NCBI GenBank assembly: GCA_964419615.1
Contig: CAYQPU010000020.1
Span: 1 to 30,204, forward strand
Reading direction: 5' to 3'
DNA length: 30,204 nucleotides
Origin: an uncultured Methanosarcinales archaeon
GTDB taxonomy: Archaea; Nanobdellota; Nanobdellia; Woesearchaeales; JAGVZT01
The notes under the pieces are model-generated. The model worked only from the letters and a program-made list of their open reading frames with translations, made no database searches and was not told the origin of the DNA. Shown here one piece after another: positions 1-30,204 of the stretch (within the stretch, counting starts at the first letter, position 1; every line of letters begins with the position of its first letter). A program made the translations under genes and the position numbers.

Positions 1-22
1 TCATAGAACACATCCACAAAAA

Positions 23-43
23 CCCCCATCTTCAGATGGAGGG
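23..43. other. GC-rich hairpin just downstream of alaS (terminator-like or end of a small repeat element)
   Basis: CCC-CCATC(TTCA)GATGG-A-GGG pairs as an 8-bp stem with one bulged A; lies 7 nt past the alaS stop on the minus strand. Confidence 0.3.
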
Positions 44-49
44 AATCTG

Positions 50-2581
50 TTATTTTAATTGTTTTTTGTATTCTTTTAGTTCGTCTAGGAATCTTTTAAT
101 TGTTTTTGAAACATGAGTTGGTTGAGTTCTAAGGATTTTTGCTGTTTCCTGCAAAATATCTCCCTCATAATTTTCCTTTGAAGTGAGTTTGAGTTCAATA
201 GTGTTAATTTTCTTTTTCTTCTTGACAGCTTTTCTTGCTTTTTTCCATTTTTGGAAGAGTTCTTGTGCACGTGCAGGAATTTCATTTTGAGAAACATTCA
301 GTAGTTTGGATAGTTCTTCCAAAATTTTTTCATCTGAATGTTCTTGTTCTTGTGCTGCAGATCCTGCTACAAATTCAATTCTAACTATTCCGTCTTGCAC
401 TTTTGTTGATTTTAGGATTTTTATGTTCTTAATTTCTGATGTTTTGTTTAAATGAGTTCCACCACAAGCTTCAACATCAATTTGACCAATTTTTACTATT
501 CTTACTGTTTTTCCTGGAACAGCCCCACCTTGGTAGATTGCCATTCCAAATTTATCTTCTGCTTCTCTTCGAGGATAAAACCCTTTGGTTATTTTTAGAT
601 CTTGCTTAACAATGCGATTAGCCTTTTTTTCAATTTGTTTTAGTACATCTTCACTTAGGGACTCATAGTGAGTTATGTCCAAATGTGCCTTTTTTAATGT
701 TTTTTTTGCACCTGCTTGATTGATATGATTGCCAAGTACTTTTTTTGCTGCTGCATTTATTACATGGGTTGCTGTGTGATGTTGTGATAGTAAAGTTCTT
801 CTTTGCAGATCAACATGACTATGTACTTTTGCACCTGGTTTAAACCAAGGTTCTGTTTCGAGCACATGAACAATGATTGCACCTTGTTTGAATACATCAA
901 GAACTTCAATTTCTTCAATTTTTCCTTTGTCATGTAATTGCCCTCCTGATGTTGGGTAAAATAATGTTTGATCCAAGATTACATTTTTCCCGATTACCAT
1001 TAACACATTTGCATTGAATTCTGTTTTTTTGTAGTCATCATAGTAGTTTGCCTTTGTTTTAGGGATTCCATCAAGACTGAGTGTGTGTTCACGTGTTGTT
1101 GCATGAATTTGCTGCTTTCCTTCATGAAGACTAGATACCATTGCAAAGAAATTTGGAGGAACATTCACTTCTTTCCCAAGTTTTGCAGCTTCAGCTTTAA
1201 CCATTTCAGGGTTAATGCCTTGTGAGTCATACAGTTGCAACAAGGTTTTTGTTGTGATACTTTTTCTAATAATTTTTTCTACAACTTTTTTTGTTTTTGC
1301 CTTGGTTGCAAGGTATTTTTCTTTTTCAACATTAAGTATTGTTGAGATGTTGTCAAGATTTTTCATGAGTTCAGGAAAGATTGGCTTTAAGTATTCAGCA
1401 TGCCATTTACATATTTGACCAAGATCTATGTTCCAATCAAAACGGTCTGCAAATCCAAGACTTCTTCGGATGAGAACTCTAAGGTTGTACCCACCACCTA
1501 CATTTGATGGAAGTGCCCCATCACTTAATGAAAATAATAGAACTCTTGTGTGTTCTCCAATTGAAAATATCCCAGCCATTGGCTCAATTTTCTTTTTGAG
1601 TTCATCTACCTTTAAATTCATCTTGGTTGCAATTTCTTTCCAAGATTTTTCAACATCCTCAATTTCATCAAGATTTAGTTTACCTGCATGTGGTGCAAAT
1701 TCTTTCATGAACTCAACATCATATTTTACTTTTGTTTGTTTAAGTAGATTGGTTATTACTGTTGGAAATACTGCATCATAGATTGTGGGTGTTGCTTGTG
1801 TGAACCAAGCATTTCGTTCCATACCCATTCCCATGTCACATACTTTTAGTTTTAGATCGATTAGTTTTCCCTCTGGAGTTTGTTCATATAGCATGTAGAC
1901 TTGATTTCCAAGTTCAACTCCTCTTACAAAATATTCCATGCATGGTCCTGCATTTCCACCACCTGCCCAGGCATCTTCATGAAATGTGATTTCAGAGTCT
2001 TTTAGTCCCAATCCTTTGTTGAGCCAATCTTTTATGTCGTTAAATACTTGATCTTGATCCCAGTGTTCTTTTGCAACAAACATGTGCTGACCAATCATTA
2101 CAAATCCTGTCAAATGACTTCCAGTATAGCCTACATTATCAATGTCAGAGAACCGCATACAAAATTGTGGGATTACTAGCTTTGTTGCTGGTGGTTTTAC
2201 TTCACCAGAAATTACATACGGTTGGAATGCTGCAATTGATGCTATGGTAAATTCCATTGTTGGGTTCCATCTTGCAACAACAGGGTATCTTTTTATTGGT
2301 GTGTACCCTAATTTTGTGAAAAGTGAGGAGAATTCTTTCCAGACCAGGATATAACTTAACGGTTTTGAAGGATTATCTTTAAAAAATGTGAAACCTCCTG
2401 AGCATATTGAGTCTCCACAGACTTTTCTGTTTTTGTCTGTAGTCCAGTAATAAGTTTTACATTTAGGACATTTTTTTCTATGAAAACCAGATTTTTTCAA
2501 AACATTTGTAGCATAGTATTTATCTGGATCTTTGGATGCTTTGATTTTTAATTCTTTTTTTAGCTCTTTATCTGATTTCAT
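50..2581 (-). CDS. alaS: Alanine--tRNA ligase, archaeal type
   Basis: N-terminal Cys motif CPKC...CGD..C, VARWN...FTIASIAAFQP, QFCMRFSDIDNVG..G.HLTGFVMIGQH, FYPTSGGQLHD, editing motifs QHHTATH and EACGGTH. The ORF track starts at TTG 2623; ATG at 2581 (MKSDKELKK) is the more likely start. Confidence 0.97.
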   Translation of the reverse strand: MKSDKELKKELKIKASKDPDKYYATNVLKKSGFHRKKCPKCKTYYWTTDKNRKVCGDSICSGGFTFFKDNPSKPLSYILVWKEFSSLFTKLGYTPIKRYPVVARWNPTMEFTIASIAAFQPYVISGEVKPPATKLVIPQFCMRFSDIDNVGYTGSHLTGFVMIGQHMFVAKEHWDQDQVFNDIKDWLNKGLGLKDSEITFHEDAWAGGGNAGPCMEYFVRGVELGNQVYMLYEQTPEGKLIDLKLKVCDMGMGMERNAWFTQATPTIYDAVFPTVITNLLKQTKVKYDVEFMKEFAPHAGKLNLDEIEDVEKSWKEIATKMNLKVDELKKKIEPMAGIFSIGEHTRVLLFSLSDGALPSNVGGGYNLRVLIRRSLGFADRFDWNIDLGQICKWHAEYLKPIFPELMKNLDNISTILNVEKEKYLATKAKTKKVVEKIIRKSITTKTLLQLYDSQGINPEMVKAEAAKLGKEVNVPPNFFAMVSSLHEGKQQIHATTREHTLSLDGIPKTKANYYDDYKKTEFNANVLMVIGKNVILDQTLFYPTSGGQLHDKGKIEEIEVLDVFKQGAIIVHVLETEPWFKPGAKVHSHVDLQRRTLLSQHHTATHVINAAAKKVLGNHINQAGAKKTLKKAHLDITHYESLSEDVLKQIEKKANRIVKQDLKITKGFYPRREAEDKFGMAIYQGGAVPGKTVRIVKIGQIDVEACGGTHLNKTSEIKNIKILKSTKVQDGIVRIEFVAGSAAQEQEHSDEKILEELSKLLNVSQNEIPARAQELFQKWKKARKAVKKKKKINTIELKLTSKENYEGDILQETAKILRTQPTHVSKTIKRFLDELKEYKKQLK

Positions 2582-2662
2582 AGAAGCTTTGAAAGTATTT
2601 TTTCTTATAAATCTTGCTATCAAAGATGAATTTTTTTGTTAAATAGAATAAAAAAAAAGAAT

Positions 2663-2965
2663 TTAATAAATTTTCATAAAACTGTATGCTGTGTCTTCTG
2701 CACTTAAACTTCCAGTTTGAGTCAATTCAACTTGGTATTCACTTCCATCAAATAAAGTTCTTGCAGTGTTCATAATAATCTCATATGCAGTTCCAACAGA
2801 TTTTATATCATCTTTTCTCATTTCAAACAGTCTGCTAATATTAGAATCAGGATCAGATAGAATTTCCCACAAGCTATCTTTTGGTGCATCTGAAACATAT
2901 TTTAGTGCAAACTCTTCTCTGCCTTCGCAAATTAATCTTAATGTGGTTTCGTGTTGATTTTCCAT
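2663..2965 (-). CDS. Hypothetical protein (100 aa)
   Basis: ATG-started ORF filling the gap upstream of alaS in the same orientation; no motif recognised. Confidence 0.65.
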   Translation of the reverse strand: MENQHETTLRLICEGREEFALKYVSDAPKDSLWEILSDPDSNISRLFEMRKDDIKSVGTAYEIIMNTARTLFDGSEYQVELTQTGSLSAEDTAYSFMKIY

Positions 2966-3084
2966 AAATGTTACAACTCACCAATAGATTATAAACTTTT
3001 TGGTACAAAGTCTCAAATGTTAATTATTTCCCAAAGCTAATATTTAACGAAAATTTTAAATAAGCTTGAATATATGAAGGGTTC

Positions 3085-3699
3085 ATGAGTGATGAGGAAA
3101 AAAAGAGGATTTATGTAGTTCCTAACCCACCACTTAATTGTCTAACTATTGTTTATCAGGATGTTTTCCACTTTAAAAGTTTGTATATTTTAATGTATGA
3201 GCACTGTACCCAGCATGGTTGGCAGAGTTTTCAAGGACCATGGCAAGCTGGTGGTGGTAAGGATAAGTATGAGACAACTATTTATGATAATAGAGATCCT
3301 GGTAATAGAAAGCTTTGGATTTGGTGGAGGATGCAAAAGCCTGCAGATAACCCATATTACAAATATTTTATGAATATTAATTTTATGTTCCTTGGCTGGA
3401 AAGAGCTTGAGGTTATGCATAAGGGTACTAAGTATAAAGGTCATATTGGAGAGTTAACTGTTTTTATCAGGCCATGGATTAGATGGGACTTTGGTGACAA
3501 ATGGGATAATCATTTGTTTTTGAAACATGTGCATCCGTTTTTTGTTAATAGGATCTTTAAAGAAGATATGCTTGCTCGTGAGGATGAATTGTTGATGGAA
3601 AGTTATAGATTACAAGCTGTTATTAAGAAGTTCTTAGAACAGAAATCATTTATTCCAGATAGAGATATTTTATATGAACCTAGAAGGAAGTTTGGTTAG
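3085..3699 (+). CDS. Hypothetical protein, Trp/Tyr-rich, resembling families common in Woesearchaeota/Pacearchaeota
   Basis: 204-aa ORF with upstream TATA-like TTTAAATA; pattern Y.D.F.F..LY..M......HGW and LWIWWRM.K recalled from DPANN hypotheticals (not searched). Confidence 0.75.
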   Translation: MSDEEKKRIYVVPNPPLNCLTIVYQDVFHFKSLYILMYEHCTQHGWQSFQGPWQAGGGKDKYETTIYDNRDPGNRKLWIWWRMQKPADNPYYKYFMNINFMFLGWKELEVMHKGTKYKGHIGELTVFIRPWIRWDFGDKWDNHLFLKHVHPFFVNRIFKEDMLAREDELLMESYRLQAVIKKFLEQKSFIPDRDILYEPRRKFG

Positions 3700-3739
3700 T
3701 TGTTTGTTTTTCTTTTTTCTTAGTATTTGAATTTTATAA

Positions 3740-3827
3740 TTTTGCCACCACGGCGGATGTCGTCGCTTTGCTCCTCGTCAGACAGCCCGAAGGGCCCAAC
3801 CCCTGTCTGACCATCACCGTGGCAAAA
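3740..3827 (-). ncRNA. Candidate structured non-coding RNA of unknown family
   Basis: GC-rich island in AT-rich DNA. Stems TTTTGCCAC/GTGGCAAAA, CACGG/CCGTG, GATG/CATC and GTCAGACAG/CTGTCTGAC. On the minus strand there is a C(UUCG)G tetraloop and a U-G wobble that is a C-A mismatch on the plus strand. Minus-strand TATA-like ATATATTAAA at 3858-3849. Confidence 0.6.
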
Positions 3828-3848
3828 TACACACCCCAAATGAACCAG

Positions 3849-3880
3849 TTTAATATATTGTTTAGAGAAAACTATATAAA
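3849..3880. promoter_or_regulatory. Back-to-back archaeal TATA boxes for tRNA-Thr (+) and the candidate ncRNA (-)
   Basis: GAGAAAAC-TATATAAA (3873-3880) ends 26 nt before tRNA G1. The reverse-strand ATATATTAAA lies about 22-30 nt before the ncRNA stem. Confidence 0.6.
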
Positions 3881-3905
3881 CAAAATATTATCCCTTATAT
3901 GTTAG

Positions 3906-4008
3906 GCCTCCGTAGCATAGTAGCTATTGCGGCAGAAGATTCAGAATATCTTGAATCGTGCCGAACCTTGTAAGCTGCAGGTCGAGGGTGCAACTCCCTC
4001 CGGAGGCT
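3906..4008 (+). tRNA. tRNA-Thr(UGU) with a 30-nt intron at position 30/31
   Basis: Exons 3906-3935 and 3966-4008 give a 73-nt cloverleaf: acceptor GCCTCCG/CGGAGGC, anticodon stem GCAGC/GCTGC, loop CT-TGT-AA, T stem GAGGG/CCCTC, U73. No encoded CCA. Confidence 0.93.
3936..3965 (+). other. tRNA intron, non-canonical position 30/31
   Basis: BHB-type junction: central helix CGGC/GCCG, bulges AG|A and AA|C, inner helix GATTC/GAATC. Confidence 0.9.
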
Positions 4009-4010
4009 TT
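3998..4010 (+). repeat. attL (3' end of tRNA-Thr)
   Basis: CTCCGGAGGCTTT, identical to 10970-10982; contains the 8-bp palindrome CTCCGGAG. Confidence 0.85.
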
Positions 4011-4029
4011 TTTTCTTGTATTTAATGTT

Positions 4030-4041
4030 TTAACTTATACA
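4030..4041 (+). promoter_or_regulatory. Element-specific motif, copy 1 of 4 (TTAACTTATACA)
   Basis: Also at 5322-5335 (+), 9912-9923 (-) and 10022-10034 (-). This copy is part of the dyad TTAACT-TATAC-AGTTAA. Confidence 0.55.
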
Positions 4042-4074
4042 GTTAAGTGTCTGTGTTTTTAAACCACAGATTGT

Positions 4075-5325
4075 ATGTTTTCTCCACACAGGAGAATGAG
4101 AAAAAACCAAATATACAACCGTAAGAATATATACAAAAATGAGCTGAGGAGGCTTACTGAAGCTGAAATTTCTGAGTCAAATAGTGAATGCATTATTAGG
4201 TTCCACAACTATCTTAGAGCCAACAAAAATAGTGAGCAAAGGATTGTTAAGCTCTCATCACAGCTAAGGAAGATTGCCAAAATTCTTGATAAAAGCTTTG
4301 AGAGTGCTACTAGACAGGATATTGAAAAGGTGTTAGCTGAGATTTATACCTCAACTTATACACGAAGAGGGCAATCTCCCAAAAGCTACTCACCATCCAC
4401 CAAAAAGGACTATGGTAGAATTCTAAAGCAGTTCTACAGGTGGATTGAAGGCACTGAGAAGATACCAGACAGGGTTGCATGGATAGACACAAAACTAGCT
4501 CAGAATGAGTCAATTCTCAATATGGAGCTTATCACATGGGATGATATTAACAAATGTACCGAAGTAGCTGACAATCCAAAAGATGTTGCTTTTATCAATT
4601 TCATATATGAGGCAGGGCCAAGAATCGGAGAGATGCTAAATATGAAAATATCAGATGTTATATTTAATAAGCAATATGCAAAAGTACGGCTAGTTGGTAA
4701 AACCGGCGAGCGTTGGATCCCAATCGTTATTTCTACACCTTACCTTGCCCAGTATTTGAACACCCATCCAAAGAATAATGACACAGATTTCTTCTGGTTA
4801 AGCAGCAGTGACAAGAACAGAAATACTCCATTGAAGTATACAGGTGCAGTTATGCTTATAAGAAAATTATTCAGAAAAGCAGGAATCAGTAAACGATGCA
4901 ATTGTCACAGTTTTCGACACAGCCGAGCCACTGATTTGGCCACAAAACTCACTGAGCCTCAGCTACGCTTATTCTTCGGCTGGACACGCTCTAGTGATAC
5001 TCCGTCATTCTATTGCCATCTTAGTGGACGAGACCTTGAGTCACCAATTCTTGCACTAAATGGTATTGGAGATGAAGAAGAAACTGAAAACAATAAGCCA
5101 GTTATATGTACATTATGCAAGAATGTGAACAAGCCAAAATCCAGTTTCTGCTCAAGTTGCGGTTATGGGCTATCTGTCAAATCTGTTCTGGATGCTGAAG
5201 TTAAAGCCAAGGAAGAGGTCAACAAAACTATTGAGTATTTTATGGAGCTGTCAAAGAATCCACAACTGCTAGCTGAGTTCCAAAAATTCAAGCGAGAATA
5301 TGAAAGTAGACTCAGGAAGGGTTAA
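4075..5325 (+). CDS. Tyrosine recombinase/integrase with C-terminal double zinc ribbon
   Basis: Catalytic set R (GPRIGE), K (VGKTG), HxxR (HSFRH), W (FFGW), Y (FYCHL). C-terminal CTLC...CSSC. The true start may be ATG 4096. Confidence 0.95.
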   Translation: MFSPHRRMRKNQIYNRKNIYKNELRRLTEAEISESNSECIIRFHNYLRANKNSEQRIVKLSSQLRKIAKILDKSFESATRQDIEKVLAEIYTSTYTRRGQSPKSYSPSTKKDYGRILKQFYRWIEGTEKIPDRVAWIDTKLAQNESILNMELITWDDINKCTEVADNPKDVAFINFIYEAGPRIGEMLNMKISDVIFNKQYAKVRLVGKTGERWIPIVISTPYLAQYLNTHPKNNDTDFFWLSSSDKNRNTPLKYTGAVMLIRKLFRKAGISKRCNCHSFRHSRATDLATKLTEPQLRLFFGWTRSSDTPSFYCHLSGRDLESPILALNGIGDEEETENNKPVICTLCKNVNKPKSSFCSSCGYGLSVKSVLDAEVKAKEEVNKTIEYFMELSKNPQLLAEFQKFKREYESRLRKG

Positions 5326-5335
5326 CTTATACAAT
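5322..5335 (+). promoter_or_regulatory. Element-specific motif, copy 2 of 4
   Basis: TTAACTTATACAAT overlapping the integrase stop, upstream of the primase gene. Confidence 0.55.
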
Positions 5336-5452
5336 CTTACTAACATATATTTAAAGTTACATTGTTAAATAATTTGTAAGATATTAACTCAAAGTAAGAA
5401 CTTACGTATGCAAAATTCTGCCAACAATAGTTAAAACAGTAGAGGGAACTAT

Positions 5453-6649
5453 ATGAAGATAGACGCAATAAGAAAACACTATAAATTCTTGCAACATAAA
5501 AATCAGACTGAGATAAGAGCAATCAAAAAAGGTGAAATCCCAAAGATTGTGTTTGTTAAAACTCAGGAGGAGTTTGAAGAAAATGTTGTATCTCTAAACT
5601 CTAGAGGATATGATGTATATGTAGGAGTTCATGAAAGAAAAATTGGAGGTACAAAAGATGCTGATGTGACTTCATGCAAATGTGTATTTGTGGATTTTGA
5701 TTGTGATAATCATCATGAAGTTAGTAAGTTTGAACAATTTTGTGAAAAGAACAAGTTGAGATATGCTTATAAGATTAGAACAAGTCCAGGTGCCTGTTAT
5801 CATTATTATTTTCCCATCCCAGAAATTACTGGGCACAAAGATATTAAAAATAGTCTAAAAAGAGCTAAAAAAGTATTCACAAAAAGTGGAATCTGTGAAG
5901 GCATTGACCCAGTTGTTTACAATCCATCACGTATTATGAGGGTCTGGGGTACTCACAATAAAAAGGAGGACCGAGATAACTTTGAAGTAAGAATAATTGA
6001 GGAACAGGATATAACAGAAGAAGAGCAGAGGCACAATTACCAACAAATTACAGACCTTGCCAGCAAGATTATAAGTAGTACAAATTCAAGGCAAAGAACA
6101 GACACAGCTCCAATACATTGCCCAATAATGCATGCTGTTGTGAACAATGAAATCACTAAAAAGGATGTTGAAAAAAACAATGTTTTATTTAAGAATGCAG
6201 CTATATACTACTTCTATCGCAAAGGTGATACTGAAGAAACCAGAAAAATTTTGCATAGTATTGCCACAACTCAAAAACATGATGCTAGGGAGATATTAAG
6301 TTGGTTTGATAAGGCAAGTAAAGGTGATATGAGCTTTAATTGTCTCGAGATAATTAAATGGCAAAACAGAAACAAACTGGAATTAGCAGATTGTCAAGCT
6401 TGCTATAATCAGCAAATATTACATGATAATACAATCTTCAGATTCAACAGGGGAGAAGGTAAAAGTAAGCAAGTTCAAACAATCAGAGATATTGCAAGCA
6501 AATACAAGCAGAGGGGTAATTCAATATTAAGTGCCTGTACAGAACTATCAATAATGCTTACAGGAGTTCCAGGCTGCATCGACACAATGGATATCCTCAT
6601 TGATGCAACAGTACAAAGGTTTATAACTGAAAAGCGGAGAAATAAATAA
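5453..6649 (+). CDS. RepB-like/AEP-superfamily primase(-polymerase) with a Cys-containing C-terminal domain
   Basis: DxD motif (VFVDFD), TSPG..YHYYF and SRIMRVWGTHNKK, matching the RepB'/AEP primase motifs. Cys223, 297, 314 and 317 lie C-terminally. Confidence 0.8.
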   Translation: MKIDAIRKHYKFLQHKNQTEIRAIKKGEIPKIVFVKTQEEFEENVVSLNSRGYDVYVGVHERKIGGTKDADVTSCKCVFVDFDCDNHHEVSKFEQFCEKNKLRYAYKIRTSPGACYHYYFPIPEITGHKDIKNSLKRAKKVFTKSGICEGIDPVVYNPSRIMRVWGTHNKKEDRDNFEVRIIEEQDITEEEQRHNYQQITDLASKIISSTNSRQRTDTAPIHCPIMHAVVNNEITKKDVEKNNVLFKNAAIYYFYRKGDTEETRKILHSIATTQKHDAREILSWFDKASKGDMSFNCLEIIKWQNRNKLELADCQACYNQQILHDNTIFRFNRGEGKSKQVQTIRDIASKYKQRGNSILSACTELSIMLTGVPGCIDTMDILIDATVQRFITEKRRNK

Positions 6650-6650
6650 G

Positions 6651-7571
6651 ATGGCAAAAAAGAGGAAAAAAGACAGGAGTATGTTCTGGAATTATTTCTT
6701 ATACTGTTTTGGGATGGTTCTTGTTGGTAGCTATGTTGTTGTAGCTAAGAACTTAACAGAACAATTGCCTGTTTTCTTTACTATAGGTATAAGATTCTTA
6801 ATAGCCACACCTGTGTTTTTTCTAATAATCAAACTCAGAAAAGAAAAATTTCCCAAACTTACAAGAAAGGACTTGTGGTATTTGTTTCTTCAGTCAGCAA
6901 CAGGAATATTCCTATTCAACATTTTTCTATTCTATGGCTTGAAATACAGTAAGGGAGTTGAAGCAGGCATTGTCTTAAGTCTTTCACCAGCTTTAGTGGC
7001 TATTCTTGCATATTTTTTACTCAAAGAAAAGATTGGATTCAATAAGGTAATCGGAGTAGTATTAACAATTATGGGAATAATAACTATCAATCTTAATAAC
7101 ATTCTGGGTACAGGTGATGGTTTTGCCTCATTCCAGCTTCTTGGGGTGATACTTATCTTAGGAGTGGCATTTTGTGAGGCTTTGTTCACAATATTTGGCA
7201 AATATAATTCTGGGAATATGTCTCCATATCAATTATCCTATGCTATTACTCTTATTGCACTAGTTTTGTTCCTCCCCATATTTATTATTGAGGCAATAAA
7301 TGTGGATTATACAATCTTCACACTTCAGTTAATATTCTCTCTTACATACTACATAATTTTCACAGGGATCATATCATATGTTGTTGTTTATTATGCGCTT
7401 AAGCATTTAGAGGCTTCAGTTGCTGGAGTTCTTACAGGACTAATTCCCATCTCTGGAATTCTGCTATCAATCTTTTTCTTAGGAGAGACAGTCAGTGCTA
7501 TGTTTGTTCTAGGAGCTGCAATTAGTCTAATTGGTATGTATATAACAACAAAGAAGGAACATAAAAAATGA
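6651..7571 (+). CDS. EamA/DMT-family transporter
   Basis: About 10 hydrophobic segments in two repeats; RFLIA, GLKY..GVEAGIVLSLSPALVAILAYFLLKEKI, LFLGET-type terminal motif. Confidence 0.93.
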   Translation: MAKKRKKDRSMFWNYFLYCFGMVLVGSYVVVAKNLTEQLPVFFTIGIRFLIATPVFFLIIKLRKEKFPKLTRKDLWYLFLQSATGIFLFNIFLFYGLKYSKGVEAGIVLSLSPALVAILAYFLLKEKIGFNKVIGVVLTIMGIITINLNNILGTGDGFASFQLLGVILILGVAFCEALFTIFGKYNSGNMSPYQLSYAITLIALVLFLPIFIIEAINVDYTIFTLQLIFSLTYYIIFTGIISYVVVYYALKHLEASVAGVLTGLIPISGILLSIFFLGETVSAMFVLGAAISLIGMYITTKKEHKK

Positions 7572-8053
7572 GCAAGTTTATCATAATAAGAGGCCCTCTT
7601 GGATGTGGAAAAACAACTGTTGCGAGAGAATTAGCTAAACAGCTGAATGCAAAGCTAGTAGAGATTGACAAAGTACTTGAACAAGCAGGTTTGGATAAGG
7701 TAGATCCCAAATTAGAGTGTATTCCAGCAGAAAACTTTTTGAAAGCGACAGAAAATACTTTGGCTGAATGTAAGTCTGAATTAAACAAAGGCAGAATAGT
7801 GATATTTGATGGATGTTTTTATCATAAGGAGCAGATACAACAGTTAAAAGACAACTTGGGTAGAGGTTATGTTTTTAGTCTAAAAGCACCACTTAATGTA
7901 TGTATTGAAAGGGATAAAGCTAGATCAAACAGCTATGGAGAGGAAGCAGCAAAAGCGGTCTATGAATTGGTCTCTAAATTGGAATATGGAATTCCAATAG
8001 ATGTCTCAAAACCACTGAACTTATGTGTAAAAGATATTCTTAAAAGGATGTGA
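7568..8053 (+). CDS. P-loop nucleotide-kinase-like protein (AAA_33/gluconate-kinase-like fold)
   Basis: Walker A GPLGCGKTT, VIFDG, lid L.A....CIERD..R; ATGA overlap with the EamA gene. Confidence 0.85.
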   Translation: MSKFIIIRGPLGCGKTTVARELAKQLNAKLVEIDKVLEQAGLDKVDPKLECIPAENFLKATENTLAECKSELNKGRIVIFDGCFYHKEQIQQLKDNLGRGYVFSLKAPLNVCIERDKARSNSYGEEAAKAVYELVSKLEYGIPIDVSKPLNLCVKDILKRM

Positions 8054-8214
8054 AATAACAGTATGAGTGCCGAGACTGGAAGGGTACTTTGAATTGCAGT
8101 AAGTCTTTGGGAACATTGTTTTGTTTACTAAAGCATCTAAGGTAAAAACCTCCACTCCCTTAATCTAGGTACAAAAGAGCAAACTTTATATTGTAGGGAT
8201 ATAGAATACCCCTT

Positions 8215-9339
8215 ATGATCCAGTTATCTGAACTCAAAGCTGTGGAAGATGTATTTTTCAGAATTGGCTTAAAATACAACAAATCCAGCTTGTATCCTTT
8301 TATTGAAAAGAATTTTAGTGAAGATAAATTTTTTGATGAAGAGAGCCAGAAAAAAATATTAAAAATCCTTGAAAATTCTAAGGATAATCTAGCTCATAAC
8401 GTTCTATTGAATATGGACATTTCCAGAATCAATGAGCATGTGAAACAATGTAAGTTTGATGATAAATTCTGGATTGAGAAACTGCCACAAATTAGGCAAA
8501 AAATTCAGAAGCATCTTAAAATGAAATTTAAAGTGAGGGATATTTGCTTCTGTGATTCTTTTCCAGACCAATATAAAAACTATGAAGTAAGAGGGGCATC
8601 AACAATTACCATATTTGAAAATCAAAAAAATCCAGGGATTCATTTTCTCAATAAAAGGATTGACAACACTTCAACTGGAATACATATAATTCATGAGGAG
8701 ATACATACTTGTTTATCTCAAAATAAAAATAAGGACCAAATGTTCATGGAGTGGTTTGAAGAAGGATTAGCGATAATTTATTCAATAATTATTTACTATG
8801 AATTATCAAAGGATATTGATACTTTGAATGCCTACAGAACAAGAAGTTATATTTTTAGTAAAGTAAAACCTGAATGGGATTACACAAAAAGGTATTTTGA
8901 GTATATGAAGATTATTTCAAGAATCTTTCTACAGGGTGGAATTGAATTACTAGATAACTTAAAAGTGGAGTATTTGAAAGGAAATAGAGAAAAAATAAAC
9001 TCCTATCTAAGAAACATTAGAAATAATACACTCAATATTAAATATACACCGAAAAATGAAATTGAGAATTTTATTGCCACTTTTTCAAATATTTTGGAAC
9101 CAGAACAAATTACTCCCTTGGAGTATGTTATCGTTGAATGTATTAAAAAGAAACCAAAATCCATTGAACAGATCTCTAAAGAAATCAATGCCCCAATAGA
9201 TGTGACTAAGAACGCACTAAACAGGTTATTCGTTAAGGGTATTTGTATTGTTGTTAAGGATAATAAGATAGATATTATCTGGAGGAAAAAAGATTTGTTT
9301 AACGAAGAATTAATTAAACCAATGTTTCCAATAGGTTAG
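8215..9339 (+). CDS. Putative zinc metallopeptidase (HEXXH) with C-terminal winged HTH
   Basis: HEEIH followed 14 residues later by WFEEGLA (gluzincin-like third ligand). C-terminal KPKSIEQISKEINAPIDVTKNALNRLFVKGIC is HTH-like. Confidence 0.6.
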   Translation: MIQLSELKAVEDVFFRIGLKYNKSSLYPFIEKNFSEDKFFDEESQKKILKILENSKDNLAHNVLLNMDISRINEHVKQCKFDDKFWIEKLPQIRQKIQKHLKMKFKVRDICFCDSFPDQYKNYEVRGASTITIFENQKNPGIHFLNKRIDNTSTGIHIIHEEIHTCLSQNKNKDQMFMEWFEEGLAIIYSIIIYYELSKDIDTLNAYRTRSYIFSKVKPEWDYTKRYFEYMKIISRIFLQGGIELLDNLKVEYLKGNREKINSYLRNIRNNTLNIKYTPKNEIENFIATFSNILEPEQITPLEYVIVECIKKKPKSIEQISKEINAPIDVTKNALNRLFVKGICIVVKDNKIDIIWRKKDLFNEELIKPMFPIG

Positions 9340-9342
9340 AAA

Positions 9343-9417
9343 ATGAAAATATCGAAATTGCATAAAGAGGATATAAAAGATTTATCAATCTTGATGCTTG
9401 AATTATACAAAAAGTGG
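9343..9417 (+). pseudogene. N-terminal fragment of a GNAT acetyltransferase
   Basis: MKISKLHKEDIKDLSILMLELY is a typical GNAT start; the frame then runs into unrelated sequence. The endpoint is approximate. Confidence 0.5.
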
Positions 9418-9616
9418 GTTTATTTCATCAACAATAGGGGGAGTAGTAGGAAACATTTCTGGTTCAATTGTTGCAGGAGAAGCTGTGGTCGGAACAGTGA
9501 TTGGTGCAGCAACTGGATATGGATTATCTGGTGTTTGCAGAAAGATTTGGAAATTTACTGGCCCTAATAAATGGATTTTTTTGTTAACTGATTGTAAGCC
9601 ATACGGTTCAATATGA
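9398..9616 (+). pseudogene. Glycine-zipper membrane protein fragment or small ORF
   Basis: IGGVVGNISGSIVAGEAVVGTVIGAATGYGLSG GxxxG repeats. The only start is a TTG inside the GNAT fragment. Confidence 0.45.
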
Positions 9617-9709
9617 ATTAATACCTATTTGGGTTTTTTTGTGATGTTTAACCAATAAAACTCTCTAATAACTTTGATATTCTCTGGCAAAGTCTCTTCA
9701 ATCTTGGGA

Positions 9710-9868
9710 TCAAGTTTTGTTAATTCCATTGTCATTATCAGCTCGCACACTATATGAGATAATCTCTCTAAGCAAAGAGCTCATTGTAGTTCTGTTGTGT
9801 AGGGCATATAACTTCAGCTTATAATAGAGGTCATCATCCAAATCTAAGGAGATCTTCTGCTTGGTCAT
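9710..9868 (-). CDS. Ribbon-helix-helix (CopG-like) regulator, 52 aa; not in the ORF track
   Basis: Manual translation MTKQKISLDLDDDLYYKLKLYALHNRTTMSSLLREIISYSVRADNDNGINKT*; alternating beta strand, then L..L...A......MS.LLRE.I. Confidence 0.8.
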   Translation of the reverse strand: MTKQKISLDLDDDLYYKLKLYALHNRTTMSSLLREIISYSVRADNDNGINKT

Positions 9869-9911
9869 AATATATGTTTAATTATTACTCATTTATAAAG
9901 TGTAATGGGGT

Positions 9912-9923
9912 ATTGTATAAGTT
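9912..9923 (-). promoter_or_regulatory. Element-specific motif, copy 3 of 4
   Basis: ATTGTATAAGTT is the exact reverse complement of 5324-5335; lies in the divergent promoter region between the RHH gene and the 297-aa gene. Confidence 0.55.
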
Positions 9924-10021
9924 GTATATTTCTGTCACAAGGTCGTTGTGAAAAACTAAGTATTTGTCGAGGGTAAAACCGTTAAATTTATATGTAAATA
10001 ATATTTATATATTTACTGGAT

Positions 10022-10034
10022 TTGTATAAGTTAA
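10022..10034 (-). promoter_or_regulatory. Element-specific motif, copy 4 of 4
   Basis: TTGTATAAGTTAA is the exact reverse complement of 5322-5334; ends 1 nt before the ATG at 10036. Confidence 0.55.
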
Positions 10035-10035
10035 T

Positions 10036-10929
10036 ATGTCAATCAGTAAAAGAATGTTGGATAGTGAAGCATATGGTAAACTGTTGGTAAATCTGGGATT
10101 CATTGGGAAAAGCACTTTTTATCGTGCGGATATGCTGCAATATAAGATAAAGGAAGTCACTTGGTCCCGTAGGCTCAGACCCAAGCTCAAAGCTCTTAAA
10201 CTTATTAAACATAAAGATGTTAAAGGGGGTAGACTTCAGATCCAGTTTAATTTGTTAGCTTACGATTACTTCATGGCAGAACAGTTCATTAATTTCTTAA
10301 GTCAGAGAATAGTCAATGAGATTGAGCTGGAGATTGGACAGTATTTTAAAGCAATTATTAGCTCCAAAACCAAGAGAAAAAAGCTGGTCATTCCAAAAAA
10401 CAAAGTACCCGATGCCGAGATTATCTTTTTCAAAATATTAGAGCATCTGGCATATGCTAAAGATGTACCAAAGGAGATGGAAACTGATAAGATGCTGGTG
10501 TATAGGTGGTGGCAGTCAAAATGGTCTGAAAAAGATCAAGGATTTTGGGCTTATTATGATGTTGTTGAAAGAATCCGAGAGAAAACTGGAAGCATTTACG
10601 TGGCACGAAGAGAATTGTTATTTAAAATCCATAAGGAGTTTATTGCCGGCTGTAAAGAAAATCTAAAAAAAATGGGATTAGACACAATAACCTCAATACA
10701 AAAAACATATTTTTTAGAAATTGCAGAAGACTGGAAGCAAAAGGAAAGATACTCAGTTTATGAAGTATTTTGGGAGATGCTTAGAAGAATGGCACCTTTG
10801 TACAAACATAAGGCTAAATCCAGCACTAATAAAGCATATGAACTTTATATATACGAGTTAGCTTGGATGTATGATGTACTAGTAGTGGCAAAATATGGAA
10901 AAAATGAAATCGCGAAAGCGGGAGGCTAA
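10036..10929 (+). CDS. Hypothetical protein, possible N-terminal winged HTH
   Basis: 297-aa ORF, the last gene before attR. The N-terminus has a basic helix-helix-strand pattern (WSRRLRPKLKALKLIKHKDVKGGRLQIQFN). Confidence 0.7.
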   Translation: MSISKRMLDSEAYGKLLVNLGFIGKSTFYRADMLQYKIKEVTWSRRLRPKLKALKLIKHKDVKGGRLQIQFNLLAYDYFMAEQFINFLSQRIVNEIELEIGQYFKAIISSKTKRKKLVIPKNKVPDAEIIFFKILEHLAYAKDVPKEMETDKMLVYRWWQSKWSEKDQGFWAYYDVVERIREKTGSIYVARRELLFKIHKEFIAGCKENLKKMGLDTITSIQKTYFLEIAEDWKQKERYSVYEVFWEMLRRMAPLYKHKAKSSTNKAYELYIYELAWMYDVLVVAKYGKNEIAKAGG

Positions 10930-10969
10930 ATGGAGAAAACAATAAACATTAAATGCAAGGTTAAAAGTA

Positions 10970-10982
10970 CTCCGGAGGCTTT
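10970..10982 (+). repeat. attR
   Basis: CTCCGGAGGCTTT, identical to the tRNA-Thr 3' end. Confidence 0.85.
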
Positions 10983-11148
10983 ATTCTAAAATAGAAAACC
11001 ATCCATATTTGCACAGCTATTTGATTGATATATAACATTTTTTAACAAAATTATTATATCTCTTTACAAAACATATTAGCAAGCCGCGCACTGATGTGTT
11101 GGGGAAGAAGCTCAATTCGTTGATTAAAACAATATCTGGTGGTATAAA

Positions 11149-11460
11149 ATGAAACAACAAAAAATGTTCTTAACATCAATAACAACAACAAAAATTCTGG
11201 ATTTGGTAACACAATCATTTAAACTATTACCTGGAAAAACCAAAGTGGCATTTATCCCAACAGCAGCAAAACCATATGAAAATAAAGAGTTTGTTGAAGA
11301 AGATAAAGAGAATTGGATTAAAGCAGGATATCAGTTTGTTGAAGTTTATCTTGAAAATAAAAATGAGGAGCAGCTTTATGAAGAGTTAAAAAATTATGAT
11401 ATTATTTACTGTTCTGGTGGAAACACATTCTATCTTCTACAAGAGGTACTAAGTACCTAG
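11149..11460 (+). pseudogene. Truncated peptidase E (family S51)
   Basis: KVAFIPTAA and DIIYCSGGNTFYLLQE are present, but the ORF stops before the catalytic G-x-S-A-G and His. Confidence 0.75.
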
Positions 11461-11577
11461 ATTTTTCTGAAAATTTTCCGAAATTCAGTTCCTCTATGAA
11501 TTACTTCCCTTAGTTTGGGGCTGTCATTTTGAATCCAACAGACTCCGATGTGAATAAACAGACAATAGTTTCTCCAT

Positions 11578-12330
11578 TTAACTTGGACAATATTTTTTTG
11601 ATTTCTTACTAAAAATATTATTTACTTGATTGTATGATTCAACCGAACCTATTTCATATTGATTTTGGATTTCAAATACAAAAATATCTTGTTTTTTGTG
11701 GAGCCATTCTACAAAACTTCCTGGTGCATCAGGATTATTGCCTTGATCAAGGTATTCTTTTATTAGTTTTAATGATGATTTTGGGTAAATGTAAAATGGA
11801 GGACAAGCCAAAGTCGATTTTGGTTCTTTTGGTTTTTCCTCAAAATCAATTATTTTATTTTTATCATTCATTAACACACAACCTTTTTTTTTAGCAATTA
11901 ATTTTTTATCTTCAATATCATATGCTGCCATAATCGGTGCTTGTTTTTCTTCAAAGAATTTTATAAATTTCATAAGATTAAATGATACCAGGTTATCTCC
12001 TGCCAGCACGATAATGTCATCATCTATGTTTGCAGATTCAATTGCAAATCTAAGATCACCAATAGCACCAAGTCTTTTTTCTTCTGAATTTGTTTTGTCA
12101 TCAATTATGTTTACACACTGGTTACAAGATCCTGCCCAAATTTTAAAATGAGGGTAAAATTTTGAGTTTGTTATTATGTTGATTTTATCAACTTTTCCTG
12201 TTGCTTCTAGTGCTTCTATTAGGTGAGTTGAGATTTCTTTCCTAGCTACTGTTAAAAGAGGTTTTGGAAAGTTGACTGTTATTGGATATAGTCTTGTTGC
12301 GTATCCTGCACAAAGAATTATTGCTTGCAT
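11578..12330 (-). CDS. Sugar-phosphate nucleotidyltransferase (NTP_transferase family)
   Basis: AIILCAGYATRLYPIT...PKPLL, LAGDN, FEEKPKEPKS. Confidence 0.92.
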   Translation of the reverse strand: MQAIILCAGYATRLYPITVNFPKPLLTVARKEISTHLIEALEATGKVDKINIITNSKFYPHFKIWAGSCNQCVNIIDDKTNSEEKRLGAIGDLRFAIESANIDDDIIVLAGDNLVSFNLMKFIKFFEEKQAPIMAAYDIEDKKLIAKKKGCVLMNDKNKIIDFEEKPKEPKSTLACPPFYIYPKSSLKLIKEYLDQGNNPDAPGSFVEWLHKKQDIFVFEIQNQYEIGSVESYNQVNNIFSKKSKKYCPS

Positions 12331-12379
12331 ATGACTGAAACATTTAAATAAGAACTATATAAATTTTATTATGTGTATA

Positions 12380-13393
12380 TTACAACATTACCCTATCTAT
12401 AAAATCAGGTGTCATGAATCTATGTTCAATTGCACCAAGTTCATAGTCTGTTCCAGATGTTTTTCCAAGAGTTTTTAATCCTCTTTCAATTTTAATTAAT
12501 GGAAAATAATCTGTCCAATCTTTTATTTCTGTATTTTCACTAATTTGAAGGGCAAGTAGATAATTTTCCACTGCTTTCTCATCTTCTTGTAATAATAAGT
12601 AACTATCACCCAGATTTGCATATGGTCTATTTGATTCTGGTTTAATGTGACTAGCAAGGATTGAGTGATGCACTGCTTGTTCATAGTCTCCTGTATTATT
12701 TAGACAAGCTCCAAGATTTATGTGAATAGAATATCTAATTTTATCATCCTCAGTTAAGTCTAAAGCTGTATTTAGAAATTCCAACGCCTCCTGGTCCCTA
12801 TTTTGCATCATCAATATAAAAGCTCGGTTGTTATAAAGTCTTGATTGCAGATCTTCATCAAGATCATCTTTTAATTCAAGTGCTTTTGTAGATGCTTCAA
12901 TTGCTAGATCAAATTCACTTATACTAACATAAAAGTTTGATATGCAAAGCATAGGATAAGCTTCTTTTGCATGATAGAATGCCTCTTTTACATGATGAAA
13001 AGCTAATTCATTTTCATTAGTTTGGAACAAAGCTTTTGCGTAACCAAAGTTTGCATGATAACTCTGATCATCAAGTTCAACTGCTTTTTTGCAGAATGCC
13101 ACTGCTTCCTCTAATCTATCTGTCTCCAGCATTAGATATCCATATGCAGAGTATAGTGTAGCATCTTCTGGATTTTGTTGAATCCCCTTTTTTAATAGTC
13201 TTTCTGCTTTCTTGTATTTACCTAGCCCTATTAATGATCCTGCTCTTGCTTGGCAAACGTAGGGATGATTTATTAAAAACCAAGGAATCCATATTGAAAG
13301 AGCTTTCTTATAGTTTCCTTGATTATATTCTGTGATTAGTTTGTCAACTAAATTGGAGACGTACATACCGGCTTTATCAGATAGTTTTGTCAA
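12380..13393 (-). CDS. Tetratricopeptide repeat protein
   Basis: Several 34-aa TPR units (e.g. ATLYSAYGYLMLETDRLEEAVAFCKKAVELD, YANLGDSYLLLQEDEKAVENYLLALQI). Confidence 0.9.
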   Translation of the reverse strand: MTKLSDKAGMYVSNLVDKLITEYNQGNYKKALSIWIPWFLINHPYVCQARAGSLIGLGKYKKAERLLKKGIQQNPEDATLYSAYGYLMLETDRLEEAVAFCKKAVELDDQSYHANFGYAKALFQTNENELAFHHVKEAFYHAKEAYPMLCISNFYVSISEFDLAIEASTKALELKDDLDEDLQSRLYNNRAFILMMQNRDQEALEFLNTALDLTEDDKIRYSIHINLGACLNNTGDYEQAVHHSILASHIKPESNRPYANLGDSYLLLQEDEKAVENYLLALQISENTEIKDWTDYFPLIKIERGLKTLGKTSGTDYELGAIEHRFMTPDFIDRVML

Positions 13394-13514
13394 CTTAGAT
13401 AAAGAGAATCTTTATAATTATTTAAGCTTTGTCATCACTTTTGGATAATCTTAAAAAAGAATATTCGATTAAAATTAATATCATTTTTTAAAGGATAGTG
13501 CTTTTCTATTTTTA

Positions 13515-15596
13515 ATGAAAAAAGAGCTTGACTATATCCATGTTCTTAAAGCAGTAAAAGAACTTCCATTTAGTGTTGGAAAGGAATTATTGTTTAGTGT
13601 TCTGTCAGGAAGTAATTCTGCGGAATCTGTATTTAAAAATAAGCTTAACAAACTGTCCTCTTTTGGAACTCTTGCATATAGTAAAGAAGAGGTTTATAAT
13701 TTGATTGATAGATTGATACAGAATCATATGCTTGAGCATAGGTCCTATTCTAATAAAGGTTGGAAAGTTCTTGAGTTAACTGACAAAGGTAAGAACGAGA
13801 TTAAAGACCCAACTTTTTATAAAAATCAAATCAAATTCAAGTCTGCCAAAGTTACAACTGAAGATCGGGAAGTCTTTGATCTTTTTGGACCAGCTTTGGA
13901 AGGGTTAAATGATGAACAAAAAAAGGCTTTGATTAGTACAAACAAAAAAATCCTTTGCATTGCTGGTGCTGGTTCAGGTAAGACATTGGTGCTTACAAAG
14001 AGAATTAAATTCTTGATCCAATATAGGTCAGTTGATCCTGAAAAGATTTTGGCAATTACATTCACAAGAAAAGCAAGACAAGAAATGATGTCACGACTTA
14101 TTGGTTTTCCAGTTAAGGTTGAGACTTTTAATTCTTTTTGTGAAAGAATTCTAAGAGAGAACGAAGAGTTATTGTATGATAAGAAACAAGAAGTTTTGAA
14201 TTATAGGAAGAAATACCAATTAATTGCTTTTGCATTAAGTAATTTTGATATAGACATAGGTACTGCTTTAGATACATACTTTTCAAGGGGAAGAAAAAGT
14301 TCAAAAACTGAGGAAGAATTGATTTCAATTTTTGTGCATGATTGTTTTTTTATTAGAGATTATTTTAAGACTAAAAATAAACCTATTGAGGATTTTTCTA
14401 TTGATGCTTCTGTTAAAAACAAAAATAGTGCAAGGATGATGTTTAAGATTTGCAGGTTTATTGATGAGCAAATGAAAGAGGAAGGATTGCGAGATTTTAC
14501 TGACCAAGTTGTTGATGCAATCAATTTGTTTAGTAAATTCCCTGATAAGATTCCTAAGTTTGACCACATTCTTGTTGATGAGTACCAGGATGTTAATTCA
14601 TTGCAGGTTGAGTTTTTAGACTGGCTCAAGGCAAAGAATTTGTTTTGTGTTGGTGATCCAAGACAGTCAATTTTTGGGTGGAGAGGTTCAGATATTCAGT
14701 ATATTTGTGATTTTGATAAAAAGTATCCGGATTGCCAGATTATTTCCTTAACAACTAATTATAGATCTAATAAGCATATTGTCAAGCTTGCAAATAGAGC
14801 TATTATGCATATGGATCTTCCGGATTTGATTGCTGATAAGGAAGGTGAAAAGAATATTCAACTTCATAGTTTTTCAACAGAAGATGAAGAGTATGGTTTT
14901 ATTGCAAAAAAAATCAAAGATTCAGGAATTCCTAATCATGAGATTTTTGTATTGGCACGGACAAATAGACAGCTAAAAGAATTATCTTATTTGTTTTCAA
15001 CTAGAGGAATTAGACATGTTGTTAGAAGTGATGAGTTAAGAAAATTAGTTTTGGCACAAAAAGGACAGGTCACTTTGTCAACGATCCATGCAATTAAGGG
15101 TATGGAAGCGGAATGCGTTTTTGTTGTGGGATGTACTCCTTCAAATTTTCCTTGTCGAGCTTCTGAGCATCCTGTTGTTGAATTAATTAAAGTTGAAGAG
15201 TATGACAAGTATGATGAGGAAAGAAGATTGTTTTATGTTGCGCTGAGTAGAGCAAAAAGTCAACTTGTTTTGAGTTATTCAGGGAATTCTCCTACTTATT
15301 TTCTTTCAAAAGATATTCTTAGCCTAATGGATGAAAAACAAACTAGATTAGCTCCTCTTGCATCTAGTTCCCATGATTCTCAAAAATTATTTTCACAGCT
15401 TAGGAGCTGGAGGCTTGAACTGAGCAGAGACTATGATGTTGCTCCTTATAAGATTCTAACAGATAAGACTCTTTTGGAGATTGTTCAGGCTAAACCTATG
15501 ACTCGTATGGAATTAAGAGGAATTAGTGGTATAGGACCTGTTAAGATAAATAGATATGGCAGAGCTATTTTGGATATTGTGGCTAATCATATCTAA
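13515..15596 (+). CDS. UvrD/Rep-family SF1A helicase with N-terminal RQC and C-terminal HRDC domains
   Basis: GAGSGKT, TFTRKA, VDEYQD, VGDPRQSIFGWRG, NYRS, TIHAIKGME, EERRLFYVALSRAK. The N-terminus matches an RQC pattern (GK.LL..VL.GS...KLSSFG.L...LTDKG) and the C-terminus an HRDC pattern (LRSWR...VAPYKILTDKTL...ISGIGPVKI.RYG). Confidence 0.9.
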   Translation: MKKELDYIHVLKAVKELPFSVGKELLFSVLSGSNSAESVFKNKLNKLSSFGTLAYSKEEVYNLIDRLIQNHMLEHRSYSNKGWKVLELTDKGKNEIKDPTFYKNQIKFKSAKVTTEDREVFDLFGPALEGLNDEQKKALISTNKKILCIAGAGSGKTLVLTKRIKFLIQYRSVDPEKILAITFTRKARQEMMSRLIGFPVKVETFNSFCERILRENEELLYDKKQEVLNYRKKYQLIAFALSNFDIDIGTALDTYFSRGRKSSKTEEELISIFVHDCFFIRDYFKTKNKPIEDFSIDASVKNKNSARMMFKICRFIDEQMKEEGLRDFTDQVVDAINLFSKFPDKIPKFDHILVDEYQDVNSLQVEFLDWLKAKNLFCVGDPRQSIFGWRGSDIQYICDFDKKYPDCQIISLTTNYRSNKHIVKLANRAIMHMDLPDLIADKEGEKNIQLHSFSTEDEEYGFIAKKIKDSGIPNHEIFVLARTNRQLKELSYLFSTRGIRHVVRSDELRKLVLAQKGQVTLSTIHAIKGMEAECVFVVGCTPSNFPCRASEHPVVELIKVEEYDKYDEERRLFYVALSRAKSQLVLSYSGNSPTYFLSKDILSLMDEKQTRLAPLASSSHDSQKLFSQLRSWRLELSRDYDVAPYKILTDKTLLEIVQAKPMTRMELRGISGIGPVKINRYGRAILDIVANHI

Positions 15597-15688
15597 TATT
15601 GTGTTTTAAAGGTTTAGAAAGCGAAATCTTATTAAATGTATGGGGGTTTTTGACTCCTTCAGAGAGGTAAACAAACTAAACTAAGAAA

Positions 15689-17362
15689 ATGGTCCAACCA
15701 CTATCTGATTTTTTAACACCAAGTGAGATGCGTTCCTCAGATGCAAATATCCAGCGTATAATTCTTGAAAAATATTCGGGTATAAAAAGATCCCAAGCTG
15801 CATTAGCCTATGCACATACACTGAATTACAGAATTGCTTGGGGACTTGAGAGCTTGTTAGCTATGTCGGTTCATCCAGATGCAAAAATGGCTCCAAAAGA
15901 ATGGGCTCCTGCCATGGGCTCTCTTGAAGCTTCCACATATTATAGCCATATTGGTGCATCTTGTGAGTTTGATAAAGTTCCTATTAAATGGGTGACAAAG
16001 TGGATTAATGAAGAGACAAATAGAGTGTTAAGACTTGGAAAAATTTGTAGTTATAAATTACATCGTGCTAAAAATGACCCTCGTTTCTTGTTTGGGATAC
16101 CAGAATCTGACATCCATCATGGTCAAAAAGACTCAGATGCAGATGATATGTTTTCTAAGAAAAGAAAATTATATATTGATGATAGTGTGAATCCTAATAG
16201 CTTTTTCCAATGGTTTGAGGATCAACACGGATTACCAGATGATATCCAAAGCATTTTTGACCATGTATGCAAGCATGGAACTCAATTTTCTCAATCTGAG
16301 GTTGAGATTATGTGGGATTTTTATGCTGAAAATAGATTTTTTGGATCTGAAGAGTTATTAGGAGTTCAATTAATTGAAGATATCAGTGCAGCCTTTGGAA
16401 ATTTTTGGGATTGTTTACCTGATGACATTCAAAGATTATTAAATTCTACAGCCCAGACCACAATTATACAAGCAGAACCACTTGCATTAATCTATCATGA
16501 AAATCCAAGAAAACTGATCACTTCAATTTTTAGTAATGTTCCGGAATTAAGGTATGAAATTGACGAGGCAAGACTTGAAATTGAAGATGTTTATGGTGAT
16601 GGAATAAGCTTTGCAAAAAAATGTAATGCTGTTTTAAAGTACATTGAATTATATGAAGAAGTTATGGGTCATAGCAAACATTTGCTATCCAGACTTATTT
16701 TTCCAAGTAAAATATACAAGCATGGATGGATTTTGGGTCAAGAAGATCTAAATAATATAGCCAATGCTTATGAAAATCATGGGCATAAAACTGAACATGA
16801 TTTAATTATCAAAAAGGATGAATTTTTGAGAAGACGAAGAGCAAAAAACTGGAAAGAACTTAGAGAAGCTGGAGAGTTTTTAGCTCTGGGAAAACTAAGA
16901 TCACACGTTGTTTCAAATGTTCTAAATGGTGTATCTAATCTAACATATGCTGAACCCATGGAAAGAGTAATTACAGCCTTTGGTTTAGAATATTATAATA
17001 AAAATAGTGATAGGATATATGTTACTTTTGAAAGTGTAAAAAAGCATCTGAAGGAAAGAAGGGGTATGGATGATCCAGAAGAGATAGCTAGAGAAATATT
17101 TGGCAGACTTCACAGATTACTTCATATGAACGAGGAAGGAGTTGTAGATCCTAAAAATAATAAATTTACTGAAGTGTTAAAAGGAAAGTCTATAGGTTAT
17201 CAATTACCGGAATTTATGTTCGATGAGGTCCTAGAAAATGTAGAGCATCACTGTCAAGAATTTGGAATAACCAACGTGAACAAAGTTAAGTCACAATATA
17301 CCTCTGCAATGTACGAGTTTGAAGCGTTAGTCAACGAGGTCATAACAAAAAGAGCTTCTTAA
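15689..17362 (+). CDS. Hypothetical protein (557 aa)
   Basis: Long ORF with upstream GAGAGGT SD-like motif; no family recognised. Confidence 0.8.
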   Translation: MVQPLSDFLTPSEMRSSDANIQRIILEKYSGIKRSQAALAYAHTLNYRIAWGLESLLAMSVHPDAKMAPKEWAPAMGSLEASTYYSHIGASCEFDKVPIKWVTKWINEETNRVLRLGKICSYKLHRAKNDPRFLFGIPESDIHHGQKDSDADDMFSKKRKLYIDDSVNPNSFFQWFEDQHGLPDDIQSIFDHVCKHGTQFSQSEVEIMWDFYAENRFFGSEELLGVQLIEDISAAFGNFWDCLPDDIQRLLNSTAQTTIIQAEPLALIYHENPRKLITSIFSNVPELRYEIDEARLEIEDVYGDGISFAKKCNAVLKYIELYEEVMGHSKHLLSRLIFPSKIYKHGWILGQEDLNNIANAYENHGHKTEHDLIIKKDEFLRRRRAKNWKELREAGEFLALGKLRSHVVSNVLNGVSNLTYAEPMERVITAFGLEYYNKNSDRIYVTFESVKKHLKERRGMDDPEEIAREIFGRLHRLLHMNEEGVVDPKNNKFTEVLKGKSIGYQLPEFMFDEVLENVEHHCQEFGITNVNKVKSQYTSAMYEFEALVNEVITKRAS

Positions 17363-17390
17363 TTTTATTCATTCACATCATATGTAGTTA

Positions 17391-18059
17391 TTATTCTAAT
17401 GTCACTTGCAATATATAGGGTTGTCCAATAAGATCTAATGCATGCCTTGGTACTTCATACGCAGTACATTTTTGAAGGTCTCCACAATGCTCTTCTTCTG
17501 AATTACCATTCTCAGAAAACATCTTAATAGTTTCATCATGAGGTAATGCCATTAACAGTTCTTCAATCATTTTTTCTTTAAATCTAGGGTTAGAACTCAC
17601 TTGAGCTAATTGAGTATTGCTTGGATTTAAAAAGTCAGCTTCAACAACATAAGTTCCAGTTCCTGGTGCCAGGGGGACTCTAGATGTATCATACCAATTA
17701 CATTCTCCTTGTTCAAGTTGATCAATTACTCCATAAAGGTTGTGTTTTTTTCTTGCTGCAATTGCGCCTTGAAGACCACCTGATTGAAATTCCTGTTCAA
17801 ATGCATTAGCTAATTGCTGATAATGCTCATAAGCCTTGTCTCTACTTGTAAATCTACCATTACCATTAAACAAGTGACACTTCATGATTGGATAATCCTC
17901 TGCAAATCCTTCAAGAAAATGTCTGACAGTTACGTTATAAGGTGTCATTCCTATTATCACACCAATTGTTCTTTGTCCGCATGGTTCCCATGCATAAAAA
18001 TTTCCTAAAGAAATGTTTGAGGGATTTGTACCCCCTGTTCCAGCAACCATATTTGTCAA
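17391..18059 (-). CDS. Hypothetical protein (222 aa)
   Basis: ORF with upstream TATA-like TTTATATA on the minus strand; no family recognised. Confidence 0.7.
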   Translation of the reverse strand: MTNMVAGTGGTNPSNISLGNFYAWEPCGQRTIGVIIGMTPYNVTVRHFLEGFAEDYPIMKCHLFNGNGRFTSRDKAYEHYQQLANAFEQEFQSGGLQGAIAARKKHNLYGVIDQLEQGECNWYDTSRVPLAPGTGTYVVEADFLNPSNTQLAQVSSNPRFKEKMIEELLMALPHDETIKMFSENGNSEEEHCGDLQKCTAYEVPRHALDLIGQPYILQVTLE

Positions 18060-18098
18060 ATAAGTATTAAAATATATAAAAGTTTGTATGTGATAACT

Positions 18099-18113
18099 AC
18101 TCCATAATGGAGT
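18099..18113. promoter_or_regulatory. Perfect palindrome in a divergent promoter region (operator candidate)
   Basis: ACTCCAT-A-ATGGAGT between the divergent starts at 18059 (-) and 18156 (+). Confidence 0.4.
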
Positions 18114-18155
18114 TTATTGGAAAAGATTAAATAAGCTATTGCGTTTCTTTGTATC

Positions 18156-18476
18156 ATGCCAAATAATTATAATGTGTATCTTGACAGACATTTTGAAGAA
18201 GCACAAGTTGAGGGTGTTTTGAGTGTTAATTGTCTTAGCACTGGTGAGGTTGTTGCATCTGTTGAGTATGACCAAGGTTTTCTTAAAGGATTAGATGAAT
18301 TGGTTATACATCCGAAGATCAAAGCCATAGAAGAAGGAGTATTTTTTTCCTGGCAAAACCATATGCAAATATTAAGGGAGGGTAGAGAAGGGCAAACTGA
18401 ATATGGATTTTCTATTGAAGATTGGCTTTATCAATTTATTAGGACCAGACAGGATTTGCATAATGCTAATTCATAG
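18156..18476 (+). CDS. Hypothetical protein (106 aa)
   Basis: ATG ORF with upstream TTAAATAA; convergent 11-nt overlap with truD. Confidence 0.6.
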   Translation: MPNNYNVYLDRHFEEAQVEGVLSVNCLSTGEVVASVEYDQGFLKGLDELVIHPKIKAIEEGVFFSWQNHMQILREGREGQTEYGFSIEDWLYQFIRTRQDLHNANS

Positions 18477-19416
18477 AAGCACAATCAAACATATTCTTTA
18501 TCACAAGAGTTGCATAGCATCCAGGATTTAGTGAAAAGCAGATTTTTATTTTCTTTTTTCCAGAATTTAGTTCATCATCTTTCAGATCTCCAATTTCCAA
18601 ATCATTTACAGCTGAGAATATTTTTCTGTATGTTCCTTCACTGCACAATTCAGGCAATTGTCGTGTGATGAAATCTCTTTGATTTATTTCCTCTTTTTTT
18701 AGTTCAGTCAAACAGATATCCTCTATTAAATCATCTTCAAATTCAGTGCTATATCCTACTATTGGAAAATCAAGTTTGGGATTTTTACATTTTTCAAGAT
18801 ACTGAGCCACACATTTGTTCCAGATGTAACTTTGGTAAGCGTGAATGTAGATACTGAGTATTTTTCTTGGAATTTTTCTAAGGGCCCCAATGTATTCTTT
18901 TGGTTGCTTTTGTAGGGATTCTAACATGTCATCATTATCTATCAAATCCACAGCTTCTTTGAGTTTCCTCTGTAAAATGAATTTACCCACTTTGTGGTTG
19001 TTTTCATTTCTTCCAAATCTTTGAGTGTCAAAAAAATTGACAACCTTGCTGACTTTTGTTGGCCTTTTTTCAATGTCTCTAACAATGATTTCAAAATGAT
19101 TTTCATCAAGATCTCCTAAAGATATTGGTTTTTGGCCTTTACCAATTACTTCAACTATAATATCTGGAAGTTTTTTGTTTGAGATTCTTCCCTTTACAGA
19201 ACAGATTTGCTCTGTTATTGCATGTCTGTCTTTGTTTCCAGCATAGCCAAAGAATTTCCTTGGAATTCTTGTGATCTTTGATATTGCTTGAAGAGCTGCA
19301 TTTGTTGTGTAGTTTGTTTTCTTTAGTTTAAAGTATGTGTAAGGTCCATGGTCAGATACACTAACTGAACTTGTTTCTTTTACAATAAAATCACTAGGGA
19401 CTTGTTTTATCTTCAT
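18466..19416 (-). CDS. truD: tRNA pseudouridine(13) synthase TruD
   Basis: KQVPSDFIVKE, YAGNKDRHAITEQ (catalytic Asp), NFFDTQRFG, YQSYIWN, FSLNPGCYAT. Confidence 0.93.
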   Translation of the reverse strand: MKIKQVPSDFIVKETSSVSVSDHGPYTYFKLKKTNYTTNAALQAISKITRIPRKFFGYAGNKDRHAITEQICSVKGRISNKKLPDIIVEVIGKGQKPISLGDLDENHFEIIVRDIEKRPTKVSKVVNFFDTQRFGRNENNHKVGKFILQRKLKEAVDLIDNDDMLESLQKQPKEYIGALRKIPRKILSIYIHAYQSYIWNKCVAQYLEKCKNPKLDFPIVGYSTEFEDDLIEDICLTELKKEEINQRDFITRQLPELCSEGTYRKIFSAVNDLEIGDLKDDELNSGKKKIKICFSLNPGCYATLVIKNMFDCASMN

Positions 19417-19491
19417 TTTGTATATGCTAATACAAAAGATATTAAAAGAGTTTTTGTTTTCTGACTTATGCGAGCCTGTAGCCTAGTCCGG

Positions 19492-19660
19492 CGAACTTTT
19501 AGGAAAACACAAGGGAACCAAAGATTCCCTGTGCCAGGAAAACTACTTTTTCCTTGGGTTCGATCAAAACACAAGGGGCTTACAGCCCCTTCCCGTGGTC
19601 AATATGAAAACTATTTAACCACGACACTTGATGGATTTACAATATTAATTGTTCGGATAT
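19492..19660 (+). other. tRNA intron 1 (169 nt, position 19/20, D loop)
   Basis: BHB: central helix GTCC/GGAT, bulges GG|C and AT|A, inner helix GAAC/GTTC. Confidence 0.85.
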
Positions 19661-19848
19661 ATAGGGCAGCAGCCTCCTACGCTGATGAAGAATCTCGGAG
19701 TAGTACCCTTGTGGTATGAAGAGAGTTAGCTGAAGCGCAAGAAAGCTGCGGGTCGGGGGTTCAAATCGACCTTTTAAAAAAAGGTCGAACAAAACAAATG
19801 GGACTTGCAGTCCCATGACGTGACCATCACAAATACAAGATAGTCACG
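19560..19848 (+). repeat. Duplicated 64-nt structured module in introns 1 and 3 (19560-19623 and 19785-19848)
   Basis: 43 of 64 identical without gaps; five compensatory base-pair changes. Confidence 0.85.
19680..19743 (+). ncRNA. tRNA intron 2 (64 nt, position 37/38); candidate box C/D guide sRNA
   Basis: Terminal stem CGC/GCG, box C TGATGA 19683-19688, C'-like GGTATGA 19713-19719, box D CTGA 19730-19733. The splice motif is relaxed (CTCC against CAAG gives 2 of 4 pairs) and box D' is unclear. Confidence 0.6.
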
Positions 19849-19905
19849 GTACAAAATTTGGTCTGGTACTAGTTTTGTTCGAATTAAGTAAAAGTTCGTT
19901 GAAAG
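19766..19905 (+). other. tRNA intron 3 (140 nt, position 59/60, T loop)
   Basis: Central helix TTCA/TGAA, bulges AA|T and AG|T, inner helix CGACCTTTTA/TAAAAGTTCG (9 of 10 pairs). Confidence 0.85.
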
Positions 19906-19939
19906 TCCTCCCAGGCTCGTTTATTTAATTGGGGATTTT

Positions 19940-20962
19940 ATGAAAAAGACATTGTTTACTGCTGGTACCTTGTTGATTGGTATAGTTATTTTTATTTATG
20001 CAATCAAGATTATTGGTGTTGAACAAATTGTTAACCAGTTTAGAACTATCAAAACAACACACATCCTGCTTTATTTATTTGTCTCATTTATTTTAGTTGC
20101 TGTGCTTATGTTTAAATGGCAGTATATTTTAAGAACTTTTGGTTATAAAGTTTCTTTTTGGAACCTTTTCATGTACAGACAAATGGGTTATTCTATTGGT
20201 TATGTGGTACCGTCTTTTTATATTGGTGGTCAGACAATCAAAGCTTTGTTTTTAAAAAAGCACGAGATCCCTACAACCGATGCTGTAGCTTCTGTGTTAA
20301 TTGATAGAGCAGTTGAACTTCCACTGAATTTTCTATTAGCATGTTTTATGTTCATTTTAATAATCACTACACTTAATTTACCTCTTTATATGATTATCAT
20401 ATTAGCTGTAATTCTGACAGCGGTAATCGCCTTTGGAATTTTATATTTTTATAGGGTGTTTAATAAAAAATATTTTTTCTCCACTATCACACAAAAAACT
20501 TTTTTGAAAAGATTTAAGTTTATTTCAAAGTTTCAGAGTAAATTTGAGGAGACTGAATCTAATCTCATAAAGTTCTTTAATCACGAACGCCAGCATTTTA
20601 TTACTGCTTTGTTGTTCTCATGTGTATTATGGTTTTTGATGATGCTTGAATTTAAGACTGCACTGTTGATTGTTGGTTTTAATGCCTCACTTGCTCAAAT
20701 TTACTTGGTTGTTACCATGACTGGTTTTGCTATGATGTTTCCTGTACCAGCATCTATTGGAGTTATGGAATTAAGCCAGATTGCTATTGCAGTCATGGTT
20801 GGTATTCCTCCAGCTGTTGCTGTTGCATTATCACTGTTAGTTAGAACAAGAGACTTTATGTGGATCTTGCTTGGAATTGTTGGATATTTTCAACATGGAA
20901 CTAGTTATGTTAAAACCCTTGTTACAGATATAAAAAATGGAAATGACAAAAAAGGCTCTTGA
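19940..20962 (+). CDS. UPF0104/lysylphosphatidylglycerol synthase TM-domain (flippase-like) membrane protein
   Basis: KWQYILR, GYSIGYVVPSFYIGGQTIK, SVLIDRAVE, FPVPASIGVMEL, LLVRTRDFMW. Confidence 0.85.
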   Translation: MKKTLFTAGTLLIGIVIFIYAIKIIGVEQIVNQFRTIKTTHILLYLFVSFILVAVLMFKWQYILRTFGYKVSFWNLFMYRQMGYSIGYVVPSFYIGGQTIKALFLKKHEIPTTDAVASVLIDRAVELPLNFLLACFMFILIITTLNLPLYMIIILAVILTAVIAFGILYFYRVFNKKYFFSTITQKTFLKRFKFISKFQSKFEETESNLIKFFNHERQHFITALLFSCVLWFLMMLEFKTALLIVGFNASLAQIYLVVTMTGFAMMFPVPASIGVMELSQIAIAVMVGIPPAVAVALSLLVRTRDFMWILLGIVGYFQHGTSYVKTLVTDIKNGNDKKGS

Positions 20963-22073
20963 AATAGCTAAGAGAGATCTTAGGGCTTGTTATGCAAGTA
21001 AAGGAATTTTGGCGGGGATTACTCATTTTGATGATTATTGGGCAAGAGATAGTTTTTATGCTTCACTTGGGGCACTTGAAATTGGAGATTATGAAATTGT
21101 AAGAAAAAGCTTAGAACTTTTCATAAAACATCAGAAAAAGAATGGTCAAATTCCACTAAGATATGGCTATCATGCGATTGCTATTTTTCTTAAATTACTT
21201 GGATTAATAATACATGGTAAGCAGTATGCACTGTACCGAACTGATAATGTTATTTCATATCCAACTGATCAAAATTCCCTGTTTGTTATTGTTTTTTTTG
21301 AGTATGTTAAGAAAACTAAGGATGTTGAGTTTGCAAGAAAACATTTTGGTGCTGTTAAAAGAGCAATTGAGTGGAACAGATCATTAACAGATGGCTTACT
21401 AATGGAAGAGAATTACTATGCTAACTGGGCAGATACTCATAAAAAAAGAGGTAAAGTGCTTTATACAAATGTTCTTTGCTGTAAAGCATTAAATTCTATT
21501 TCAAAGTTATGCAAACTTTTGAATAAGAATGAACTTAAACATTATTCTAATTTATATGAGAATACAAAGAAAAAAATAAACAGTATGTTTTGGAATGGTC
21601 AATATTTCATTGATTGGATTGGTACTAAGAAGTATGACTATTTTTCAACTGATGGTAATGTTCTAGCAATTATTTTTGGAGTTGCTGACAAAAAGCAATC
21701 AAAAAAAATTGAAAGTTTTATTGAAAAAAATGCTATTAACAAAGTACCATCATTAACTAATTATCCTAAATATCCAAATAGACTGATAAACCCAATAATG
21801 AGAATATTAGGGATGAAAGATTATCAAAATGGAATGAGCTGGCAATGGCTTGGTTGCATGAATGTTGTTTCTAAACAAAAAGCCGGGCTCAAAAAAGAAG
21901 CTAATGATTTATTGTGTAAAATTTCAGAAATTATTGTAAAGTATGATGGAGCTTATGAAGTTTATGAAAATACTGGAAAGCCTGTTAAAAGAAAATTTTA
22001 CAAATCTGAACAGCCTTTTGCATGGAGCTCTGGTTTGTTCATTTATGCGCACGAGCAGTTGAATTCAAAATAA
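20937..22073 (+). CDS. (alpha/alpha)6 glycoside hydrolase, amylo-alpha-1,6-glucosidase-like
   Basis: DYWARDSFYASLG, GQIP, DQNSLF, NWAD, YQNGMSWQWL, EVY...G...Q.FAWSSG. Confidence 0.8.
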   Translation: MEMTKKALEIAKRDLRACYASKGILAGITHFDDYWARDSFYASLGALEIGDYEIVRKSLELFIKHQKKNGQIPLRYGYHAIAIFLKLLGLIIHGKQYALYRTDNVISYPTDQNSLFVIVFFEYVKKTKDVEFARKHFGAVKRAIEWNRSLTDGLLMEENYYANWADTHKKRGKVLYTNVLCCKALNSISKLCKLLNKNELKHYSNLYENTKKKINSMFWNGQYFIDWIGTKKYDYFSTDGNVLAIIFGVADKKQSKKIESFIEKNAINKVPSLTNYPKYPNRLINPIMRILGMKDYQNGMSWQWLGCMNVVSKQKAGLKKEANDLLCKISEIIVKYDGAYEVYENTGKPVKRKFYKSEQPFAWSSGLFIYAHEQLNSK

Positions 22074-22101
22074 AATTATATAATAACAAGAATTATATAT
22101 A

Positions 22102-22377
22102 TTGAGGTATAATTTTATACTTATGAAAGACTTTGAAAAAAGGATTTGTGCAATTGAGCAAAGAAACAAGAGAGTTGAGTTAGATAAAGCTTGGGAAACC
22201 AGCATTGCTAGAAGGATTTTGATTTCATTTTTCACTTATTTTATTATTGTGTTATTTTTCTTTGTGGCTAAACTACCTAAACCTTTTACTAATTCACTTG
22301 TACCAACAATTGCTTTTATTTTATCCACACTCACACTCCCAATTCTTAAAAAGATTTGGATGAGATACAAAAGATAG
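22102..22377 (+). CDS. Small membrane protein
   Basis: RNKRVELDKAWETS..RR followed by two hydrophobic helices; the start may be ATG 22123. Confidence 0.75.
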   Translation: MRYNFILMKDFEKRICAIEQRNKRVELDKAWETSIARRILISFFTYFIIVLFFFVAKLPKPFTNSLVPTIAFILSTLTLPILKKIWMRYKR

Positions 22378-22397
22378 ATTCAATTATGTCAGTTGGT

Positions 22398-23330
22398 TTA
22401 TGGCAAAGTTCGATATTTTGTATTTATTAATCCCCATTCCAGGAATAATAAGAATAAAGCTGTTAGCATGAATCCAAGCTGGAATCTTATTGAGACCATT
22501 GTTTTTTCTGTTACTGAGATCTCATTATATGCATTGGTTAATTGTTGCTCTGTTTCTGCTTTATAGTATTTACCCCCAGTTTGATCAGCTATTAATATTA
22601 AGGTTTCTTCGTCTAGTTTTGAAATTGCTTCAATTCTGGAAAATGATCCCCCTTGCTCTGTTCCAACACCTATTGTGAATACCTTAACATTGTTATCAAC
22701 TGCATACTCTGCACCAAATTCAGGATCTGTTCCAGTATTACTTTGTCCATCTGTTATCAAGATTATTGCCCTAGCTCTTTCTGAAGCTAATAACATATTA
22801 GTTGATGTTACTATTGCTTCACCAAGATCAGTTCCTCCAACTGGTTTTATTTCCATTTCATAGATTTTATCTTCTGCTATTCCATGATCTTTTGTGAGAT
22901 GTACTTCAACAAAACTAGTGCCTGCAAAACTTATAACTCCCACTGATACTTGCATTGGTAGGTTATCAATGAAGTCAACAGCTGCATCTTTTGCCGCTGT
23001 TAGTCTATTTGGGCTAAAATCATCTGCAAGCATACTGCTTGAAGTATCTATTGCCACAATGTAGTCAAACTCTGTTGTATTTCCCTGATACCACAAAGTT
23101 GTACCAGCAACAGATAATATAAACAGCACAAGAGCTATTAATCTAAGCACTAACATGACCACATTTTTATTTAAGACTTGTTTTCCTGTTGCTTCTGCTA
23201 TTAAGCTGAAGTTTGCAAATTTTAATGATCTTCTCCTAATATGTTTAAGAATGAGAAAATGGAGGAATACAAAAAACGGCACACTAATCAAAAATGTTAG
23301 ATATAGTGGTCTTTCAAAAGTAATTTTCAT
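22398..23330 (-). CDS. vWA domain membrane protein (BatA/BatB-like)
   Basis: N-terminal F..P.YL TM segment, MIDAS motif DTSSSM, RLTAAK, GTDLGEAI, LITDG, TGGKYY. Confidence 0.92.
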   Translation of the reverse strand: MKITFERPLYLTFLISVPFFVFLHFLILKHIRRRSLKFANFSLIAEATGKQVLNKNVVMLVLRLIALVLFILSVAGTTLWYQGNTTEFDYIVAIDTSSSMLADDFSPNRLTAAKDAAVDFIDNLPMQVSVGVISFAGTSFVEVHLTKDHGIAEDKIYEMEIKPVGGTDLGEAIVTSTNMLLASERARAIILITDGQSNTGTDPEFGAEYAVDNNVKVFTIGVGTEQGGSFSRIEAISKLDEETLILIADQTGGKYYKAETEQQLTNAYNEISVTEKTMVSIRFQLGFMLTALFLLFLEWGLINTKYRTLP

Positions 23331-24217
23331 TATAATACCCTCTGCTTCATCAATTTTATTAAGGGATGAAGAAATTCTTTGTCAGTTTCAAGCATTAAAA
23401 AATATTGACCCATTTTTTTAAATTCACGCTCAACTTCATAGATTTGGTTTTTTGCAAGTTCTTCATATTTATCTTTTATTAAATCAGGATCAACTAACAG
23501 GTCAAAGCCAGAGTAAGGATCTGCCAGCACATATTGTCCTGCTTTTTCTGGTAATCTATTATCCCGTGGATCTCTAATCATGAGACCTATGAACTCAAAC
23601 TTTTTTGATGCAATTTTAAATTGCCTTTTCCAACCTGGTTTAAGTCCAATAAAGTCAGATACAATAAATATTACTGTTCCACTTTTTAAAACATTTGTGA
23701 GATGTTTTAACGTAGCAACAAAATCAATATCTCCACCATATAGCTCTGGATTTGACAATGCGCTACTAATTTTAAACATCTGTCTTCTTCCAATATTTGG
23801 TGGAATGTATTTTACAATTTTTTCATTAAACATACACAAACCCATACTGTCATCAGATCCAATAACGCCAAACGCAACTGTAGCTAGAAGTTCTGCTGCA
23901 TATTCGCATTTAAGCTTTTTTGTGGAAGAGAAGATCATACTGTTACTTACATCCACAAGGCCCATCACTGCAATATTTCTTTCTTCTGTAAGAATTTTAA
24001 CCATTAGTTCTTGTGCTCTAAGTGATGCTTTCCAATCAATGTTTGATGCATCATCAGTTGGAAGGTAATTTCGATAACTATCAAATTCAAGACCTCTTCC
24101 TTTAAATACAGATTTCCATGATGCAGAAAGATGTTCTTCAGTATATCCTCTTCTTAAACCTGCTTGAAGTTTGTTTAATAAGGGTTTTATTTCAATATTA
24201 AGATGTTTTACTTGCAT
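23330..24217 (-). CDS. DUF58 family protein
   Basis: GRGLEFDSYRNY...DD...IDWKASLR, EER, DVSNSM, SDF. Confidence 0.92.
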   Translation of the reverse strand: MQVKHLNIEIKPLLNKLQAGLRRGYTEEHLSASWKSVFKGRGLEFDSYRNYLPTDDASNIDWKASLRAQELMVKILTEERNIAVMGLVDVSNSMIFSSTKKLKCEYAAELLATVAFGVIGSDDSMGLCMFNEKIVKYIPPNIGRRQMFKISSALSNPELYGGDIDFVATLKHLTNVLKSGTVIFIVSDFIGLKPGWKRQFKIASKKFEFIGLMIRDPRDNRLPEKAGQYVLADPYSGFDLLVDPDLIKDKYEELAKNQIYEVEREFKKMGQYFLMLETDKEFLHPLIKLMKQRVL

Positions 24218-25212
24218 TAGGGCACCGGAACTTTGGCAAGGATCTCATCAATAATTTTATCTGTAGATACTCCTTCCGCTTGTCCTTCATAATTTAATAA
24301 GAGTCTGTGCCTAAGAACATGGTTTGCAACGGTTTTTACATCATGAGGAGTTACAAATGATCTACCCTCAATAAAAGAGACTGCTCTAGCAGCAATGCTT
24401 AATCCAATTGATCCTCTTGGAGATGCACCAAAGTCAATGTATTTTGATCCAAGCTCAAGCTTGTAATCCTTTGGATGCCTTGTCGCATTAATAAGATGCA
24501 CTATGTATTTTTCTAGTTTAGCATCCAGATAAACATTTTTAACATCTTGCTGCATCTGAATGATTTCATCAGGTGTGACAATTGCCTTTAGATCAAAATC
24601 CTCCATTTTCTTAAGCATTGTGTTTACTTTTAAGATTCTAACTTCTTCATCAACTGTTGGATACGTCATTAATAGCTTGAAAATAAACCGATCAATCTGT
24701 GCTTCTGGTAAAGGATAGGTTCCTGCTTGTTCAACTGGGTTTTGGGTAGCTAATACAAAGAAAGGTAATGGGATAGGAAATGTTTCTTTACCAATTGTTG
24801 CTTGTCTTTCAGCCATTGCTTCTAATAGAGCAGATTGTACTTTAGGTGGTGCTCTGTTAATTTCATCTGCTAGGACAATATTTGAGAATATAGGACCTTT
24901 GATTGTGTAAAATCCCTCATCTCTTTGATAAGAAGTTAAACCAACAATATCACTAGGAAGCAAGTCAGGAGTGAACTGGATCCTTGAGAATTTTGCCCCA
25001 ATAATTTTAGATAGCGTGTTAACCATGACTGTTTTTCCAATACCAGGTACTCCTTCTACAAGAACATGCCCGTTTGCAACTATTGCCACTAGAAAGCTAT
25101 TGATAATGTCTTTTTGACCGATCATAACCTTTCCGATTTCTTCTTTAATAACTACAAACTTTTTCTTATATGCTTTTAATTTCTCCTCAAACTCTTCTTC
25201 TTCCCCAGACAT
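24217..25212 (-). CDS. moxR: MoxR-family AAA+ ATPase
   Basis: EGVPGIGKT, RIQFTPDLLPSD, LADEINRAPPKVQSALLEAM, ATQNP.EQAGTYPLPEAQIDRF, GASPR. Confidence 0.96.
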   Translation of the reverse strand: MSGEEEEFEEKLKAYKKKFVVIKEEIGKVMIGQKDIINSFLVAIVANGHVLVEGVPGIGKTVMVNTLSKIIGAKFSRIQFTPDLLPSDIVGLTSYQRDEGFYTIKGPIFSNIVLADEINRAPPKVQSALLEAMAERQATIGKETFPIPLPFFVLATQNPVEQAGTYPLPEAQIDRFIFKLLMTYPTVDEEVRILKVNTMLKKMEDFDLKAIVTPDEIIQMQQDVKNVYLDAKLEKYIVHLINATRHPKDYKLELGSKYIDFGASPRGSIGLSIAARAVSFIEGRSFVTPHDVKTVANHVLRHRLLLNYEGQAEGVSTDKIIDEILAKVPVP

Positions 25213-25373
25213 AATCTAGATGCATGAAAACTACTATTTATATATTATTATCCTACTTTCAAATGGTAATCCTGATTTAAGGTATTTTTCTATAGAACCA
25301 TAGCTAGGTTTTATATTCCAATTATTCTCTTGTATCGATAGATTTAAATAAAAATATTGGCAAAAACCTGTTA

Positions 25374-27113
25374 ATGATTAAGTTATTCAAAAAGGAAAAA
25401 AAGAAAGAAAAGGAAGAAGATAAGAAAATGCCCTTGTTGCTTATTTACAGGGAGACTTTAAAAAAATTGCTTGCTTTAAAAGAAAAAGTAAAAAGAGAGC
25501 CAAATACAAATCATTCTGAAGAGTTTTTTAAGATTTTTAGGCTTTTTGCTCAGAAATTTTTTCAAATTAGATATGAGTTTACTTATCAGGAATTAGTTAA
25601 GGAAACTAATAAGATAAAACTTGGAGATGATGCTAAACAAATGTTAAAGTCTCTAGCAACTGATATGAGTGAGACTGCATTTAGTAACAAAGATTACACT
25701 GATGATAAATTGCTGCAGCAGATTATTCAATTTGAGGATCTTTTGATTCAAGTTTCAATTGAATTAAATGATCCAGAGTCAAATAAAAAACCTAAGGATG
25801 AATCTGCTGTTAAAGGAAAGAAAAATAAAACTAAGATAAAGAAAACAGCAAAAAAACTAATTAAAAAAGTTACATCAAAAAAGAAAGCACCAAAAGATCA
25901 TTTAAGGGAGATGTATGTTCTTTTTAGAAAAGGATATGAGTCTTTGGAGAAAAAAAGTTCAGTTAATGCAAAAAAAGTTCTAATTCAAATTAATGAAATG
26001 TACAAAGGACTTGCAAGCTTTGAAAAGGAGCAGTTTGATGAAGAGATTATTGAATTGCAAAAAGAAATAAATGAATTAGAAGGAAAATTTGAAAGAGAAG
26101 CTGAAAAAGATCTTTCAAATTTGTATAAGTTGTTTGCTTCTGCCTATGAAGCTTTGGAGGAATCGAAAGTTGAGCGGGCTTTGAGTATTATTGGTGAGAT
26201 TGAAAGGTTATCCCAAAATTATTCTCCAACTGAAGTTGAGCAATTTAAAATAGAAATTGAAGAACTAAGAGCAGAAGTAAGAAATATTCATGCTGAGAAT
26301 GAAAAAGAAGATTTGGATAAAATAAAAGTTGAACCTGAGCCAGAAAGTAAAATTCAAGATAAAAAGGATGTTTCTAAACAAGAAAGTAGTGTAGAAGAAT
26401 CAAAGAAAATTGTATCTACTGAAAAAACTCCGGATACAACTGGTATTGTAAAGGAAGAAAAATTAAAAACTGGGGGGGAACCAAAAGTATTTGGTAAAGA
26501 ACCTGAAGATAAGACTAAACCAGATATAGAGACCAAATCTAGTCCCAAACCAGTTAGCAAAGAAAAACTCAAAGAGGAGTTAAAACAGGAACTTAAAAAA
26601 GAGCTTAAAGAAGAACTAAAAGTAAGGGAAGATCCAAAAAGAGACATTGAGAGTGAAAAGGTTGACAAGGAGTCAGAATCAGGATTAATTACATTAGGAA
26701 AAGAAGATAAAAAAGTTGATGATCTGCATCTGGAAGCTGTTAAAAAAGATGGTGACCATTTCATAACTTCAAAACCAACTGAGGAGATTAAGGATACTGG
26801 TGCAAAAATAGCTTCTGAGACTAAGAAAGTTTCAGTTTCAGTATCAAACACAAATGAGCATGAGGATGTAAAAGTAGAAAAAGTAAAAGATACTGAACAA
26901 ATAAAGAAGCCTAAAACACAGGAAGATCTTGATGCGATGATTCATGCTGCAAAACAGCTTTTACAATCTGGAAATTATGTTGAAGCAAAATCTTATTATG
27001 ATGAGGCTATGAAATTTAAGTCGAAATTGAGCTTACAGTCAAGGACAAAAAGAAAGATTGATTATGAATTAATGGGTATAGGTGTGGATTTAAAATTATC
27101 AGGGCTCGCTTAG
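25374..27113 (+). CDS. Hypothetical highly charged protein with repeated helical hairpins and a low-complexity linker
   Basis: 579 aa, Lys/Glu-rich; three similar helical units and a KEELK-type repeat; divergent from moxR. Confidence 0.8.
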   Translation: MIKLFKKEKKKEKEEDKKMPLLLIYRETLKKLLALKEKVKREPNTNHSEEFFKIFRLFAQKFFQIRYEFTYQELVKETNKIKLGDDAKQMLKSLATDMSETAFSNKDYTDDKLLQQIIQFEDLLIQVSIELNDPESNKKPKDESAVKGKKNKTKIKKTAKKLIKKVTSKKKAPKDHLREMYVLFRKGYESLEKKSSVNAKKVLIQINEMYKGLASFEKEQFDEEIIELQKEINELEGKFEREAEKDLSNLYKLFASAYEALEESKVERALSIIGEIERLSQNYSPTEVEQFKIEIEELRAEVRNIHAENEKEDLDKIKVEPEPESKIQDKKDVSKQESSVEESKKIVSTEKTPDTTGIVKEEKLKTGGEPKVFGKEPEDKTKPDIETKSSPKPVSKEKLKEELKQELKKELKEELKVREDPKRDIESEKVDKESESGLITLGKEDKKVDDLHLEAVKKDGDHFITSKPTEEIKDTGAKIASETKKVSVSVSNTNEHEDVKVEKVKDTEQIKKPKTQEDLDAMIHAAKQLLQSGNYVEAKSYYDEAMKFKSKLSLQSRTKRKIDYELMGIGVDLKLSGLA

Positions 27114-30100
27114 AGCTTTTGAAGCTTCTTCATCCTCTTGTTCCTCTTTTCTTTCTTGTTCCTTTTTCTTTTGGAATAATCTTAACCTTCGTTTTACCCT
27201 ATGTCGTTCTAGCAAGAGTGACATCACCAATATTGTGAATATAGATACAACTGCAATAGAGTAGAGTATTATTCTTCTTCTTGATGTTGTTCCAAATACT
27301 CTGTAATAGAATCTATGGAATGCGTCTGGATTTTGGGTCATTGTTTCTTTGGATGCGATTAGATATCTGCAATATCTTGTTACTTCATCAATTATTTGTG
27401 ATGCTTCTTCAAGTCTTGAGCTGTTTATGGCTCCTTTTGCCTCTTCTAATAACTCATTTAATTCTAAGCATTCAGGATTTGATAGTAGAAAATCCCTGGT
27501 AAAACTAATTCTGGTGTTAACTTGTGTTTCATTAACAGATCCTTTCTCTATTGTTGCTAGGTGTATTTTTGCAGAATCAGAATATTCTGGGTCTGCAACA
27601 TCGGCATGAATTACTATTTCATAAGTTCCAAGCAAGTCTGGGGCTGTCATTATTAGGTTTGTTTTAGCTTCTTCTCCTGGTGCAATTGACTTGAATGAGT
27701 CTTGTGTAAATTCAAATGTTATGTCCGAATTATTTACTTCTGCAGATAGATTTATATCAGTTAGTGCTTCATCTTCATTGTTGATAAGTCTTATTGGTGT
27801 GACAACTGTGCCGTTTTTGTAAATGGTTATTGCTTCAGGTACAATTAAATCAAGGTTGAATTTAACTTGTACTTCTTCTGGGACTGGTTTTGTAATTACA
27901 CTGCTTCCTCCACCAGAGCTTTGCACCACAACTTGAGGGGTTTGACTCTCAAGCACAGTTAAAGTAATGATATTGCTTGTCACATTGGCTCCATATTCGT
28001 CTAAAGCAACAAATTGAATGTAGTCAACTCCTGAATCTTGAGGATATAGACCAACAAAATTTGTACTATTTTGTATACGTACATCTACTACTGATTCTCC
28101 TGTTACTGAAAAATTTAACTCATCTCCATCAACATCATAGAAAAAATCATCCAAGTCTATCCAAATGCCTTCTGATATGTCTTGGCTATCATACCATGTT
28201 TTGTTTTCAATCACATAGTTTATAGTAACTGTATTTAAGACAGGAGTTATATTAGTGTTATTTGTTGAAAAATTAAGAGCATATTGAATGTATCTTGCGT
28301 GAGGGCTTGTAATAGGGTTATCTGTGTTATTGCCAAAAGATACCCACTCACTCCATTCATTCCAAGTTGAGCTATCTGTGGATGTTCTTTCTCTTACATA
28401 GACCTCTGTGCTCTGATTTTTTGTTACCTCCCAGCTTATTGTGGAGTAATTAAATCCAAAATCCCTTCCTAAATTTGAGACTGACGAGGTATAATTACCT
28501 TTTGTCTGATATAAGGTTGTATAGTTTAATCTCATACTATGGTTGAATATATCCAAGTTAGTTGTACTTCCAGCATCAAAGTCCGTGTTTTCTGTGTGTA
28601 CAATTGTTCCGAAGGAAGGTCTTCTATTTGTATTGTTAACTGTTAAGTTCCAATACATTGTTGTATTTTTTTCTCCATCACTCACCATCAAGGTCACATT
28701 ATGGTTTCCCTGACTAGTAAAATTGATATCAAAGGTCCAGGAACTATCTGTGTTAGCTATACCCCCATCTAGATACCAATAGTATATCAAGGTAAGGTTA
28801 TCTGGATCAGTACTTGTATGATTGAAAAACATTGTTGTGTTTTCTGTTGCATTTATGTTAGTACCTGTAGGAAAATCAGAATAGTTGTGCCAACCAAACA
28901 CAGTTACGCTTGATACTGGTGATCCGTATGGATAAAATGTAACAATCTCTGGAGCATCATTTACAGGTTGTACTGTAAAGTTAATAGTTTCTGTTGTGAA
29001 TTTGTCTCCATCAGTTACTGTAATGTTTACAGTATAGTTTCCTACATCTGCCTGTCTTGGTGTGAAGTTGATTAATGCCTGACTTTTGGTTAGGTTATAA
29101 GTATAATTGTAAATATCAAATAAGTTAGAGCCAGAGACAAATAATCTTGAATAAGATAGGTTATCACCTTCTTCATCTGTTACATTGATAATTATTTCTG
29201 CAAGAACATCTTCAAATATACTCCCCCAAATAGAGTAATTAATAAGCGCTGGATCGAAGAAAGGAGCATCATTTACTTCGCTAATATTAATTACAAAGGT
29301 TGTGTTTGTCCATCCTCCATCATTATCTGTTGCATTCAATGTAAAATTGTGATAGCCCACCATGCTTTGGTTTGGTGTAAATTCAAAAGCTCCACCCTCA
29401 CTTATATTAAACCAAGTTGTGTTTACAGTCATATTGACTGGATCATAATCTGGGTCTGTGGCATTTATTATATATGAAAAGAGTATGTCTTCTGTTGCAT
29501 TTAAAACAGGAATAGGATAGATATAAGGTGGTCTATTGTATGTGACAACTAGAGTTCCATTTTTGGAATCTGATTTTGGTGCTGGGGTTATATCCCATAC
29601 TGTAAAATTGATAGAATAATTGCCTTCATCAGATGCATTTGCTGTAAAGTTCATTATTCCTGCAGAGGTTAAGTCAAAGTTTGCGAATCCTGTTGGTGAG
29701 ATATTATATGTAAAATTAAGATCATTAAGATCAGGGTCTGTTGCATTTAGCTGCATGTAAAAACTTTTGTTTATTTTGATCACTATTGGAAAAGTTATGT
29801 TATCCATTACTGGTTCTAAGTTTACATCAATAACCTCAAGATTAAATTGAGTTGTGTTTGATGCTCCCCAATGATCTGTTGCTGTAACTTTAATTGTATG
29901 GTTACCTACATCTGTTTGGTTAGGGGTCATTTGAAACCTTCCTTGTGTGGTGTTATCAGTCCAGTAAGGAGAGAGCATTTTGGTAAAGTTAGTCTGGAAA
30001 GTTACATTGTCTCCATCAATATCTGATGCATTTGCATATAGTCTAAAAACAGCTCCTTCCTCAATCATCTGGTCTGCGATCACTTCTATACTTGGAGGAG

Positions 30101-30204
30101 TGTTGTTCATAACCACAAGACTAAAGTTCATTGTTGTGTTGTAGGTTCCATCAGTAACATTTATTTGTATTGAGTAGTTTCCAAGGTCATTATAGTCGGG
30201 TGTG
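27099..30204 (-). CDS. Large cell-surface glycoprotein with cadherin/Ig-like repeats and a C-terminal TM anchor (5'-truncated by the window)
   Basis: Repeats of N.PP......E.....Y.I.A.DPD.D...F and FTP.Q.DVG...I.VTD, many N-x-S/T sequons, TM helix IILYSIAVVSIFTILVMSLLL and a charged tail. The frame is open from 30131 to the window end (TPDYNDLGNYSIQINVTDG). Confidence 0.9.
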   Translation of the reverse strand, partial: TPDYNDLGNYSIQINVTDGTYNTTMNFSLVVMNNTPPSIEVIADQMIEEGAVFRLYANASDIDGDNVTFQTNFTKMLSPYWTDNTTQGRFQMTPNQTDVGNHTIKVTATDHWGASNTTQFNLEVIDVNLEPVMDNITFPIVIKINKSFYMQLNATDPDLNDLNFTYNISPTGFANFDLTSAGIMNFTANASDEGNYSINFTVWDITPAPKSDSKNGTLVVTYNRPPYIYPIPVLNATEDILFSYIINATDPDYDPVNMTVNTTWFNISEGGAFEFTPNQSMVGYHNFTLNATDNDGGWTNTTFVINISEVNDAPFFDPALINYSIWGSIFEDVLAEIIINVTDEEGDNLSYSRLFVSGSNLFDIYNYTYNLTKSQALINFTPRQADVGNYTVNITVTDGDKFTTETINFTVQPVNDAPEIVTFYPYGSPVSSVTVFGWHNYSDFPTGTNINATENTTMFFNHTSTDPDNLTLIYYWYLDGGIANTDSSWTFDINFTSQGNHNVTLMVSDGEKNTTMYWNLTVNNTNRRPSFGTIVHTENTDFDAGSTTNLDIFNHSMRLNYTTLYQTKGNYTSSVSNLGRDFGFNYSTISWEVTKNQSTEVYVRERTSTDSSTWNEWSEWVSFGNNTDNPITSPHARYIQYALNFSTNNTNITPVLNTVTINYVIENKTWYDSQDISEGIWIDLDDFFYDVDGDELNFSVTGESVVDVRIQNSTNFVGLYPQDSGVDYIQFVALDEYGANVTSNIITLTVLESQTPQVVVQSSGGGSSVITKPVPEEVQVKFNLDLIVPEAITIYKNGTVVTPIRLINNEDEALTDINLSAEVNNSDITFEFTQDSFKSIAPGEEAKTNLIMTAPDLLGTYEIVIHADVADPEYSDSAKIHLATIEKGSVNETQVNTRISFTRDFLLSNPECLELNELLEEAKGAINSSRLEEASQIIDEVTRYCRYLIASKETMTQNPDAFHRFYYRVFGTTSRRRIILYSIAVVSIFTILVMSLLLERHRVKRRLRLFQKKKEQERKEEQEDEEASKALSEP

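Follow-up and report, generated by a model that had tools for sequence, protein, structure and literature searches.

The 30,204-nucleotide stretch of DNA analysed here (the window) carries a genuine tRNA-Arg(CCU) gene in which four exons are separated by three BHB introns; its host is a tiny archaeon of the DPANN group (Candidatus Woesearchaeota). It is very likely, taking the explanation as a whole, that this is the functional and sole tRNA-Arg(CCU) gene of its genome, and that it combines an old C/D intron with young introns of a mobile type in the D- and T-loops.

The split tRNA-Arg(CCU) gene

An earlier reading of this DNA from its letters only (the sequence-only reading) had described exons of 20, 19, 22 and 14 nt and introns of 169, 64 and 140 nt, and every coordinate matched, as did the three intron positions 19/20, 37/38 and 59/60 (Table 1). 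On the spliced 75-mer, ARAGORN calls tRNA-Arg(CCU) with a standard cloverleaf, bearing out the canonical tRNA that had been expected from joining the exons; the acceptor stem has 7 bp, the D stem 4 bp, and the anticodon and T stems 5 bp each, with 7-nt anticodon and T loops. All of the stems are paired, U13-G22 and G51-U63 being the wobbles, and the invariant nucleotides U8, A14, G18-G19, U33, purine 37, G53, U54-U55-C56, A58 and C61 are present. Also present are A20 and C35, which we take to be arginine identity elements in bacteria. The exons have a G+C content of 64 %, compared with 33.4 % for the genome. As had been foreseen for standard finders, the unspliced gene is missed by the two that were run, the Rfam tRNA model and ARAGORN, the latter making no call at the locus in the genomic sequence, and an 83-aa ORF is indeed present at 19468-19719.

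The promoter box has the spacing at which TTTATATA/TTTAAATA boxes precede the majority of the other tRNA genes in the genome. Oligo-T is the terminator of archaeal transcription, and a T-rich run follows exon 4, as it does most tRNA genes here. A precursor of approximately 450 nt would be transcribed from the gene's own TATA promoter. A scan for promoters and terminators of the bacterial type was uninformative, the host being an archaeon.

Table 1. Features of the split tRNA-Arg(CCU) gene, in positions of the window
Feature	Positions	Strand	Remarks
TATA-like promoter box ATATTAAAA, after purine-rich run AAAAG	19439-19447	+	24 nt upstream of tRNA position 1
Exon 1: acceptor 5′ strand, U8, D-stem 5′ strand, D-loop to G19	19472-19491	+	Conserved in 10 relatives
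Intron 1, 169 nt, position 19/20	19492-19660	+	5′ end CGAAC pairs with GUUC at 19651-19654
Intron 1, closure of first sub-unit: CGAAC with GUUCG	19492-19496 with 19558-19562	+	Read from sequence
Intron 1, first sub-unit: AAAACACAA, hairpin 19512-19530, UGUG, hairpin 19534-19557	19501-19562	+	
P2-P3 copy 1: P2 19573-19591, P3 19594-19623, then ACAC	19563-19629	+	R1 76.8 bits, E 3e-22
Exon 2: A20-A37, D-stem 3′ strand, anticodon stem 5′ strand	19661-19679	+	Anticodon CCU at 19675-19677
Intron 2, 64 nt, position 37/38, box C/D sRNA	19680-19743	+	Boxes kept in 8/9 related genomes
Intron 2, terminal stem CGCU/AGCG	19680-19683 with 19734-19737	+	
Intron 2, C box UGAUGA (cUGAUGA)	19683-19688	+	
Intron 2, internal hairpin	19704-19707 with 19713-19716	+	Covarying
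Intron 2, C′-like AUGAAGA	19716-19722	+	Conserved
Intron 2, D guide	19720-19729	+	
Intron 2, D box CUGA	19730-19733	+	
Exon 3: A38, anticodon stem 3′ strand, variable loop, T-stem 5′ strand, UUCAAA	19744-19765	+	
Intron 3, 140 nt, position 59/60: P1 hairpin, linker, P2-P3 module	19766-19905	+	P1 hairpin at 19766-19788
P2-P3 copy 2: P2 19798-19816, P3 19819-19848	19788-19854	+	R1 79.2 bits, E 6e-23
Intron 3, 3′ end AAAAGUUCG	19890-19898	+	Complementary to the intron's own 5′ end
Exon 4: U60, T-stem 3′ strand, acceptor 3′ strand, discriminator G73	19906-19919	+	CCA not encoded
T-rich run TTTATTT	19920-19926	+	Probable archaeal terminator

In a genome-wide split-aware scan the locus has a stem score of 40/42; among the false candidates, none reached such a score together with good BHB motifs and an exon G+C content of 50 % or more. 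Ten related Woesearchaeota genomes contain these four exons as well. Chance assembly of the locus is therefore excluded. The pairs of the acceptor, anticodon and T stems are all kept in the 10 orthologues, with compensatory changes at 2:71 (A-U to C-G), 27:43 (G-C to A-U), 29:41 (A-U to U-A) and 30:40 (G-C to C-G), and several more in the T stem. In the orthologues of two genomes (G007 and G018), which have the 37/38 intron only, ARAGORN itself calls tRNA-Arg(CCU). Intron lengths in tRNA-Arg(CCU) among the relatives range from 0 to 175 nt in the D-loop and from 0 to 140 nt in the T-loop, these sites being empty or carrying different cargo; in the same-genus genome G001 there is an orthologous 175-nt intron at the site of intron 1, and different cargo at 59/60.

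A split-aware census of the genome, which is 99 % complete, identified at least 37 tRNA genes and 76 introns, at a density of at least 2.05 per gene, with lengths of up to 191 nt and 17 introns of 100 nt or more. Standard tools show only 10 tRNAs against the at least 37 present, most of the genes being invisible to them because of their two to three introns each, and the true number of tRNA genes is probably above 40. A second tRNA-Arg(CCU) was looked for in this census and none was found; the sole Arg-CCU gene, which serves the second most used Arg codon (AGG, 6.6 per 1000), has the largest intron load in the genome. Three introns are present in 15 of the 37 or more tRNA genes, so that its architecture is common to 14 others, including single-copy isoacceptors, and the tRNA-Arg(CCU) gene is not unusual within its genome.

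BHB-type junctions had been claimed for both non-canonical sites, and motifs were found at 19/20 and 59/60. A BHB has two 3-nt bulges on opposite strands with a 4-bp helix between them, flanked by outer and inner helices of 2 bp or more, and is cut after the second nucleotide of the bulge. Intron 1 has a canonical hBHBh′ motif, with outer, central (GUCC/GGAU) and inner helices of 4 bp each and 3-nt bulges GG^C and AU^A. At intron 3, the outer helix and the central helix (UUCA/UGAA) have 4 bp each and the bulges are AA^U and AG^U, with the inner helix shifted by 1 nt; across the genome, an intact outer helix together with a central helix of 4 bp is seen in 25 of 29 T-loop introns. The motif of intron 2 is relaxed and non-canonical: two of the four central pairs form and the 5′ site lies within a 4×2 internal loop, the outer helix having 4 bp and the C/D terminal stem serving as the inner helix. 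The unconstrained MFE fold of the precursor was rejected as the functional fold; introns 1 and 3 share the terminal repeats of their family, and the beginning of the former is therefore paired, misleadingly, with the end of the latter.

The genome has one EndA gene (C3:1474-2133, minus strand), the catalytic Tyr, His and Lys of which align to 1A79 and 3IEY_A. Its product, of 219 aa with a Lys-rich N-terminus, resembles a plain alpha subunit in which a specificity loop is not evident. An RtcB gene is also present. This single alpha-type EndA would cut the three BHB motifs and RtcB would join the four exons; release of the introns as circles is plausible, given the presence of RtcB. The strict alpha4 EndA enzymes studied to date are reported not to cut relaxed motifs (PMC5829648), and the relaxed motif at 37/38, taken with a plain alpha EndA, would count against the splicing of intron 2. 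The gene suggests that an EndA of the plain alpha type can carry very heavy intron loads at non-canonical positions if the motif is canonical.

The box C/D intron at position 37/38

The precursor had been proposed as a carrier for several intron-derived RNAs. This holds for intron 2, in which C/D boxes, a terminal stem and a covarying internal hairpin are present in eight of nine related genomes, from five or more GTDB families. It fits introns 1 and 3 less well, which are structured and covarying but belong to a lineage-restricted, multi-copy family without antisense matches. Intron 2 thus reads as an old C/D guide RNA, kept in tRNA-Arg(CCU) across the order, and genes for fibrillarin and Nop5 are present in the genome. 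Its best match in Rfam is the archaeal C/D family sR23, at 14.1 bits, below the gathering score of 45; Rfam C/D families are lineage-specific, so that a low score counts for little. The internal spacer is 7-10 nt, varying with the placement of the boxes, compared with approximately 12 nt in archaeal C/D sRNAs, and no clear CUGA-like D′ box was seen in the intron, the conserved sequence there being GGAGUAGU.

Intron 2 probably directs ribose methylation of rRNA, and its best candidate targets are a 16S hairpin (around position 1372-1380) and, in 23S helix 69, the C equivalent to C1920 (gene position 1948). The guides have contiguous 9-nt exact matches to 23S (UAACUCUCU) and 16S (ACUCCGAGA), with a chance expectation of about 0.04-0.08 each. 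In C/D guides the target is the fifth paired nucleotide from the D or D′ box, and in the candidate helix 69 target the C after UAUAA is at position 5; its tentative assignment as the C1920-equivalent is based on the helix 69 loop (UAACUAUAAC), and BLAST mapping of the 23S target to the E. coli numbering gave no match. The target assignments are weak, because the D′ box is unclear and the match of the D guide overlaps the C′-like box. For covariation between the D′ guide and its target, the one genome that had the relevant part of the 16S (G014) shows one possible compensatory change and one new mismatch. Action of the guides on the host tRNA, as in tRNA-Trp, was rejected, as only CUCC/GGAG (4 bp) pairs.

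In the nearest relative, G001, a 44-nt non-C/D intron takes the place of the 37/38 guide and no copy of the guide was found elsewhere in that genome, therefore either the guide is dispensable or the targets are wrong. Relocation of the guide in G001 was considered and rejected; the sole near match, with two mismatches, sits in a helicase-like coding sequence.

The intron family of the D- and T-loops

Introns 1 and 3 belong to a family with a common architecture: terminal inverted repeats CGAMCTTTT...AAAAGKTCG, a P1 hairpin formed by an internal copy of the terminal repeat, a CCAAAA linker and a P2-P3 module. Some of these introns have tandem P1 units, and a unit like the first sub-unit of intron 1 also occurs in the T-loop introns of Ser-GGA and His. 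In an alignment of 15 copies, the P2-P3 module is 100 % paired, with double changes in 10 of 13 pairs, and the P3 loop has a conserved sequence, ACAAGAUR, in its 3′ half. With R1, a covariance model of the module, two copies are found in the tRNA-Arg(CCU) gene; a third, in intron 1 at 19501-19545, was rejected (2.2 bits, E 3.3). The module matches no Rfam family, and no published description of a P2-P3 intron family was found.

There are 20 copies of the module in the genome, all of them sense to the host RNA: 19 are in tRNA introns, of the D-, anticodon- and T-loops, and one is in the RNase P RNA gene. For the latter, a BHB intron ending GAGGAAAG^UCC was rejected, since it would remove the universally conserved GAGGAAAGUCC, which Infernal aligned perfectly. 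Elsewhere, 10 copies are present in G001 and one weak match in each of three other genomes of the same taxonomic family; none was found in the searched genomes of 33 other families of the order. Identities of 70-86 % occur between introns of unrelated tRNAs, the highest being 79-86 %, and 43 of 51 P1 palindromes lie inside RNA genes. Introns 1 and 3 are thus members of a lineage-restricted, multi-copy family, and because of this distribution, and because the loops of the module have no antisense matches to rRNA or tRNA, mobile BHB introns fit better than functional cargo. The introns of the D- and T-loops would be a genus-specific, recently expanded modular family that had colonised the RNase P RNA gene and the D-, anticodon- and T-loops of many tRNA genes. 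They would be selfish or neutral passengers that persist because they rebuild a spliceable BHB motif, and in this they resemble the 'transposed' BHB introns of the Thermoproteales. Against a mobile passenger, the strong covariation of P2-P3 points to selection on the structure of the RNA (or of the hairpin), for which a pure junk intron has no obvious need.

The spread could instead have taken place as DNA. The terminal inverted repeats, with their internal copy as P1, the tandem P1 units, the two P1-like units outside known RNA genes (C48:4848-4870 and C40:9390-9416) and the absence of a reverse transcriptase would suit a hairpin transposon (MITE- or RPE-like) that moves through its terminal repeats and survives only where the transcript can be spliced, the RNA structure being a by-product of DNA palindromes. 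However, the RNA genes that hold 43 of the 51 P1 and all 20 P2-P3 units make up only about 0.5 % of the genome, the ends fall exactly at the BHB-compatible sites 19/20, 37/38 and 59/60, and the units invariably share the strand of their host; therefore, strong target specificity or a step at the RNA level would be needed. A transposon of this kind is possible, though doubtful, and overlaps with the mobile-intron explanation that we prefer, the sole difference being the mechanism of spread. A search of the genome for RVT_1 gave no match, therefore retro-homing by a resident reverse transcriptase was rejected, and no transposition machinery was found.

It is improbable that all three introns are useful RNAs, with the tRNA gene as a promoter-and-processing cassette that releases stable, probably circular RNAs, and the P2-P3 modules as small RNAs with a function, such as guides or scaffolds for proteins. 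The C/D guide of intron 2 is conserved, the P2 and P3 stems are fully kept by compensatory changes in the 15 copies, the ACAAGAUR of the P3 loop is conserved, every copy is sense to its host RNA and RtcB is present, all as such a cassette would have it. However, three weak matches aside, the module is limited to one genus, its 20 copies are redundant, the sister genome has other cargo in its place and it lacks an Rfam counterpart. As antisense guides the P3 loops were rejected; their longest complement in 16S, 23S and the spliced tRNAs (mean 7.3 nt) is no better than that of shuffled loops (approximately 7.7 nt).

A further suggestion, to which we give little credence, is that P1 with P2-P3 is an RNA-level mobile element, circularised by RtcB and compact through its covarying hairpins, that would re-enter BHB-forming loops of other stable RNAs (the tRNA D-, anticodon- and T-loops and RNase P RNA) through the reactions of EndA and RtcB run in reverse, with later fixation in DNA, or else that the circles themselves do something useful for the cell. 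Either of these, RNA-level mobility or functional circles, would if true explain for the first time in concrete terms how tRNA introns spread in archaea.

Scarcely credible is a pseudogene or chance assembly of four GC-rich pieces with AGG read by wobble by tRNA-Arg(UCU), which does exist (C21:21551-21905), a reading that the comparative data already contradict, given the perfect cloverleaf, the order-wide conservation with compensatory changes, the promoter and terminator in place, the intact BHB motifs and the same architecture in 14 other tRNA genes, single-copy isoacceptors among them.

Related systems and significance

The closest parallel to the mobile-type introns is with the 'transposed' BHB introns of the Thermoproteales (Sugahara 2008; Fujishima 2010), which, as summarised in PMC4033280, PMC4090602 and PMC8450103, are likewise near-identical introns in unrelated tRNAs at different positions, expanded in a lineage-specific manner. 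As far as these summaries go, the two systems differ in several respects. The Thermoproteales have an (alpha-beta)2 enzyme, whereas the present host is a DPANN archaeon (Woesearchaeota) with a single alpha-type EndA; their introns are 'less than 100 nt' (PMC4033280), whereas those described here reach 191 nt, with 17 of at least 100 nt; and the density of at least 2.05 introns per gene compares with 1.54 in Pyrobaculum calidifontis (PMC8450103). Unlike the introns summarised there, the family described here is modular, with covarying hairpins and terminal inverted repeats, and has one copy in the RNase P RNA gene.

Likewise, intron 2 resembles a known case from the Euryarchaeota, the C/D intron of pre-tRNA-Trp (Clouet d'Orval 2001; Singh 2004; cited in PMC7994747): both are C/D sRNAs in a 37/38 intron, with C and D boxes and a terminal stem beside the splice sites, and release by BHB splicing would be common to the two. 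Compared with the pre-tRNA-Trp intron as it is presented in that source, the host here is Arg(CCU), the guides match the host tRNA by only 4 bp, to C32-C35, their best matches being to 23S helix 69 and 16S, the D′ is atypical and the BHB is relaxed.

A further published system has approximately 2.2 intervening sequences per gene at BHB motifs, many of which are missed by standard software, as here. Its intervening sequences have a median of 22-23 nt, with no copying between genes or mobile-element route, whereas the long introns of the present genome are one copied family.

Among DPANN archaea, multi-intron tRNAs in genomes with alpha4-type EndA have already been noted in print (PMC5829648). 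Kaneta et al. 2018 (PMC5829648) found more disruption of tRNA genes in the DPANN lineages with alpha4 EndA, and incomplete tRNA sets, such as are often reported for DPANN genomes, that point to undetected disrupted genes; one Woesearchaeota genome was part of their study. That study has no gene-level description, intron families, C/D intron or long structured introns, and the present locus is a concrete case. The hidden tRNA genes reported here address the gap in tRNA sets that it flagged, and are a warning against inferring the loss of tRNAs from annotation.

In this one gene, an old functional intron, a C/D guide in a tRNA-Arg rather than in the textbook tRNA-Trp, would be paired with young, copied, structured introns. 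As sister genomes have no intron or another one at these positions, the locus is a natural system in which to follow the origin and spread of BHB introns, a question that concerns the Thermoproteales and the Asgard archaea as well.

Structure and conservation of the tRNA-Arg(CCU) gene

The tRNA-Arg(CCU) gene is divided into four exons by introns in the D-loop (19/20, intron 1), the anticodon loop (37/38, intron 2), and the T-loop (59/60, intron 3), all of which had been placed to the exact nucleotide by the sequence-only reading. The spliced exons (75 nt) adopt a standard tRNA-Arg(CCU) fold in ARAGORN, with U8, A14, G18-G19, U33, A37, G53-U54-U55-C56, A58, C61, and discriminator G73 present; CCA is not encoded. 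The G+C content of the exons is 64 %, against 33.4 % for the genome. The spacing of 24 nt between an upstream TATA-like box (ATATTAAAA) and tRNA position 1 equals that of the other tRNA genes in the genome, and a T-run directly follows G73. As had been foretold, the unspliced locus gives nothing with ARAGORN or the Rfam tRNA model, and the sole ORF present is an 83-aa frame (19468-19719). The codon AGG is used 6.6 times per 1000 codons in long ORFs, and the possibility of a second Arg-CCU gene was not borne out, none being present in a split-aware census of the genome.

Coordinates of the features discussed (window positions unless a contig is named)
Feature	Position	Strand	Basis or content
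Exon 1	19472-19491	+	Read from sequence
Intron 1	19492-19660 (169 nt)	+	Read from sequence
Exon 2	19661-19679	+	Read from sequence
Intron 2	19680-19743 (64 nt)	+	Read from sequence
Exon 3	19744-19765	+	Read from sequence
Intron 3	19766-19905 (140 nt)	+	Read from sequence
Exon 4	19906-19919	+	Read from sequence
P2-P3 copy	19563-19629	+	R1
P2-P3 copy	19788-19854	+	R1
RNase P RNA gene	G000:C3:47511-47935 (L078)	minus	Rfam RF00373, 101.5 bits; full P1 + P2-P3 insert of ~165 nt
EndA gene	G000:C3, L013 1474-2133	minus	Single EndA of the genome

When the locus was compared by BLAST with 40 relatives, orthologues were identified in ten genomes, with the four exons kept in all. All acceptor, anticodon, and T-stem pairs are kept, with compensatory changes at 2:71, 6:67, 27:43, 29:41, 30:40, and in the T stem. 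The introns differ widely in length, and the one-intron orthologues (G007 and G018) are typed as tRNA-Arg(CCU) by ARAGORN. Besides the C/D intron and one of 19 nt in the T-loop, the G003 orthologue (L006, C5) has an extra intron of ~31 nt within the anticodon stem (29/30). On the evidence of sequence, this appears to be the gene of a working tRNA.

Intron lengths (nt) in tRNA-Arg(CCU) orthologues of related Woesearchaeota genomes
Genome	D-loop	37/38	T-loop
This genome	169	64	140
G001 (same genus)	175	44	82
G004	64	64	62
G002	0	64	12
G008	27	66	36
G007	0	64	0
G018		66	0
G006 (not used for any conclusion)	102	64	0

Bulge-helix-bulge (BHB) motifs were scored as a 3-nt bulge, 4-bp helix, and 3-nt bulge, cut after the second bulge nucleotide. 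BHB-type junctions had been proposed at both non-canonical sites (19/20 and 59/60), and canonical central helices of 4 bp are indeed found there. Intron 1 has a textbook hBHBh′ (outer CCUA/UAGG, bulge GG^C, central GUCC/GGAU, bulge AU^A, inner GAAC/GUUC). In intron 3, the T stem is the outer helix, the central helix is UUCA/UGAA, the bulges are AA^U and AG^U, and the inner helix, CGACCUUUU with AAAAGUUCG, is shifted by one nucleotide. Intron 2 has a relaxed motif, in which the 3′ bulge AA^A is preserved, C32-G and U33-A are the only pairs of the central helix, and a C/D RNA supplies the inner helix through its terminal stem.

The anticodon-loop intron as a box C/D RNA

Intron 2 contains a terminal stem (CGCU/AGCG), a C box (UGAUGA), a D box (CUGA), a C′-like AUGAAGA, and a small internal hairpin. 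Eight of the nine related genomes in the alignment, from at least five GTDB families, keep these parts, and both stems covary (91.7 % of cells paired, 11 cells double-changed, none of 500 shuffles as good). The best Rfam match is the archaeal C/D family sR23, far under threshold. The D guide AGAGAGUUA, kept in most relatives, matches 23S rRNA at UAACUCUCU (context GGGAG-UAACUAUAA-CUCUC), overlapping the C′-like box. This site we take to be helix 69, from the E. coli sequence, and by the fifth-nucleotide rule the C1920 equivalent is therefore the candidate methylation target. The D′ side matches 16S rRNA at ACUCCGAGA; the D′ box itself is indistinct. Each guide match has a chance expectation of ~4-8 %.

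Action on the host tRNA-Arg was considered and rejected, since the guides do not fit it; this differs from the C/D intron of tRNA-Trp, in which the guides fit the host tRNA (PMC7994747). In G001, a 44-nt non-C/D intron stands in place of the C/D intron, and no copy of the guide was found elsewhere in that genome. Literature searches gave no published account of a C/D intron in tRNA-Arg. The 37/38 intron has the features of an old, useful passenger that would act as a C/D guide.

A modular intron family in tRNA and RNase P RNA genes

The long introns of the genome are all built to one plan. The 5′ end, (U)CGAMCUUUU, has two possible partners: a nearby AAAAGKUCGA, with which it makes the hairpin P1, or the AAAAGKUYN at the intron 3′ end, immediately ahead of the splice site, with which it makes the BHB inner helix. 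Beyond it are a CCAAAA linker, the hairpins P2 and P3 (P3 loop 17-19 nt, ending ACAAGAUR), then ACAC and sometimes more hairpins. When 15 P2-P3 units are aligned, standard pairs occupy all 195 pair cells, 10 of 13 pairs have changed on both sides, and none of 500 shuffles is as good. Hairpin formation is therefore under selection, perhaps for a compact fold in which the BHB can form, for mobility, or for a function of the released RNA.

A covariance model of P2-P3 (R1) found 20 sense copies in the genome, 19 in tRNA introns (D-, anticodon-, and T-loop) and one in the RNase P RNA gene. G001 has ten copies, three other family members have one weak match each, and the genomes searched in 33 further families of the order gave no match. 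In layout, the first half of intron 1 resembles a further copy; it was not accepted, as its R1 match is not significant. At the 59/60 site of G001, P1 is accompanied by a different cargo. P1-type palindromes lie mostly inside RNA genes (43 out of 51); two with a CCAAAA or TCAAAA linker, at C48:4848-4870 and C40:9390-9416, are outside any recognised RNA gene and could be copies of the element that stand alone or have decayed. Because introns 1 and 3 both bear the terminal repeats of the family, the start of the former (19489-19501) is complementary to the end of the latter (19889-19901). These are paired in the unconstrained MFE structure, a pairing that could rival correct folding of the precursor.

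The D- and T-loop introns of tRNA-Arg(CCU) would be classed as members of a proliferating BHB-intron family that were inserted recently. The proposal that the precursor is a carrier for several intron-derived RNAs holds for intron 2, a conserved C/D guide; it is less likely for introns 1 and 3, which belong to a copied, proliferating family whose P3 loops show no antisense match to rRNA or tRNA. The genome encodes no RVT_1 reverse transcriptase, and literature searches gave no published account of such an intron family. Among published systems, the intron 'transposition' of Thermoproteales (Fujishima 2010, via PMC4033280 and PMC4090602) comes nearest; the introns here differ from it in their greater length, modular build, covariation, and flanking inverted repeats, and in their host, a DPANN genome with a plain alpha-type tRNA-splicing endonuclease (EndA).

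In the RNase P RNA gene, the insert lies between the 5′ strands of P1/P2 of that RNA (GAGUGG, CUCAAC) and the conserved GAGGAAAGUCC, and Infernal wrongly sets the 5′ end within it. It may be spliced out or retained as a P3 expansion. The 16S (C1:6953-8592, 1640 nt against a 1478-position model) and 23S (C1:9006-12666, 3661 nt against 2987) genes are much longer than the archaeal consensus, implying insertions or introns; R1 found no P2-P3 copy in either.

tRNA introns and processing enzymes of the genome

The assembly (1.48 Mb, 99.4 % complete), of which the window is contig C20, yields only 10 tRNAs with standard tools. A purpose-written split-aware finder, allowing introns in the D, anticodon, and T loops, identified 37 tRNA genes with exons of at least 50 % G+C, cleanly apart from false candidates. 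These contain 76 introns (18 D-loop, 29 at 37/38, and 29 at 59/60), totalling ~4.7 kb against ~2.8 kb of exon, and 15 of the 37 genes have three. The census is a lower bound, having missed at minimum tRNA-Lys genes at C21 and C13 and a tRNA-Thr at C22. Met, Pro, Lys-UUU, and other isoacceptors were not found by the finder, therefore further hidden tRNA genes exist. A three-intron tRNA at C13:18097-18263 (minus strand) is, when spliced, typed by ARAGORN as Ile with anticodon UAU; the usual archaeal tRNA-Ile2 anticodon is CAU (agmatidine).

The single EndA (219 aa) has both N-terminal and catalytic domains. Its catalytic Tyr, His, and Lys align with those of the M. jannaschii (1A79) and N. equitans (3IEY_A) proteins, and it contains no large insert. 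At the N-terminus, a Lys-rich extension of ~50 aa (MPRKKKAVEKKITKKKVAKKTKK...), not in solved EndAs, may be an RNA-binding tail for long or relaxed substrates. Genes for the ligase RtcB, fibrillarin, and Nop5 are also present. Most introns at non-canonical positions have canonical motifs, including a full 4-bp central helix in 25 of 29 T-loop introns. This pattern fits an alpha4-type EndA as well as the rise in tRNA gene disruption in DPANN lineages with alpha4 EndA (PMC5829648).

At no fewer than 2.05 introns per gene, the density is higher than in Pyrobaculum calidifontis (1.54; PMC8450103) and near that of Asgard families (2.2; bioRxiv 10.64898/2026.10.13.758758). Seventeen introns are at least 100 nt, the longest 191 nt, far longer than the published 'less than 100 nt' (PMC4033280) and the Asgard median of 22-23 nt. 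The intron load of tRNA-Arg(CCU), 373 nt, is the highest in the genome. The locus is ordinary within its own genome; it is the tRNA architecture of the genome that is remarkable, and this is documented only sketchily in print.

Follow-up and report, generated by a model that had tools for sequence, protein, structure and literature searches.

What is the structured RNA module that occurs in two copies inside an interrupted tRNA gene of an archaeon? The question arose from a window of 30,204 nucleotides, the whole stretch of DNA that was analysed, in which the two copies had been noticed from the letters alone. The original prediction held that they may be an intron-borne RNA with a function of its own, such as a protein-binding RNA, a guide or a mobility signal for intron spread, and pointed to DPANN genomes. 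The organism is indeed a DPANN archaeon. The source genome (G000) belongs to the Woesearchaeota, comprises 1.48 Mb with 33% G+C and is 99% complete; its sole congener is Ca. Woesearchaeota archaeon SuakinDeep_MAG79_5 (G001).

The two copies had been placed in two tRNA introns. Both introns belong to one and the same gene, that of tRNA-Arg(CCU). Its four exons, joined in silico, yield a 75-nt cloverleaf that ARAGORN recognises as tRNA-Arg(cct); the unspliced gene is detected neither by ARAGORN nor by Rfam. The three introns measure 169 nt (D-loop), 64 nt (anticodon stem) and 140 nt (T-loop). Copies of the module reside in introns 1 and 3, and intron 2 is devoid of it. The positions of all these features are compiled in the Table. 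The window holds a second tRNA gene at 3906-4008 (+), which contains an insertion of about 30 nt and is the only tRNA of the window that Rfam detects (42.6 bits).

Table. Features of the tRNA-Arg(CCU) gene, its introns and related loci. Positions without a contig name refer to the window.
Feature	Position	Strand	Remark
Exon 1, tRNA-Arg(CCU)	19472..19491	+	tRNA positions 1-19: acceptor 5' strand, D-stem 5' strand, first part of D-loop
Intron 1, 169 nt, holds module copy 1	19492..19660	+	D-loop after G19; BHB scan 10/10
Intron 1, S5 strand	19492..19500	+	pairs with 19556-19562 (P1) or with 3'-terminal GTTCG 19651-19655 (BHB outer helix)
Module 2, two-hairpin insert in P1 loop	19501..19557	+	recurs in G000 and G001 introns
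Linker CAAAACA, copy 1	19565..19571	+	AAAA columns invariant in 29 copies
Hairpin 1, copy 1, 7 bp and 5-nt loop	19573..19591	+	covariation
Hairpin 2, copy 1, 6-bp stem and 18-nt variable top	19594..19623	+	covariation
Intron 1, 3' closing strand TTGTTCG into central-helix GGAT	19649..19658	+	folds
Exon 2	19661..19684	+	positions 20-42: D-loop end, D-stem 3' strand, anticodon arm with CCU
Intron 2, 64 nt, C/D-box-like, without module	19685..19748	+	3' strand of anticodon stem
Exon 3	19749..19765	+	positions 43-59: variable loop, T-stem 5' strand, T-loop TTCAAA
Intron 3, 140 nt, holds module copy 2	19766..19905	+	T-loop 59/60; BHB junction
Intron 3, S5 strand, common to two mutually exclusive helices	19767..19775	+	partners 19779-19787 or 19890-19898
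P1 3' strand, local hairpin with S5	19779..19787	+	P1 seen in centroid structure
Closing helix, 5' strand	19785..19795	+	perfect 11 bp with 19872-19882; MFE structure
Hairpin 1, copy 2	19798..19816	+	covariation, position match
Hairpin 2, copy 2	19819..19848	+	covariation, position match
Closing helix, 3' strand, includes TTGTTCG	19872..19882	+	MFE structure
B' strand (19890-19898), spacer T, then TGAA (19900-19903)	19890..19903	+	BHB outer and central helix
Exon 4	19906..19919	+	T60, T-stem 3' strand, acceptor 3' strand, discriminator G
RNase P RNA insertion	C3:47792-47904 (L013 about 293-405; L054)	-	just 5' of GAGGAAAGTCC block
Module 3 introns, G000	C2:50625-50738, C13:17267-17383, C13:23347-23453, C21:21351-21462, C32:19824-19935		

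Intron 2 deserves a remark of its own. A repeated GCTG leaves its boundary uncertain by up to 4 nt, and its splice sites, like those of two module copies in anticodon loops, are placed approximately, not to the single base. Its box-like elements are TGATGA (19683), a C'-like TATGAAG (19715) and CTGA (19730), and it is the sole weak C/D match of Rfam across 19400-19980 (sR23, E = 0.54). Directly upstream of the D box, 11 nt agree with the 23S rRNA gene around C1:10948-10958 at 10 of 11 positions; a D-guide of this kind would put a 2'-O-methyl group on a C in a conserved ...AACUCUCUUAAGG... stretch of 23S rRNA. In intron 2 of the orthologous gene of the congener, no such C/D-like boxes are found. 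Two L7Ae-family proteins (Pfam Ribosomal_L7Ae) and fibrillarin are encoded in the source genome.

The module is built from a linker, a hairpin 1 of 7 bp, a hairpin 2 with a 6-bp stem and, in most cases, also a third hairpin plus a closing helix. Much of its original description can be retained. The stretches 19560-19623 and 19785-19848 align without gaps at 43 of 64 identical positions, and hairpins, linker (starting at 19790 in copy 2) and the downstream TTGTTCG (19649 for copy 1, 19875 for copy 2) are found where they had been located. The apical part of hairpin 2 is variable among copies. Five base pairs had been proposed to change on both sides: four of them covary throughout the family, but the fifth, inside the 18-nt loop, lies outside the RNAalifold consensus.

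This consensus, calculated from 20 copies, comprises the 7 bp of hairpin 1 and the 6 bp of hairpin 2, with compensatory changes at 11 of the 13 pairs. In hairpin 1, 98.5% of the cells are paired and 6 of the 7 pairs show double changes; in the stem of hairpin 2 this applies to 5 of the 6, the sixth being an invariant G-C. G.U cells number 6 and A.C cells 3 in the two hairpins together, an asymmetry too small to be decisive. When 29 copies from two species are considered, the percentage of paired cells is 92.9 versus 78.4 ± 1.0 in shuffles, and double changes are seen at 12 of 14 tested pairs; of the other two, one is an A-U that never varies and one an additional test pair, for the most part unpaired. 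Double-change cells amount to 62, as compared with 18 ± 4.5 after shuffling, and none of 500 shuffles reaches the observed values. With slid partners, pairing does not exceed 44%.

The comparison between the species leads to the same conclusion. It relies on six copy pairs, of which five share the tRNA and the position and one consists of nearest neighbours in different host tRNAs. Paired columns differ in 15 of 156 cases (9.6%), unpaired ones in 69 of 291 (23.7%); among the changed base pairs, 5 are compensatory, 2 one-sided and 2 broken. Strong covariation and the slower, mostly compensated change of the stems between species indicate that the fold is under purifying selection where the module is located, as had been supposed from two copies. 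Apart from the stems, several unpaired positions are invariant in all 29 copies, namely the AAAA stretch within the linker, the base that ends the loop of hairpin 1 and one T in the apical part of hairpin 2. This invariance hints at a specific contact.

No known RNA family accounts for this fold. The original prediction had recognised neither a C/D nor an H/ACA RNA, and rightly so; nor does any Rfam family fit. Across the window, Rfam 15 returns one unrelated tRNA at gathering score and nothing else; at E ≤ 10, it yields only noise across 19400-19980. The conserved columns of the 29-copy alignment contain no C, D, C' or D' box, no K-turn and no antisense element; tandem G.A, the mark of a K-turn, is absent from the alignment, and so are a pseudouridylation pocket and a conserved ACA. 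The trinucleotide 3' of hairpin 2 is ACA in a subset only and elsewhere reads ACT, ACC, GTA or ATA. On this evidence, interpretations of hairpins 1 and 2 as K-turn, C/D, H/ACA or anticodon-loop mimic were dropped.

How far, then, does the module extend beyond the window? It was searched with a covariance model (R1) made from 20 copies, alongside iterated nhmmer; the core as modelled spans 75 nt. The source genome contains 21 matches to it with scores of 47-89 bits, and each was placed by reading its flanking sequences. Fourteen are located in T-loop introns at 59/60, three in D-loop introns after G19 (Arg-CCU, Arg-UCU and Glu-CUC) and two in anticodon-loop introns (Thr-CGU and Ser-CGA). The remaining two are a single insertion in the RNase P RNA, matched on both strands in line with its quasi-palindromic shape. 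Taken together, the matches represent at least seven classes of anticodon and three positions within tRNAs, in addition to the gene for RNase P RNA. None of the 21 is intergenic or lies in a protein gene, and all 19 tRNA-intron copies are in sense orientation.

The distribution is narrow. Seven genera of the family and 53 genomes from other families in the order were searched with R1. Across the family, the copies number 21 in the source genome and 10 in the congener, then 1, 2 and 1 in three other genera; three further genera, at 93-100% completeness, have no copy. The 53 genomes gave one marginal match only. Exact-pattern scans of genome and metagenome contigs returned only the congener and chance terminator-like bacterial hairpins that score at most 24 bits with R1. 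The original prediction hinged on homologues, covariation and a lack of Rfam matches; homologues are indeed present in related genomes, the stems covary and Rfam has no counterpart. Two of the single copies occur outside recognisable introns. That of G002 (L021, G002:C48:1-1679) immediately precedes a tRNA on its 5' side, with an 8-nt direct repeat of that tRNA's first bases flanking it; that of G007 (L022, G007:C39) follows an uninterrupted tRNA-Leu at a distance of about 60 nt and adjoins a short duplicate of the 3' part of this tRNA.

Between the two congeners, the family shows both inheritance and turnover. Same-site copies of the same tRNA are mutual nearest neighbours with 77-89% identity, which implies that the intron family predates the species split. 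Other sites have changed since. The D-loop intron of tRNA-Arg(UCU) measures 117 nt and holds the module in the source genome, but is about 24 nt long and empty in the congener; the T-loop intron of tRNA-Arg(CCU) carries a different cargo in the congener; and the intron core of tRNA-Lys(CUU) of the congener is 93% identical to that of its own tRNA-Leu, whereas the Lys intron of the source genome belongs to another subfamily. Since orthologous sites differ in cargo, length or subfamily, the family copies itself between genes.

The introns prove to be modular. A simple scan counts about 27 genes with a 59/60 intron in the source genome, and 20 of these share a common 5' chassis. In a 201-genome sample, the T-loop chassis start is found 18 times in the source genome, 14 times in the congener, 5 times in G003 and 0-3 times in the other genomes. 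The cargo within the chassis differs. Module 1, the one studied here, is the commonest. Module 2 is also encountered at C10:1571-1786 and C26:21683-21848 and at the congener's loci L025, L028, L036 and L038; it is present in the T-loop intron of tRNA-Leu of the congener and absent from its orthologue in the source genome. Module 3 is a different, nearly identical single hairpin in five chassis-bearing T-loop introns of 82-92 nt in the source genome. Eight short T-loop introns have no cargo at all. Tandem or nested chassis, that is, two successive P1-plus-linker units before the module, occur at C13:36874-37073 and C26:2140-2320 in the source genome and at L019 and L030 in the congener; the arrangement is kept in both species in D-loop introns of tRNA-Glu.

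Both junctions of the window that were examined, T-loop and D-loop, form bulge-helix-bulge (BHB) motifs, with the T-stem or the D-stem as outer helix. At intron 3, the T-stem is the outer exon helix, TTCA:TGAA is the central helix, the bulges are AA/T and AG/T, and a 9-bp outer helix, S5/B', completes an hBHBh' motif. At intron 1, the central helix is formed by GTCC with GGAT and the bulges are GG/C and AT/A; this junction attains 10/10 in a generic BHB scanner, which is noisy, gives many scores of 9/10 by chance and is useful only for D-loop junctions. For the tRNA-Thr intron, the same scanner proposed an implausible BHB. In some copies of the family the BHB is relaxed by a spacer base or a first-pair mismatch. 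The predicted folds of the D-arm with intron 1 and of intron 3 have z values of -3.8 and -6.2, respectively.

A peculiarity of the T-loop introns is the double use of their 5' end. S5, the nine bases after the first intron base, can pair locally to form P1 or with B', the nine bases just upstream of TGAA. In 20 T-loop introns, P1 has 87 of 100 cells paired versus 73.4 ± 2.3 in partner shuffles, and B/B' has 80 of 100 versus 68.1 ± 2.3; in both cases none of 2000 shuffles reaches the value. Position 4 is mismatched in P1 in 13 of the 20 introns and paired in B/B' in 18, with four pair types. In intron 3, the MFE structure contains B/B' together with the 11-bp closing helix, the centroid P1. P1 and B/B' are mutually exclusive and, judged by these pairing statistics, both maintained. 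Because both alternative pairings of S5 are maintained, a folding switch at the splice site, acting during or after transcription, is likely. The cargo seems to contribute little to the predicted junction: when it is dinucleotide-shuffled, the predicted probability of the BHB central helix declines from 0.58 to 0.52 (in T-arm context only), an effect that is clear in only a few introns. This small drop agrees with the original view that splicing alone hardly needs the fold.

The RNase P RNA is a case apart. In the source genome (Rfam, 101.5 bits), it has a 113-nt insertion with the module between P2 and P3. The RNase P RNAs of the congener and of five other genera have a plain P3 without insertion; a similar insertion at the same place is seen in G006, an unpublished genome of another genus. 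The BHB scan detects no credible BHB at this insertion, for which reason it is probably retained in the mature RNA. For lack of a convincing BHB there, the module is not strictly an intron element. The 23S rRNA gene (C1:9003-12670; L075 4-3671) is oversized, with 3668 nt versus the 2987 positions of the model; the surplus of about 680 nt would be introns or expansions, and R1 has no match on it. The source genome further encodes an IS200/IS605-type Y1 transposase at C57:900-1560 (115 bits). Its gene is flanked by hairpins of its own and by a repeated CTATCGCTA motif, neither of which is related to the module of the introns; part of a second Y1 copy is seen at C2:79974-80084.

What is the fold good for? 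That the excised introns, probably circularised, constitute a multicopy pool of functional non-coding RNA, in which the core of two hairpins is bound by a protein or has an action in trans, we consider rather improbable. Of course, the strong structural selection and the invariant unpaired bases would suit such a function, and so would a cargo fold that is not needed for predicted BHB formation and a module that also resides, apparently unspliced, in RNase P RNA. There is even a precedent of functional intron RNA, the C/D RNA of tRNA-Trp (PMC4090602), and 10-21 copies would mean a high dosage. Each single copy, however, is dispensable, as orthologous sites without the module or with other cargo demonstrate. 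The module was not found in three genera of the family (93-100% complete) or in other families of the order, and it lacks a K-turn, C/D boxes, a conserved ACA and an Rfam match. Also, its loop sequences vary, which makes a guide function unlikely. With at least three interchangeable cargo modules in a common chassis, with a module that is present, absent or swapped at orthologous sites and is not found in 3 of 7 genera, an RNA with its own function, as originally proposed, is not supported; since the cargo is interchangeable and its distribution patchy, an essential role in trans is unlikely. Quite doubtful, too, is the idea of a stable, probably circular intron RNA pool with the core as a protein-binding or RNase P-associated domain and a P1-versus-B' switch that times splicing. 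If true, it would define a class of intron-borne regulatory RNA instead of passive cargo.

Alternatively, the hairpins could be kept for recognition at the DNA level, the module being a MITE- or REP-like element that is moved into the loops of short introns by a transposase such as the Y1 HUH enzyme. The closing helix does form an inverted repeat, direct repeats of the host hairpin 3' strand (P1-3', B') bound the module, and introns that are otherwise orthologous may contain or lack the latter. Tandem or nested chassis units, the G002 copy with its 8-nt direct repeat at a tRNA 5' end, and the Y1 gene of the source genome may be quoted in favour as well. We nevertheless regard this possibility as unlikely. 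All 21 matches of the source genome are inside RNA genes and the 19 tRNA-intron copies all in sense; three pairs of filled and empty sites show no consistent target-site duplication; the stems vary with compensation and offer no fixed recognition sequence; and in P1, 12 G.U cells versus no A.C cell favour pairing of the transcribed strand. The link to the Y1 transposase was dropped, since the hairpins and ends around its gene are unrelated to the module. Spread could also proceed via RNA, if the fold were a signal for reverse splicing into BHB-like sites, followed by reverse transcription and recombination. In favour of this, every new site is a position in a structured RNA that is competent for a BHB, and the orientation is always sense; but no reverse transcriptase (RVT_1 domain) was found in the 99%-complete genome, the RNase P insertion site has no BHB, and we know of no reverse reaction of EndA/RtcB. 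Such a route is hardly credible. Among the three roles originally considered, a mobility signal for intron spread still comes closest to the data, although no mechanism of mobility emerges from them.

In our judgement, the module is, with fair probability, the commonest cargo of a lineage-specific, modular and proliferating family of long (110-191 nt) BHB introns, its fold being under purifying selection. That these are tRNA introns is supported by the restored cloverleaf, by hBHBh' at both junctions and by the genes for EndA and RtcB in the same genome. EndA is represented by one alpha-type gene (a 219-aa ORF with N domain and catalytic domain, region C3:32082-32342), RtcB ligase by a match of 538 bits. 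That the introns are paralogous is evident from homologous introns in non-homologous tRNAs and at different positions, with gain, loss and replacement between congeners. Excision of the introns would fall to EndA and ligation of the exons to RtcB. The family may multiply at the DNA level via gene conversion or illegitimate recombination, which could exploit the flanking T-arms and D-arms, which are conserved, and the ends that the introns have in common. Selection might keep the cargo folded simply because a compact, inert domain is needed inside an essential pre-tRNA, with no action in trans. This last rationale is weak, as cargo shuffling hardly alters the predicted BHB central helix.

Related phenomena are known. 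Thermoproteales have paralogous introns at several tRNA genes and positions, for which spread at the DNA level is assumed (PMC4090602, citing Fujishima et al. 2010). The family described here resembles them in its narrow lineage, in the differences between close relatives, in the putative DNA-level spread and in the many tRNA genes with two or three introns. It differs by length, 110-191 nt as opposed to a published range of 11-129 nt with medians of 12-25 nt for archaeal tRNA introns (PMC4090602), by its modular chassis and cargo, the covarying multi-hairpin core and two alternative 5'-end pairings, and by a DPANN host with a single alpha-type EndA and a module that is also found in the RNase P RNA gene. 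Heavy disruption of tRNA genes has been linked to DPANN EndAs of the alpha type that possess an extra loop (PMC5829648). A structured, conserved RNA inside a BHB tRNA intron is likewise not without parallel: archaeal tRNA-Trp harbours a box C/D sRNA (Clouet d'Orval 2001; Singh 2004; reviewed in PMC4090602), and intron 2 of the present tRNA-Arg gene is similarly C/D-like. The module, in contrast, has no C/D/C'/D' boxes, no K-turn and no antisense element, and instead of one tRNA and one target there are multiple copies in many tRNAs. With bacterial REP/REPIN and MITE palindromes it shares the short multicopy hairpins, the lineage-specific bursts and nested copies; unlike these, it is confined to RNA genes, has a single orientation in tRNA introns and covarying stems, and the ends of the one Y1 transposase gene found are unrelated to it. 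In the literature we found no paper that describes such an intron family in DPANN.

Only 10 tRNA genes of the 99%-complete genome reach the Rfam threshold, since long introns, up to three per gene, interrupt most of them. Gaps in DPANN tRNA sets have been noted before (PMC5829648), and the intron family provides one concrete reason why these sets look incomplete. The way in which archaea gain tRNA introns is still under discussion (PMC4090602; bioRxiv 10.64898/2026.10.13.758758). A family that is defined by sequence, was active recently and combines filled and empty sites in a pair of congeners with swappable modules and an insertion in RNase P RNA offers a usable system for studying this process, and both the covarying fold and the mutually exclusive helices at the splice site are directly testable with recombinant EndA.

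What the first reader, a model, noticed from the sequence alone, without database searches (positions are those of the whole stretch)
19680..19743. Anticodon intron looks like a box C/D sRNA, possibly guiding 23S rRNA Cm1920
Seen: box C (TGATGA), box D (CTGA), a terminal stem and a C'-like GGTATGA. The 10-nt D guide AGAGAGTTAG is complementary to CTAACTCTCT. Established: intron-encoded C/D guides are known for euryarchaeal tRNA-Trp and act on tRNA, and methylation falls at the base paired to the fifth nt upstream of box D. Inference from recalled helix 69 sequences: if the host 23S reads ...TAACTCTAACTCTCTTAAGG, the D+5 base is the equivalent of E. coli C1920. That would be an rRNA guide hosted in a tRNA-Arg intron. 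The host rRNA is not in the window, and box D' is not clear.
Basis: partly seen in the sequence, partly recalled or inferred. Interest (0 to 1): 0.7.

Follow-up and report, generated by a model that had tools for sequence, protein, structure and literature searches.

The report
rRNA methylation guide inside tRNA-Arg intron
The 64-base intron in the anticodon loop of this small archaeon's arginine tRNA gene is a conserved box C/D guide RNA aimed at a key bridge helix of the large ribosomal RNA, not at its host tRNA, much like the intron-hosted snoRNAs of eukaryotes.

Summary
The finding holds, with corrections.

**Gene and intron.** Window 19472-19919 is a tRNA-Arg(CCU) gene split by three introns. 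The 37/38 intron (19680-19743) belongs to a box C/D sRNA family.

**Anatomy.**
- With box D (19730-33) and a covarying stem (19680-83 / 19734-37) it has the sequence pattern of a standard k-turn.
- The "C'-like GGTATGA" is not a box. It is one arm of a covarying hairpin that occupies the usual C'/D' position, with 12-nt spacers on both sides.

**Target.** The exact complement CTAACTCTCT is not in the rRNA. Guide positions 2-11 pair perfectly with 23S UAACUCUCUU (helix 69 3' strand). D+5 falls on the E. coli C1920 equivalent.

**Family.** The same guide recurs in about 45 of some 400 genomes sampled from the order, probably Woesearchaeota. It occurs inside tRNA-Arg(CCU) introns, as stand-alone genes, and in fully canonical double-guide sRNAs. 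That argues for a trans-acting rRNA guide.

**Host.** The genome encodes fibrillarin, Nop5, L7Ae and a splicing endonuclease.

No methylation or expression data exist. The scan earlier noted a tRNA-Arg(CCU) intron C/D RNA in another DPANN genome. I rate this a new variant of a known kind.

The parts
19434..19449 (+). promoter-like AAAAGATATTAAAAGA, about 29 nt upstream of the tRNA 5' end
   Evidence: Read. AAAGATATTAAAA recurs upstream of the orthologous tRNA-Arg genes in G002, G003, G004 and G007. Promoter function is inferred.
19472..19919 (+). tRNA-Arg(CCU) gene: four exons (19472-91, 19661-79, 19744-67, 19908-19) and three introns
   Evidence: The joined exons give a canonical 75-nt cloverleaf that ARAGORN calls tRNA-Arg(cct). 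ARAGORN and Rfam miss the unspliced gene.
19680..19743 (+). 64-nt anticodon-loop (37/38) intron = box C/D sRNA
19680..19683 (+). 5' strand of the terminal (C) stem, CGCU; it doubles as the outer helix of the splice motif
   Evidence: It pairs with 19734-37. The helix is 100% paired in 24 sequences, and all 3 modelled pairs show changes on both sides.
19685..19691 (+). box C, AUGAAGA (RUGANGA); G19684-A19685-U19686 form the 3-nt k-turn bulge
   Evidence: Per-column conservation; alignments A1-A3.
19692..19703 (+). 12-nt D'-side spacer AUCUCGGAGUAG; candidate second antisense element to 23S GUUACUCCGGGG (E. coli about 2437-2447)
   Evidence: Best rRNA duplex: 8 Watson-Crick plus 4 G:U pairs (12 contiguous), counting U19704 of the hairpin stem; 11 pairs within the spacer itself. 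Alone it is not significant (39/300 shuffles score as well).
19703..19717 (+). hairpin GUACC-CUUGU-GGUAU occupying the usual C'/D' K-loop position
   Evidence: Covariation (for example pair 44:117 reads GC 10, AU 8, CG 3, UA 2). Core lengths are the same (55-63 nt) in hairpin and canonical relatives.
19718..19729 (+). 12-nt D guide GAAGAGAGUUAG; bases 19719-28 pair with 23S UAACUCUCUU; G19725 (D+5) faces the C1920 equivalent
19730..19733 (+). box D, CUGA
19734..19737 (+). 3' strand of the terminal stem, AGCG
19738..19743 (+). intron 3' tail CAAGAA; G19741 and A19740 can pair with C32 and U33, leaving AA|A as the 3' splice bulge
   Evidence: Read from the sequence and the fold. This is a relaxed bulge-helix-bulge, and the reading is inferred.

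Best explanation
The anticodon intron of tRNA-Arg(CCU) is a box C/D sRNA made by tRNA splicing.

1. The gene is transcribed from its own promoter.
2. The splicing endonuclease cuts at a relaxed bulge-helix-bulge, and the 64-nt intron is released. It may then be circularised.
3. Its ends form a 4-bp stem. Box C (AUGAAGA) and box D (CUGA) form a k-turn that binds L7Ae and then Nop5-fibrillarin.
4. The 12-nt D guide pairs over 10 bp with the 3' strand and loop of 23S helix 69 (UAACUCUCUU). Fibrillarin 2'-O-methylates the C paired to the fifth guide base upstream of box D, the equivalent of E. coli C1920.
5. The internal C'/D' K-loop is replaced by a plain hairpin. The second 12-nt spacer therefore more likely acts as an accessory or chaperone pairing, possibly with 23S around 2437-2447, than as a second methylation guide.

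Shown: sequence anatomy, conservation, covariation, complementarity, and presence of the protein genes. Inferred: expression, splicing, RNP assembly and the methylation itself.
For: - The exons join into a canonical tRNA-Arg(CCU).
- Box C and box D are near-invariant, and the terminal stem and hairpin covary: 94.7% of cells are paired against 72% in shuffles, and 12 of 12 pairs show double changes.
- The 3-nt bulge and tandem G:A geometry fit a standard k-turn (read from alignments A1-A3).
- A 10-bp perfect match to 23S helix 69 is reached by 29/5000 shuffled guides.
- The target sequence is identical in 9 of 9 genomes of the order where the 23S region is assembled, the host included.
- Guide positions 2-9 are near-invariant, while position 1, which is unpaired, varies G/A/U.
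- The same D guide occurs in stand-alone genes (G097, G292, G363, G317, G124, G284). It also occurs in canonical C-12-CUGA-3/4 nt-UGAUGA-12-D sRNAs (G134, G185, G034).
- The D' guide of G134 pairs 12/12 with the 5' strand and loop of helix 69, directly upstream of the D target.
- The D guide of G034 pairs 11/11 with its own 23S.
- The host has fibrillarin, Nop5, L7Ae and an EndA domain.
- Helix 69 is a known hotspot for archaeal C/D guides (PMC4644070, PMC6009581).
Against: - There are no RNA-seq or methylation data for this uncultured organism.
- There are no C'/D' boxes, so a symmetric archaeal sRNP cannot be assumed.
- The central helix of the splice motif has only two Watson-Crick pairs (C32:G, U33:A), and the 5' bulge is off by one base in G000.
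- The guide is missing or altered in close kin. Same-genus G001 has a 44-nt intron without boxes and no other copy. G003 has mismatches at D+4 and D+5. G007 has a different guide. The modification is therefore dispensable.
- A 10-bp match alone has roughly a 1-2% chance level.
- Alignment A2 was fitted to the model, which inflates the pair counts.
Confidence: 0.75

Rival explanations
1. It is a genuine C/D-type RNP, but it acts mainly as an rRNA folding chaperone. It would hold the helix 69 3' strand, and perhaps the 2437-2447 region, open during assembly, with little or no methylation. The reason is that the lost K-loop prevents normal two-site assembly.
For: - The C'/D' boxes are replaced by a plain hairpin.
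- The D'-side spacer has a recurrent, G:U-rich complement near the peptidyl-transferase loop. It is the best site in the organism's own 23S for G000, G002, G003, G004 and G097.
- A chaperone role for double guides has been proposed (PMC6009581).
Against: - The terminal C/D motif and the 12-nt D spacer with its unpaired position 1 are exactly what a methylating half-site needs.
- Canonical relatives keep the same guide.
- The D' complement is not significant on its own.
Confidence: 0.12
2. The guide acts on the host pre-tRNA-Arg or another tRNA, in cis or in trans, as the tRNA-Trp intron does. The match to 23S would then be coincidental.
For: - This is the only experimentally described role of an archaeal intron-borne C/D RNA (PMC4090602, PMC7994747).
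- The association with tRNA-Arg(CCU) persists even when the sRNA lies outside the intron (G073, G240, G330).
Against: - The best pairing of either spacer with mature tRNA-Arg is 5 bp, and with 12 other tRNA-model matches in the genome (10 above threshold) it is at most 9 bp including wobbles.
- Stand-alone copies far from any tRNA-Arg keep the same D guide.
- Most host tRNAs are undetected, so the tRNA search is incomplete.
Confidence: 0.05
3. It is a decaying relic. The boxes are conserved only because the stem and flanks serve splicing, and the RNA has no function after excision.
For: - The terminal stem doubles as the outer helix of the splice motif.
- The element has been lost or degraded in G001, G003 and G007.
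Against: - Splicing does not require RUGANGA, CUGA, a 12-nt invariant guide or a covarying apical hairpin.
- All of these are kept across many families (34 genomes in 25 families in alignment A3) and also in copies outside any intron.
Confidence: 0.05

Closest known systems
Box C/D sRNA in the intron of euryarchaeal pre-tRNA-Trp (Haloferax volcanii; Pyrococcus sR50)
   Same: Both are box C/D guide RNAs of about 60-65 nt nested in the 37/38 intron of an archaeal tRNA, and both are released or used through the tRNA splicing pathway (PMC4090602, PMC7994747).
   Different: - The host is tRNA-Arg(CCU). This genome's tRNA-Trp has no intron.
- The guide is complementary to 23S rRNA helix 69, not to the host tRNA.
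- The tRNA-Trp intron has C'/D' boxes and two tRNA-directed guides. Here the C'/D' motif is a plain hairpin.
Canonical archaeal double-guide C/D sRNAs that target 23S helices 68-71 (Dennis et al. 2015, PMC4644070; Lui et al. 2018, PMC6009581)
   Same: Both have box C, box D, a terminal k-turn, 12-nt spacers and the N+5 rule, and helix 69 is a known hotspot. Members of the same family in G134, G185 and G034 are fully canonical.
   Different: - The G000 copy sits inside a tRNA intron and has no promoter of its own.
- The K-loop is replaced by a Watson-Crick hairpin.
- The lineage is a DPANN-type archaeon with a small genome, not a hyperthermophile rich in sRNAs.
Intron-hosted snoRNAs of eukaryotes, and plant dicistronic tRNA-snoRNA genes
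   Same: An rRNA methylation guide is expressed by processing of a host transcript rather than from its own promoter. A degenerate C'/D' motif is also common in eukaryotes.
   Different: The host is a tRNA intron cut by the protein-only tRNA splicing endonuclease, not a spliceosomal intron. There is no evidence of homology in the hosting arrangement.

Membership tests
box C/D sRNA | Box C (RUGAUGA) near the 5' end | tested here: met
   AUGAAGA at 19685-91. Across 24 model hits: A23, U24, G24, A24, N, G23, A24.
box C/D sRNA | Box D (CUGA) near the 3' end | tested here: met
   CUGA at 19730-33. Counts: C22, U18/C5, G23, A24 of 24.
box C/D sRNA | Terminal stem plus 3-nt bulge plus tandem G:A pairs (k-turn) | tested here: met
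   Sequence level only. The stem 19680-83 / 19734-37 covaries and is 100% paired. The bulge is G84 A85 U86; G87:A33 and A88:G32 are the tandem pairs. The three-dimensional fold was not tested.
box C/D sRNA | Internal D' and C' boxes forming a K-loop | tested here: not met
   A covarying Watson-Crick hairpin (19703-17) sits in that position. Relatives G134, G185 and G034 have CUGA-3/4 nt-UGAUGA there. These boxes are known to be degenerate in some accepted sRNAs (PMC6009581).
box C/D sRNA | Spacers of about 12 nt between the boxes | tested here: met
   19692-19703 and 19718-29 are 12 nt each. Core length is 55-63 nt in 36 members.
box C/D sRNA | Antisense match of 9-10 bp or more to rRNA or tRNA, with the target at N+5 from box D | tested here: met
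   10 Watson-Crick pairs with 23S UAACUCUCUU. G19725 faces the C1920 equivalent.
box C/D sRNA | Host encodes L7Ae, Nop5 and fibrillarin | tested here: met
   all above the Pfam cut-offs. The fibrillarin and Nop5 genes are adjacent.
box C/D sRNA | RNP assembly and guided 2'-O-methylation | not testable with these tools
   Needs biochemistry or RiboMeth-seq.
archaeal BHB tRNA intron | Removing the intron restores a canonical tRNA | tested here: met
   a 75-nt tRNA-Arg(cct) cloverleaf.
archaeal BHB tRNA intron | Two 3-nt bulges separated by a 4-bp helix at the splice sites | tested here: inconclusive
   The 3' bulge AA|A and the outer helix are present. The central helix has only C32:G and U33:A, and the 5' bulge is 2-3 nt (sequence reading). 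G004 has the canonical register.
archaeal BHB tRNA intron | Splicing endonuclease present in the host | tested here: met
   PF01974 hit of 101 bits at C3:32082-32342. The subunit type was not determined.
tRNA-Trp intron C/D guide (sR50 type) | Guides complementary to the host tRNA (C34, U39) | tested here: not met
   At most 5 bp with mature tRNA-Arg.

The most novel reading that the evidence does not exclude
In this DPANN order a conserved helix 69 guide has become an asymmetric C/D RNA with a single k-turn: a hairpin replaces the K-loop, as in many eukaryotic snoRNAs. It has also moved between three positions: a free gene, the 5' leader of tRNA-Arg(CCU), and the anticodon intron of that same tRNA. 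This would be a traceable case of a tRNA intron gained by, or serving as host for, a trans-acting rRNA guide, possibly through circular RNA intermediates. It would be an archaeal precedent for intron-hosted snoRNAs.
Probability: 0.25. Interest if true: 0.8.

Novelty: new variant of a known kind. Interest (0 to 1): 0.62.

Why it matters
Reviews describe the tRNA-Trp intron as the unique case of a functional RNA nested in an archaeal tRNA intron, and that RNA acts on its own tRNA (PMC4090602, PMC7994747).

Here a different tRNA hosts a guide whose conserved target is the ribosome's helix 69, the B2a bridge at the decoding centre. The arrangement is shared by many families of a large uncultured order.

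- It gives a selective reason for keeping a tRNA intron.
- It ties the supply of an rRNA-modification guide to tRNA transcription and splicing.
- It offers natural K-loop-to-hairpin variants for testing what the second L7Ae site contributes.
- It provides a comparative series (free gene, tRNA leader, tRNA intron) for studying how guide RNAs become intron-hosted.

Tried and rejected
CTAACTCTCT has five non-self genomic hits, none in an rRNA. That is about the chance level (controls gave 4). It was replaced by the one-base-shifted match.
AGAATCTCGG / AGAATCTCGGAG gave nothing useful. The correct frame is 19692-19703.
- **Rfam.** No family reaches its threshold. The best is sR23 at E = 0.74 and 14 bits against a gathering score of 45.
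- **Alternative C' and D' boxes.** I tried to read ATGAAGA (19716-22) as C' and CGGA (19696-99) as D'. I rejected this because it leaves 4-7-nt spacers and conflicts with the hairpin covariation. It also conflicts with the 12-nt D spacer of the canonical relatives.
- **Internal motif.** Readings as a k-turn or as a loop-E/bulged-G motif (AGUA/GAA) were not conserved across the family (G014, G018, G123).
- **RNAalifold pairing of the two spacers.** No covariation supports it.
- **Cis targeting of tRNA-Arg.** Rejected.
- **Another copy in same-genus G001.** The only hit lies in a coding sequence.
- **Naming the organism.** A window protein found nothing. Fibrillarin gave a Woesearchaeota MAG at 56% identity, so the taxonomy is inferred.
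- **Spread beyond the order.** The phylum-level sample returned hits only in genomes labelled 'same order', so this is undetermined.
- **Pattern search noise.** The search also returns many chance hits in coding sequences. Only hits with stem, boxes and hairpin were counted.

Full report
**Context.** The window is contig C20 of a 1.48-Mb, 33% GC, 99%-complete archaeal genome. Its fibrillarin is closest (56% identity) to a 'Candidatus Woesearchaeota' MAG, so the taxonomy is inferred. The order it belongs to holds more than 130 families in the genome collection. The 16S and 23S genes lie on contig C1.

**The gene.** ARAGORN and Rfam see no tRNA at this place. Reading the 523-nt intergenic region shows four exons: 19472-91, 19661-79, 19744-67 and 19908-19. 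Joined, they give a canonical 75-nt tRNA-Arg(CCU). The finding's coordinates, 19680-19743, are exactly the 64-nt intron between A37 and A38. A conserved AAAGATATTAAAA lies about 29 nt upstream of the gene, here and in orthologues. The intron has no evident promoter of its own.

**Conservation.**
- BLAST in 40 relatives found orthologous tRNA-Arg(CCU) genes whose intron is 74-87% identical in eight other genera.
- A covariance model built from ten of them (A1, R1) hit 20 of 151 sampled genomes of the order.
- A pattern search and a core model (R2) raised this to about 45 clear members.
- One row of A1 and R1 (G006) is an unpublished genome. G188, G249 and G340 appeared only in a hit list. No conclusion depends on any of them.

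**Anatomy.** Per-column counts show that the invariant box C is RUGANGA at 19685-91 (AUGAAGA), not the TGATGA at 19683-88.
- T19683 pairs with A19734. This pair is U:A in 11 sequences, C:G in 11, G:C in one and U:G in one.
- The terminal stem is therefore CGCU/AGCG. It is followed by the 3-nt bulge G-A-U and the tandem G87:A33 and A88:G32 pairs. That is the standard k-turn layout.
- Box D is CUGA at 19730-33.
- Between the boxes lie a 12-nt spacer (19692-19703), a 5-bp hairpin (19703-07 / 19713-17) and a second 12-nt spacer (19718-29).
- All five hairpin pairs show compensatory changes.
- Core lengths are 55-63 nt in all 36 aligned members.
- Three members (G134, G185, G034) carry CUGA-3/4 nt-UGAUGA where the others have the hairpin. 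The hairpin therefore stands in the place of the C'/D' K-loop.
- Within one family (f89) both forms occur with the same terminal stem.

**Target.**
- CTAACTCTCT is not in the rRNA contig.
- The 23S reads GGGAGUAACUAUAACUCUCUUAAGGU. Guide bases 19719-28 (AAGAGAGUUA) pair perfectly with UAACUCUCUU, and G19729, next to box D, is unpaired.
- The fifth base upstream of box D, G19725, faces the C that follows UAA.
- In an E. coli 23S copy, GUAACUAUAAC ends at annotated position 1917 of a 2900-nt gene. In standard numbering, where the three U's are the known pseudouridines 1911, 1915 and 1917, that C is C1920. The standard numbering rests on my own knowledge.
- A contiguous match of 10 bp or more to the rRNAs is reached by 29/5000 shuffled guides and by 106/5000 random genomic 12-mers.
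- The target string is identical in all nine genomes of the order where it is assembled, the host included.
- Guide position 1 varies (G 15, U 6, A 3), while positions 2-9 are near-invariant.

**Independence from the host tRNA.** The same sRNA occurs in several settings:
- as a free gene with a 4-9-bp terminal stem (G097, G292, G363, G317, G124/G342, G284, G070);
- 8-11 nt upstream of tRNA-Arg(CCU) in family f67 (G073, G240, G330);
- as a canonical double guide.

In G134 the D' guide pairs 12/12 (two G:U) with GCGGGAGUAACU, the 5' strand and loop of helix 69 directly upstream of the D target (the G000 23S served as proxy). In G034 the D guide pairs 11/11 with its own 23S, and the D' guide pairs 10/10 about 570 nt downstream. 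Neither G000 spacer pairs with more than 5 bp of mature tRNA-Arg.

**Second spacer.** AUCUCGGAGUAG finds its best rRNA duplex at 23S GUUACUCCGGGG, next to GGGGAUAACAG (E. coli about 2437-2447). The duplex has 8 Watson-Crick and 4 G:U pairs when U19704 of the hairpin stem is counted, and 11 pairs within the spacer itself.
- The same site is the best hit in the organism's own 23S for G002, G003, G004 and G097, and members differ there only by C/U changes opposite G's.
- Alone it is not significant (39/300 shuffles), and no D' box is present. I treat it as a possible accessory pairing.
- Other members carry different D'-side spacers, for example CAUUUCGCUAG, which is complementary to UAGCGAAAU of helix 71.

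**Machinery.** Fibrillarin and Nop5 (adjacent genes), L7Ae and an EndA catalytic domain are all encoded.

**Splice motif.** The anticodon stem, an AA|A 3' bulge and the outer helix (which is the sRNA terminal stem) are present. The central helix has only C32:G and U33:A. G004 has the canonical register. This is a relaxed motif, in line with the non-canonical D-loop and T-loop introns of the same gene.

**Limits.**
- Same-genus G001 has a 44-nt intron that keeps the ends but has lost the boxes and guides, and it has no other copy.
- G003 has mismatches at D+4 and D+5. G007 and a few others carry other guides.
- No expression or modification data exist.

**Literature.** Reviews call the tRNA-Trp intron the unique intron-borne functional RNA in archaea, acting on its own tRNA (PMC4090602, PMC7994747). 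Helix 69 is a known C/D hotspot (PMC4644070, PMC6009581). My searches found no description of a tRNA-Arg intron guide for rRNA. Earlier notes of this scan report a similar tRNA-Arg(CCU) intron guide in another DPANN genome. I did not test that note.

**Verdict.** This is a real box C/D sRNA hosted in a tRNA-Arg(CCU) intron. It most likely guides Cm at the C1920 equivalent of 23S. It is a new variant of a known kind.

Noticed in passing
window 19492-19660 and 19768-19907; G000 contigs C8, C26, C3, C21, C5, C32, C16, C10, C35, C7: Many tRNA genes of this genome are interrupted in the T loop (after GGTTCAAATC) or the D loop by inserts of 100-170 nt. The inserts share a module of three hairpins (ACCTTTT..AAAAGGT, GGGACTTGCAGTCCC, GTGGCC..GGCCAC) joined by AACAAAAC. 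ARAGORN and Rfam detect only about 10 tRNAs in a 99%-complete genome.
   Followed up: partly
G000 C1:about 10964-11686 (23S rRNA; not in the window): An insertion of about 720 nt sits in the 23S right after UAAGGU (E. coli about 1931), 13 nt 3' of the predicted Cm1920 site. The rRNA resumes with AGCGAAAUACC. G014 and G018 also have an insertion there; G002, G003 and G004 do not.
   Followed up: partly
G000 C3:about 43107-43177 (-): A second C/D-like sRNA. It has a 7-bp terminal stem TGCGTGC/GCACGCA, box C AUGAGGA and a 12-nt spacer AGTGAACACCCT with 10 Watson-Crick pairs to 23S (LSU 3327).
   Followed up: no
L047 (G073), L083 (G240), L084 (G330): In family f67 the same helix 69 guide RNA lies 8-11 nt upstream of a tRNA-Arg(CCU) gene rather than inside its intron. 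This is a likely sRNA-tRNA dicistron.
   Followed up: partly
L017 (G001, same genus): The orthologous tRNA-Arg(CCU) also has large D-loop and T-loop introns. Its anticodon intron is 44 nt, keeps AGCT...AGCAAAGAA at the ends, and has lost box C, box D and both spacers.
   Followed up: yes
L081 (G185) and L080 (G247), family f89: Two members share the terminal stem CATC/GGTG. One has a canonical CUGA-4 nt-UGAUGA K-loop and the other a CUAC...GUAG hairpin, so the switch between K-loop and hairpin can happen within a family.
   Followed up: no
window 3906-4008 (+): Rfam finds a tRNA (42.6 bits) with a 39-nt insertion in the anticodon region. ARAGORN calls it only when introns are allowed.
   Followed up: no
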